DNA of 63,532 nt, the filler included, from Globobulimina sp. (taxonomy: Eukaryota): NCBI GenBank assembly GCA_003354225.1. It is 42 parts of 42 records of this genome, joined end to end, with 100 filler letters (N's around TTAATTAATTAA, not from the genome) between each part and the next. Parts side by side here need not be neighbours in the genome. Positions count along the whole stretch, not along the records: positions 4,551 to 5,966 come from PIVH01017023.1; 41 more parts are not named here. One strand, 5' to 3'. The position numbers were made by a program, and so were the translations under genes. The notes below the pieces were generated by a model. That model had not been told where the DNA came from. It was given only the letters and a program-made list of their open reading frames with translations, and searched no databases. Below, piece by piece: positions 1 to 63,532 of the stretch (position 1 is its first letter; the number at the start of each line of letters is the position of its first letter).

Positions 1-242
1 TGCTGCCGCTGCATGGGCCCGGCTTCTTCGTCGGCGAGTGGGCCGGCAGCCTAGGGGTGCTGTCACTGGTCAAAGGGACACTTACTTTTTAAGGACATTA
101 GAACGTTTCAAGGCCAGCGCTGAGAATAAGACACGCACAAATCGAGGAAGTGTTTTTCACACTTTCCGCTGTTGTAGGTGATTCTGTTTTTATCCTTGCG
201 CTCGTTTCTAACGTTTCTAATGTTTTTGATAATGTTGCATAG

Positions 243-602
243 CATTTTACAGTGAATTTAAACAATGAGCACAAAGGAAAGGAGTTCGCAGCGGGATTTA
301 AAGTGTTTATACATAACACAAAGTTATTGACAAAGGATAGGTTCTTGCCAACTGCTGAAAATATTGAGGTAAAAACGCCTGGACAAAAAGGAAAAGGCGG
401 CAGAGGCAGAGGTAGGGGAAGAGGCCGAGGTAGAGGCAGAGGGAGAGGGCGGGGAAGAGGTAGAGGGCGCGGAAGGGGCCGAGGTCGAGGAGGTTTTGGC
501 AGAGGTGGTGGCCGAGGAGGCTTTAAAAGATATGGGAGTAGAGGTGGTGGCAGAGGCGGAGGGAGAGGGAGAGGGAGAGGTGGATTTGGGAAACGATATT
601 GA
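243..602 (+). CDS. GAR1: H/ACA snoRNP subunit GAR1, 3' exon
   Basis: HFTVNL..FKVFIHNTKLLTKDRFLP resembles the Gar1 core end (YFSVKL..KFYIDPYKLLPLQRFLP) and is followed by a long GR/RGG tail. A TAG acceptor lies at 240-242. Confidence 0.75.
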   Translation, partial: HFTVNLNNEHKGKEFAAGFKVFIHNTKLLTKDRFLPTAENIEVKTPGQKGKGGRGRGRGRGRGRGRGRGRGRGRGRGRGRGRGGFGRGGGRGGFKRYGSRGGGRGGGRGRGRGGFGKRY

Positions 603-974
603 GTGTAACTTAATAAATGATTCCAGATTGAATTAAGTTATATTGGTGCTTTGAGAAATTAAATATTGTGTTTAAAGGGATATAGAATAATCGTGATATG
701 ATTTAATTTGATAATTAAGTAAATTGTAACGGAAATGTTTTAAAATTTGAATTAATTAATTGCGCGAAAACACTGTTCGTACACAACCCACACACAACTA
801 CCTTCTTGGAAACTGAGTAAATGGAACTTTGCAGGTTTAGTGATCGGATTGTTTACAAACAGTCAAACACGAAAAGAAAGTTTCCTTTTATGACTGTTGA
901 AACTTTCTTTCTCTATCTCATGAAAATTAAAGTCAAAATTAAATATTTGAAAATTAAGGCGAAACTAACAATAT

Positions 975-1417
975 TCATTCTGAAAATCCTTTGTGTTTTC
1001 TGATTCTGTCATATCGCTGCCTTAGTTTCCGAAATTTTTTTGTTGCTTCTGGATCATCTGAATGGCGATCAGGATGTACTTCCGGTGATTTCTTGCGATA
1101 TGCTCTTTCAATTTGTGGTTTGGTGGCATCACGATCTAAGCCAAGATAATCCAATGCTATTTGCAACCTGGCCTCATTAGATAAATACATAAATTCTTTA
1201 AACGCTTCATTTTTTCTAATCTCTGGAACAGCATTTAATTGCTGCAATGTAGCTTGAATATAATGTTGTCTGTCCTTCCTCACATCCTCATCAATTCCTC
1301 TTTTAGTGAGATGTTTTTGATATGGTGGATCTGCTGGGATTGGTAAAGCGTTTTTGAATGCTGCAACATCTCTCAAAGCACGGAGTAATTCCATGACATC
1401 GCTGTTGTATTTTTGAA
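975..1417 (-). CDS. Protein with PX-like domain and C-terminal DnaJ domain (5' partial)
   Basis: J-domain LGLDRDAT..IERAYRK..HPDR..KFRKL..Y. The upstream Pro-rich loop and RQHYIQATLQQL..P.I...AFKEF resemble the PX C-terminal helices. Confidence 0.7.
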
Positions 1418-1517
1418 NNNNNNNNNNNNNNNNNNNNNNNNNNNNNNNNNNNNNNNNNNNNTTAATTAATTAANNNNNNNNNNNNNNNNNNNNNNNNNNN
1501 NNNNNNNNNNNNNNNNN
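1418..1517. other. Artificial contig linker (first of 41; the last is 62019..62118)
   Basis: An identical 44N-TTAATTAATTAA-44N block recurs about every 1515 bp. The 12-mer has stops in all six frames, and contig lengths fall steadily from 1417 to 1414. Confidence 0.99.
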
Positions 1518-2232
1518 AGGATGAACGACTTTTTATGGCTGGAAATTGGGCAATGGCGTTAAGAATGGTATCAATCCGAATAATAGACACCAGTCAAAAT
1601 TATGAGTTATACTGTCATGCATTTTATTTATTTGATGCAATGGTATCAGGCATTCAATTGGCTGCTAATATTATTATAACCGCAGCAGACATTGAAATAT
1701 TAAATCAGTTAATAAATAATAAAGTAAATAATACGAAATATGAGTTTGATCCATATGTTGTTGATACGTTTGACCTATATTGTCATAAAAAAGAACGAAT
1801 TATAATAACATTTCGATGGATAAATAAATATTTTTTAAAATTAAGTGATTTAATAATGACAGATATTATTAATTATGGCTTAAACAATAAGACATGCGAT
1901 GATTCTCTCAATTAATATTTATTAAAAACACGAATATTTAAAATATTCCCAAACTTAAAGACTGTTTGGATTTTAACAACAACTGGAGGTTTTTCCATAG
2001 AAAAAGGAGAATATCCAATATATAGTTTTTCATTATCATCATTTTTATCAGTAATTGAATGTGGAAAACCATCGATAACATATTATGTATTGGCATATCG
2101 TAAAAGAGATAATAATAAGAATTATATCGGAGTAACATGGTTAAAAGATATTCCTTTAGAACAGAAATTAAATGGATGGGAGATTGTAAAAGATAAAAAG
2201 GATAAATATGATCGTTTAATAATTAAACAATA
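1518..2232 (+). pseudogene. C-terminal part of an ART-fold family member, probably disrupted
   Basis: Starts with (E)DERLF, equivalent to EKEHLF in the 9099 gene. Similarity appears to continue past the TAA at 1913-1915 (LLKTRIFKIFPNLKTVWI), with further stops or a frameshift after that. Confidence 0.45.
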
Positions 2233-3034
2233 AATTGTTTAAAGTTTTTGTTATTTTTTTGTTGCTTGTTTTGTGAAATCTTAATTATTTCATTAGTGTA
2301 CATTTATCCCAACACCAACTCCAACAATGTATGAACCAGCAAGTATTGAATGCAGTTTACAATATTCTCATTTCATAATTGATCCTCAAAAAAACTATAC
2401 GAACCCGAACCACATAACATCCTCCAAAAGCGGTGGCTATTTACTATTCAATTTCAACTGCACTCGGTGTTCGGAGGAATGGGCTTCGCATTCAAACTCG
2501 GCGTCGTATATTGAATCAGCTCTGGCGGCGGCTGCGGCGGTCTCTGATGGTGATATTGCGCAAAACCACCATTATTTCGCATCGGTTGTAAAAAAAACGT
2601 AAAAAAAAAACGAACTTATAAAATACCATTAACACATAATATGAAAAGGTTAACAGCAAACACGAAAGAAATTGTGTTGGCCTAATAATAGATAATTTTT
2701 TTTCTAAGTGTTCATCGCTTTGTAATCGGAGAGGTGATGTTGGAGGATTTTGAGAGGATGGTAATCATGGAAGGAATCTACTATATTTGTATATGTTGGT
2801 TTTTTATGGGAATGCCTTCAATTAATTGGGTTTTATTTGGGAGCCATTTAGTTTTTAAGTCATGGTATTGTTTATACAATATGTAGTTGAGGATGTTTGG
2901 CAAGGTGTTCCATATATGCATATATATGTGACTTNNNNNNNNNNNNNNNNNNNNNNNNNNNNNNNNNNNNNNNNNNNNTTAATTAATTAANNNNNNNNNN
3001 NNNNNNNNNNNNNNNNNNNNNNNNNNNNNNNNNN

Positions 3035-4450
3035 AATTTCGGCATTGCTTTGATAGTCTGTTCGCAGATAAATGAGGCCAAACAATTCTTGATCTCATCG
3101 CTTAGTTTAGTTTGATTTTACATCCTTGCGCTCATAGCGTCGCAGCACAAATAATGTGAATATATATAGGTAAATGTGAGAGCGCCATGAAAGCGCAACA
3201 ATATGATTCGAATGAGATATTGTCAGAGATTGGCAATTTGCAATTATTGATTGCGTACTGTTTGTATTTGCAAAATGATTTTGAAGCTGCAGCCAAATAT
3301 TATCAACAATTGAACAGCACACAAAGGCATAGCAGTTATGAGGCGTTAATATTGGAAAATAATTCTTTAATTAATCACAATGTGGACGAGAAAGAAGAGC
3401 GAGCGAACCATGACAAATTGTGTGAATTATATGGAAAGTTGGCGGGCAATAAGCACAGTGATAATTTATTGCGGATTGGTGTGGATGGCAATGGATTGAG
3501 TCAAGTAACCAAAGTATACCATAATTATTGCATGGTTTTAATGAGAAACAAATCGAATGCAAATACATTATTATTTAAACAGATTATTTCAAAAATAAAA
3601 AATGCGAATCCATTGGGCGAATTAGCGTTATTTTTAAAAGTTTGCTATTTTGCAAATCAGGGTCAATATCAACAATGTGGCGATATTTTGTGCCATCATT
3701 TGGCCACTCATTCAAAGCCAAGCAAGAAAGCGCAATTATATTATATTCAGATATTAATAAATAAAAAAAAATATAAAATGGTGATAACGCAAGTTTTGAG
3801 CATGGACAATGAGATAAAATACAGTGAGAAAATGATAAATATGGTGATACATTTAGCACAAATAAAATTAAATGATAATGTGTTGACTGTTGGAATTATG
3901 AAACAATGCATTGAGTATTTAAAGGGAAAAAAGGAGGAAAATAAGTTATTGCTCGCGCTCGAAATTAAATTATGCAAATTGTTAATAGCCACAAATAGCG
4001 CGGCTGAGGCCAAGATGATCGCAAATAGTTTGTATGAGAGAGAGGCGGATAATGATATTTGTAAAGCGCTGTTTTTATTAACCTGCGTACATACAAATGA
4101 TATGATTGGTGCACAGAAAATATGTGAAGAAATTAAGATAAATGCTGCATTTGATGGATTTGGTGAATTTGAAATGGATAATATACCAAAACCAGTTGGA
4201 ATGGATTATGATGAGTATTCATTTGAGATTACTGAAGCAATGGAATTGAAAAGAAAACGCGAAATAAATCGACGGAAACGAGAAAAAAATGCAGTACAAT
4301 TAAGGAAAAAATATAAAGAGAATCCTACATTGTATAAGGAAGCGGTGAATTGGAAATCGGAGAAAAAAAGTTTGGTAAAAAAGGAAAAGAATGACGCGAA
4401 AGGAAAAAAAAAAAAAAAAAAGAAAAAAAAAAAGAAAAAAAAAAAAAAAA
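3035..4450 (+). CDS. SRP72: Signal recognition particle subunit SRP72 (partial; intron 3105..3169)
   Basis: The spliced sequence NFGIALI..INEAKQFL..KCESAM..EILSEIGNLQLLIAYCLYLQ..AAKYYQ matches the SRP72 TPR region. The C-terminus is Lys-rich. Confidence 0.7.
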
Positions 4451-4550
4451 NNNNNNNNNNNNNNNNNNNNNNNNNNNNNNNNNNNNNNNNNNNNTTAATT
4501 AATTAANNNNNNNNNNNNNNNNNNNNNNNNNNNNNNNNNNNNNNNNNNNN

Positions 4551-5966
4551 ACCACATAATCCGCCTACAATCTGCGCTAAAATATACGAACAAACATTTG
4601 CTATGTCAGCAGGAAAGTCCTTAAACCCATCCAATGAGCCTCTTGCCACTAAACCAATGGTGATTGCTGGATTAAAATGACCACCCGATATGTATCCAAA
4701 TCCATACACCAACGAAACAAAACAGAATCCAACGGATAATGCTGTACTCACTGCATATAAATGTCCTCTTTGATTTATACCGTTTATATCCATTAAATCC
4801 GGATCCCCTTCAAAATTATGCCCCGCAGCCAATTTAATAACAGCCACCAACAGAAATGTGCCAATGAATTCAAGCATATATTTCTGATACTTACCCTTTT
4901 TCTGTTGCTCTGTGGATAATGTAAATTTGTATAACAAAGCAGCAACAATACCACCTAATAATTCTGGTATAATATAAATCCAAGCATCTTTCCAATGTGC
5001 CCCTACGTTTTCAACATTGTTATAGATTCCGTCACAAAAAGCAGCTGGTGATATAGTACCAATCCATACTGCAGGATTTAAGCAACAACTTGAAATCTCT
5101 GCAATTGCACCAATAGCGCATAACAATACAAATCCGATACCGACACCAAAAAATTGATTATCCTTTTGTCCGACAGCAATATTTAACACCACAAATACTA
5201 AAAAAAATGTAAATACTGCTTCAGCACCAAATGCTTGAAAACTTGTAAATTCTCCAGGTAATCGTACATAATTCATACAGGCTGCTTCCTTTGCTATTGC
5301 CCAGGAAAAAAATCCACCACATATTCCACCTAAACATTGCATCAAAATATATAGAATAACTTCAGTAAAAGTTGGTCTGTTTTGCGTTTCTTTTACTGCC
5401 GTTTTTGTGATAGCAACAGCCAAAGTAACTGCGGGATTATAATGGGCGCCCGATGTCCAACCAAATAAATATATCAATATCACAAAGCCAATGCCTATGG
5501 TCATTTGTGCAATGGAACCACGGCTTAACCCATCTTCAGCAACGGATACTTTTATAATGGTCACCAAGAAAAATGTTCCTATGAATTCGGCTAAATATTT
5601 CCTAACGTTCTCCAACCAATCTTCGTCATCTTCGACAGAGAATTTAATTTCATCATCTTCATCTACACGGGGTAAATATACGTATTTATGCAGTAATCCA
5701 GCCAGCAATGCAGCTGTCATACAACCAACAGTATAAATCCATGAATATTTCCATGTGACTTGAGAAGCATCGCCTGTTACGATATAATTTATTCCTGCGG
5801 AAACATAAGTTGAAAACCATACGGCAGGATTCAGAGCAGCACCAGAAATTGCGCCGACACAGCCAATGCATACAAATACAGTCCAACCAACCGCCAAAGC
5901 TGCAAATTGATTACCTTCTTGCTTGCATGCAACATTTGCCACAACAATGCCAAATAAAAATGTAAA
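4551..5966 (-). CDS. Aquaporin/MIP protein with at least three tandem MIP domains (open at both ends)
   Basis: One frame contains four NPA motifs (ALNPAV, HYNPAV, CLNPAV, HFNPAI), two helix-1 EFIGTF motifs and two helix-6 WIY motifs. Confidence 0.93.
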
Positions 5967-6176
5967 NNNNNNNNNNNNNNNNNNNNNNNNNNNNNNNNNN
6001 NNNNNNNNNNTTAATTAATTAANNNNNNNNNNNNNNNNNNNNNNNNNNNNNNNNNNNNNNNNNNNNCAATCACTCTGTCCTAAGGTACCGGTACTAATTA
6101 ACATCAATTATGAACAACAATTACAGATAATTCAGCTCAGAATTACAGATATTCAGCTCAAAATTTATTTTTAATC

Positions 6177-7064
6177 ATGATGCGCAACAATGGTTTGTCT
6201 TTGCTGGTATTTTTGATTCACACATCGTACGTAGTGCTTTCAGAAAATATTTCACCACAACCAACATTGTCAACATTGCAACAACTATCAGCATCTGGCC
6301 ATGGTATTCCTGTATTGCAATTTCAAAACGACACAGATTTGACAACTTTTTCAAACGATGTATTAAACAATTTGTTGTATCATAAAATAGTGATCGTAAA
6401 TATGGATAACCTCTATTCTTCCGATTCAAATTCAACTCTGATGCAACAAATTGTGAATCACATTGGAATTCCAATGGATCAATCAATTCATTTCCAAGGG
6501 CAGTATGTATGGGATGTTACGTACAATCAATCATTATTCAAAAATGGTGCTTTGGGCAACGGATTAGATTTTTTTGATTTTCATACAGAAAATTCATTTG
6601 ATTGTGAACCTGTAAGATATTTTGGAATGCATTATTTACACAACAACGAATACTATGGTGGAGAAAATCAATTTATTTCCATTGATGATATATTGAGCTT
6701 ATTAAATAGAGATGAAATCCATCAATTATTTAGCTCGAATGTTGCATTTAAGGCACCGGCTTTATTTAAAAAAACATCAAACCACACTCATTCCAATGGA
6801 ACCATATTATTTGCGAATGAATGTATTGAGACTTGTGTTAGATTTCGACGGAGCATTGTTTTGAAAAATTATACAAATACAAATGTATTGGATCTTGTCG
6901 ATAAATTTTATGGTTTGGTGCATAACATTGCGGCTAACAGCCCGTTAATGATTATTCCAGAAAACAATATCGTATTTTGGGATAACTGGCACTTCCTACA
7001 TTCACGAAAACGTATATTGAATGAAAAAAGACTTCTAAGAAGAATGTTATTCAACCCATTGTGA
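6177..7064 (+). CDS. TauD/clavaminate synthase-like Fe(II)/2OG dioxygenase with signal peptide
   Basis: FHTE (HxE), GGEN, FWDNWHFLHSR and RLLRR motifs, plus a hydrophobic N-terminus. Confidence 0.8.
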   Translation: MMRNNGLSLLVFLIHTSYVVLSENISPQPTLSTLQQLSASGHGIPVLQFQNDTDLTTFSNDVLNNLLYHKIVIVNMDNLYSSDSNSTLMQQIVNHIGIPMDQSIHFQGQYVWDVTYNQSLFKNGALGNGLDFFDFHTENSFDCEPVRYFGMHYLHNNEYYGGENQFISIDDILSLLNRDEIHQLFSSNVAFKAPALFKKTSNHTHSNGTILFANECIETCVRFRRSIVLKNYTNTNVLDLVDKFYGLVHNIAANSPLMIIPENNIVFWDNWHFLHSRKRILNEKRLLRRMLFNPL

Positions 7065-7084
7065 ATATAAAATACAATCATTTT

Positions 7085-7285
7085 TTAGTTTGGTTCGCCT
7101 TCTAACATATTGGGCGTCGGTTTTGGCGGCTCCTTTGCTTCTATTTTTTTAAATTCATAGGCCCCGGGAAACATTGTATTAATTTTTTGTTTGTCCGCTT
7201 CGCTGCATTTTTGCCAATCGTTGCCGGTTGAATTTTTAATGAAGTGCGGTAATTTACGGTATAAATATTTTTTAGCCTTTGACAT
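7085..7285 (-). CDS. Small hypothetical protein in a phage/prokaryote-like segment
   Basis: ATG-initiated 66-aa ORF that starts 3 nt after the stop of the upstream HTH ORF. Confidence 0.5.
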   Translation of the reverse strand: MSKAKKYLYRKLPHFIKNSTGNDWQKCSEADKQKINTMFPGAYEFKKIEAKEPPKPTPNMLEGEPN

Positions 7286-7288
7286 AAT

Positions 7289-7480
7289 TTAAAGTTTTAA
7301 GGTTTCCTTAATTAGCTTTTGAGTAACGCCTAAAAGTTTTGCCGTTTCTTTTAAATCAAGTTCGCCGCTCGTTAGCTTATCTTTTGCCGTTTCTATTTGT
7401 TCGGCCGTTAATCCTTTTTTAACGGCCTTTTTTACGGCCTTTATAGGTTCGGCCGGGGCTTGCATATTTGGCGTTAATTT
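7289..7480 (-). CDS. Protein ending in a helix-turn-helix (5' partial; not in the ORF track)
   Basis: Manual translation: KLTPNMQAPAEPIKAVKKAVKKGLTAEQIETAKDKLTSGELDLKETAKLLGVTQKLIKETLKL*. Confidence 0.55.
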   Translation of the reverse strand, partial: KLTPNMQAPAEPIKAVKKAVKKGLTAEQIETAKDKLTSGELDLKETAKLLGVTQKLIKETLKL

Positions 7481-7582
7481 AGNNNNNNNNNNNNNNNNNN
7501 NNNNNNNNNNNNNNNNNNNNNNNNNNTTAATTAATTAANNNNNNNNNNNNNNNNNNNNNNNNNNNNNNNNNNNNNNNNNNNN

Positions 7583-8160
7583 TTCATTAATTTTAGCAAA
7601 ACATTGCGAATAATAATCTAAAATATAATCATTAATATTATAATCACCATCATTTAAAAAATTATTTAAATTTACAATTAAATCAAAATTAACAATGGAA
7701 ATAACGAGTTTATTAAAATATTTGTTTTGTAATAAATAATTGATATTTGATAGCTTGTCATTACAATCTGCAGTTGCATTAATTGAGAATTCTGGAAAAA
7801 AATGATTAAATAAAAGAATTCGTGGAGTTCGAATATCATTCACATTAAATGTAGAAAGTGCTGATTGCAGCGCAGAATTAACTAAATTAACATTCTTTTT
7901 ATAATCAGGATTATCACTATTTTCATCACAATTTAGTAATTTAATTTTTTGCACCAAATTATTGAATGGAATATGAGACTCATCGCCAAAATCAATGATT
8001 TTCTTAACTTGGCCGAATTGGTCGAAGGTCATGTATGATAATACATTGTTTGCGTGCAAATCATAAAATGCTTGAAAATATTCGCCGATTCCTTCTTGCC
8101 GTTTGTTACATTCTTCTTCACCAATATTCGTTGAGCCATCCACTAAAAAGATGATTGAAT
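7583..8160 (-). CDS. vWA-domain protein exon (partial)
   Basis: IIFLVDGSTNIG is a MIDAS-like strand. Later ALQSALSTF..RTPRILLF and ISIVNF fit the vWA fold. Confidence 0.55.
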
Positions 8161-8230
8161 GATTATGTGCTATGTATACAGTAATTATGTGTAATAATTA
8201 AACTGTTTACGTGTAAATTTATGGGAAAAA

Positions 8231-8683
8231 GTCCTAAATATTTGGGAGGACATGAAACAATGGTTGGAGATGCAAAAATTTGTATTAAAATATAGCTGAG
8301 TATGAACTGGAATGCGTTGCCATTAATACATATCATATGGTGATGACTGTGACATCGGTACTGTAGTGATGGTATGCAGTTGTTACTGAATTTGTGTTTG
8401 TGTTTGTGTTTGTATGGTGGTAATGTGTTTAATTTGGTAATGTGTTTGTTTTCTTTGTTGTGTATGATGCGTTTGTGGCGATGTTATGGTGGTGGTGGTG
8501 GTGTGATTTTGGTTTGTAAAACAACTCAGAACCGATCCATGAAAACAGCTTTATAATAAATAAAAAGCACAGCCAGACATGTACGTAATAATGGTACCGC
8601 ATCTCAGTCAATCCCCAGCCGTATTTAATACATTTTTGCATCTCCAACATTAATTGTTTCATGTCCTCCCAAATATTTACGAC
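8231..8683. repeat. Diverged inverted duplication, about 100-bp arms (about 8231-8330 and 8583-8683)
   Basis: AAATATTTGGGAGGACATGAAACAAT..TTGGAGATGCAAAAAT..TGTATTAAA occurs on + at about 8237 and on - ending at about 8677. Confidence 0.85.
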
Positions 8684-9098
8684 TGTTTCTAATTTAATTT
8701 GAGACAAACATTTGATAACATTGAGTAAAAATGCCAAAACAAGGAACGAGACCATGGTTGAGGAATAGCGTCAATTTCAGGTTGGATATATTCTTGAAAC
8801 CCTTTCACGTTGACATTAACTTGAAACTGGAAAATTTAAAGATTTTTTTTACTTGAACTTACTGCAGATTTTACAAGAATACTTTAGAATAGGACGTGTT
8901 TAGAATATTGCCTTTTGGAAATTTTTGATTTAAAGAGCTTATTTTAAACTCACCATGTTTTAAATTCGTGATGTATAGAATATTACATTCATTCGCCCNN
9001 NNNNNNNNNNNNNNNNNNNNNNNNNNNNNNNNNNNNNNNNNNTTAATTAATTAANNNNNNNNNNNNNNNNNNNNNNNNNNNNNNNNNNNNNNNNNNNN

Positions 9099-10323
9099 AG
9101 AAATAAGAGTAGAAAAAAAGTATGAACATTTGCAAGAGGAATTAACTCAAAATAAAATATGTGTGGTGAATGCAGAACAATTCATTAACGAATCAAATAA
9201 AGCACATAAGAAACACACAAGTTATTACAGAAGAGCATTATATACAGAATTAAAGAAAGAACAAATTCTATCAATTATGTTTTATACAAATTATGATTCG
9301 CTACAAACCGCATTCACTCAAACATATTTTGATGGAAATACACATAAACACTGCGAATTTTATCATTTAGGAAAGCTGTTAAAACGATCTATGTTGAGTC
9401 ATAAAGAAGAGCCTTTTGAAGATAAATATGTTTCTGCCACAGGAAAGCCTAAAACATTCCAATTATATCATGGTATAACAGCACAATTTTACTTTCCAGC
9501 TTATATAGAATGTAATATATGGAGTCCTTTATCGACTACAACACAATTCGGAGTGGCTCAAAATTTTACAAATTCTCAAGGTTTTATTATTCAATTTGAG
9601 ATCGATAAAACAAACATTGGTGTTTGGTATTTGGCCGTTGATTGGCTCTCAGATTTTGCCAATGAAAAGGAACATTTATTCGTTCAATCTGCAGAAGGAC
9701 TCGTTATTAGCAATATTGTTGACGTTAAAAATAATTTAGAATACAGTTCGTTATTAACAGCAATCCGCGTTTTGTATTGGGTCACTCATTGCAATTCATG
9801 GGAGGAAGCCGTGTCAGATTTAACCAAAGCATTAATTCCTATGATTGTTAAGGATGTATTGGCAAAGCATGAGCATAAAGCATATGATCGATGGGAATCT
9901 TTAAGCAAATATGCTCGAGAAATGCTCAACGTTTGTTTTGTAAATAGAGATAGGAAGATTGGTGTTGTTGAATTCAGATTGGATGTTATCAAAGAAAAAC
10001 ATGACTATTTATTGGATGTATTTTTTCATAGTAACATGGAATGGATCAAAATGGATGTAATTAATACTGTATTTCCAGACAGTGAACAATTTTTAATCCG
10101 AGGAGTTACATTATGTGCAGGAATATTTGATGATATATTAAATAATTATAAAAATATGAACTTTAGTTTGATCAGATTATTAGCTCCAAAATGGAACAAA
10201 TTTACATTGAAACAGTATAGAAATTACAAAGAAATATTTAATGGTTTTGGTATTAAAGTGTCATCGAATGTTGATTTTAATTTGAATACAGTCAACGGTT
10301 GGATTGCAATGTTATGGAGTTAA
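9099..10323 (+). CDS. ADP-ribosyltransferase-fold protein of an expanded family (5' partial)
   Basis: LYHG / PLSTTTQFGVAQNF / GFIIQF / WLSDFANEKEHLF follow the motif order of ARTC-type enzymes. Confidence 0.7.
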
Positions 10324-10908
10324 TTAAAAAGTAATGTCACCATAAACACGTACCGCTGAAATGCCTGCAATAAGCTTGAATTTATATAAATTTTGTGTTG
10401 TTATCAATTAATCCATTTGAACATCTTACTTCAATAATTTTTTTAAAAACTGTAGCTTTGAGATATAAAGCATGCCAAAACAAGCAAAATCGAAAAATGT
10501 ATCAATGACGGAATNNNNNNNNNNNNNNNNNNNNNNNNNNNNNNNNNNNNNNNNNNNNTTAATTAATTAANNNNNNNNNNNNNNNNNNNNNNNNNNNNNN
10601 NNNNNNNNNNNNNNACAGGAACAGGAACATGAAGACAGTCAAAAAACATATATATGTGCAATATATAATTATATATGACCTGGAAATGAGCGGATAATTG
10701 AGTTTCTGGTGCATTATTTCGTTTTGTGGATCGATGCAAATCTACCTCTTCTGGGTGGTAAAATGAGTCTTGTTTGACGTCTTGATCTTTTTAGTGTGGT
10801 GGATCCATTATTACGTGAATATGTGGTTGGAACTAAAGGTGTTTTGTAGTATTATCATCTGCTAGCCAGTAGTCCTCAAAAAAGTAGCAACACATTCTTA
10901 TATAAAAA

Positions 10909-11415
10909 ATGTCTGAACGTAGACCATTATTATATCGGCAAGCATCTATCCAAGAAGTTGGTAAAGGCCGAGCAACCATCGCATGGATTTTATCACTTAT
11001 TATGTTGAGTCCAGCCATTGCAGCATTAGTGATTGCGTATGATTATGATAAAAGTACATCGCCATGCAATGGTCCATCATATACAATTGATATTAAACAA
11101 TTTTTATATACTGCTGGTTGGATTGATTTATTTGTATTTGTAACACATACTTTATTGGAATTGGTGTCAGCATGTTTTGGTATGAATTATAGGGATCAAG
11201 GCTCAAATTATGGATCCTGTGTTCTTATATTTACGGTTGTTTGGGCCATTATTGGTTCAGTAATGTATGCGGATCAAATGTCAGATGAATGTCAAGAAGA
11301 AGAGATCGCAAAAATGATCTTATCGTGGTGTATTATCAAATTGGGATTGATTGGATTGGGTTGTTGTATTATTTGCTGTGCCACTGTCTGTTTAGCCATA
11401 GCAGAAAGTAATTAA
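10909..11415 (+). CDS. Four-pass membrane protein with Cys-rich C-terminus
   Basis: Complete ORF with four hydrophobic segments. Confidence 0.7.
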   Translation: MSERRPLLYRQASIQEVGKGRATIAWILSLIMLSPAIAALVIAYDYDKSTSPCNGPSYTIDIKQFLYTAGWIDLFVFVTHTLLELVSACFGMNYRDQGSNYGSCVLIFTVVWAIIGSVMYADQMSDECQEEEIAKMILSWCIIKLGLIGLGCCIICCATVCLAIAESN

Positions 11416-11838
11416 ATTCTTTTGTTTCCTTTTTTGCATATTATATTGCAATATTATATTAAATTAATTATTAAATTCTTATAATTATTACGTTTTTAAA
11501 TTGAATGCCTTAATTGTTTGCTTAGGAAATTGTCAGATCGAATTATTGGATTATCACAAGTAGTTTTATTAAGTATATTAACTAGTTTTCGTGTTCCAAA
11601 TTGTATCTTGTTTGTTTATATTGACAAACAACCTTATATTGACATTATCTCAAAAAACACCCCCTGTATGCGGATATGTTTGAACTGCATGGTATGTTTG
11701 TAATATGCATGGTGGTGTTTGGTCATGTTTGCATAGTTCATACATATGCATACATATGTGTGTGCATAGGGTGTTTACTATGTTTTAGTGGTGTATACAG
11801 GGTGTCAACATACACCGGCTGATCCATATATTCAGATA

Positions 11839-11920
11839 TAGATAACCCCACTGTATACCGAATATTTCTCTTACGTTTCCAACAAACGTGAACCGAGATA
11901 ATGGTACACAGCTGGGGGTA
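11839..11920. repeat. Short dispersed element (AGATAACCC family)
   Basis: TAGATAACCCC...CCGAGATAATGGTACACAG..GGGGG is shared with 21328..21377. Confidence 0.6.
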
Positions 11921-12130
11921 AGATGCTACAAAAGTTTTTGTTTACTGTTTTTTTTCTTCAAAACACTAAGAAATCGATGGTTTTGATGGCATTTTACATC
12001 AAATTATTTATAATTTAAATAGATACGATCNNNNNNNNNNNNNNNNNNNNNNNNNNNNNNNNNNNNNNNNNNNNTTAATTAATTAANNNNNNNNNNNNNN
12101 NNNNNNNNNNNNNNNNNNNNNNNNNNNNNN

Positions 12131-12906
12131 TCGAGTATAATCCCCACGCAAACTTTTCCTTTCAAGAGTCAGGAGTGTGTGACAGCGTAATTTCCGACAC
12201 ATTTCGCGCATTTACGAATGAAACAAAATCATGTGTTCCAGTATGCAGTCACACTGTGAATGCGTTTGGATGCCGTGTACATGAATGGAGGGATGGTATT
12301 TGTGACAAAGATTGTAAGTCTGCTGCGTGTTTATATGATGGTGGCGATTGCCATCAGTTGTGTGAATGTGACAATTATTGGCACTTTCTAGGGAATGGTG
12401 AATGTGATTTGTTGTGTAATACTTCAAATTGTAATTGGGATGAAGGTGATTGTATAACCACTATCAATTTTGATGCAGATCGTTGTGAGTTGGAATATGA
12501 GGAACATGGCTGTAATGTAACATGGGTCAATGATAATTGGTGCGACTCAAACTGTAATAATTTAGTCTGTGCCTTTGATGGCGGTGATTGTGAGCACACA
12601 TGCGGCCAGGCTCAACATTGTAGAACGTTATGGGAGTTATTCGATTTTGTTGCGAATTCAGACGATGCAGACAATAAAATATCACAATCCGAGATATGTG
12701 CAGCATGGATATTCCTTAAAAGTGATCCGAGCGTTACAATAAAGAATTGTACACAATTTATGGTGTTGTATGACATAAATAAGGATAATTTGGTGAGCCC
12801 GTATGAGGCATTGACAGGACTGAGTGTAATGTTTGATGTAACTGAGGAAAAAGCGGCGCAAATAGATTGCTCAGATTGTTTGGCTGATCCTGAGGATTAT
12901 TTGTGA
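12131..12906 (+). CDS. LNR (Lin-12/Notch) repeat protein with EF-hands (5' partial)
   Basis: Three CD..C....C..D.GDC repeats, and EF-hand-like loops DDADNKISQSE and DINKDNLVSPYE. Confidence 0.8.
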
Positions 12907-13037
12907 TAATTTATGATGTACTGTATATGTGTCATGTGAATGTGTAAGTTTTTTCGTTCGAGCCAAATTCATCAACAAAACTCTTTTTAATCCACTAACT
13001 CCATCATCCTCCCACGTGTTGAGCCTTATTGCAAATT

Positions 13038-13546
13038 ATGACCGGCATTCTTCACTGCGAATACGTTCGCCGGCACCAAATAATTAGATCGTTTAGAATT
13101 GGATATTTTAATGCAGCAACAGCAACATCATCAACATCAATCCAAGCAGTTATTGCAAAAAAAGCAATCCTTAAAAAATTAAATCTCTTGAATTTAGATA
13201 AAAAATCGACAATAAACCAATGGATTGATTTAAAATTAATAAATAAAAACAATGGTTTAGAATATGTTGAAGATCACGCATTGATTCAATCAAACACTAC
13301 AATTACAGTCAAATTAAAGCCAACAACTTATAAAAGAATTAAATATTACAAACAAATAAATATCAACAATACCATTTTAAATACAAACAACAATAACCAT
13401 ACAAATCCAAACACAAAAACCGATACAAACACCATTGCAAATACTAATTATAACAACAATAACAATGAATTTATATCTTCAGCCGACAAGCAACGAATTG
13501 GTCAATGGCATAATAATTTAAGTTTAGATTTATTGCCGTTATCCGT
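13038..13546 (+). CDS. DWNN (RBBP6/Mpe1-type ubiquitin-like) domain protein (3' partial)
   Basis: DLKLINKNNGLEYVEDHALIQSNTTITVKLKP resembles the DWNN consensus DL.I.NA.T.EEY.DD..LIP.NTSVIVRR.P. Confidence 0.6.
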
Positions 13547-13648
13547 NNNNNNNNNNNNNNNNNNNNNNNNNNNNNNNNNNNNNNNNNNNNTTAATTAATT
13601 AANNNNNNNNNNNNNNNNNNNNNNNNNNNNNNNNNNNNNNNNNNNNTT

Positions 13649-14203
13649 AAATTTGCAGGAGCTACGAAAGAACATATAAATGCGGATGTTGTCGTTATTA
13701 AAAACATTGTTAGCAAATACAGCAAATATGCATTTGTTTGGAGCAAAACTGACACAGAAAGACATACTTTGTGGAGTGTGCGGAAAAATACATTTTGGGC
13801 GGGAAAATTTGCACATCCCGGATTGAATAAAATATCCACAGATGTTGCAGTGCCGTATAGTAATTTTAGTAAATGTGTGGAACAATGCAAAATGGAAATG
13901 GATAAAAGTTTTTTATACTGTAACATTGTTGGACATATTGGTGACGGTAATTGGCATGCGGGCATTTTTTATGATGCAAATAGGGAGAAACAGGTGGAAG
14001 AATGTCATCGATTGATGGATTTTATTGTAGATTGTGCATTGGAGTTAGAGGGGACATGTACTGCGGAGCACGGGATAGGGAAAAATAAAAAGAAATTCCT
14101 TTATAAAGAGCTTGGTAATAATGCTGTTCAATTGATGCAGTCATTGAAAAGACAGCTTGATCCGAATGGAATACTTTGTCCTGGCAATGTGGTCGATATT
14201 TAA
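13649..14203 (+). CDS. FAD-linked D-lactate dehydrogenase, C-terminal part
   Basis: STDVAVP, GHIGDGNWH, GTCTAEHGIG and LDPNGILCPG motifs. Confidence 0.88.
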   Translation, partial: KFAGATKEHINADVVVIKNIVSKYSKYAFVWSKTDTERHTLWSVRKNTFWAGKFAHPGLNKISTDVAVPYSNFSKCVEQCKMEMDKSFLYCNIVGHIGDGNWHAGIFYDANREKQVEECHRLMDFIVDCALELEGTCTAEHGIGKNKKKFLYKELGNNAVQLMQSLKRQLDPNGILCPGNVVDI

Positions 14204-14590
14204 TGATTTTACATCAGTCACACAGACTCACACTTCGATCTGAGACAAACACATACAATATATTTACGTTTTTCTTTTGTGTTTTCGATTTCGATTCCGT
14301 TCCCAGGTTATAACAAACACAGAACAAACCCAAGACAAACCTATAGCAAACCGTGTCTGGATTTGCAAAGCGTTTCCTTTTGGAATATCTCGTTGAAAGT
14401 TTCAAACACAAAAAATCAGTTTTTTTCCGTTACAAAATAGTTTTTTCCGATAAAGCAAAAATGTCTATTGAATGGATGAAATTGAAAATCGGAAAAATGT
14501 ATCGCATTGATGTTAATTAAAGAGCGATATATAAACAACTGTTAGTTCACAAAAATGTGCATGAGTGATATCACGATAAATATCTAAATT

Positions 14591-15062
14591 CTAATTATCA
14601 TCAATGCCAATCACTGGAAATTGTTTTGCAAAATTACCAATTTCAGATTTCAGTCCTTGAATATCATTTTGATGTTTATCCATTCCATTCTGTCGAACAT
14701 TGTTTGCTAAAACTTTTATATCCCCCAAATAATCAATTATCTCTTTAAAATCATCGCCATTCAATCCACGCGTTGTCATTGCATTGCTACTCAATCTAAA
14801 CTCATTCATACTTGCATCATAAAACAGTTCCATATTTACTTTATTAGCAACCTCATAATCTACAACGTCCATATCACAGACACCTCCTCCAAACAAAACA
14901 CAATGGCCATTATTTGTATTCACAATGTTTTTATTATCCAATGCATTTTGCATAGCTGTCGCATTTTCTATCCCTCGCTGCTGATATCCAATAAACTCAT
15001 CAGTCATTGCCATTTTTAATGAAGTAGCCATGGCAGATATTGCATGGTTATGTGGTCCGCCT
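14591..15062 (-). CDS. Serine hydroxymethyltransferase-like protein, divergent C-terminal part
   Basis: GGPHNHAISAMATSLK at the contig edge, ..EF..YQ, RLSSNAMTTRGL...DF and FAKQFPVIG. Confidence 0.8.
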
Positions 15063-15162
15063 NNNNNNNNNNNNNNNNNNNNNNNNNNNNNNNNNNNNNN
15101 NNNNNNTTAATTAATTAANNNNNNNNNNNNNNNNNNNNNNNNNNNNNNNNNNNNNNNNNNNN

Positions 15163-16267
15163 ATTGAGTAATAACAATATTACCAAATAATAAAGATTCC
15201 CAAACTCGGAATGTGTCCAATCCATTTCCAAATAACGCAAAACTAAATACATACTTTTTCCTCCTTTCATATTGTTCATATTGTGATATTCTACCTTTTT
15301 GATAATAAATTAAAGTTTGATTTGATATATTTTTGATTGATTGCATTGCATACGCCCTATATTCGTATTTTTTATGTCTCATTTTAAAGATAGAATCACT
15401 GCGATTTGATAAATTTGTTTGATAGTAATGATGCACATAATCAGTGCCCATTATTTCATTCCATTTGTTTAGATAACGATGATAAGCTCTCTGTGATTTT
15501 ATACCATGGTCATTATATATTTTAAACTCTCTGTGATTATATTTATCAGTATAGATCATTTCATTTAAAATGTCAGATATTCTCCGTTCTTGCATAGCTA
15601 CGGAATCATTAACTCCTGGAAACGCTCGTTTTCCTCTAATCCCAACTCGTAAACATAATCCGAGTGGTATTTCTTTAACGATATGTGGCAGACTGCCATC
15701 GTGATTAACAGTGAATATATATAATAAATATTTATTGCGTATCAACTGTGCGAAAGCGCGACATTTCGAATGGAAATAATTTGAATGCAAATAATCGATT
15801 GGAGTGTACCAATCATTGAATGGGATTATAATCAATGAAAAATATGTTTGAATGGATGGCAAAATGTGTCTGACAAAAAAACAAATTGTATAGTATTGAA
15901 TGGCTACAATATCACCATCAGACATATTAAGAAATAGATTTTGTGCAAGATCTAAATGCACCATTTTAGTATATTTACGTTGCTCTTCATCAATTTCTGG
16001 ATGAATATCAGCAATTAAACCAAACCGAGGTCTGAAAATAAAATTTGTAAAATTATTTCTCTGATTAATCGTGTATAATGTACTCCCATTACTCCTTGAT
16101 CTCGAGACTGTGTACATATCAAATGATGAAAAAAAAACTACAGGAACGGACCACAATATAGTCGATATGGACAATGCGAAGAATATACGAGCTTGCTTTG
16201 ACACTGGCATCAGTGGCATGATGGTTGTGTGAGTTGGGTCAATAAAGTGTTTTGTATTTTGTTCCAT
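15163..16267 (-). CDS. Type II membrane exostosin/GT47-like glycosyltransferase (3' partial)
   Basis: N-terminal TM anchor, IPLG, and YVFSFALFGNGLDTFRVWESLLFGNI. Confidence 0.65.
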
Positions 16268-17035
16268 TATTTCTTCAAAACACTATCAAGCAGACAGCAG
16301 CTGAGAATATACATATATCTTTACTTTAGAACATTCTTTTTTTGAAACATAATTAATTTTAAAATTTTTGAACTGCAAACATCTCAAAACATGTCATGTA
16401 AGTTGCACCAACGCAATTTAAGTCAACAGGTATGTATATAATGAGCGGTTTGTGGCAATTTTCAAAATATCTTATCGTTATGTTCTGTAATCATTTGCAT
16501 TATATGTTGAATCTTAGTAATAACGACATCACATACAAAATGCGTACCGTCTTTCGTCTGATCATATAGCGATCGATGNNNNNNNNNNNNNNNNNNNNNN
16601 NNNNNNNNNNNNNNNNNNNNNNTTAATTAATTAANNNNNNNNNNNNNNNNNNNNNNNNNNNNNNNNNNNNNNNNNNNNAAAATAAAAATGAATACTAATT
16701 ACACAATAATATTAGGAAAGTTATTTTATTTTAATTTAATTTATATATTGATAATGTATCTGGACATTTACCAGGTCGTCGTGGATGACTATATTCCATT
16801 TTATTCACAGTCCAACCTTTTACACCAAATCTTTGTTTATTTGATGTTATTTTAATTTAATTTAATTTAATTTTATTAAAGCAGTTTTTCTAAAAAAAAA
16901 ACTGTGGACAGATGACGTCGCGATCGTTTCTAGTCTCACTGATCATTTTATTTGGTACATTTAATTTGCTGAATACACCTAACAACAACAATTAAAAACA
17001 TATTAAAACAATATATAAACATATTAAAATTAAGA

Positions 17036-17809
17036 CATCACAGAATCAGTCAAGATCACCGTATCAGCACCCGACGATTTCACGGATTGGACCTATTTAT
17101 GCACTGGTTATGATGAATGCCACTCGTACAGCTTCATTTGCCCAACAAATGCCAACTGTCATATTGGTTGTTTAAGCAGTGCTGCTTGTTATGATGCACA
17201 AGCAACCTGGCCAATAAATGGAAGTGGTACTCTGGAATGCAACGGCGGCAGACAGGCGTGCAAAGGCATGAATTTCCCAGTTCCCCCACCGTATGAAAAT
17301 TACGTCGTAAATTGTGACCAGCAAAATGAATGCGGTTCCACAACAATACATTGTCCGCTGTACGGTGATTGTACCATTAATTGTCTTGCTACACAAGCGT
17401 GCAATGTAGGAACGGCAGCAATATATTGGCATTATGACAGTGTGAATAAACCATTATCGATTTTAAATTGCCTCGATGCCGAGGCCTGTGGCGGAGTGGC
17501 TGTGCCACCCACTCCAACCATACCGGTCGGTACCCAAATTTATTTAGATAGCGGACCAATATACTTACCGGATCATCCCAACACAGCAGATGGGCAAACC
17601 TATTATTATTCCGATGTTGAAATTGAATTTGATGTCATGATTCATGATGCCTCGAGAACAGATATCGCGGATTATAAATTGTTTGGTATTGGCGCACCGA
17701 ATGGCTGTAATTATAGATACCCACTGATTTTAATAGATTCTTCTGCAGGCGCAAGAACTCCAGGTACTGTACATCCCGATATATATAACAGTTTATGTGA
17801 CCACTCTAA
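17036..17809 (+). CDS. Cys-rich extracellular protein, exons of a multi-intron gene
   Basis: Repeated C-x4-C spacing (CDQQNECGSTTIHCPLYGDCTINC..QAC) flanked by AT-rich intron-like sequence. Boundaries are approximate. Confidence 0.5.
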
Positions 17810-18194
17810 GTAAATTTTTTTACTTTAAAAAAAATCGAGTACTCTGAAAAAACTTTAGGATGCCGAATAAATTTGTTTTTTTCGTTTGAATAATGTGCAA
17901 AACAAATGCCGATCCACTAAAAAGCAAAATTAATGTTGTAATTGCAAAAAGGTCAAGTTATTTTAAGTTGGTTTAAAATTAATCAATGTTCGGGTGCCAC
18001 GACTACTGCCTTTACATTTGAATTAAATCAATTGAAGCGTGTTTATATACGTTGTACATTGAATTATCTGTATTTTGAAATTAATGGAATTGAANNNNNN
18101 NNNNNNNNNNNNNNNNNNNNNNNNNNNNNNNNNNNNNNTTAATTAATTAANNNNNNNNNNNNNNNNNNNNNNNNNNNNNNNNNNNNNNNNNNNN

Positions 18195-19449
18195 TATTTA
18201 CACTAAAATCTTTTAAATGTGTCATTTCACGCCACCAATATGAGGGAATATATAATATGTCACCTTTCGATAAGACACAATGATACATATTATCACATAA
18301 CACTTGATTGGAAATATTAAAATGTTTAAATAATCCCGATGGATATTCGCAATTTACCATTGACTGTCTATAACAACGATGTCCATAAGGAAACGGATAC
18401 AAATATGGCGTTGCTATTGGCGAAAATAATATTATTTCTGTACATCCATTGATTGATACGATTATATTATCTCTTTCTTTATATTTCAAAGGTATCACGC
18501 ATCCCGCACTTGAAATGCATAAATAGTTTGATATTAATCCGGATGCTTGGCATTGTTTCAATATATCGCATGCATAATATTTATGTAAGAGACTGGATGT
18601 TGTTTCTAAATAATAATAATGTCTGAGATAATTATTTATGAATTCATGCATTGGCATTTCCATTATTTCTTCCTGTCGTTGTTGTTGTGGCGGTTGCTGC
18701 TCTCTGAAATGTCTGCATTTTGATATTTGTACTTTACATAAATTATTTGATAATTTATTTGCTAAATATTGTGCATTCCATGTCGTTGGTATTTGGGCCA
18801 ATAAATGAGTTCCACGCACAATGCACGGCTGCTTTTCATCAAAATATTTGACAAAATCATTATTATTCAATGACACATCAACAATGGCAATATCTTTATA
18901 TTTAAATCCATTTTGTCCATAATTTGTTTTATATTCTGGTTGCTGTGTAATGTCAGATTCTAATATTTGAATAGAATCAATTTTATCAGTTTGCTGCTTC
19001 TCATTTGCTGTTGGTTCACTTTCCACTCTTTTTATTTGTTGACTGCGTGCATCGTTTTTGGTGGATTTCTGTTTTGATTTATTGTTTTTACTCTTTTTAT
19101 TTGATTTATTTTGTGATGATTTGTGATCATTGTTATTTTTATTTTTTTTATTTGCTATTTTGTTATTTTTACTTGATTTGTGTTGTTTCATTTCAATTTG
19201 TTGTTGTGATGGTTGACCATTATCATTCTCATTGTCATTTATTAATTCCTTTGTTCTTTTAATTAAATATGCTTTCAAATATGCGCTTTTTATCTTTGGT
19301 ATTTTTAGATCACTTTGGCATATTTCATTTATATCATCCCATTGCTTTTCGGATGCCAATAAAACTAAAACCTCCTCACTCTCTGCAACCTCATCAGTCC
19401 ACAAGTTCCCAATTCCTTGTTTAACAAACCAGTCTTGTAACGTCTCCAT
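18195..19449 (-). CDS. JmjC (FIH/HIF1AN-like) protein, probably catalytically inactive (3' partial)
   Basis: PCIVRG..W...YL, LFSP...YLYPFP.GH...RQSMVN and LSKGDILYIPSYWW. Confidence 0.8.
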
Positions 19450-19710
19450 TATAAACTCAAAAAACTGCAGCTACGCCGAGTGCCTACCTTTATATTAAGT
19501 AGCGCATTTTCGAACTGTTTTTAAAACTTACTCAGCAAACACTTTCTAATTTAACCATGTTGACTTCCTACCAAATTATTCTGGCACTTTCCTACATCCC
19601 AGCAATACAANNNNNNNNNNNNNNNNNNNNNNNNNNNNNNNNNNNNNNNNNNNNTTAATTAATTAANNNNNNNNNNNNNNNNNNNNNNNNNNNNNNNNNN
19701 NNNNNNNNNN

Positions 19711-21126
19711 ATTACGCATTTGCAGAGTCTACAAAAGCAAAAAGGGAAAATATCAATAAATGATTTTTGGGCAATACATACAAAAATGGGGAAGAGATCA
19801 AAAATAAAATCTGATAATCTCAAATCATGGCTAACTGATAGCGTACAAGTTTTGTTTAATGGACAAGATTTTGTAGAAAATGTGTGGAAGAAAAAACCAA
19901 TTTCAGTGAAATTTGCTGAGAATTTTTGTGCATTTTGTTATAAAAAATTTCATTCCAAAAAAGCTGTAGCAACACATCGCAGAAAATGTAAGAAGTTTAT
20001 CAGAAAAAAGAATGCACAGATTAAAAGAAAAAAATATCATGTTACAAGTTATGATGCTGTCAAAAGACATCAAATTTATGTTACAAGCAAGGATCCTGCA
20101 AAATATGATCCTGCCAAAAGACATCAAATTTATGTTACAAGCAAGGATCCTGCAAAATATGAGCCTGCCAAAAGACACAAAATTCATGTTGCAACTTATG
20201 ACCCTGTTGACAGGCATGAAAAGTATGAAAAAAAAGAAAAAGAAAAAAACATTAAAACAGACAAAGAAAAAAATGAAGAAGAAAGACTAGCTTACTGGAA
20301 AGCAGGCAATCCAGAGAATAAATTACATGACCAACCGTTTACTAAAAAAGCAACACTCAAATTTCATGAAAAACAAAAAAAATACCATTTAATACAATGT
20401 CAAGAATGTTTTGAGCGATGGTATAGAGCTTTAAATTTAAAATTTATACAAGAAAAGAAGCATCATTGCAGTGGGTGTGCAGAATATTGTCCACAAAACA
20501 CAATACCATATTATTGCCAAAAATGTAAAACTGGAGGATTTTATTGTAATACTTGTGTGAATGAAAGAAAAAGCAAAAAATGTGAAAACGTAAAATGCCA
20601 AAAACAAAACAAAAAATCTGGCTCAAAAATATTACAAAAATACATTTGTTCAAAATGTGAGTTACAATTGAAAAAAATTAAATGTAAAAATCCAGAATTT
20701 TCAGTTACATTGTTTGGAAAAGCAAATAATATGCACCCAGGTACTTTCCCAAAATTCGTACAAGAGATGACAATGATAGAAAGATTATTGATTTCTCCAA
20801 TAATTCACAAAGCACCCATTTATAGAGTTAAAGGAGGATCTCACCGTTATGCTGGAAATATTATTAATTTCATACAACATACTGAAGAAATTATTGAAGA
20901 ACTTCCTCGATTGCCGCAAGATTTAAAGATATTAATTATTAGGAGCTCACAAAACAGTTTAAAAAAAAATAAAATTTTTGAAATTAATCGGCAACGTGTA
21001 CGCGAATTTTGTCATTGGGCAGTTAATCAAAACTTACCAGGATGGAATAAAATTCGAATCTCTGAAGAAAATATTAATAAATTACCAGTAAATGGTGTAC
21101 CTGAAAATCTACCGACGATAATAGAT
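19711..21126 (+). mobile_element. Helitron-type Rep-helicase ORF, N-terminal region (zinc fingers and DUF6570-like domain)
   Basis: MHPG.FP..VQEMTMIERLLISP..IYRVKGG..YAGNIINFIQ..LPRLP..FEINRQRV..W is the conserved region upstream of Helitron Rep. Intronless ORF with a C2HC finger and CxxC pairs. Confidence 0.8.
20062..20190 (+). repeat. 54-bp coding tandem repeat (KRHQIYVTSKDPAKYDPA)
   Basis: Two near-identical units plus partial copies. Confidence 0.85.
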
Positions 21127-21327
21127 NNNNNNNNNNNNNNNNNNNNNNNNNNNNNNNNNNNNNNNNNNNNTTAATTAATTAANNNNNNNNNNNNNNNNNN
21201 NNNNNNNNNNNNNNNNNNNNNNNNNNAAATGATATTGAGTCATCTTCTTGTTGTGAAACTGTCATGATAGAGATAGAGATAGAGTTGCTTGTTTGATGAA
21301 AATGAGTGTTTTTTTTTCAGATAGATA

Positions 21328-21377
21328 AGATAACCCACCTCCCGAGATAATGGTAGACAGGGGGCAGGGGGTTATCT
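21328..21377. mobile_element. 50-bp element with 9-bp terminal inverted repeats AGATAACCC/GGGTTATCT
   Basis: The inverted repeats are directly visible. The ends and core recur on other contigs. Confidence 0.55.
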
Positions 21378-21595
21378 TTAATAGCATCGTTAAATGTAAA
21401 TTGTTACTCTGTGACTATACAAACAGGACAAACTGCACAAACTTATGGCAAACCTTACTGGTTTGTTGGGTTTGCAACTTTTTGTATGTTTGTTAGGTTT
21501 TTGTCGTGTACAAATATTTGACATTTTTCCGTTTGATTGATAAAAAAAAAAAAATAATTAATAATTCAAAATTAATTCAATTAAACAATTTAAAA

Positions 21596-22642
21596 TTACA
21601 TATCAATTTTTCTTTTCTTCCTTGGAGGTTCTTCTTTCGTTTTTGATGAAAAATATTGTTCTAAATAATACATTTTTTGGTCACCAATTCTCGATAATAA
21701 ACAGAATGTATTTTCTAATTCCAACACAATATGATGATTCTTTGGATCATAATGAATATCTTGATTCATATCATCAAAGACATCAACATCATCGTCATTG
21801 CTAAAAGTATCAGTTTCCTCTTCATTCACACATTCATTTTCTGGCAATATTGGCAATGGTGGCAATTCAATGTAATCTGCTCCCGGATATGATTCCCGTT
21901 TCTCTCGGCAAACTTTAACAAATATCTCGCCACTAAATATCATAACTGTTTCGCCCACGTTATAAATAATGATTGCTGCAAATTCATAATCACTAAAACA
22001 TTGCAAATATCATTGGTATCCCAAACATATGCTGGTTTTAACACAGCTAACAATAATGGCTCGATCGCATACTCATATTCAAGCTCTTCAGCCTTTTCTC
22101 TCCACATTACTTTTAACGCTGCATAGGTTGAATCAATTCCTTTTAAAACAGAAACAATATCTTCAACACCGTATGCTTTCAATATATTCTTATCACTATT
22201 CAAACCTCGCAATTTCATAAATTTGAATATAACTTTCCAATTTGCACTTTTCTCTTTTACTGTTTTTGCAAATATATTAATGAATGTTTCTTCAGGTCCT
22301 CGGGTTGTATATGGTTTAAATAAATCATTCCAATTCGAGTCGCATTTGATTGCAGTAACAAATACAAAAATTAATAATTGATTGGTTGATGCGTATCTTA
22401 CAAATTCACGTAATACTTCCATTGGTCGTGGTTTGTTATTGTTTTTTTTTTTTACAAATTTATATTTTTTATTGTGTGATTTGGTTGCTTGTTGTGGTTG
22501 TTGTGCTTTTTGATATTGATTGATAACATTACGAGCTGAAATTGTGGCATTCGGTGCAGAATACACCATTGCGCCCGCATTATTGTTGTTAAATGATGAT
22601 CTGAGGGCATTTGGTTCGTGTGATGGAGCAGTATATACAGCT
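21596..22642 (-). CDS. Hypothetical protein in two overlapping frames (frameshift near 22000)
   Basis: ORFs 21940..22569 and 21596..22006 overlap. The second ends in an NLS-like PPRKKRK. Confidence 0.4.
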
Positions 22643-22999
22643 NNNNNNNNNNNNNNNNNNNNNNNNNNNNNNNNNNNNNNNNNNNNTTAATTAATTAANN
22701 NNNNNNNNNNNNNNNNNNNNNNNNNNNNNNNNNNNNNNNNNNTAACTGTTTTTATAGATTTCAAGAAATCAGAATTTTCCAAGTCCGTACATAATGAATT
22801 GGTTCAATGCTACCAGAATATAAAAAATGGTGCTTTACAGTACATCCAAGCTTCAATAGATCGACAACATATTGGCAAAACAGGAAGTTGTTAAGTAAAG
22901 TAACTTAAGTTTCACTGTTTTTTTGTTTTTTACATTTCACTTTAACTTAAGTCTGAAAACTTTATTTAGATTTTAGCCCCGAAGAAAAGGAAGCAAATG

Positions 23000-24157
23000 A
23001 AATTAATACCACCGAATACGATTTAGTAGCATGCGCTCATCGCATCAAAAAACAACTGGCTTTATACAACAAATATTATGACGATTTATCTAAAATAAAA
23101 TTTATTCAATTATTCCATACAAATTCCTATTCGTTGACTTTACTGATGAATGATTTTATGCATCTCTGGGAACAGCATGACAGTGATCAATCCCTCGACA
23201 TCTTGGACTTCGTTCAATGCAATAACTCGCAATGCAGATCCACCAAAAGACGGTTTTTATCACAAAAATTGTATAAAAATGCAACGTTGAAACATTTCAT
23301 TAGAAAATATAACATCAGCTATTCTGATATTGTATTACTTGAATACTTTGATTTGATTCATTCATACTTTCAACACATTCATCAAACACAAAATCAATTC
23401 AATTCGACAGAGACATTTAATAAATTTGGCAGTATAATCAATATCGACGCTGTTGACTGCAAACAACCATCAAAAACGCAAATAAGTGGAACTTTTTCAT
23501 TTGGCAAAAAATTTTGGTATTGGAAATATTTCCGCGAATATCCGACTTATATCGCAAATTTTAAATATAACTCCTTGAAACAAGAAATGTTAACCAATGA
23601 ATATTGCTGCATTGAATTGAATCAATTTAGCCTCACATTACAAAAGGCATTGAAATTAATACAGACCAACAAAGCCAGACAAATAAAGGCAATGTGGAAT
23701 GGTGCCAATAATATGTACGAAATCCCGGCTGATCTACCCCTCACAACCTCGCATATGATGGTATTGTTATTTTATTGCAATTATTTCCAAGTTCAAGGCC
23801 AATTTAAAAAGCATGCAACACGAAAGAAATTAGGCTGTCCCAATGAGGACTGGGTCAATGATGTAATGCCGCGACACAAAAAAGTGGCGAATTTCTTCAA
23901 GTTACTCACTGAAATTGTAATATTTTTCGGAGAAATAGCGCCTACAGATTTGGTATTGTATCATGGCTTGAATGTACAGTTACTTTTCAATCAGTTTTGC
24001 CCGGTATTTGAAGCAGCGATTAGTACCACCACTGATGTCCACACTGCCTATACATTCTGCAAAAAGAAAGGTGTTATTCTTGGATTATCTCCGTCGAATA
24101 CTTCTGGCGATTTATTTTTTAATGTGGAGTGTTTCAGCGCTTATCCCGAACAAAAGG
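23000..24157 (+). CDS. ADP-ribosyltransferase-fold family member (3' partial)
   Basis: FSFGKKFWYW, KYNSLKQEM, LLFYCNY, LYHG, AISTTT..AYTF, GVIL and FSAYPEQK, collinear with the 9099 protein. The start is approximate. Confidence 0.7.
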
Positions 24158-24449
24158 NNNNNNNNNNNNNNNNNNNNNNNNNNNNNNNNNNNNNNNNNNN
24201 NTTAATTAATTAANNNNNNNNNNNNNNNNNNNNNNNNNNNNNNNNNNNNNNNNNNNNTAAAAATAACAAATGGAAACGTCAACTCCAGTCACAACAATAT
24301 CCTCTCACACGTTCCTCATCCTTCATATCATCCATTGGTACTGTACACATCCATTACAACTCACTACCAACACGTCAACAAAAAAAATAAAAAAATAAAA
24401 AACAGATATATTCCACACCACACACATCCATCCCATTGCTCTTTTAGCC

Positions 24450-25672
24450 ATGAAAGTGTTCGCCTTCTCCATCCTATACCATTTAGTCGAGGAAAAAACG
24501 TCGAAATCCATTGCCGGCTTCAACTATAGTTGGTATATAACCTTCTTTGAGCTCTCATGTGCCTTCTTATTAGAATGCATAGAGCGTATTTCTATCGTTT
24601 TCAACCAACTCAACACGAACACCGCCAACCTCTCCATCATCGATGAAGAGGCGCAGTCTCTCCTCAACACAGACACCAACCACAACCACAACAACCACCA
24701 CAACCACCATACCAATGACACACCGCCAAGAATGGGGCTATGTCATCGCTTATACATCTCCTCCATCTCCATACTCTCACTCAGCAATTTATGCAGTTGG
24801 TCGTACCTATTCCTCTCATTCAACTTAGTATTCTCGCGGGGCTTAGCCACCATCGTCCTGCAGTACTACGACATGGATTATCCCACCTATGCCATCTGCA
24901 GAAACTCCAAAATGGTTTTCGTGATGTTTTTATCCGTGGTATGGCTCAAAAAATCGTACCGCTGCGCCGATTGGATATTAGTTCTATTGACCACTGTCTC
25001 TGTCTTATGCTTCAGATTGGCATCGCATGATTTGTGGTTCTCTGCCAATACCATGGTATTTCCACCTTATATTTGAGCGCCAGGATATATACAAAAGTCT
25101 GCAAACACTCTTGAAAGGGCGTACCGTTGCTGTTGTTGAGCACTTTTTTGTCCGCTATGGATAATTCGTGGAAGGAAAAGGTAACCATTGGCATCAAAGG
25201 AATCTCGCCGAATGAAATCTTATTTAATATCAACCTCATCGCCATCAGCATTTTATTTATATATTTAACGCTGTTTTCGTCGGAATTCATTGAGGCCACT
25301 TCCTTTTTGCTGTATAATCCCACTGCTATGCTATGGATGTTATTGCGTGGAATCTCATATGCGCTGTGGATACATTTTAGTGTGGTACTGATTGCCAAAG
25401 CCGGTGCGTTGTTGAACCAATACGTGGCTGCTTCGAGGAAATTGTTTTCGGTGATTTTGTCATTTGTTATGTTTTCGAAACCGTTTTATTTTATGCATGG
25501 CATTGGATTTCTCTTTTTTGTGTCTGCGTGTTTGGTGAAGATAGTAATGGCTCAGAAACAGAAGGAAGTGGTTGATATGGCTGCGGATACGTCGTTGGCG
25601 GAAAAGTTGTCGGATACGGATTGCGATGCGGTGGATATGGACGTGAATGTGAATGTGAATGCGGATGGTGAC
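24450..25672 (+). CDS. UAA/SLC35B-type nucleotide-sugar or PAPS transporter (intron 25056..25117)
   Basis: MDYPTYAICRNSKMVFVM..LKKSY and ASRKLFSVILSFVMFSKPF, with multiple TM helices. Confidence 0.8.
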
Positions 25673-26028
25673 NNNNNNNNNNNNNNNNNNNNNNNNNNNN
25701 NNNNNNNNNNNNNNNNTTAATTAATTAANNNNNNNNNNNNNNNNNNNNNNNNNNNNNNNNNNNNNNNNNNNNTTTAATAAGATGCTCTTCTTGAGCTATC
25801 ATCACATATTATTTGGATAAGTAATCAGAAATTTATAGAAAATTCTATGGATCGCATTACATGATATTGATGAAGACTATGTCTTGAAAGATGCGATTGT
25901 AATGATCTATAGACGAGCCCATTGTTTGTTGTAAAGTTTTTAAAATGTTTTTATTGTTTAAACTAAAATCTTACCTTACCTAAACTCTGACTTTCTAACA
26001 ACGCATATAAACGAAATTATAAAATATT

Positions 26029-26793
26029 TCAAACTAGATTTTGTTGATTGTTGCTTGCTTCATTTAATATCTTCTCTTTTTCCAATTTATTGTTTTTCTC
26101 CTTTAATTTCGCAATCTCACTTTCTTTGAAATCATTTTCTTTTTCTTCGATTTGATGAAAATCATTTAAAACAATGCTCTCTCCTTTATCATATGTCAGC
26201 ATTCCAACAACCAAATAATATGTTTTTTCCAACTGTATATTCCTAAAAGCAATTCCTTGATCACTCCCATTTACTGAATATCCCATTTCTTGTCTTTCAA
26301 AATCAACTCTCATTTCAATTACATCACCGACACTCCATTTAATTCCATATTCTTTACCGTTTCCTAAATGCCATTTCCTACCATCACCTCCATTATATCC
26401 ATAATCTATCTGCTTCCACTTAGCATCAACATTCCTGTTTGATTGAATACCAATGAACATTCCATTCCTTCTTTCCTTGCATGTCAACTTCCATTTATAT
26501 TTATATTTATATTTATTTTTGCTGCTTGCCTCAATTCCTATACTTCCATATGCATTGCCATAACCACCACCATTGATTGTAACAGTTTTCCCATTGTTTG
26601 AGATTGTAATCCGTCTATTAGCAGTTTTGAATGTGTCTACAATATTTTTATAATAATCGCCATAATAATTGTAACAAATTTGATTGATGGATATTGGAAT
26701 GATTTTCTGTTTGATTGTTTTTTGAACTTTTCGTATGTAGCCAGAAACAATTAAAACCTCCATCACTTCAGTTAGCTCACAACAAAAACTCAA
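26029..26793 (-). CDS. SPRY/B30.2-domain protein
   Basis: FIGI..YGYNG.DG...YG..W..GDVIEMRVDF...MGYSVNG.DQGIAF, with an N-terminal LIVSGYIR..IIP motif. Confidence 0.85.
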   Translation of the reverse strand: MSFCCELTEVMEVLIVSGYIRKVQKTIKQKIIPISINQICYNYYGDYYKNIVDTFKTANRRITISNNGKTVTINGGGYGNAYGSIGIEASSKNKYKYKYKWKLTCKERRNGMFIGIQSNRNVDAKWKQIDYGYNGGDGRKWHLGNGKEYGIKWSVGDVIEMRVDFERQEMGYSVNGSDQGIAFRNIQLEKTYYLVVGMLTYDKGESIVLNDFHQIEEKENDFKESEIAKLKEKNNKLEKEKILNEASNNQQNLV

Positions 26794-27287
26794 CCGTTTT
26801 GTGGAATCCTTTCGCAGTGTTTTTTGTGTATTTTTTTAATTATTTTCAGATTGTATGCGGTATTTTTTATATAGATTTGCAAGATGAAGAGGCAACCAAT
26901 CGGATCCTTATTGCAATCGCCAATGAACTTTGCCTGTTGTTCCATCCTTAGCAAACATGAGTGTCTGCCTAGTTAACGCTGCTCTATACACAATAACTTC
27001 TGAAGGAGAATCTTGTATCAATCTAAAAATATAAAGAAATGAATAATTATTTTTTTTGTGTTTATGGGTTATCAATACAGACTGTGTCAGAAATCAGAAT
27101 GAATCTTTGCATTTGGCAACGTCCGTAAACCTCATGCACCAATCCCGATTTTTTATTGTATACCGCGTCTGAAAAATAATTAAGCTGNNNNNNNNNNNNN
27201 NNNNNNNNNNNNNNNNNNNNNNNNNNNNNNNTTAATTAATTAANNNNNNNNNNNNNNNNNNNNNNNNNNNNNNNNNNNNNNNNNNNN

Positions 27288-27539
27288 TGACTTGATGTGT
27301 TTATTTTTACAATGAAGCTTAATTAACGATTTTTGTGCAATTAGATAAGAGTTTGCGTCATAAGAGGTTCCATTTTCTTTCATATCGTTAAATACATTTA
27401 TTATTTGTTGTGGCTCACATTTCTGTTTTGCTAATAATTTAATTCGATGGTTTAAATCGAGGGTTTTATTAATGGCATCTTTCTGTTTCGAAGCGAATTT
27501 TAATTGTCTTTGTAAATCTACATCAGAAACAATTAACAT
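27288..27539 (-). CDS. PPR-like protein, N-terminal part
   Basis: INVFNDMKENGTSYDANSY resembles a PPR repeat. Confidence 0.4.
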
Positions 27540-27851
27540 TTATAGAAATTTCCTAAAAATTCATTCAATGAATTCATACGTGACATTATTATATTAGCAA
27601 AATTTAAAACTTTAAGGATAAGTCATAGTATAAAATGGAGAATACCTTCTTAAAATTGTGTGCCAATTCTATCAAAGCCAACAGAGATAAATATGGTCGC
27701 GACTTTGCAGTATTTTCCAAGAAAAAGAACAAGAAAACCAGACGAATATTAAAAGCAAAGTTAATTTCGTTTTTATTCAATTTGTCATTGTAATCAAATG
27801 TAAACAAACAATCTCATAAATAGACGTTCCAATACTTTTGGAAATTGGCCA

Positions 27852-28702
27852 GTGTTCGAATCAAATGAAGCTAAAACTAGAAACAAAAATAAATCAAACG
27901 CCAAACGTAAAAACTTATCAGTATCAAAATTAGAACAAGCAACGAAAGAAAACCTATTAAACGCAAGAAAAGTCCGCCGTAAATTCGGTATCTATATATT
28001 CCCCGAAGGCGAAACAACCCCTTTACCAATATTTAAATTTGAGCATTTATCGTCAAAACTAAGCATCAATGAAACCGTTTTTGCCAATTTAAAAAAATGG
28101 AAAATTCGCAGACCACTACCCGTGCAAATGCAGGTAATACCGATCATGATCAAAGGACATGAATTGCTATGCTGTGCGCCCACCGGTTGCGGGAAAACAA
28201 TCGCATTCATCATACCAATTCTAACCATCCTGCAAAAAACTATCGATATCAATAATTGTAACACGTTTTGTAACGATTCTGACTCTGCGCCTGCTCCCTT
28301 GCAAGGCGCCGGTGCTATTTCTCAGAGTGTCAAGTGTTTAGTGGTTGCACCATCCACGGTTTTGGCGCACCAAATTTATCGGGAATTTGTGAAATATTCT
28401 CAAGGATTGGAGGTTGGAATTTGTTTATTGGATGAACAGAATGCAACTAATAATACTCAACAAATCCACATTGTCATCTCGACCCCAAAGCCATTGGCAA
28501 AATTAATTCGAAACAATGAAATCCCATTGACGCAGTTACGTGTTTTTGTTAATATTTATTTATAGCTTTTTGCAGCAAAAACGCTTTCAAAACAGGATAG
28601 AGATTGTTGTTTTGGACGAAGCGGATGAACTATTTGACGGCGATAAAGCCATTCATTTAAATGACATCGAACTAATAATATCAAAATGTAATCATCCACA
28701 TA
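27852..28702 (+). CDS. DEAD-box RNA helicase, ROK1/DDX52-like (intron 28535..28595; 3' partial)
   Basis: Q motif PLPVQMQVIP, CAPTGCGKTIAF, LAHQIYREF, ISTP and LDEAD after splicing. Confidence 0.85.
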
Positions 28703-28802
28703 NNNNNNNNNNNNNNNNNNNNNNNNNNNNNNNNNNNNNNNNNNNNTTAATTAATTAANNNNNNNNNNNNNNNNNNNNNNNNNNNNNNNNNNNNNNNNNN
28801 NN

Positions 28803-29191
28803 TCCATGAATAAATCAGACTCTTCTTGACACGAATTCCGCCCATCAGCGGCAACAACAATAAATGTGGCAATCCCTACTGCGCCAAACAGAAATGCTAA
28901 AATATTCATTGGGTTCAAGGCAATAAGCACTCCCAACAAACAGCAGTGCGCCAAAGCTGCTCTCTGCGTGGCTCCAGATCCGTGTTCTCGCTCTCGATCA
29001 GAAAATATTGAGGCTGTCATATCCGTGGAGATTAGTCTGGCCATACTGACACTCTTTAGGTTCATTAGCTCGTCAGCTGTTTCTTTATCTGTTTCTGTTT
29101 TCTTGTCCAAAGCCGTATAATCAGCCGTTACCGTCGTAATCAGCGCATCTCTCTGTTCTATTCCTGACACATTATCAGGTGCCTTCGACAT
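28803..29191 (-). CDS. Membrane protein, N-terminal part
   Basis: ORF with two hydrophobic segments, open at the contig edge. Confidence 0.5.
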
Positions 29192-29404
29192 ATGTTTCTC
29201 TGTTTTGTTTGTTTGATGGATCTGCAATAGAATACACGTAATATTATGTAATTATATTATAAATCTACTACCTGCTGTCTTTACGTATGCTAAAAATTCA
29301 GTATTGGAAACCTTCGTTGTTGTGTTAGTTAAATCAGCCATTACTAGTAAGAGCGTAGGGTCAGTCCAGTGTTTTGTTCAACAGTTTTCACCATACAAAC
29401 AATC

Positions 29405-30217
29405 ATGCTTTATTTCATTGGACGTAATGAGTGGGGTGGATTTGGTGATGGTGATACAAAAGAGATAAAACAATTAAGTGCACCAAATTGGAGCCAAAAC
29501 CTACGAATTTCACAGATTTATAATGGATATGAATTCAGTATTTATCAAGATTCAAACAATAGATTTTATTCTGCTGGAAATAATGAGTATGGATCATGTA
29601 TTCAAGAAAAGAAAGAAGATAAAATGATGAAAGCATGCAATATCAAATCATTACAAGGAATCGCAATTAAATCCATATTTTGTAATCCAGTCTCATTCCA
29701 TGGATTTATATTAACAAAACAGAATAAATTATATGGATTTGGGCAGAATGTCTGTGGACAATTAGGTGCTGGTACATTATCACATAAATATTCATTAACA
29801 GAGATCCCATTCAATCATGGCATTATTAAAGATATTAAATGTGCTGCTTGTTATTCATTATTATTAACAATGTCTGGCGAAGTTTATGCCACTGATTATT
29901 CTGAGTATGGTGGTAATGGACAAAAACTAAAAAATGAGAATGTAGCAAAAAGATGGAATTGTATCCAATGGACAACAGACGGATGGTTTACAAATACAAA
30001 GCATAAACTTACAAATATTGCAAAAATTGCCAGTGGTTACGCACATTCTCTTTGTTTAGATTCAAATGGTAATGTTTTATCATTCGGATATAATTATTCA
30101 GGTCAATTAGGATTAGGCACAAAAGACAAGAATCCACATATTAAACCAACAGTAATTCCATTCAAGATTTCTGTCATTGATATTTGTGGTGGTTTTTCGC
30201 ATTCAATTTTATTATGT
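29405..30217 (+). CDS. RCC1-repeat protein (3' partial)
   Basis: Repeats G.N..GQLG, IASGYAHSLCL and ICGGFSHSILL. Confidence 0.9.
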
Positions 30218-30317
30218 NNNNNNNNNNNNNNNNNNNNNNNNNNNNNNNNNNNNNNNNNNNNTTAATTAATTAANNNNNNNNNNNNNNNNNNNNNNNNNNN
30301 NNNNNNNNNNNNNNNNN

Positions 30318-31732
30318 TTGATTTGTTGTATATGTTTTAAGAGCAAGATTAAATGCTATTGCCGAGTCTGTTATGATAAATATTCTTTTATTTTTGGTTT
30401 GTATGCAGAGTTTTTTGAGTGATTCTAATGAACTGATCATTCAGATTCGTCATTCATATTTGTCAGAAATCAATTTTGAAATGACCGGTCTTTTTGTGTA
30501 TACGCATTTTGTGTATACCAAATTTATATAATTTATATAATTAAGTAATTGTTTGATTTTCATTATTGCTGTAGTTTCAGCTATATTATTTGTTTCAGTT
30601 CCTAGTGCTTGTGCAAAGTAGTATTTTCTGTATTTATGTTCAATATATATTCCATATCCTGCTTTTCCATCTTTGCCACTTCCATCTGTTGCTACAATTA
30701 TGTCATTTTGTGTAATTTTATTTTGTTTTTATATTTTTGCCAATCTGCTCGTGTTGGGCACCATGCATGGTATGTATAGTTATTTTTTAGTTTGTTTATA
30801 TTTATTGAGCTTTGTGGTTACTGTGGTTTTCTGTGGATTGTTTTTATAATGGTCTAGTGTTATTAGATGTGTAATGTGGTACCATTCTGCAAGTTTTGAT
30901 GAGTGTGCTGTTCTTGATTTTGTTGTTGTCTTTTTTTATCGTACCATGTAAGTTTAATATGTTTTAGTTTTATTTTTTCTGTTTGTTTATGTGTTATTAT
31001 ATGATTTGCTCCACTTGCTAATTTCCAAAATTCTTTATATTTACCTCTATTGAATGCGCTAATAGTTTTTAGTGTGTGTTGTGAAAATCTAGTTTGGTGG
31101 GTGTGATTTGGTTTATTACTTATTTTGGCTAATTCATTGTGTGCTTGTGTCCAATATCGTTTACAGAGTTTGTTTAGATGTGGACATGAGAGGATGATAT
31201 GTTTTTCAATTGTGTTTTGGTCTGGTGCTATATATTGTTGGCATAGGTTACATGTATTGTGTTGTTTCATATGTTTTGCTAGATTTCCAAAATTGTAAAA
31301 TAGTTTTCTGTATTGTCGAAGGTATGTGATTTTTATTGAAGTTTTTGTGGCTGTTTCGTCAATTAGCTGGAAAGTTTGCCATTTATCTGGACAAAAGTTG
31401 ATTATTTGTAGTGGATGTTGGGGTGTAGTTGTTGGAGATTATGTGTGTTTATTTTTTTGATAATATATGCTTGAAATTCTTTCTGTGTTATTGGAGGGTT
31501 GGTTTCTAATTGTTCTTGTGTTAGGTCTTGCATTATGATGTCTGGATGTGGTGGTTGCTCATTCATACTGTTTGTTTGGGAATTATTATTGTTGGTTTGA
31601 AGGTAGTTGAGTGAATTATGATTCTGCGTCTTATAGCAGTTATCCCTGTAGTTTCACAACTGATATGGAGTGTTGTTATATCCAAACTTGCTATAGTGTA
31701 GTATTAAGCCTTCGAAAAAATAAATCTAAGTC
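30318..31732 (-). mobile_element. Degenerate non-LTR retrotransposon 3' region (CCHC finger followed by RNase H)
   Basis: CNLC..HIILSC finger (ORF 30863..31270). Manual translation of about 30720-30318 gives IIVATDGS..AGYG..TNNIAETTAI..IFIITDS. Stops, frameshifts and an A/C-rich coding strand are present. Confidence 0.8.
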
Positions 31733-31833
31733 NNNNNNNNNNNNNNNNNNNNNNNNNNNNNNNNNNNNNNNNNNNNTTAATTAATTAANNNNNNNNNNNN
31801 NNNNNNNNNNNNNNNNNNNNNNNNNNNNNNNNG

Positions 31834-32085
31834 TTGTCAAAGAAATTAAAAATATCTCTAATTATAATGCATGGAAGATGGTATTTATGCGTTCCAAACA
31901 GAATACCATTATACAATGTGACTGGGGCAATAGTTGTAAATAAATATGCAAATAATCCAATAGCAAAACCTACACAACAACAAATTGATGAATTTCATGA
32001 AGAAATACTGACAGCTACAAAATTATTGTTTGATCAACATAAAGGAATATATGGATGGGCTGATAAGCAACTTGTATTTGTATAA
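31834..32085 (+). CDS. DGAT2/MOGAT-family acyltransferase C-terminus
   Basis: PNRIPLYNVTG..I..PTQQQIDEFHE..LFDQHKGIYG. Confidence 0.75.
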   Translation: MSKKLKISLIIMHGRWYLCVPNRIPLYNVTGAIVVNKYANNPIAKPTQQQIDEFHEEILTATKLLFDQHKGIYGWADKQLVFV

Positions 32086-32578
32086 AATAAATAATTATTA
32101 CAGTCGCGATCCTTTAGTGAAATTACACAAATCTTGTATTGATGTCCGTGAGTGTCCGAGTGCAGAAAACTAAATAAATAATACCAAGCAATAAATAACC
32201 CAGGTTTGTGATAGGGAGTGAATAAAAGTAATATGTGGATATCAGACACGATAATTTCACCTTCACCATAGCGACGGCAATATCATTGATTTCTTAGTGT
32301 TTTGAAGATATTACTATATCTATTTTGAACCACCAAAAGGAATAAGTATAAAACACGATACTGCCCACAATGTGATATCAGTGTAGAATCCTACGAGACG
32401 TTGATGAAAATCATAGATAAAAAAGTTTTCGCAAACCAAAGTGAACCAAACCATAACCATTCCAACTTGACATTCCAACCCAGTTAATATAGCATTATCT
32501 AACATTCCAACACACCAAACCACCAATATTATGTGCAAGGATATCATACATACACTAATACACAGACCAAACAAGAAA

Positions 32579-33247
32579 ATGGATATGGAACTGGATGCTT
32601 TTGCAGATTCCGCCGTCGAACGTGCAGCAAACCAAGGTGGAGCATTAATGGATATGTCACAAGAATGGCCACCTCGACATATAGTAAAATATAATTACGA
32701 TGGACACTTATCCGAAGTAAATTCATTGGTAGATATGAATTTAAATGATGACGAACCGATGCTTGGTGATATTAAATCAGCTGAAGAACAGCCATTAGTC
32801 TCTGGCGACATTGATCTCGATCCACGCAAAAACAAGCAAATCAATCACAACATGAATATGAATATGGTAATAAGACACGGTTCTGGCATAAAAGAAGCAA
32901 TCCGCTCAAAAATGCAGTCACAGACAAAATCACAAAAAAACGTACATAACGCACCAAACTCAAATTTAACTACAACAGCTTGGTGCATTGCTTTATTTTA
33001 TTGGATTCCGATCCGATACTTATGCTTCATTGGAAACTTGGCATTATTTATTTTGCCATTCCTCGACGTACGCTTTCAATCTGGCATAACGTTCGTGGAA
33101 TGGTTGTTGTATTGGTACATCCAATTATTTGCTATAATCGCTATCTTTATTGAGTCACCAACATGGATTTTAACACGAAAAATTCAGTTAACCATTTATA
33201 AATGGTGCAGAGTATTACGTCGTAAGTGGGGAAGAGAAATGTTTTAT
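32579..33247 (+). CDS. Membrane protein, COPI-associated/TVP15-like (3' partial)
   Basis: Two TM helices, then YIQLFAIIAIFIE..L...GREMFY. Confidence 0.5.
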
Positions 33248-33514
33248 NNNNNNNNNNNNNNNNNNNNNNNNNNNNNNNNNNNNNNNNNNNNTTAATTAAT
33301 TAANNNNNNNNNNNNNNNNNNNNNNNNNNNNNNNNNNNNNNNNNNNNTAACAATTACAATTCAAAAAAAAATAAATACTACAAAATACTAAAAAAAATGA
33401 CGCGACATACACATCATCACATGTATCATCCCTATTTTACATCGTTTGATCGTTTTATAATTATGGCAATTACCTATTTAATAATATATAATGTAAATAT
33501 GTCCTATGTCTGAA

Positions 33515-34492
33515 TTATAATATGCCTGACCACACAATTCCGAATACCAGAGACAAATCCATATGAACACCACCATTCTGACCACTTTTCAGATCAATGC
33601 AACATGTTTCTGGCTCTTCCATATTTGAACCAGTATGCTCCGCAATCCATGGATGACATTCAATATCTTTCGCAGAATATCTCTTTGCTGGATCGACCTG
33701 CAACAAACAGGTAACTAAATCCTTAGCGCCCTCTGATATATTATGCCAACGCGCAGAGTCAAAGTCATATTTGCCGTTCACAATCAACTCATAAATCTCA
33801 TACACTGATTCTGATTTAAATGGTTGGTCCCCAGCCAATAACAGATACAAAATCACGCCCACCGACCATAGATCGCTTTTGTTGTCATAGCCGTTATTGG
33901 ATAGTACTTCTGGTGCCACATAGCGCGGAGTGCCACAAGTTGTATGCAGCAACACTGACTGATATGCACTGTCAGCATCGGATGCATTCAGCCGTTGATA
34001 AAAGCGAGCCAGTCCAAAATCTGATATTTTGATAGTGCCATCCAAGCCAAATAAGATGTTTTGAGGTTTAATGTCGCGATGTATGACGCCATTGTTATGC
34101 AAATGCTGTAAAGCTTTGGATAATGCATAGATTATTTGTGCAGCTTTTCTTTCAGAGAAATGTTTCTGTTTCGAAGCAACCATTTGTTCAAATAAGTCTT
34201 TGTCGTTACACATTTCTAATATGAGATAGACGAATTTGCCATCATCGAACACATCGACTAATTTGATGATATTTTCGTGAGATATTTTTTTTAATATTAA
34301 TATCTCGTTTCGTAATGCAATGCGTTCTTTGGAAGATAGGCGCGTTTTGTCTATTATTTTGACTGCGAATTCTGCCGAATCATGTTTACGAGAACATTGC
34401 CTGACTGTGGCGAACGATCCAACTCCGATTTGTTTTCCTAATGTATAAAGGTTGTGGAAGCTCTTTTCGTTTAAAGAACTAACTGAGCCCAT
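33515..34492 (-). CDS. CAMK-group Ser/Thr kinase, probably N-myristoylated
   Basis: GVGSFA, AVK, HRDIKPQN, DFG and CGTPRYVAPE motifs; N-terminus MGSVSS. Confidence 0.95.
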   Translation of the reverse strand: MGSVSSLNEKSFHNLYTLGKQIGVGSFATVRQCSRKHDSAEFAVKIIDKTRLSSKERIALRNEILILKKISHENIIKLVDVFDDGKFVYLILEMCNDKDLFEQMVASKQKHFSERKAAQIIYALSKALQHLHNNGVIHRDIKPQNILFGLDGTIKISDFGLARFYQRLNASDADSAYQSVLLHTTCGTPRYVAPEVLSNNGYDNKSDLWSVGVILYLLLAGDQPFKSESVYEIYELIVNGKYDFDSARWHNISEGAKDLVTCLLQVDPAKRYSAKDIECHPWIAEHTGSNMEEPETCCIDLKSGQNGGVHMDLSLVFGIVWSGIL

Positions 34493-34862
34493 TGTCGATA
34501 AAATAGATAATTGTACTAAAGTAGTGGTAGTGAAGATGTTTTTTTTTGTTTAATAAATCTTTTTTTGTTTGCAATAAAGTAAGGTGAACCAGTCAATATT
34601 ATTATGAGTAAACGTACTTACACAGCATGAGAATAATAAAGTTTATATTTTGAACCTGGCACAGCAACACTTTCTAGCTCATTTATGGTCAAATCACATG
34701 TCAATTTCACATCATTTACATCCTCAATCTTATCCAAATTATTCCCTTTTTTATACGCATTCNNNNNNNNNNNNNNNNNNNNNNNNNNNNNNNNNNNNNN
34801 NNNNNNTTAATTAATTAANNNNNNNNNNNNNNNNNNNNNNNNNNNNNNNNNNNNNNNNNNNN

Positions 34863-35747
34863 GACGGTCATTTCTGTCCAACTATCACCTCCATCGATGG
34901 ATTTCCAAATTCCGCTACCCTCACCAAACGAATGTCTGTACTCAAGTCCCCTAGTGCGCTCCCACATTGCCGCATAGAATATATCTGGATTTTGGGGATG
35001 TTGAACAAGGTCGATAGCTGCCACAGTATCATTTACGAACAACATGCGTTCCCAGGTATCGCCTGCATCTAAACTGCCATAAATCCCTGTTTGTTCACTT
35101 GGTGTAAATAAGCTTCCACAAGCAGCAGCATATATTCGGTCTGAGTTATTATAGTCCACGATAATCCTTCCAATATATGCTGAAAGTTCCAATCCCGAAT
35201 GTTCCCATGAGTCACCCGCATCTGTAGATTTGTATATCCCGTTACCAATAAAACTAAAACTTGAGGAATTGGCTTCACCGGTTCCAGCATAGATAACATC
35301 CTCATCATTAGGGTCAATTGCAATGTCCCCGATAGAAATTAAATCAACACCATCGAACTTATATACCCAACTTGCGCCATTATCGGTGGATTTCCAAACC
35401 CCACCTGTTGCAGCACCTAGATAAATAGTTTCAGGAGAATCCGGATGCCCCTCAATATCTGTAATTCGTCCTCCAATATTAGTGGGTCCGACAAATTCCC
35501 ACGTATAATCCAACAACTTTGAAGAATTGCGAAAAGATTGAACTTCGCTTATTGCCTGCAAATAATTTTCTTGATTTATGGCATTGTATGGATACATCCG
35601 TTGATGTGCCATATACTCTCCAGGTGCTAACTGCACTTCATTATTTGTGGCTTTTTGTGATTTATCGTTTTGATTCCAAATATCAAATTTCACAATTACA
35701 GTTCCTAAAATTAATATTAGCAATGCTGGGATAGCGTATTTTTTCAT
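34863..35747 (-). CDS. Bacterial secreted VPS10/BNR-repeat beta-propeller protein (3' partial)
   Basis: WEFVGPTNIGGRITDI, repeated S.D.G.SW Asp-boxes, IYAGTGE, and a signal peptide. Confidence 0.9.
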
Positions 35748-36105
35748 CTCTTAAAATTTACTTTTTAAATAACTAAAACTTACGATAATCATTAAAATGT
35801 GACATTTAGAAGTTGTTGTATAATTAATTGTCAATTCATTTTTGGAGAACCTACTAATCATACTATATATCTGACAATATTATTATTAAATCCGTTGCGG
35901 ACTATAAATATTCTAATTAAATAATCATGCTAAAATAATATTTGTTTAATCCCACAATCAGACTTATTAACAATACATTAGGTCAGGAGTTTGTTAATAA
36001 GTTGGCATTTACCCAGTGTTTTGCCATTATCATGCTGATTTTCTGCACATAAACAATTTTCGCTAAGTTATTAAATTGTTGAAAACGTAACCTTTTATTA
36101 ACAAT

Positions 36106-36158
36106 GTGGTATAATGTGGTAAATTATGTATAATTGTGGTAAATAGTTAGTACATTTG
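36106..36158 (+). promoter_or_regulatory. MraZ operator repeats and Bacteroidota-type -7 promoter box
   Basis: GTGGT at 36106, 36116 and 36136 (10-bp phase, degenerate copy at 36126). TACATTTG at 36151-36158 matches TAnnTTTG. Confidence 0.75.
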
Positions 36159-36179
36159 AGCCATAATTCTGAGTAAGTA

Positions 36180-36277
36180 ATGATCAACATATTAGGTACA
36201 TACGAGTGTAAAGTGGATGCGAAGGGAAGATTTATGTTACCAGCGCAATACAAGTTGCAACTGGGGGATGCACAAAA
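36180..36277 (+). CDS. mraZ: Division/cell wall cluster repressor MraZ (N-terminus; not in the ORF track)
   Basis: MINILGTYECKVDAKGRFMLPAQYK contains the DxKGR motif. Confidence 0.92.
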
Positions 36278-36636
36278 NNNNNNNNNNNNNNNNNNNNNNN
36301 NNNNNNNNNNNNNNNNNNNNNTTAATTAATTAANNNNNNNNNNNNNNNNNNNNNNNNNNNNNNNNNNNNNNNNNNNNGCAATAATGCAGGCACATATTTG
36401 TTTATAATCCCATGGTTTTTTTGGCCCCGATCCTTGAGCTTTTTTAGGTTTTTTATCAGTTGGCCTTATCCATTCTCCTCGGTCATACACGGTACACATC
36501 ATATTAATAATGACTCTGCCTAATTTTGCATCATCTAAACAATGCGTTAACTCTGCAATTATTTGATTTTTTTTTTGTAAGTCATCCTCAACAGCAGCAT
36601 TAGTAATGGCTTTCTTTCTAATATCATCACTTTGTG

Positions 36637-37239
36637 TTAATTTTGATAATTTTTTCTTTTAGTTTTTAGTTTTTTTTTAGTTGATTTTTTGTTGGATTTT
36701 TTTGAGTGTTTTCTTCGTTTTTTTGTTTCTGTCTGCAATGAATCCGATGTAGGCAATGACTCCGTTAAATTGATATAATCACTGTCTTCATCATTATTAT
36801 CCGTACTATCAACGGATAATATATTTATATTATAATTGTTTTCATTTTTTTTATGTTTTTTAATTTGTTTTTTTAAATTGGACCTATTTTTTATTTTTCT
36901 GTGCATGAGACAAAAATGTTCGCGTTTATTCGTTCTTATCGCTTGGAAATATCTCTCCTCAAACCCTGACTTTGAGAGACAAATTCTGCATTCATAATTC
37001 TCACAGTGTGTCATATCAATCACATAAGTATAATCACATGAATATGCTTCATTTTCTATGTCACTTTTCCAGTTATCACCTTTACATTGACACATCCAAT
37101 AAGTATGAGATGCTTTTTCATCTTCAGCAGCATCATTATTATTATCACTTGATTCTGTTTTTAGTTCTTCTAATTTACGTTTGTTTGATGTTTGCTTGGT
37201 ACGTGACCTTGTTTGATATGAAAAATTTGATGAATTCAT
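36637..37239 (-). CDS. Hypothetical Cys/His- and Lys-rich protein
   Basis: 200-aa ORF with a Cys cluster. Coding-like sequence seems to continue to the contig edge. Confidence 0.45.
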   Translation of the reverse strand: MNSSNFSYQTRSRTKQTSNKRKLEELKTESSDNNNDAAEDEKASHTYWMCQCKGDNWKSDIENEAYSCDYTYVIDMTHCENYECRICLSKSGFEERYFQAIRTNKREHFCLMHRKIKNRSNLKKQIKKHKKNENNYNINILSVDSTDNNDEDSDYINLTESLPTSDSLQTETKKRRKHSKKSNKKSTKKKLKTKRKNYQN

Positions 37240-38136
37240 TTTGAAAGAATGAACAGCAAAGTAGTGAAGTACTTTTTCAACAAATTTGAATGTTAATTGC
37301 CAATCAATTCACACACTATGCAAGAGGTTATGTGGTTGTTACAAAACATATACCAAAAACAAGTTATAATTATCAACTTCTCAACCTCTGAACCTCTGAG
37401 CTTTTCAACATCTGAACCTCTCAACCTCTGACTTTAATGCATTCCTTCAATTGATCAACTTGTGGATTTCCGCAGGACTGCAGTCACAACACCAGCTTCT
37501 CTCGCTACAACAATACCTACACTGTTTCTCCCTAAGACAAATAAATGTTATTATAACTTATTAGCGCTGACAAATATACGACAAAACTTTACAGTGAACT
37601 TTACAGTTTTCGCGTTTTTATACTCTGCATATATTCGTAGTTATGCATTCGGAGTTATGCATATTGCATTCGGAGTTATGCATATGAATATATGACATAG
37701 TTGGTTGATAGTTATAATCATCAAATTATTTCATGTATGTTTTAATTGCATTGTGTCGCGTTTTACAATGTTAAAATTAGTATTTATAATTTNNNNNNNN
37801 NNNNNNNNNNNNNNNNNNNNNNNNNNNNNNNNNNNNTTAATTAATTAANNNNNNNNNNNNNNNNNNNNNNNNNNNNNNNNNNNNNNNNNNNNATGTAGGG
37901 TAATAAAAGTGTTTTTCGTTTCTATTTTATTTAATAAAACAGTTCCATGTCGGCTATAAAAAACAAATAAAGTTACTTTTATGGCGTTTTTATGTAAACA
38001 CAGTGCAGTTGAATATTGCTTTTTTTGATAGGCAAAACATGGTGTATCCAAAAACATTTTGATATGTATATCCTATCACAAAAACAGTCGAACTCTAAAA
38101 ACAATCCTTTCGTTTCACTCTAAGCATTGTGCCAGT

Positions 38137-39307
38137 ATGCCGATTCATATTAAAGTAATATATGGCGATGAAAAGGGTGAGGATGTGTTTGCATTTCAAT
38201 TGCCACCAACACAGAAAACATTCCTCCAAAGACACAGAGCCGCCACCACAATATTATGGTGTGTCCAGTATCCATATCAATTTACTCAATGTATCCACCA
38301 CCACATATATTAAAACTCAATGCAGCGATTTAAAACGCAAAATTGCTGAAAAAAAACGTATCTCGCCAATCGAACAAGATTTAACATTTAGTAACACCTC
38401 GACATCCTTTGATGATATGCTATCGAGCTCCTTATATCCGACCGTGTTTTGTTCAAAAAGGAAGCGCCATCCCTCAGACTCCATCATTGTCCATTCATGG
38501 AACGAAGCACAACATACAATCTCCGTGGATACAAAGGACAGCGTAATCGACTTAAAATTCTTATTAGCCCAACAACTCAAAACCGCACCGGAATACATCC
38601 ATTTTGTCTTGAATTATACCGAGAGAATATTCAATAATTCAGCCAGTTTAATTAAATCCGGCTTTTTAGCAAATAACACCCAACAAACTGTTGTTACGTA
38701 TTGGTTGGAAATGCCCTGCTTAGACAGCGCCAAACCATCGGAATTTATCATTCGCAGTCAACCAAAATTAGCGACAATCCCAGCTTATATGTCCAATGTC
38801 GGCAAAGCACTCCGCTTTTATGCCAAGAAATTCCCTCAGCATGCATTCTTAGGTAACGTTTGCTATACATTCCATTCCCATTTCCTATACACACCGCACT
38901 GCTTTTACCTGACCAGGAACCAGAAAATGGAGCGCAAGCAGCACGCGCGGAGAGTACGAATGGCTGAGCTACGCGGAATTAGATCATATGGTCTCATGCT
39001 TAGCCACCGGCTTTGTCCGCGGCTTGGGCTTGCCGTTGGGCACTAAAATGGGAATTTGTTCCAGTAACAGAGCCGAATGGGTCGTAGCTGACTATGCCGG
39101 ACATACACAAGGTTTCATCACAGTGCCTCTGTACGACACATTGGCCAAAAACGCCATTGAATACATCGTGAATCATGCGTCTGTCGCCATCATTGTGTGC
39201 GACAAAGCCATCTTAGCCGAAGTCGTGGAGGCCCAGAAAATATGCCCCAGCTTGAAACACATTGTTTTGATGGACTTACAGGCGCCGGAACGAAAGTGGA
39301 TTGATGA
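38137..39307 (+). CDS. Two ubiquitin-like domains fused to a long-chain acyl-CoA synthetase (introns 38259..38325 and 38853..38916; 3' partial)
   Basis: Spliced sequence: MPIHIKV..TILCDLKRKIAEKKRISPIEQDLTF; SVIDLKFLLAQQL; AFLGTR..YEWLSY..GICSSNRAEW..VPLYDTL..AIEYIVNHA. Confidence 0.8.
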
Positions 39308-39407
39308 NNNNNNNNNNNNNNNNNNNNNNNNNNNNNNNNNNNNNNNNNNNNTTAATTAATTAANNNNNNNNNNNNNNNNNNNNNNNNNNNNNNNNNNNNN
39401 NNNNNNN

Positions 39408-39722
39408 ATTGAAATGGATATAGATATGGATTTGGATGAAAAGGAGGATAAAAAATTTGATATTTTTGATGCTGATGGAAAATGTACATTGGAATTGGAT
39501 GTCGATAATTGTATGTTTTATAGGCATGAAAGTGAAAAAGAAATGTGGCAAAATTGGACTTTGTTGAAAAGGGAATTTCGAGGACATGTGGTCCGCCATA
39601 GTTCATGGGCGAAAAACAAAAAACAAGATGAGCAGTTTGATAAATTGATTGAAGATAACAAGGAGTATAAGCATAATAGTTATAAACATAGAGCCAAGAA
39701 GCGCAGACGTGGAGATTATTAA
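39408..39722 (+). CDS. Hypothetical protein C-terminus
   Basis: Open frame from the contig edge with a basic tail. Confidence 0.45.
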   Translation: MEMDIDMDLDEKEDKKFDIFDADGKCTLELDVDNCMFYRHESEKEMWQNWTLLKREFRGHVVRHSSWAKNKKQDEQFDKLIEDNKEYKHNSYKHRAKKRRRGDY

Positions 39723-39943
39723 TTGTAAACTAACGTTTTTTTCAATTTGACTCCACTGTATACATTCTCAAAAGTCAGCAACGATGTGTCCTTTTAGTTT
39801 TTGTTTCTTTTTAATTGTATGCTGTCAGATAAATTTAAACAAATGCTTTGACTTCGAATGGGGATCCTTGGAAGGTGATGAATCTATGAAATCAACTACA
39901 CATCAATACATATATATATATTTAATCAGAAAATCCAGCATTT

Positions 39944-40444
39944 GTGGAAGTTGATTGTAATATATTTCCAACCGAAAGTTACTGTAACAATCAATCAAAC
40001 GATTGGTGTAAATGGGATGGATCAAAATGCGACAAAAATTATGATTCGTTATTATTCTCTTCTACGTTGGACACTATATTGATTTCGAGAGGCTTATCCA
40101 CATATATTACAGTCTCAGGTTTAATGATTCTGTATTGGATATCGGGTATAATCGTTAAAAAATTGAAAATGTTTAAACGTGTTGACTCTGATAAATTGAA
40201 TAAATGTCAAATTTATATTTTTGAGCTGTTCACATTAACTGTTGGATTGGTTTACATTTTGTACACAAATGTATTTGGAGTTTTGTTCGATGCAAACAGT
40301 TTTTCAGATATTACACCTGAAGAAGCTATGAATTTAACGAGAGGGATTGCAGGAGCATTTATTATTGCTTACGTAGTATGTTTTGTTATTATATGGCAAG
40401 AAACCAGAAGTAGAGCGTCTGTCTTTGTACCAATTGTGCTGTAA
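39944..40444 (+). CDS. Multi-pass membrane protein exon
   Basis: Cys-rich segment followed by three hydrophobic helices. An AG acceptor lies just upstream. Confidence 0.5.
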   Translation: MEVDCNIFPTESYCNNQSNDWCKWDGSKCDKNYDSLLFSSTLDTILISRGLSTYITVSGLMILYWISGIIVKKLKMFKRVDSDKLNKCQIYIFELFTLTVGLVYILYTNVFGVLFDANSFSDITPEEAMNLTRGIAGAFIIAYVVCFVIIWQETRSRASVFVPIVL

Positions 40445-41549
40445 ATACCATTGATTTGCAAACACAATATGGACAAATAGAAACAATATACTGTCACATG
40501 ACAACGCTACACTGTCAGATAGAAACAATATAGTGTCAAATATACTTGCGAGTATGTGCAGTATATTGTTTCAGTTGTACGTACAACCTTGTTTTAGATT
40601 TATTGCATGGCTCTGAAAATTCTTGCCATATACTATATATTATATGGAAAGTTTTTTTATTCAGTTCAATTTAGCTTCTGTCCAGTTGATTTTCTAAACT
40701 TTCTTTTTACAAATAAACATCCGCCATGGTTGAAACTCTGTAGCATTCAAGTTTTTTTTCGATTACTGCCCTGAAAAAAAAATTAAACGGTTTTTATGAT
40801 TTCAGTGTGTCAGCAGATTTAGNNNNNNNNNNNNNNNNNNNNNNNNNNNNNNNNNNNNNNNNNNNNTTAATTAATTAANNNNNNNNNNNNNNNNNNNNNN
40901 NNNNNNNNNNNNNNNNNNNNNNTGCTGTTTATACGGTTCAAGTACACCAATTAATATTAATTCAATCACAAAAATGGCTGCAATCATAATACAATCTAAA
41001 ATTTTTGCTTGATTACTTCTTTCAAATGTTACAGTCTGTAAATCTAAAGTACCATAATTGCTACTTTTTCGTTTCACTTGGTTTTCGTTGTTTGGATCCA
41101 TCAAAATCTTACCTTGTTTTGTCTGTTGTTTTGAAACATTTTTGCAGTTATTTTGAGTCGGAATTAGTGTAATTATATAAAGTGGATTATGATTATCATG
41201 AATTGTGATGAAAATCAGCTACCTACCGCCTACACCGCGTTTATATCCTTCAGCTGTCTTTTTTTGTTCTTGTACAGTAGTGCCATGTTCCCGATAAGAT
41301 ATACGTGTATGATCCCATAATATATATTAAAATTATGTGACGTGATATATTTCAAGTCAAAATATCGACCGGTGGGGGTTATCTATTAAGACTTATTGTT
41401 AAGTTGTCAGACTTGCCAAATTTTCTAGTTTAACTTTGTGATCGATCCTTCTCAACAATTAAGTTATGTCTTCACTATCCAGAATAGCGTGTATACTAAT
41501 GTCAGAATTTAATATTTAGGTTAAAAATTAGCAAAAAGCGTGTCAGAAT

Positions 41550-42317
41550 ATGCCTCATAGTATATTTCATTCCACAATATTGACATTATCAACATTCATT
41601 TCAGTATCCTCACCAAGTGATGATTATTGTGCGACCGGATTTGATGCCAGCGGTTATAATGGTGTATATGTGAAGGTTGATGAACCTGTATACAGTCAAC
41701 AATACAATGAGCTGTATAGTAGCGATTATGTTGAGATTAATGAACCTGTATATTATGGATTATCATCAGAGCATAGATACTTGTTTAGATATTATTGTGA
41801 TGCTTATTCCTGTCAGGGTTATTCGTGGAGATTAGGTCACAACACACGTGGTGTTACACCACTTTTAATATGTGATAGTTCCAGCACTTCCCCTCCTTCT
41901 GAATGTGAATGGTATTCTCCGGGATTCACTGCCACCCAATCTGTACATATTACTCCAGGCGACTGCGCCACTACAACCACACTATTATTGTCGTCTGAGC
42001 CGGATGGCGATGTTTCGGCAGCAAAATCATTGTCATCTGAAACAACAGTCATCTTAATTTCTGGAGTTGCATCTGTTATAATTATTTGTTGTGTGTGTTG
42101 TTTATATCTCAATCGCTCCAAATCAAAAAACAAAACATCCAAAGAAGTAGCAGTGGAAACGGATAAAACTCGAAATTTTCATCCAGAAATAAATACAGGT
42201 GATGGAGATGAAGAAGCTGAAGCTGACAATAACTGTGAGCTGGAGGTAAATACTGCAGATCTAGAAAATGAAGGGGTGGAAGGAGATGAAATAAGAACAG
42301 TTGTTACTGTCCAATAA
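41550..42317 (+). CDS. Type I membrane protein
   Basis: Signal peptide, Cys/Tyr-rich ectodomain, TM helix with a Cys cluster, and an acidic tail. Confidence 0.75.
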   Translation: MPHSIFHSTILTLSTFISVSSPSDDYCATGFDASGYNGVYVKVDEPVYSQQYNELYSSDYVEINEPVYYGLSSEHRYLFRYYCDAYSCQGYSWRLGHNTRGVTPLLICDSSSTSPPSECEWYSPGFTATQSVHITPGDCATTTTLLLSSEPDGDVSAAKSLSSETTVILISGVASVIIICCVCCLYLNRSKSKNKTSKEVAVETDKTRNFHPEINTGDGDEEAEADNNCELEVNTADLENEGVEGDEIRTVVTVQ

Positions 42318-43952
42318 TAGTTCCATTTTGAATTCGNNNNNNNNNNNNNNNNNNNNNNNNNNNNNNNNNNNNNNNNNNNNTTAATTAATTAANNNNNNNN
42401 NNNNNNNNNNNNNNNNNNNNNNNNNNNNNNNNNNNNCCTTTGGCGGAGGATGTCATTGCGTTAATTGTGGAATGGTCGGCAACGGATTATTTGCACATTG
42501 TAGAATGTTCAGGCTGCAAACATTGGCGTATAGCGGTGAGTGAAATTTTAAATTATTTGAAACCAATATAATGTAATAAATGCTACTCAAAAACCGTGTG
42601 CGCCTTACTGTCATGGCTCCCAGTCTCAAGCTAAAGCTACAGGGGCGTACCATCTTCTGTATGAATTTATTTGGCGGCTTAATTCAACCGTACCTGATAC
42701 AAAACATACACGAGCAATCACGTCGTTATTTCCCAAACCGGCCATTCGATCCACAATCAAAGATGAACCGCAATTCGTGCAAATCAATCAACAATTTATA
42801 ACATCAACAATTAACAATAATTGATCAATAAAAACTGTGCCCAATTGCTAATTGTTAGCAATGTATTTTTGTATCTCTTTGCCTGATACTGCTCACTTTG
42901 ATGGCGTAGTGCTGACTCTCTGTATGTACCACTGAAGCCGTTCTTCGGTCAGTTCACTGTGCTGCACTCTGTGAGGTAGTGGCTCGACGCCGTGTTTTGA
43001 GTGATTTGGTTCATTGTTGTCAGTCAATTGGTTTTTGCATTGGTGATAGTAAGTGCCTTGCTGCAAAAGGCTATGTCCTCCGCCTTCAGCTATTTCCGAT
43101 ACGGTACGCTGTCGTGATATTTTTGATAGTATCCACAATCAACAGCAAATTCGCAACGACAATTTAATACAACCAGAAATTACCAGAAATTAAAGCATAA
43201 TGACAATGAAAGCAAAGGAGAGCATAGACAAATTTATTCAGTATGAAATATGTTTTTGTTTATTTGTCAATTTATTTGTTTACTAAATGGTTTATGCCGC
43301 AAAGCCGTATAATTATACGTGGTTTAAGGCATTGTTTCTGTGATAAATTAGGTTTTGGTGCAAAAGAATTGATTGAAAAAGAATTGAAGAATGAATTGAG
43401 GCAAACCACTGAAATTATACAAGTTAACAAAACAAATAAATATATTTCAAGCACAAATTAAACGACGATTTGCAATCACAAAACATCAAACAATTTAGAA
43501 TTGGAATTGTGGCGAATGCAAACACAGCGACAACGAGAGGCCTTTACCGGCGTTATTTGATCGACCTCAATCTTCCGGATTTGAGTGGGATTTTGAAGCT
43601 GATGATGACGACGAAACAGTCAATGAGTCAATGACAATCAAATAATAATATTTACAAACAACAAAAAATTGAAACAAACCAAACAAACAATCACATACAT
43701 TCAAAAAGTAATAAATCTTGTCTCCGTCCACCACTATCACTTGTTTGTTGCATTGATATTTTTATTTTTGGATATTTAATATTTAATGATGATGAGATTG
43801 ATGAATATACATAAAATAACCAACTTCGTCTATCTCCACCTTCTTCTTCTNNNNNNNNNNNNNNNNNNNNNNNNNNNNNNNNNNNNNNNNNNNNTTAATT
43901 AATTAANNNNNNNNNNNNNNNNNNNNNNNNNNNNNNNNNNNNNNNNNNNNCG

Positions 43953-44807
43953 GAGCATGAAAAGGTATTGAAATCGCAATGGTTATCTTTTAAGAAAATC
44001 TGGGAGGATAAGAAACGTTTATTTTGGTATATGTTGGCGATCTCCTTATTGTTCGTAGGGATCCTCGGGTTAAGAGGGGCTGAGTGTTACGAGAATAACA
44101 ATAAAGCATATATTGGTTATGGGATTTACTTGTCGGACTTAGATTTTTTTTGGATAGATGAGGAAGGAAGGACAGTAAATTCTATTTATCAGAGCAATGC
44201 GTATTCCCTGGCTTTGGATAAATTGCATCATCTTCGGATTAGATTGAGGAACTCCAAAGGGAAGACCAAAGGGAAGGATGTGATGTTAAGGATTGGGAGA
44301 ACAAATAATAAAATAGATCCGGTGGTAATATTATATCATATTTATAATACACAAAAAAGAGATCTTAAAAAGATCCATAAGAAAAGTTTGAATGGATATT
44401 ATTTGTTTCAACCAATTAAAAGAAGCTTTAAATTGAGAACAATTAAAAAATATTGGAAGAAGGTAATATTTGAGATGGATTTCTGGGAGCCGGAGAGATA
44501 CAGATTTCATGGATTAAGAAAAGGTTTCGCGACGACTCTTCAGCAAAAAGGGGTACCGCTGAGTTTGATAGCTTTTGCGGGGAGATGGAAGCTAACAGCT
44601 GCCATATATAGATATTTAATACATACACAGAGGGACTTAATATGTTTAGCAAATGTATTTATTTATGGTAAGAATAAAAATAGGATAGCTTTGGATATGG
44701 ATGCGAATGAATGTGATTTGGTTAGGCATTTTAATGATAACCAGGAGCAATTTGATATGGAGTTTATAAATGAATACCAATCAAAATTATGTGATTACGA
44801 GTTATAG
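43953..44807 (+). mobile_element. Tyrosine recombinase of a YR element (DIRS/Ngaro/VIPER or Crypton type; 5' partial)
   Basis: Complete catalytic set: GLRGAE (R), SKGK (K), HGLRKGFAT (HxxR), AGRW (W) and YRY (Y). Confidence 0.88.
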
Positions 44808-45710
44808 GGTTTGATTGGTGGGGGGAATTAAGTTGGTTGTAATTAATTGAATGAAATTAGGCGATGTGGAGCTATATTGATATTTAATATTGATTTATAT
44901 ATAGTATGATGTATATTGATTATGAACGAGATGGAGATTGGTGTAGTATTTGTTGTTGTCAATATGTATTATATGGTATAATTAATTAAAGTTAAATTAA
45001 TGTTATTTTATCCACATCGAATATATTGATTATAAAACTGAACGTTGTGTAAACGACGAAAGTTTCATTCAATTATGAGAAGACTCAAGTAACTGACTGG
45101 AAAGTTTTTGTTTGTTTGTGTTTGTTGAATTACTTCTTTCTTTTATTTTATTTTTAAACAAAAGTGAGAGATTAGAGAGAATTAGGGCTATATAATAAGT
45201 CGCGTGCGAAAGTTAGTATTTCTTCTCGCAAACAGTCAGATTATTTGTTGAGATAACTTGAGGATATTCGCAAATATGGCTTTAGGTTTAATTAATAGCA
45301 TTTCAAAGGCGAAGGCGCATGCCCTTAGGAAGGGTTTAAAAATAAGAGATTTGGATGCGTGGTTNNNNNNNNNNNNNNNNNNNNNNNNNNNNNNNNNNNN
45401 NNNNNNNNTTAATTAATTAANNNNNNNNNNNNNNNNNNNNNNNNNNNNNNNNNNNNNNNNNNNNTTTCTTTTGTCGAATTAACACTACGATTACGACGAA
45501 ACATAGTTCACCCAGTCACTGATGCATTGGGCAAGAGGTAAAGCTCTCGGAAATCGTAGTTAACCGGGTAGCAGGTAGCAAATCTGTACAAAACAACAAC
45601 ATGAATAACTACCTACACTGCGCGCGCAGATAAAGATTGAAGAAGGAGGTAAGTTGTATACATTTACAGCTTTGTCTTGGGTCAATATGTTGAACGAACG
45701 GATTTAACAA

Positions 45711-46601
45711 TTATAATTTTGCAGTGGCCGAAGCTTTGTCATCCATAATCCATACAACATTTCCAATTGCATTTTGTGTAACAATTCCAGATGGCAACCT
45801 TTGTTTAACTTTCCCGTCCTTATTCGCACAAATCTCAGTAATTTGTTTAACGGCGTCTTTTTTTGACGTTCCGGTAACTACAAATATAATATTTTTTGCA
45901 TTGCATATTAATGGCAAAGTAAATGTAATTCTAAATGGTGGTGGTTTTGGTGAATTTACAATAAAATCTAATACATTTTGAGATTGTAATAGTTTATGTG
46001 CAGGAAATAACGACGCGGTATGTCCATCAGGGCCCATTCCTAAATAAATACAATCAAATGAAGGTATGTTATCTTTATGTTTCTCATCAATGTTAAATTC
46101 TTTTAACATATCATTTAAATATGATTTACATATTTCTTGTGTGGCTTGGCACATTATCTCATTCTCATTGTCCTTATTTTCATTGCTATCATTTTGTTTA
46201 CTTTCTGTCAGTTTTGCATTTTTAATTATTTCTTCATTGATTGGATATACATTCTCTTGTTTAATATTTTTTGCTTTGCTCATAAATTGTAATTGAAATC
46301 CTTTATAATTTGAATCATCACTATCTAATTCAACACATCTTTCATCTGCGAAAAATACTTTCCAGTTTGAAAAATCAATATCGTTTTGGTTTAACTTAAT
46401 TAATTCATCCAATCCATTTGCAAAATTCTTGGAAAATGAACCGCCACTCACTGCGATGCGAAAACATCCGTGCTCTTTTATTGCTTCTTCTGATAATTTC
46501 CTTGTCAATTTAATTGTATCCAAACCAACATTGGTACTCACTTCAAATCTTACATTTCCTTTTCCAGTATTCTCTGATTCATTTATTTTTGCCTCTGCCA
46601 T
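45711..46601 (-). CDS. PGLS: 6-phosphogluconolactonase
   Basis: AVSGGS, FFADERCV..DSN, LGMGPDGHTASLFP and SPKPPPFRITFTLP. Confidence 0.95.
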   Translation of the reverse strand: MAEAKINESENTGKGNVRFEVSTNVGLDTIKLTRKLSEEAIKEHGCFRIAVSGGSFSKNFANGLDELIKLNQNDIDFSNWKVFFADERCVELDSDDSNYKGFQLQFMSKAKNIKQENVYPINEEIIKNAKLTESKQNDSNENKDNENEIMCQATQEICKSYLNDMLKEFNIDEKHKDNIPSFDCIYLGMGPDGHTASLFPAHKLLQSQNVLDFIVNSPKPPPFRITFTLPLICNAKNIIFVVTGTSKKDAVKQITEICANKDGKVKQRLPSGIVTQNAIGNVVWIMDDKASATAKL

Positions 46602-46614
46602 TTATAAAAGTAAC

Positions 46615-46722
46615 GTTTTTTGAAATAAAAGACGGCAAACAACATGTTTTTGAGACAAAAGACAGCAAACAATATGTTTTTGAGATAAAAGACGGCAAAC
46701 AACATGTTTTTGAGACAAAAGA
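46615..46722 (+). repeat. 30-bp tandem repeat, about 3.5 copies
   Basis: Unit GTTTTTGAGA(T/C)AAAAGAC(G/A)GCAAACAA(C/T)AT. Confidence 0.9.
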
Positions 46723-46978
46723 TTATTAGATAACCCTTCACCCCTAGCTGATCGATATAAAGTTGTATACAATAGGGCTTTCCGATAAGTACTGATTTTT
46801 TTGTCAGTTCAAAAACGCTTTTCCACCATAGTCACAATCCTATCGAACAGGTCGTAAATCGCTATGCCTGTGTCTGCANNNNNNNNNNNNNNNNNNNNNN
46901 NNNNNNNNNNNNNNNNNNNNNNTTAATTAATTAANNNNNNNNNNNNNNNNNNNNNNNNNNNNNNNNNNNNNNNNNNNN

Positions 46979-48288
46979 TCATTGGCAATGAGTATGGATA
47001 CTGGCTGTTTGTTATACGTGGCGTTATACCGTAGCGGTAGCGGTTTGCCTATGATGTTTGTTACGTATTCTAATAAGGCGTTATTTTTGGCAACAAATTT
47101 GAACCCAGCGCCAGTTTTGAATACCTTGCCGTGCGTTGGATCAACGTACGTCAAAACACCATCTGTGGCACCTTCAAAGTTGGCAAGCGCGTTATAATAG
47201 GAATTGTCATTGAAAAAGAAGGAGAAGGCAGGCGATGTGAATACGACTGTAGTTGGTGCCATAGTTGGTGCGTTTTCTTGTCTTGTTTTACAAATGGGAG
47301 TATTGGCTAATTCGCGTATAAAATGTAGTCCTTTTGGGACCCAAATAATGTCGGCCATGCGGTCTGTAATGAATACTTTCTGGAAAGCAATGCGGGGATT
47401 AATGGATATTTTTAATTTTTTGTGATGTGCTGTTGCATTTTCCACCCAAATGCTGGCACGCACTTCTTGCATTCTTTTGAATTTGATGATTAATTCAATG
47501 TCATGGGCTTTTTCATTTGGAACCCGGGCCGTTGAGATATTGTCATATGTTTTATACTTTAATTTGGTTTGATTGAACACCAATTGTAATGCGTCAAATT
47601 CGTCGAAAGAAGGGGAGTCGTCTCGGACATATTTTGATGTGCATTTGATTTGAACAGTTTTGGAATGCGGGGAAATGGACTGAATGCCTTTAATATATTT
47701 TAATCGATTCGCCTGAATCGATGGATGTTCAATGGAGAATATTTTGATTGTTTTGGGTGTTTTTTGGGGAGGCGACAATAAATTTGTTGTGGTTTTTTGT
47801 GAGAGGGTGCGTTTGCGCGGATTCTTTAAAAGGGATGTTTTATCAGCAGGAGGAAATGGGATTGGCGAAGGATTGTCATCATCATCAAATGAATAATCAA
47901 GATCTATATAGGGGTGTGATGTTTGTGAAAATATGTAATCTGGTAGCAAATCTATATTGGGGGTATCTTTATAAATTACCTTTGAATTCGTCAGCCATTT
48001 AGGATCTAATGCTTTATTGTGTGCGTACGTTGGAAAGTTTAGGAAAGGAAAGAGTATTGTTTTTCGTTTGTTGATGAAAAAGTCAGAGTGAACCTTACTA
48101 AGACAGTACTCAAATCTGAAATTGGTACTGCGTGCGAGGCAACAGCAAGGTAGTGGACTTATCAATGTGTGTGTGGTGCAGTGGTATGGCTCACAATGAG
48201 TAGTATCACAGGCGATATTATTATTAGAATTAAATAAGTACACAACATAGATACACAACATATAGGTAGAACGGAGAATGGATGACAC
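46979..48288 (-). CDS. Long intronless hypothetical ORF, possibly a retroelement ORF1 (3' partial)
   Basis: About 437 codons open with an A/C-rich coding strand. No diagnostic motif recognised. Confidence 0.45.
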
Positions 48289-48851
48289 ATTAAAGAAACA
48301 CGGGCAAGATACATATAGCCAAAAGCCGTAAAAGAAATGTATGCTGGAGATCGTGTCTAAAAATTTGTGTTGTAACCGGCTGTTCCGTGTGTNNNNNNNN
48401 NNNNNNNNNNNNNNNNNNNNNNNNNNNNNNNNNNNNTTAATTAATTAANNNNNNNNNNNNNNNNNNNNNNNNNNNNNNNNNNNNNNNNNNNNGTATCGAT
48501 TAATAATAAAATACGTAAAAATAAGACAGATAGTCCATGTATTCCAACATAAACTGTGCCGTCAACTTGTTCATTTTGTGCTGGTGCAGCGGTAAATAAT
48601 TCTTGTTGACTGTTTAGATGTTTTAACGAGTATTTGTTAAATAATCGTAGTATGTTATTTAATGTGTAATTGTAGATGTTATCAATTGCATTTTCTTTTG
48701 TTGAAATTAATGATGAGATTGATATTAAATCATCGAAAATTGATTGTTTTTTCTCATCGTTCTTATTTTTGTGGCTAGGTTTTAATACGCTATCCCAAGC
48801 AGGAAATTGATTTTCGAAATAACGAAGGTCTGTCCACATTGTTTTTCGTGA

Positions 48852-49850
48852 TTATTGTTTTAATAGAAAGTCAACTTTAACTAATTTATGATCTGAACAC
48901 AATGAATCACAATGCTCGTATTTTATCACTTGGAACAAGGTTAAAAAATGATCATTTGCAAAAACGTAATCAATCCTAGTGTCAAACCGACATGTTCCCA
49001 TTTTACCACTCAATACATTTTCCCACAATTCTCCTTCCATTACATTTTTAGAACAATCTTTTCGTTTAATATTGTTTAGTTTACTTTTTTTTTGTTTCTT
49101 TTTGCGATGATTCAATTTGTATTCATCAATGTTATCATCATTAAATTCCACATCCATTATTATATCGTCTTTTTGCTTCACACTCTTTCGTAAAACATAC
49201 AAACAGTCTTTGAAATATTTCTCATGATTTATGATTGATAATAATTTATATGGCGGCTTGCCCCAATTATTACCCTCAAAAATATCACATATTTGTTTCC
49301 ATTCATGTATCACATAATCATTTCTATGAAACGCATTTAAATCACCAAGCAAAATCAATGGATATTGTTTATATTTCTCAATCATTTTTGTCATTTCATT
49401 ATATTCGGACATTCGGCGTTTCTCGCAGTTATAACTCAAATGAACATTAATAACACCAATGACAATATTATTAAATACATCTGTTAATTGTATTAAATCT
49501 AACTGCATTCTATGATTTGCTTGCTTCGAATTGGAACGAATTTGTTGAATAATTTCATATTTTGAGAATAAAACAACACCGCAACGTCGTCCCATTGAAC
49601 TATATTTTAAACCATTTGTTTCTGCAAAATGAGTCTTGTATTTTGTGTCGGATTCTTGTGTGGCAAATATATCCAATCGTTTAATTTTAACGTATTGTTG
49701 TATTCTCGATTGGTTTGGTTTTGCCTTGCCATCTTTCCAACGATGAACGTTCCAACTGCCAATACTAAGGAAACATTCACTTGTTTGTGTTTCTGAAGTT
49801 TCAATGAAATTAATGAGTTCATCGAGCCGCTCTAACAAGCTATCTGCCAT
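48852..49850 (-). CDS. Endonuclease/exonuclease/phosphatase (EEP) domain protein
   Basis: SWNV, DIFATQE, NVHL, LLGDLN, RIDYVF and SDH. Confidence 0.9.
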   Translation of the reverse strand: MADSLLERLDELINFIETSETQTSECFLSIGSWNVHRWKDGKAKPNQSRIQQYVKIKRLDIFATQESDTKYKTHFAETNGLKYSSMGRRCGVVLFSKYEIIQQIRSNSKQANHRMQLDLIQLTDVFNNIVIGVINVHLSYNCEKRRMSEYNEMTKMIEKYKQYPLILLGDLNAFHRNDYVIHEWKQICDIFEGNNWGKPPYKLLSIINHEKYFKDCLYVLRKSVKQKDDIIMDVEFNDDNIDEYKLNHRKKKQKKSKLNNIKRKDCSKNVMEGELWENVLSGKMGTCRFDTRIDYVFANDHFLTLFQVIKYEHCDSLCSDHKLVKVDFLLKQ

Positions 49851-50006
49851 TTTAAAAAGTTTAAAGTGAAGTTTTTTCTCTATACTTACTAACAAAAACG
49901 ATTGTTNNNNNNNNNNNNNNNNNNNNNNNNNNNNNNNNNNNNNNNNNNNNTTAATTAATTAANNNNNNNNNNNNNNNNNNNNNNNNNNNNNNNNNNNNNN
50001 NNNNNN

Positions 50007-51420
50007 TGTGCCACTCAAACCCTGTTGTTTTTGTTGATGCATAGAAGCATTTACATTGACCTTAGTTTCTTTTATCGCATCATTTAAGTCATCATAATTT
50101 ATAGCAACTTCAAAGTGCGTATGTGCATGATCCTGATCCTGTATTTTCATTTCAATTAATTTATTTTTACATCGATGAAATGCATTTGTTTGGCCGACTG
50201 TAAATATCATATTTAAATCAGCGCCCGTAAAATATTGAGTTTCTTTTGTAATCAATTCAATGATTTGATTTATATCATCCAATGATTCGCTAAATTTTAT
50301 TTTTTTATTTTCTATAAGTTTGGTAATAATATCTTTCCTGTCATTTTGCGTAGGTATGGGACAAAATAATTTCTTATCCAATCGCCCAGGACGTAACAAT
50401 GCAGAATCAATGAGATCCGGTCTGGACGATGCAGCTAACACAAACACATTGGATTGGCTTTCAACGCCATCTAAAAAGGTTAATAATTGGTTGACAATCC
50501 GATCAGTTACACCCGTTGACTCTTTGCCTCGCAGTGGAACGATACTCTCAAACTCATCGAAAAATATGATACATGGACTATTCTGTTTTGCGCGTATAAA
50601 TACATCGCGTATGGCCGACTCGGATGCGCCAATATATTTATTCAACAGTTCAGGCCCTTTGACCCGAATTATATTTAAACCACATCGGTCTGCGATACAT
50701 TTACCAATCATTGTCTTACCACAACCGGACGGGCCATATAATAGGACCCCGGTCCGCATGGCCAACGATAATTTATTAAATATTACATTATATTTGGTGG
50801 GTGTCTCAAATATATCTAATAATTCTTGTTTAACCAATGATAAACCACCAATATCGTCCCATGACTCTTCCCTTTCGCTCTTATTATTATTATGATAGGT
50901 TTCTCGCATTGTGGGTGGAATAAAAGTCGATGATATCTTAATGATAATGTCGGCCATCGATGTCTCCATTGATGTATATGATGTATATTCAATCATACAT
51001 TGGTCGATAAACAATTTAATATCATGGTACGAGGCATATTTAAACCATTTGTTTCCATGGTTTAAGATTAATGTTTTCAAACTAGAGAAAGATATATTTT
51101 TATGCGCCAAATAACTATACAAATATTTTAGGTTATTATTCAAATGTTGTTTATCAACAATTTGTGATTTATTTTGTGCTTTATTTTCAGACATATTTAA
51201 ACAGAAAATTGTATGAAATATATCTAGAGATAAAAAGTGAATATCTAAACATGATGGATCTGTAATACACGATATAATCAAAACATTATCACAATTTTTG
51301 TTGATATTTTCAATGCATTTCAATAATTTATGTCCGATTTGGAATGATCGCATAGATAATACATTTATTGTTTCATTTGATTGGAATGGTATTAATTTAT
51401 CTAAATCATAAAATATAATC
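50007..51420 (-). CDS. PEX1: Peroxisome biogenesis AAA ATPase PEX1 (partial)
   Basis: GVLLYGPSGCGKT, KGPELLNKYIGASE, FFDEFES..RG..STGVTDRIVNQLLT.LDGVE and ALLRPGRLDK. Confidence 0.9.
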
Positions 51421-51520
51421 NNNNNNNNNNNNNNNNNNNNNNNNNNNNNNNNNNNNNNNNNNNNTTAATTAATTAANNNNNNNNNNNNNNNNNNNNNNNN
51501 NNNNNNNNNNNNNNNNNNNN

Positions 51521-52476
51521 TGTTCCCTTCAACTTCAAGCGGTTTGAGACAAACAATACCTATAATATGCAAAATATTGTTGGTGATTAATATTGTTTTA
51601 TTTATTTCCGAGTTTATATTCAGTTCATTAGTGAATTCATATTGTTTATCACCTTCAAGAATATTATCGCATCCAAGAGAATATGTACCATCATTATTTT
51701 TATCCAATTTGTTCCATTTAAACCCATTACAATCCGGTCCAATGGGCGTTTTTCACATTTTATTTAATATGATGACATTAATGAATATTGGCAGATTTTT
51801 AGAAAAGGAATTTGGTTCCATTGCATTTCTTGGAATTACCCTATTTTGTATTTTATTCGTGGGTCCATTACAAATCCCAATCTCTTATATTTTTCATACA
51901 ATCACCATGGGTAAAATTGAATTATTCTCAATGTATCAATGTGGCATTGGTTTCAGTGGAGTCTTATTTGGCTATTTCATAATTTATATAAAATTAATGC
52001 CCAATGAAGAGATGAATTTTTATGGACTAAAATGTAAAAAATGGTTGCTTCCCTTTATCCAATTATTAATTTTGTCATTCTTATTACAAGCATCATTCAT
52101 TGGGCATTTAAGTGGCATTCTCGTTGGAATGATATATATTTCTGGAATTCCTGGATGCTTTGAATGCAGACATAATTTAATCAAAAAAATTGAAAACTTA
52201 TCTTTCTTGGCATTTATTACAAATAGAAATGACTTTCATTGTGCCTCACAACAAGCGATAATAACAAAGATTAATATTATTCCATGTACAGATAATTCGA
52301 ATTCAAATAATAGCTCCGCATCATCATCAATACCATATTCCCGGGTTGCAACCACTGATAATCATATTAAATTAAATAAGAAATCTCGTGTTGAAATGAC
52401 AATTGTAAAGGGAATGATCGTCCCCAAATCATCTGCAACTTCAGATAACACGGGATCTGGTCTCTCTTTAATTTAA
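51521..52476 (+). CDS. Rhomboid protease (RHBDL4-like)
   Basis: HILFNM, catalytic GFSG and GHLSG. Confidence 0.9.
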
Positions 52477-52550
52477 AATATCCCACTGACACCATCCTAT
52501 GATAAATCCTTGCACACTGTTTTCAATATATTGTCGCAAATATCAAGTAA

Positions 52551-52934
52551 ATGACTTACCAAATTGACTTTGCCACATTAAAAGCAGCTAATATTCAATC
52601 ACAAGTGTTGGTATTTGGTTATGTGAGAGGTATTGAATCAGCAATGTCAACAACAGACTCTCGAGGAAATACTTTGCATACAAATGTACCACCTTTAATA
52701 TCATGGATGATTCTATCACACTTTCACATTTTTGAATATTTTGATGTTATTGGAAAACATTTAAAATATTCTGATGATAGAATGAGTATTACAAAAAATG
52801 ATCGGACATCGTGGAGAAATACGAGTTATGGTTCAGTGATTATAAGATCTGACATCAAGTCAATATGCAGATGGGATTTGAAAGTCATACGTTTGGATAC
52901 ATGTAGGAAAGTATTAATTGGTATAAAATGTGGT
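52551..52934 (+). CDS. SPRY-like family protein N-terminus
   Basis: LVFGYVR..VPPLI..I..HF then YGS.II..WDLK..LIGI, the same layout as 26029..26793. Confidence 0.6.
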
Positions 52935-53194
52935 NNNNNNNNNNNNNNNNNNNNNNNNNNNNNNNNNNNNNNNNNNNNTTAATTAATTAANNNNNNNNNN
53001 NNNNNNNNNNNNNNNNNNNNNNNNNNNNNNNNNNAGGAGGAGGAGGAACGGAGCAGAAACGTTCGGGATGGTCCTGTTCCCATGGAGGAGCGAAAGAACT
53101 TTCCGTTCCCCTACGATGCGGTCTCCGAACAATCTCTAAAGGCGATTTCCCTGGAACTCGAGAGTGCCTAAAAACAGTCAATAAATGATCTAGC

Positions 53195-54199
53195 ATGTAT
53201 CCTCCACTGCTCCTTATTTTATTCGCTCTGTCAACTGTGGTATTAAGTACTCTATGGTTCATTGCATGCCATCAATTCTGCATTACAAAGACCACAGACA
53301 AAAAACATATCTATAGAAGATTATTAGTAACATGTTATAGTTTGTGTGGTACGATAGTAAATATCTTATGGTATTTATCAACAATTTATCCGGAGAAGAG
53401 AGGCCATTTATTTCCCATTGCCATGGAGCTGGAAGCATGTTATACAATATTTGGATTGCATATATTTGCAATATATATGATCTCAGCAACACATCAACGA
53501 TACGTTCCACTCAATGCATATCCGCCAAAATGGATAAAAAGAGTATTTATTTTATGGGAAGCAATTGGTATCGTTGCTGTTATAATCTGTTATTCATTGC
53601 ATTTCATATACGGACAAATTGATTTCATTCATATATTTTATATTTTATTGGGATTTATTATAATTTTCCAAACATCGATAGGATTCTACTCATCACTCAA
53701 AGTATTAATTACTTTGAACAGTGTGCAAACGTATTCATTTAAAAACGATTTTAAAATCAAATCGGCCAAAAACGCAATGAAAGTTTCGCTGTTTATATCA
53801 ACTTTAATCATTGTTGCTGGTCTGACTGATATTTTAGTCAACATTCCAAACGTTTTGAAAACAAACAATTATGATGAGTCATTTAAGCAGAAATTATTTG
53901 ATGACAGTATGCATTCATTATTTTATTCGTTTCTTGTCATATCGTTAATTCTTTGGATTTATAAAAAAAACAAATGCTGTAAAAATATATGTGCACAAGA
54001 TTCAGTGTTTATGGCCTGGTGTTTTGGTGCGTATATATGTGCAATTTGTGGATGTAGAAATGATCAATATTCTGCGTATCGACATGATAATGTTAATGAG
54101 AAAAAGCGAATTTTAATACCAAATTCAGATCCGACAACAACCATAAATATGGACACAATTACAACAACTTTAACCACCACAGCAACTTCTATACAATGA
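53195..54199 (+). CDS. Seven-transmembrane (GPCR-like) protein
   Basis: About seven hydrophobic helices and a Cys-containing tail. Complete ORF. Confidence 0.7.
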   Translation: MYPPLLLILFALSTVVLSTLWFIACHQFCITKTTDKKHIYRRLLVTCYSLCGTIVNILWYLSTIYPEKRGHLFPIAMELEACYTIFGLHIFAIYMISATHQRYVPLNAYPPKWIKRVFILWEAIGIVAVIICYSLHFIYGQIDFIHIFYILLGFIIIFQTSIGFYSSLKVLITLNSVQTYSFKNDFKIKSAKNAMKVSLFISTLIIVAGLTDILVNIPNVLKTNNYDESFKQKLFDDSMHSLFYSFLVISLILWIYKKNKCCKNICAQDSVFMAWCFGAYICAICGCRNDQYSAYRHDNVNEKKRILIPNSDPTTTINMDTITTTLTTTATSIQ

Positions 54200-54268
54200 C
54201 ATATTTTTACATCCATACACTGCTATAATTCCATTTTTTCACTTTTGTATGTCTATCAATAAACACTT

Positions 54269-54339
54269 AGATTGAAGTCACACTAAATGTAATGAAGTTT
54301 TCATTGTCGAATTCATTACATTTAGTGTGACTTCAATCT
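54269..54339. repeat. Perfect 28-bp inverted repeat with a 15-nt loop
   Basis: AGATTGAAGTCACACTAAATGTAATGAA at 54269-54296 and its exact reverse complement at 54312-54339. Confidence 0.95.
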
Positions 54340-54548
54340 TACCTTTTCCTCTTTCAATTCATTTGACTTTTTAGGCTTAAACTTCTAAACACTTCTTTTG
54401 TGATTGGCAAGGTTTTTGGGTTAGCTAGAGTGGTTTTCAACCTAGTATNNNNNNNNNNNNNNNNNNNNNNNNNNNNNNNNNNNNNNNNNNNNTTAATTAA
54501 TTAANNNNNNNNNNNNNNNNNNNNNNNNNNNNNNNNNNNNNNNNNNNN

Positions 54549-55603
54549 TTGCAAGTACAGCAGAAACATACCGCAATGCCGCTAATTTTGCGAATATCGA
54601 ATGGATATTATTCACATTTATAAAGTTGTGATTGTTCCTTACAACTCGTATAACATCAGCTATATTGTCAATGTTTTGCACTTTCGACGCCAATTTATAT
54701 TGATGCACCTTCTTATTTTTTATGTCATTGTCCGATGGCGCAGTATCTAATCTATTTTGTATTGACCTTATTATCAGTTTACAAATGTGCGTTTCTGCGA
54801 TGATTACTAATCTCCCCGTCGGCTCTGAGTATATTTCACAGTCATAGCTGGTTTTCATTTGATTGATCCAGACGTGATTACGGGCGCAAACCCAAGATAT
54901 TTTATTATCCAATTCTATGAAAATAATTTTGTTTAAATAGGACATTAATAATTTCTTAGCCTTTTCAACTGCTTTCACTGTGCCGTAGATTGAAATTTGT
55001 CCGCTATAAAAGTTCAAGTGAATGAATGCTTGTGTTTTGTCCTGTAATTTGTGGATATTTGCATAGTTCCTACCGCCTACAAATCGTGTTTTATCTCCTG
55101 CATCGATGGTTGTTTTGTGCTGTGGAATGAATGAAGAAATTTCTATAAAATTCCAAAATAAAACGCATTGGATTAACTTGGAGAAACTCAGAATAAATTA
55201 ATGATTGGAATCTGCTGATATTGTCATTATTATTTGTTTGAATGTACAATGCTTTGTCGTTTCGCGTTTTTGTGATCAGACAATCACCGCATTGTTGCTG
55301 TAATTGTAGCATAGTTTGTGTTGATAAGTTCTCTGTGACTGGACCCAATCTAATCTCATAATCGTATGTATATGATTTATTATTATTATTATTAGCAACA
55401 GTAATTGTTGGAAGGGCGAGAGTTGCATTGATAGCAGGAGATTCTCGCAGTTTTATAGGTTGCTGTTGTGTTGCTGCGGAAGAACAGAGTCTGTAGCTAC
55501 CATTCAGTACTTTCGATTTGATGGAGGTACTAATGAATTGTTTATTTAGTACTTTTAGACGGAGTGTGGTTGCAAGACGCAGTGAGCGGGTTTGACATTG
55601 CAT
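54549..55603 (-). CDS. Probable mitochondrial protein with degenerate KH-like domains (spliced; 3' partial)
   Basis: Arg/Ser/Leu-rich presequence-like N-terminus and ISIYGTVKAVEKAKKLL. Two same-strand ORFs separated by a short gap. Confidence 0.5.
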
Positions 55604-56062
55604 ATCCGACAGTTAAGTTGTTTTTAATCTTTTTAATAAAATCCAACTCAAAAGAATGGGCAAGTTAAAGTTTGCTTGTCAAAGCCTAGCAGTTGTCATT
55701 CTATTTTCAATTGTCGTGATTACAACTGACCTTTTTCTAAACCCTGTCCCATACCATTTTAATCTGACCACCCGAGCCATTACAACTGATCTAAGTGCAA
55801 AGCCTGTATCATACCAAGTTAAATGTTCAAATATGTTGTAATCATATTTCAAATGCATTTGTTTCTTTTTAAAATTGAGGTCCATTCGTGGAATGATTTA
55901 TCTCTTTGGCGTAATGGCTTCAAGCAAGGAATGCATTATATGAAAATCGATGCGTATTTCATNNNNNNNNNNNNNNNNNNNNNNNNNNNNNNNNNNNNNN
56001 NNNNNNTTAATTAATTAANNNNNNNNNNNNNNNNNNNNNNNNNNNNNNNNNNNNNNNNNNNN

Positions 56063-56272
56063 CAACCCCGCAATCACTCGCTTTATTGCTTTGCAGTCAT
56101 TTGCTTTCTGCGGACATTCATCACTCTCATTATCCGTTTCGTTTGTTTTGTTCTCTAAAAATATATCAAAGTCGATTAATGTTTTCGATGTATCATCTTT
56201 AACGTTTTGTTTGTTTGTTTGTGTTGGTGGCACTGAGCGTGGTTTGTTTTCTTTTGACTGTTTATTGCCCAT
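56063..56272 (-). CDS. N-myristoylation-motif protein N-terminus, possibly ART-family
   Basis: MGNKQS, and C..KANDCKAIKRVIAGL resembling ACAHRIKKQL upstream of the 23134 ORF. Confidence 0.45.
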
Positions 56273-57733
56273 CGCGTATTTTACCTGTTCACGAAAAAGA
56301 AAATTTATTCGACAAAGTTGCATTTTTCAAATAAATTTGTCGTTTAAAATGTGATTAGAAATTGTGGATGCGATGACACTCAAAAATTGTGTTTGTTTTT
56401 AATTGCTGTTAATTGCGATGTACGTCCTTGGTAATAAGTGTGCGGCCATTCATACGCTGAATAAATATGTTGCATTAATTCCTATTACGATATACCTGCA
56501 TAAATGTACATATATTTTCAGTTTCAATCATAGCATCGAGTCACGGTGATAATGTCGTGGGTGATATCAATACGAATGATTTGATGAATGTGAATATGCG
56601 CACCTTTTTGCGTGATGCCATGAATATTAATTCCTACGAGAATTACTTGCATACCACATTTGTAATCGTATTTTTGAGTGTGCTCACATCCACAATTTCT
56701 AATCACAGCGCGCGTGGAATGCATATAACATTGGTTTTATATGCATAGATATTTCTTTCGATGCACTATACTAAACTGCGATGGTGGCAAGGTACACGTG
56801 GCAAAATAACTAAATAGTTTTGAAGTTAGTAATGTGGACTTTGAGAACAATTGACTATGTCTAACTAAGTGTTTTTTGAAACGTTAACTTTTAATGTTAA
56901 CTTTACACTGCGATGTCGTCTAGATCGGCAATTCTAAATATGATTCCTCCTAAGGAATTTCATCTAGCTGTTTCTAAATCATATTTAGAACGATCTAAAT
57001 TAGAGCCTTCCCGATTTACTTTTTCAAGAATCGACTTTTTGTGAAATCAAGCAAAAAGCATTCGGAAGTCATATGGAAGCCGTGGATTGGGTTTAATGAA
57101 AATTAAGACGCTGAAGAAGATATTAAATATCGACCTAGCTCAATTGCCAGAGCATTTCTCCAATTAACCAAACAGAATGACAGAGTTGTTGTTCAATCCA
57201 TTAAGATCCAAAATGGTGTTGTGAATCGTATAGAATTGAGCCACATCAAAAATTAGTTTTGGCAGCAAATCAACAATCAGTTAAACTGTTACTTGACACA
57301 AAAGAAGAAATTTTCAAAAACTGTTCAAAAGTCATTAGGCAAAAATGTGCAAGATCATGGTGTATATCCTATATTTGTGGGAAGGAAAATAGGTTAATAA
57401 TAAAATGTTAAAGGTAACATTTAACTTTTTGCTTTTCAGTTTGAAATTACTGTTTTTTACTGTAAACTCTTTGAATNNNNNNNNNNNNNNNNNNNNNNNN
57501 NNNNNNNNNNNNNNNNNNNNTTAATTAATTAANNNNNNNNNNNNNNNNNNNNNNNNNNNNNNNNNNNNNNNNNNNNTGCGTTTACCACCACTCCGATTTA
57601 TAAGAAACCGCAACAAAAAGTATACCTCGGATGTCATGCAAGTGCATATGGAGCAATTATTGAATATTATAAAAATATTAAAATAAATAGTGATAGATTT
57701 TGGCAACTTATTCAAAAAATTGATGATCAGATA

Positions 57734-58129
57734 TTGGGCGATGATATGGTAACAAAAGTATATAAAAATAAATTTCCGTACATGAATGTTAAAAAATTTT
57801 ATAAAGATATATTAGAAAATAAAATTAATTTTGCTGATATATCATGGGCAGGCGGTTTAGTATCAAATCCAGGCGTAATGGATATAAATAAACCATATTG
57901 GAAACATAAATGTATTCAAGTATATGGAGGAGGTAATGGTATGACTGGATTTGGAGGGGCATATATTTTGGGGGGTGCTATGATCAAAGGCATTGACAAA
58001 ATGATTATATTATTCAGTTATGGTTTACAATATTTCAATGAGAATACAGCCCAAAAGATTGTGGATAAATTAAAATATAAAATGGAACTAATTGCATCCT
58101 TAAAAACAAATTACCAGTCAAAACTATAA
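57734..58129 (+). CDS. Peroxisome-targeted (SKL) protein C-terminus, condensation/alcohol acyltransferase-like
   Basis: LVSNPG motif, terminal helix and a PTS1 SKL. Confidence 0.5.
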   Translation: MGDDMVTKVYKNKFPYMNVKKFYKDILENKINFADISWAGGLVSNPGVMDINKPYWKHKCIQVYGGGNGMTGFGGAYILGGAMIKGIDKMIILFSYGLQYFNENTAQKIVDKLKYKMELIASLKTNYQSKL

Positions 58130-58269
58130 ATAAAATTTGTAAACTTAATATCAAACCGTTCAAGCTGAGTAGGTTACAGATCCCTAAAGTTTTTTAACAT
58201 TTGTCGTCTTCCACGGCACCACATTGGGTATTGGGGAATATTATATTACAGAACAAGTACGTGTCACAT

Positions 58270-58776
58270 TTATAAAATGATACATGAACAACATTTGTTT
58301 TTTTTTGATTTTTTAACTGAACCACCTCCGATTAGTGATATTTGCAATTCATTTCCAGTTTGATATGTTTGGTTTGTGATAGATGGTAATATTAATAGTT
58401 GTAATGGTTTTGGTTTGCCATCAACATCATAATAGCCACGACATTGATTACAACCACAACGTTTCAAATCCATTGGGCTCCACTTAGTATAATTATATAC
58501 AAAGTTATTTACATCGCGGTAATCCATTTTGAGTAACAATTGTTTTAATGTTTTTGCAGTTAAACATATCATTTGGCGATGTCTTTTATCAAATTGCTGT
58601 GGGTGTCCATCTTTGTAATAAAACCATTCATTATTTCTTAAAATACCCAAAATGTCGCTTGGTTGAAAAGGATAACCTTCAGAATATTTTTGTATCCCCA
58701 TTCTGTACCAATATATCTCATATATATAATAATCTAACATTTGTATTTGATTTTCAATTTTATGTGGCGATAACAT
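58270..58776 (-). CDS. CAAX-prenylated protein, last exon
   Basis: Ends KKSKKNKCCSCIIL. Confidence 0.6.
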   Translation of the reverse strand: MLSPHKIENQIQMLDYYIYEIYWYRMGIQKYSEGYPFQPSDILGILRNNEWFYYKDGHPQQFDKRHRQMICLTAKTLKQLLLKMDYRDVNNFVYNYTKWSPMDLKRCGCNQCRGYYDVDGKPKPLQLLILPSITNQTYQTGNELQISLIGGGSVKKSKKNKCCSCIIL

Positions 58777-59091
58777 TCCTTTTGTCTCTTTAATTCATAT
58801 TATATATATTTATACAGAAACACAAACACAAATAGAAATAAATTAATTAATTAAATTATATACCTGTAATGTTCAAAAATCGAGTGATATTTTCTCGTGC
58901 GCGCGTTTGAATGCTTTTGATTGCTTTTTTTGTTAAAGGAGAAACATCCAAATGTGCGATTAATTAATTTTTCTGAGTCTTTTTTATTGGNNNNNNNNNN
59001 NNNNNNNNNNNNNNNNNNNNNNNNNNNNNNNNNNTTAATTAATTAANNNNNNNNNNNNNNNNNNNNNNNNNNNNNNNNNNNNNNNNNNNNT

Positions 59092-59184
59092 TTTAAATTC
59101 ATAAAATCATTTAAACATGAATATGACATACAACTGGACCCTGTTTATACAGGTAAAATGTTTTTTGGCTTATTTGAATTGCTC
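59092..59184 (+). CDS. Fragment of a bacterial-type ACC deaminase/D-cysteine desulfhydrase
   Basis: FKFIKSFKHEYDIQLDPVYTGKMFFGLFELL contains the family motif LDPVYTGK. Confidence 0.7.
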
Positions 59185-60122
59185 GGAGCGAAGGTAAAAA
59201 TCTGTTGGTTAAACTATGGACATTGCATAACATTCCAATGGACCGATTAGTTGGTGGTGCAATGGATAACTGTTCAACTATGATGGGAGCAGTTGGTGGT
59301 GTTAAGACTTTAATGTTGGAAGATTTTGTACATTTTAAATTGGTGCAAGGCGACGGATGTCATTTAATAACAATTTGCAGCAATAATAGTATTAAAACTA
59401 AATTTAATGATAACATTAAAGAAATTGGTATGTTTTCCACTGATTTTTATGTGCTATAAAATAATAAAAATATGTATATATAATGTAACATGCACATAGT
59501 TGAAAACACAAAACAAAGTCGAAATATTGCAAATTATACACGTAAATCATGTAAAGCCAGGAATTTAATACGTTTTATTGATCCCAAATGCACTCAAATC
59601 AAAGCATTGCACCGTTTTAGATGGAAATCACAAGCATCGCATAATAAATCCATGATTCAATCATACAAAGCGTGGCGAATAGCAATTCCTGTGATTGGTA
59701 AGACAACACAGAAAAAAACAAGAGTTAAATTGCAAGCTGCTATAAATCATTATAAACAATACAGCAATGCAAAGTTATTAGCAATTGAAACGGATATAAA
59801 TCAATTAACAGCGTGCTTAATAGCAATGTATGAGACAAATGAGTTACAATTTGACGATTTTGAAGGGACATTGAAAAATTATAAATTAAAATATCGACTA
59901 TTATTGACGAAATGCGGTAAATATGAATCAGAATTCAATGAAATGATAGATATAATCGATGAAGAAACAACTAATAAATTAGAAATATTATTTGATCAGA
60001 GATTGAAATTAATGCAGGAAGGAAGGAAGAAAAATGCCAATGAGAATATCCATGTAACCTCTCCTCCAAATCCAAACAATACAAACAGCAAAGGTATGAT
60101 ATTAAGAGTTATTGACAAATGA
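59185..60122 (+). mobile_element. hAT-like DDE transposase fragment
   Basis: GGAMDNCSTMMGAVGGV..L..GDGCHLITI resembles D(2)..M.G...GV..CxxH. FRW occurs in the next ORF. Confidence 0.55.
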
Positions 60123-60327
60123 TATCACATCGCAGCTACATTAAAAGTGCAAATAACATGGTAATAATGCACGTAAACAAAAAATCAAAATATTGTAAAA
60201 GTTGCACCAAATATATTCAAAGCGCATACCATTGGGAGGGAACAGTTATTTTTTATTTTTCCGATCTATTTTATGGCGTTTACTGAGTTATTTTATTATT
60301 TTTATCAGATATTAATTATAAAAAGTT

Positions 60328-60504
60328 GGATGGGATATGGCGCAGTTTGCAGTGTGTAGCTATGGATGGGATACGGCGCAGTTTGCAGTGTGTAGCTATG
60401 GATGGGATACGGCGCAGTTTGCAGTGTGTAGCTATGGATGGGATATGGCGCAGTTTGCAGTGTGTAGCTATGGATGGGATATGGCGCAGTTTGCACTGTG
60501 TAGC
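60328..60504 (+). repeat. 36-bp minisatellite, about 5 copies, truncated by the contig end
   Basis: Head-to-tail GGATGGGATA(T/C)GGCGCAGTTTGCAGTGTGTAGCTAT. Confidence 0.95.
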
Positions 60505-61036
60505 NNNNNNNNNNNNNNNNNNNNNNNNNNNNNNNNNNNNNNNNNNNNTTAATTAATTAANNNNNNNNNNNNNNNNNNNNNNNNNNNNNNNNNNNNNNNN
60601 NNNNTTCTTGAAATTTATGAAGGCCTTTTTTTTTAGATAATAACCAGTTCCATAAAGCCAATGAAAAGATTCGAGAAAGCCAATGCAGAGGACGAAAATA
60701 GTAAAATTATCACGGATAAAAAAGCTGGAGCCACGTTGGTGCATCAATTAAGGAAACAAGGCTATCAAAACGAAGTTTGTATATTCACCGGATATGCTCC
60801 GCATGCTATTAAGTGTTGCGATGAGTTGGGCTGTACACAAAATATAATTGCTACAACCAGTACCGAAGAGTGTTATAAATTTTGCAAATATTAATCATTG
60901 AATAATGTGTAGATTAATATTGTCCACATACCAATATGTTTTATATAAGAATGTTGTTGTGTGTTTGTATATATATATGTCATGTCTGCTTCACTGTTTT
61001 TTTTAATATAATTTCCAATCTTTAGCTCAAACTACC

Positions 61037-62012
61037 ATGAACACACAAAAGACATTACCTGCATTATTTCAATCCCATACCGGAAAGTCCGAATTATGCG
61101 AAATCTCTGCCAACATAGAACAACGGCAACACAGCACCAAATCAACCAATCCATCATATCCACCACAAGCCACATCTGCAGCCAAAATACTTAAACAAAA
61201 CGGATACCGGAAACTAAGTACAATATGCAACACATTACAAGGCGAATTATACAAAGCAAAAGACATGAAATCAAAGCAATTGGTAGCAATCAAAAGAACA
61301 AATAAATTATTATTTGCTTCAGGAATAGCACACGAAGAAGAGACAACATTTTGCGTTTCTGAGAATATAATCAGAGAAGCCTTAATCTTGCAATATTTAA
61401 CCATTCATAATAAATGTATCGGTGGTTATATTATTCAATTTATTAATTTCTTCCAATCTGAAAGCGATTATTATTTAGTTATTGAATATATTGACTCACA
61501 AATAAACTTACAACAATTTGTGGAGATGGCACAGCAACATATTCAAAATGGAACACTTAAATTAAAACGTTATCAAAAAACGATTCAATATTTATATTGG
61601 CAGTTGGCAGTTACTCTACAATGGCTTCATAATTCTATGAAATGTACGTAAATATATCCACATTCCACACAAAACAACAAAATAAACAATGCAATATATG
61701 ATAGGCTGCCATTTGGATTTATGTTTACAAAATATAATGCTCGCAAACTGTACATTTATCCAAGGAAAAGATGGTTATTTGAAGATAAATCCTGCGATTT
61801 GTGTAAAATTAGTCGATTTTGGTGTTGCTGAGTGTTTCCGTAACAAAGCTGTCTCATTCGACTGTAATAAACAATGGCTATCATTGGATAATGAACCATA
61901 TCTTGCACCGAAAGTATACAGTGAAGCAACGTACGACGCAGCATCCGCTGATATGTTAAGTAAAACTTTCTCAGATTGGAAATTTTCAGAAACTTTTTTG
62001 AGAAACAGATAA
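61037..62012 (+). CDS. Divergent Ser/Thr kinase (intron 61644..61704; 3' partial)
   Basis: VAIK, E helix, CHLDLCLQN, DFG and YLAPK. Confidence 0.85.
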
Positions 62013-62140
62013 TTTTTTNNNNNNNNNNNNNNNNNNNNNNNNNNNNNNNNNNNNNNNNNNNNTTAATTAATTAANNNNNNNNNNNNNNNNNNNNNNNNNN
62101 NNNNNNNNNNNNNNNNNNGTGTGCTCATACCTATATAAAC

Positions 62141-62311
62141 AGCTTACTTCGTTAAAATCTTAAAATCACTGTTCACAAACGACAAATGTTCCGAAATATT
62201 TTTCTAGATCACATATTAAATATCAAAACGAGGAAGAAACTGGCAAGAAAACTAAAAATTTGTCGTTTGTGACGTGATAACAGTGATTTTAAGATTTTCA
62301 CGAAGTAAGCT
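62141..62311. mobile_element. 171-bp MITE-like element with long terminal inverted repeats
   Basis: AGCTTACTTCGT(T/G)AAAATCTTAAAATCACTGTT..CACAAACGACAAAT at both ends in inverted orientation. Confidence 0.8.
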
Positions 62312-62530
62312 AGTCATCATAAACTTTGTACTGGACTTTTTTTTTAGAAGGATTTGGTTTCATACTGATGTGGTTCAATTATCACAGTCTGAATTATCTG
62401 AAAATAAATCTGCTTATGTTTCAATATAATTTAAAAATTAAAGGACAATCAAACAATTTAATGTATTAAATTGCATCAACACACCGCCGCGAACCAAAAA
62501 CATGCATGATTCAAAAAACATGTTCAAATT

Positions 62531-63532
62531 TTAGGTACACGTAACCCGATCTACATATTTCCCATAAACAGAGACACACAGTCCATGTAAACAAAATTTA
62601 TTGGCACACATAAATTTATAAAACTTCAAACCAAATGGAAATTGTAAGTATAAGCAATACGAATTGATGACGGCATCGATATGAAGAATAAATTCGAAAT
62701 AAAATAAATGATGCAATTCGTCAGCTTCATCCATGTGTTTCGCCGCATTTCTTTTCATTAAAACATACAAACAAACCGCCACCGACGTGACCACAGAGAA
62801 ACAAATTAAAATCGTATATTGTGTGATTGTATTAATATATGCTAATTTCGTATCGTTATATATCTTATCATATTTCCTCATTTTTGTATTATATTTGCGA
62901 TCCACATCACACGAAACATCAAATATGCCATCAATGGTAACCTCGGGATGTTCGAATGCGATGGCAAAAGATGTATTTTTCTGGAAATCGCCATCGTGCG
63001 CATTTAGATCCATATCCGTATGGTCATGGCTCGCATGCGCAGTTTTCGACATTTTTGTCATTGATACAATGGAGTGCGTTACGTCCAGATCTTTTAAACT
63101 GTCGCCAATGTCTATGTGTAATGCCACATTTTCATGTTGTTGCATTGTGCTGTTTGTATAATTTCTGATGGATATAAAATAGGATTTAATTAATTGAAAT
63201 AATTTGCGTTGGAACAAAACGATTAAAATGAATGGAAAGAATACGTTGAGCAATATCATTAAAATGATGACAATGGAATTTATTTGTAAAAGCAACGGAT
63301 ATTTCCAGATATGTCCATTGGTGCAAATGGTCACTATTAGCCAGTAACTGATGATAATGGGAAATAGGGATAAAAGACAATATAACATAATAAAAACATG
63401 TTTGTTGTACATCCACTTTGTGTTTTTAAATGAAAATCTTAAGCGAGCGACGAACACACAATGCATACAAAGGCGACCGATGAACCACGCATAAAAAGCA
63501 AACCGTTGCAAAATACGGATGTTGGACGTCAG
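62531..63532 (-). CDS. GPCR-like multi-TM protein (5' partial)
   Basis: WFIGRL..F.ARL..SF, several TM helices, and IDAVINSYCLYLQF. Confidence 0.65.
   Translation of the reverse strand: MTSNIRILQRFAFYAWFIGRLCMHCVFVARLRFSFKNTKWMYNKHVFIMLYCLLSLFPIIISYWLIVTICTNGHIWKYPLLLQINSIVIILMILLNVFFPFILIVLFQRKLFQLIKSYFISIRNYTNSTMQQHENVALHIDIGDSLKDLDVTHSIVSMTKMSKTAHASHDHTDMDLNAHDGDFQKNTSFAIAFEHPEVTIDGIFDVSCDVDRKYNTKMRKYDKIYNDTKLAYINTITQYTILICFSVVTSVAVCLYVLMKRNAAKHMDEADELHHLFYFEFILHIDAVINSYCLYLQFPFGLKFYKFMCANKFCLHGLCVSVYGKYVDRVTCT

What the first reader, a model, noticed from the sequence alone, without database searches (positions are those of the whole stretch)
4551..5966. Single-chain concatemeric aquaporin with at least three MIP domains and NPAV in place of NPAR
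Seen: one stop-free frame holds the C-half of MIP1, an acidic linker, a full MIP2, a very short basic linker (STEQQKKGKY) and the N-half of MIP3. The repeats are diverged from each other, so this is not a read duplication. Both loop-E motifs read NPAVW. Known: aquaporins normally have one MIP domain and assemble as tetramers, and the Arg after the second NPA forms the ar/R filter. Inference: this may be a genetically encoded pseudo-tetramer with non-identical, wider or less charged pores.
Basis: partly seen in the sequence, partly recalled or inferred. Interest (0 to 1): 0.88.

Follow-up and report, generated by a model that had tools for sequence, protein, structure and literature searches.

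The report
Four aquaporins fused into one chain
This short contig is a piece of a protist (probably foraminiferan) gene that strings four different aquaporin channels into one protein, apparently a ready-made tetramer, and each channel lacks the arginine that normally guards the pore.

Summary
Window 4551-5966 is one complete 1416-nt contig. Its minus strand is a single stop-free frame of 472 aa: the C-half of one MIP domain, a full MIP domain and the N-half of a third (Pfam PF00230, E 1.3e-51). The loop-E motifs read NPAVW.

The two closest relatives are colinear across both linkers. The full-length one, from a Bolivina argentea (foraminifer) transcriptome, is 1060 aa and 69% identical. It has exactly four MIP domains, so the window holds domains 2 (C-half), 3 and 4 (N-half).

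Among 269 retrieved homologues, full-domain counts are 0:1, 1:37, 2:201, 3:5, 4:25 and more than 4: none. The five three-domain proteins look truncated or degenerate.

A domain tree shows that the four-domain form arose independently in several lineages. AlphaFold2 models of two independent four-domain proteins give pTM 0.87 and 0.82, which means rigid four-domain assemblies.

None of 554 domains has the ar/R arginine. The window's complete domain reads I-I-C-V at the filter.

Best reading: a covalent pseudo-tetrameric aquaporin with four non-identical, uncharged pores. A 2024 survey flagged multi-domain MIPs in passing. I found nothing in print on the link to tetramer stoichiometry. Substrate, cleavage and ring geometry are untested.

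The parts
4551..5966 (-). Whole contig: one stop-free frame of 472 codons (P0001), open at both ends. It is a fragment of a multi-MIP gene.
5676..5966 (-). C-terminal half of a MIP domain (residues 1-97). It corresponds to domain 2 of the four-domain orthologue P0122. Loop-E motif NPAVW at residues 46-50 (5817-5831). Filter residues I34, A43, V49.
5631..5675 (-). Linker 1 (residues 98-112), acidic (LPRVDEDDEIKFSVE...). It is colinear and conserved in P0002 and P0122.
   Evidence: bridged by contigs of runs X2 and X6
4914..5630 (-). Complete MIP domain (residues 113-351), equal to domain 3 of P0122. Loop B NPAVT (5424-5438), loop E NPAVW (5064-5078). ar/R tetrad I159 / I285 / C294 / V300.
4908..4913 (-). 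Linker 2 by HMM boundaries (residues 352-353).
   Evidence: bridged by contigs of runs X2 and X6
4551..4907 (-). N-terminal half of a MIP domain (residues 354-472), equal to domain 4 of P0122. Loop B NPAIT (4659-4673). Filter position H2 is F414.

Best explanation
The contig is a fragment (C-half of domain 2, domain 3, N-half of domain 4) of a roughly 1000-1060-aa single-chain aquaporin with four diverged MIP domains, from a foraminifer-like protist. Each MIP domain has six membrane helices with both ends in the cytoplasm, so short cytoplasmic linkers can join one domain to the next. The four domains then pack side by side into the ring that four separate aquaporin subunits normally form. This gives a covalent pseudo-tetramer with fixed 1:1:1:1 stoichiometry and fixed neighbour order. 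Each domain keeps its own pore, and the pores differ from one another. All lack the positively charged arginine of the aromatic/arginine filter (Val instead; the complete domain reads I-I-C-V). The pores are therefore uncharged and hydrophobic, and most likely conduct water and/or small neutral or gaseous solutes such as NH3, CO2, H2O2 or urea, rather than being orthodox water-only channels. Shown: the open frame, the domain content, the motifs, the colinear four-domain orthologue, the 1/2/4 distribution, the repeated origin, and the high pTM of the models. Inferred: that the window's own gene is also four-domain, that the chain is not cleaved, that the packing is the canonical ring, and the substrates.
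For: (1) One frame of 472 codons without a stop, with 3 MIP stretches at E 1.3e-51. (2) P0122 (1060 aa, EukProt Bolivina argentea, 69% identity, 100% query cover) starts with M and has 4 full MIP domains, with 34 residues before the first domain and 47 after the last. P0002 (733 aa, another source) is 65% identical. Both are colinear with the window across both linkers. (3) Full-domain counts in all 269 retrieved homologues: 0:1, 1:37, 2:201, 3:5, 4:25, more than 4: 0. The five 3-domain proteins begin mid-domain, lack a start Met or carry a partial fourth domain. In the length-unbiased top 150 of the HMMER scan the counts are 0:1, 1:32, 2:99, 3:3, 4:15. Of 31 proteins longer than 826 aa, 25 have exactly 4 domains and none has more. 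(4) IQ-TREE on 106 domains gave the following. The foraminiferal group is one side of a branch in 100% of 200 bootstrap trees, and it sits with one single-domain protein in a clade supported 98/88 that is nested among single-domain proteins. Group B has all 4 positions in one clade (100/94). Group C likewise (100/99). A large tandem clade (100/99) contains several proteins whose d1+d3 (and often d2+d4) are sisters, which indicates separate AB to ABAB duplications (FastTree on 554 domains agrees). (5) AlphaFold2 gave pLDDT 81.3 and pTM 0.87 for P0122, and pLDDT 74.8 and pTM 0.82 for P0137, a protein of independent origin with linkers of 4, 8 and 1 residues. A chain of four domains, each about 22% of its length, cannot reach such pTM unless the domains are placed confidently relative to each other. 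(6) The domains of the model match solved aquaporins (Foldseek TMt 0.72-0.90). (7) 0 of 554 domains have Arg after the second NPA (V 476, I 43, L 16, A 9, T 5, M 3, S 1, C 1). The window reads I159/I285/C294/V300, with I34/A43/V49 and F414 in the half-domains. (8) Contigs of run X2 (same sample as the best holder, so not independent) bridge both junctions and run 458 and 111 letters beyond the contig ends. Contigs of run X6 (another study, 85-99% alike) also bridge both HMM-defined junctions.
Against: The window's own gene is cut at both ends, so its four-domain state rests on orthologues that are 65-69% identical. No RNA run on record holds the stretch, and there is no protein-level evidence that the roughly 115-kDa chain persists uncleaved. 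I could not obtain model coordinates or PAE, so the ring geometry and domain order are inferred from pTM and from homology to tetrameric aquaporins. AlphaFold2 may also pack aquaporin-like domains by analogy to known structures. The alignments used for folding were shallow (33 and 31 rows). Sister pairs d1+d3 within one protein could reflect gene conversion rather than separate duplications. The substrate assignment is inference only. The ar/R columns were set from a phmmer alignment to AqpM plus recalled AqpM residue numbers.
Confidence: 0.75

Rival explanations
1. Polyprotein: the chain is only a production format and is cut at the linkers into single MIP subunits, which then assemble like ordinary aquaporins. 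The model here is the light-harvesting polyproteins of dinoflagellates and Euglena (recalled).
For: Some four-domain relatives come from dinoflagellates (P0127, Biecheleria cincta), a group known for polyproteins (recalled). Two of the three linkers of P0122 are modelled as disordered (pLDDT below 50 at 258-270 and 513-526) and would be accessible to a protease.
Against: There is no motif common to all 75 linkers of the 25 four-domain proteins. Linkers can be as short as 1-5 residues, with a median of 16. The d3-d4 junction of P0122 is modelled with pLDDT about 86. The domains are diverged and position-specific: 34-39% identity within the window, and each position is orthologous across species. 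A polyprotein made to mass-produce one subunit would be expected to carry near-identical repeats instead. The copy number is 2 or 4 only, never 3 or 5-10, which fits tetramer arithmetic rather than production yield.
Confidence: 0.08
2. The four-domain chain is real but does not close on itself. Domains of two or more chains interdigitate into mixed tetramers or larger arrays.
For: Two-domain relatives, the majority form (201 of 269), must pair between chains to make a tetramer, so inter-chain packing exists in the family. No coordinates were available to verify ring closure.
Against: pTM of 0.87 and 0.82 for single chains indicates a self-contained compact arrangement. The strict ceiling of four domains is what intramolecular closure predicts.
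Confidence: 0.1
3. Artefact: separate single-domain aquaporin genes or transcripts were wrongly joined by assembly or gene calling.
For: The contig is short and comes from a very fragmented assembly. Paralogous repeats can mislead assemblers. One X1 contig shows a 181-nt skip with 30 foreign letters.
Against: There is no stop, start or untranslated spacer between domains. Internal DNA repeats are weak (63 nt at 71%). The same junctions, residue for residue, occur in two other organisms' sequences from other sources. Other run contigs bridge both junctions. Twenty-five complete four-domain ORFs come from many sources and show positional orthology across species.
Confidence: 0.02

Closest known systems
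Orthodox single-domain aquaporins that assemble as homotetramers (best solved-structure matches: archaeal AqpM 2EVU, fish AQP1 7W7R, spinach PIP2;1)
   Same: Same fold and family: Pfam MIP, two NPA boxes per domain, six helices plus two half-helices. Foldseek TMt is 0.72-0.90 for the domains of the orthologue model. LE1 is Cys, as in AQP1 (recalled as C189).
   Different: Sequence similarity is low (best PDB E-value 2.4e-11). Four domains are fused in one chain, whereas every one of the 41 matching solved sequences is 220-348 aa. The ar/R arginine is replaced by valine.
Multi-domain MIPs of TSAR protists noted by Irisarri et al. 2024, Genome Biol Evol (PMC11316224; passages read)
   Same: That survey found 1,101 of 7,541 eukaryotic MIPs with two or more hmmsearch MIP domains. 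About 60% were in an ochrophyte/dinoflagellate clade called 'SAR IX'. It called them unrecognised multi-domain MIPs that deserve scrutiny, and it lists one foraminiferan clade. The window's protein belongs to this phenomenon.
   Different: In the passages I read, the paper reports 'up to nine' domains, many of them partial. 'Tetramer' occurs once, in the introduction. It does not analyse copy number, stoichiometry, independent origins, linkers or filters.
Plant tonoplast TIP1 aquaporins (ar/R H-I-A-V; recalled, not tested here)
   Same: Val replaces Arg after the second NPA and Ile sits at H5. TIP1 and TIP2 pass NH3, H2O2 and urea as well as water (recalled).
   Different: H2 is Ile or Phe here, not His. 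TIPs are single-domain. No phylogenetic link was tested.
Four-repeat voltage-gated Na+/Ca2+ channels and two-repeat two-pore channels (analogy, recalled)
   Same: The evolutionary logic is the same: a tetramer-forming unit is concatenated 1 to 2 to 4, which gives a pseudo-tetramer of non-identical repeats.
   Different: In those channels the four repeats share one central pore, so asymmetry directly shapes it. Aquaporin domains each have their own pore. The families are unrelated.
Engineered aquaporin tandem dimers and concatemers (recalled: AQP1 tandem dimers, Mathai and Agre 1999; PIP1-PIP2 concatemers)
   Same: They show that MIP domains joined head to tail through cytoplasmic linkers can fold and function.
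   Different: They are laboratory constructs with near-identical units. Here the fusion is natural, ancient and made of diverged units.

Membership tests
MIP / aquaporin superfamily (PF00230) | Significant match to the family profile | tested here: met
   176 bits against a gathering score of 25, E 1.3e-51, 3 stretches
MIP / aquaporin superfamily (PF00230) | Two NPA boxes per domain (loops B and E) | tested here: met
   Complete domain: NPA at residues 177 and 297. Half-domains: one each, at 46 and 432
MIP / aquaporin superfamily (PF00230) | Six-helix hourglass fold | tested here: met
   Tested on the orthologue P0122, not on the window fragment itself: the AF2 model's domains match solved aquaporins at TMt 0.72-0.90
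Orthodox aquaporins and aquaglyceroporins | Arginine immediately after the second NPA (ar/R filter) | tested here: not met
   V49 and V300 in the window. 0 of 554 domains of the retrieved clade have Arg there
Orthodox aquaporins and aquaglyceroporins | One MIP domain per polypeptide, with the tetramer built from four chains | tested here: not met
   At least 3 domains in the window's frame. There are 4 in the full-length orthologue
Multi-domain MIPs of TSAR (Irisarri et al. 2024) | Two or more MIP domains in one predicted protein of a TSAR protist | tested here: met
   The nearest named relative is Bolivina argentea, a foraminifer
Multi-domain MIPs of TSAR (Irisarri et al. 2024) | Membership of that paper's 'SAR IX' clade or of its foraminiferan clade | not testable with these tools
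In my tree the foraminiferal group is separate from the large tandem clade
Covalent pseudo-tetramer (single chain replacing four subunits) | Exactly four homologous channel-forming units in one complete chain | tested here: met
   Met for orthologues P0122 and P0123 (both start with M, have 4 domains and short tails). Inferred for the window's truncated gene
Covalent pseudo-tetramer (single chain replacing four subunits) | The four units of one chain close into one ring | tested here: inconclusive
   pTM of 0.87 and 0.82 implies a rigid four-domain assembly, but no coordinates or PAE were available to check the geometry
Plant TIP1-like filter (H-I-A-V, recalled) | His at H2, Ile at H5, small residue at LE1, Val at LE2 | tested here: not met
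   The window's domain 3 reads I-I-C-V. P0122's domains read F-I-C-V, F-I-A-V, L-I-C-V and F-I-S-V. No His at H2

The most novel reading that the evidence does not exclude
Covalent fusion was selected, again and again and always at exactly four units, because it fixes the order of four different helix faces around the tetramer's central 'fifth' pore. On this reading the main working conduit of these proteins is an asymmetric central gas or ion pathway, as the central pore became in Na+/Ca2+ channels. Some of the four monomer pores would be degenerating into scaffolds: in Bolivina, domains 1 and 2 read NPC/NPV in loop B and NPI/NIA/NLA in loop E.
Probability: 0.12. Interest if true: 0.88.

Novelty: new variant of a known kind. 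Interest (0 to 1): 0.66.

Why it matters
Aquaporins are the textbook case of a channel whose four subunits each carry their own pore, and why they are tetramers at all is still debated. Natural single-chain versions have four diverged pores in a fixed order. They arose independently several times, always with two or four units. That is direct evolutionary evidence that the tetramer, not the monomer, is the selected unit. These proteins also offer ready-made asymmetric tetramers for testing three questions: what the central pore does, how neighbouring subunits influence each other, and what an arginine-free filter conducts. The proteins occur in foraminifera and dinoflagellates, where CO2, NH3 and water fluxes matter for calcification, symbiosis and nitrogen metabolism. 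One paper reports an aquaporin up-regulated during foraminiferal chamber formation (PMC10284544, passages read). It is not shown to be this family.

Tried and rejected
- **Whole genome:** none is held, so the contig could not be extended. The window's 'neighbours' are unrelated contigs.
- **Sequencing runs:** no RNA holder is listed. X6 is only guessed to be RNA.
- **Bridging pieces:** of the listed pieces, those of X1 and X4 do not bridge the linkers by the 31-letter rule. X4 has no cover at 5463-5702.
- **X1 joint:** one X1 contig skips 5668-5850 with 30 other letters (depth 4.77, side 22). I took it as a paralogue or mis-laid unitig and did not pursue it.
- **Pfam batch:** I built my own family HMM instead.
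- **Earlier findings of this scan:** three look-ups returned nothing.
- **Model coordinates:** they are not available to scripts, so ring geometry, domain order and linker spans could not be measured.
- **Complex prediction:** not used. Aquaporin domains would probably pass by likeness to solved tetramers, and a pass would hardly have changed my odds.
- **Literature:** searches for natural concatenated or multi-domain aquaporins found only the 2024 survey. Two papers were opened and proved irrelevant.
- **Polyprotein cleavage motif:** I looked for one shared by all linkers and found none. Only an 'RPE[ED]'-like start appears, and only at A-to-B junctions of the large tandem clade.
- **The two foraminiferal paralogue types:** whether the P0122-like and P0123-like types descend from one four-domain ancestor is unresolved (open nodes).

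Full report
**What the window is.** The 63.5-kb window is not one locus. It is about 42 separate contigs of 1414-1417 nt, sorted by length and joined by artificial spacers of N44 + TTAATTAATTAA + N44. The finding (4551-5966) is exactly one such contig. The sequence around it therefore says nothing about this gene. No whole genome is held for the window.

**Checking the observation.** The minus strand of the contig is one open frame of 472 codons with no stop, open at both ends (protein P0001).
- Pfam MIP (PF00230) matches at 176 bits (cut-off 25), E 1.3e-51, in three stretches.
- A family HMM that I built from the retrieved relatives places residues 1-97 on the C-terminal half of the model, 113-351 on the whole model and 354-472 on the N-terminal half.
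- The motifs are as described: NPAVW at residues 46 and 297 (loop E), NPAVT at 177 and NPAIT at 432 (loop B), the acidic linker from residue 98, and STEQQKKGKY at 351.
- The repeats share only 33 of 96 and 36 of 93 aligned residues.
- The best internal DNA repeat is 63 nt at 71% identity, at the domain period.

So this is neither a read duplication nor a likely de Bruijn mis-join. The frame is on the minus strand.

**What the whole protein looks like.**
- The closest relatives cover 100% of the fragment: P0002 (733 aa, 65% identity) and P0122 (1060 aa, 69% identity).
- The source names P0122 as a Bolivina argentea (benthic foraminifer) transcriptome protein. Its paralogue P0123 (1023 aa) comes from the same set.
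- P0122 starts with Met and has 34 residues before the first domain. It has four full MIP domains, separated by 15, 17 and 2 residues beyond the HMM matches, and a 47-residue tail.
- The three-way alignment shows the window colinear with P0002 and P0122 through both linkers, which are themselves conserved. Both relatives end after the next half-domain with a tail ending in ALL.
- The window therefore holds the C-half of domain 2, domain 3 and the N-half of domain 4 of a four-domain protein.
- That the window's own gene has four domains is an inference from orthologues that are 65-69% identical.

**Is the fusion real?**
- Between the domains there is no stop, start or spacer.
- The junctions recur residue for residue in sequences from two other sources.
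- Logan contigs of run X2 bridge both junctions. These are record 16 (5356-5966, 5 other letters) and record 9 (4551-5009, 10 other letters). They run 111 and 458 letters beyond the contig's ends.
- X2 shares its sample with the best holder, which may be the window's source, so it is not independent.
- Contigs of X6 come from another study and organism label and are 85-99% alike. They bridge both HMM-defined junctions: records 29 and 30 across 5631-5675, and record 27 across 4908-4913. X6 has depth in all 30 bins.
- No run on record as RNA holds the stretch.

**Copy number in the family.** I counted full domains (at least 75% of the model) in all 269 proteins retrieved by the three searches. 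These searches are biased towards relatives of this query, and two of them were bounded by length.

| Set | 0 | 1 | 2 | 3 | 4 | more than 4 |
|---|---|---|---|---|---|---|
| All 269 retrieved proteins | 1 | 37 | 201 | 5 | 25 | 0 |
| Length-unbiased top 150 of the exhaustive HMMER scan | 1 | 32 | 99 | 3 | 15 | 0 |

- The five three-domain proteins begin mid-domain (P0003), carry a partial fourth domain (P0124, P0138) or lack a start Met (P0150, P0160).
- Of the 31 proteins longer than 826 aa, 25 have exactly four domains and none has more.
- So the counts are one, two or four units, never more than four, with no convincing complete three. A tetramer-forming unit predicts exactly this.

**Independent origins.** The evidence is an IQ-TREE analysis of 106 individual domains (LG+G4, 223 columns, ultrafast bootstrap / SH-aLRT). 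The 106 were chosen from 554: all four-domain groups, their nearest two-domain relatives, and ten complete single-domain proteins.
- The 18 foraminiferal domains are one side of a branch in 100% of 200 bootstrap trees. With one single-domain protein they form a clade supported 98/88, nested among single-domain proteins.
- All four positions of group B (P0125, P0126) form one clade (100/94), sister to a single-domain protein.
- All four positions of group C (P0137, P0139, P0140) form one clade (100/99).
- A large clade of tandem proteins (100/99) splits into an A-type (first domain) and a B-type (second domain). Within it P0128, P0144, P0130, P0135 and P0127 each have d1 and d3 as close sisters, mostly with starred support. 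This points to separate AB to ABAB duplications.
- FastTree on all 554 domains agrees.
- Within each group every position is orthologous across species. Random chimeras would not give that pattern.
- Caveats: gene conversion between halves could mimic some of the recent duplications. Group D is not cleanly monophyletic. The relation between the two foraminiferal paralogue types is unresolved.
- Even so, at least four lineages (A, B, C and the tandem clade) reached four domains on their own.

**Structure.**
- AlphaFold2 on P0122 with a 33-row alignment gave mean pLDDT 81.3 and pTM 0.87. The d3-d4 junction was modelled at about 86, and the other two linkers fell below 50.
- P0137 has an independent origin and linkers of only 4, 8 and 1 residues beyond the HMM matches. 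It gave pLDDT 74.8 and pTM 0.82 despite a 105-residue disordered N-terminus.
- Each domain is only about a fifth to a quarter of the chain. Such pTM values require confident relative placement of all four domains.
- Foldseek matches are all single-domain aquaporins (TMt 0.72-0.90, TMq about 0.19).
- By sequence the best solved relative is AqpM (E 2.4e-11). All 41 matching solved sequences are 220-348 aa.
- I could not obtain coordinates. That the arrangement is the canonical ring in the order 1-2-3-4 is therefore inferred, not measured.

**The pores.**
- I set the four filter columns from the phmmer alignment to AqpM and from my recollection of AqpM's filter residues. The Arg position is self-evident from NPAR.
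- The window's complete domain reads I159 / I285 / C294 / V300. The half-domains give I34 / A43 / V49 and F414.
- None of the 554 domains has Arg after the second NPA. The counts are V 476, I 43, L 16, A 9, T 5, M 3, S 1 and C 1.
- In the large tandem clade the commonest tetrad is A-G-G-V (136 domains), which would be a very open filter.
- The arginine-free filter is thus a trait of the whole clade. It predates fusion, because the single-domain relatives have it too.
- In the foraminiferal proteins the filters are hydrophobic rather than obviously wide.
- In Bolivina, domains 1 and 2 also have degenerate NPA boxes (NPC, NPV or NPS in loop B; NPI, NIA or NLA in loop E), while domains 3 and 4 keep NPA/NPA. 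This suggests a division of labour among the four pores.
- From established knowledge (recalled): the filter Arg contributes to proton and cation exclusion. Plant TIP1, with H-I-A-V, conducts NH3, H2O2 and urea as well as water.
- My best guess is neutral small solutes or gases plus water. This is inference only.

**Rivals.**
- A cleaved polyprotein is the most serious rival (about 8%). Dinoflagellates are known for polyproteins (recalled). Against it: the linkers share no common motif and can be 1-5 residues long; the units are diverged and position-specific; and the number is 2 or 4 rather than many.
- Inter-chain interdigitation (about 10%) cannot be excluded without coordinates or experiment.
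- An assembly artefact is very unlikely (about 2%).

**What is known.**
- A 2024 survey (PMC11316224; I read passages only) reported that 1,101 of 7,541 eukaryotic MIPs have two or more hmmsearch MIP domains. It notes 'up to nine, several only partial', with 60% in an ochrophyte/dinoflagellate clade. It said such multi-domain MIPs 'deserve further scrutiny'. It lists one foraminiferan clade.
- In that text 'tetramer' occurs once, in the introduction.
- Six further full-text searches found no paper on natural four-domain aquaporins or their link to tetramer stoichiometry. The library lacks most subscription journals.
- Engineered aquaporin tandem dimers and the 1 to 2 to 4 history of voltage-gated cation channels are the nearest parallels. 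I cite both from memory.

**Verdict.** The existence of multi-domain MIPs in such protists is already in print. Three results appear not to be in print: the strict 1/2/4 arithmetic, the repeated independent arrival at four, and the confident single-chain four-domain models. I rate it a new variant of a known kind, with interest 0.66.

Noticed in passing
whole window (N runs at 1418-1461, 1474-1517... every ~1516 nt): The window is a concatenation of about 42 unrelated contigs of 1414-1417 nt, sorted by length and separated by N44 + TTAATTAATTAA + N44. Any reading that spans a spacer is meaningless.
   Followed up: yes
3160-4450 (+): A 430-aa ORF with no Pfam match ends in a Lys-rich tail that runs into an A-tract at the contig end. 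This could be a poly(A) tail, which would suggest transcript-derived contigs, or a genomic A-run.
   Followed up: partly
19711-21126 (+): A frame open across the whole contig (472 aa) carries DUF6570 (PF20209, E 3e-21). I recall this domain as associated with Helitron-like helicases, so it may be a mobile-element fragment.
   Followed up: no
48855-49904 (-): A 350-aa ORF with an Exo_endo_phos domain (E 9e-12). It may be the endonuclease of a retroelement or a cellular phosphatase/nuclease.
   Followed up: no
50007-51419 (-), 18196-19470 (-), 33518-34549 (-): Ordinary eukaryotic genes on other contigs: an AAA ATPase, a Cupin_8 (JmjC-like) protein and a Ser/Thr protein kinase.
   Followed up: no
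P0127 versus P0108 (relatives, not in the window): The two-domain protein P0108 matches domain 1 and domain 4 of the four-domain dinoflagellate protein P0127 (91% identity for d1; sister pairs at 100/99 and 100/97). It is as if the middle two domains were missing. This could be an isoform, a recombinant between repeats or an assembly collapse.
   Followed up: partly
P0139 and P0140, middle linker (relatives): The 64-72-residue middle linkers contain a stretch that looks like an extra MIP helix 1 (…EMIGTAF…/…EAVGIGC…). It may be a remnant of a further partial domain.
   Followed up: no
window 5668-5850, run X1: One low-depth contig (4.77) joins 5668 to 5850 with 30 unrelated letters in between. 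Several variant contigs at 90-99% likeness also exist in the same runs, which suggests alleles or close paralogues of this gene.
   Followed up: no
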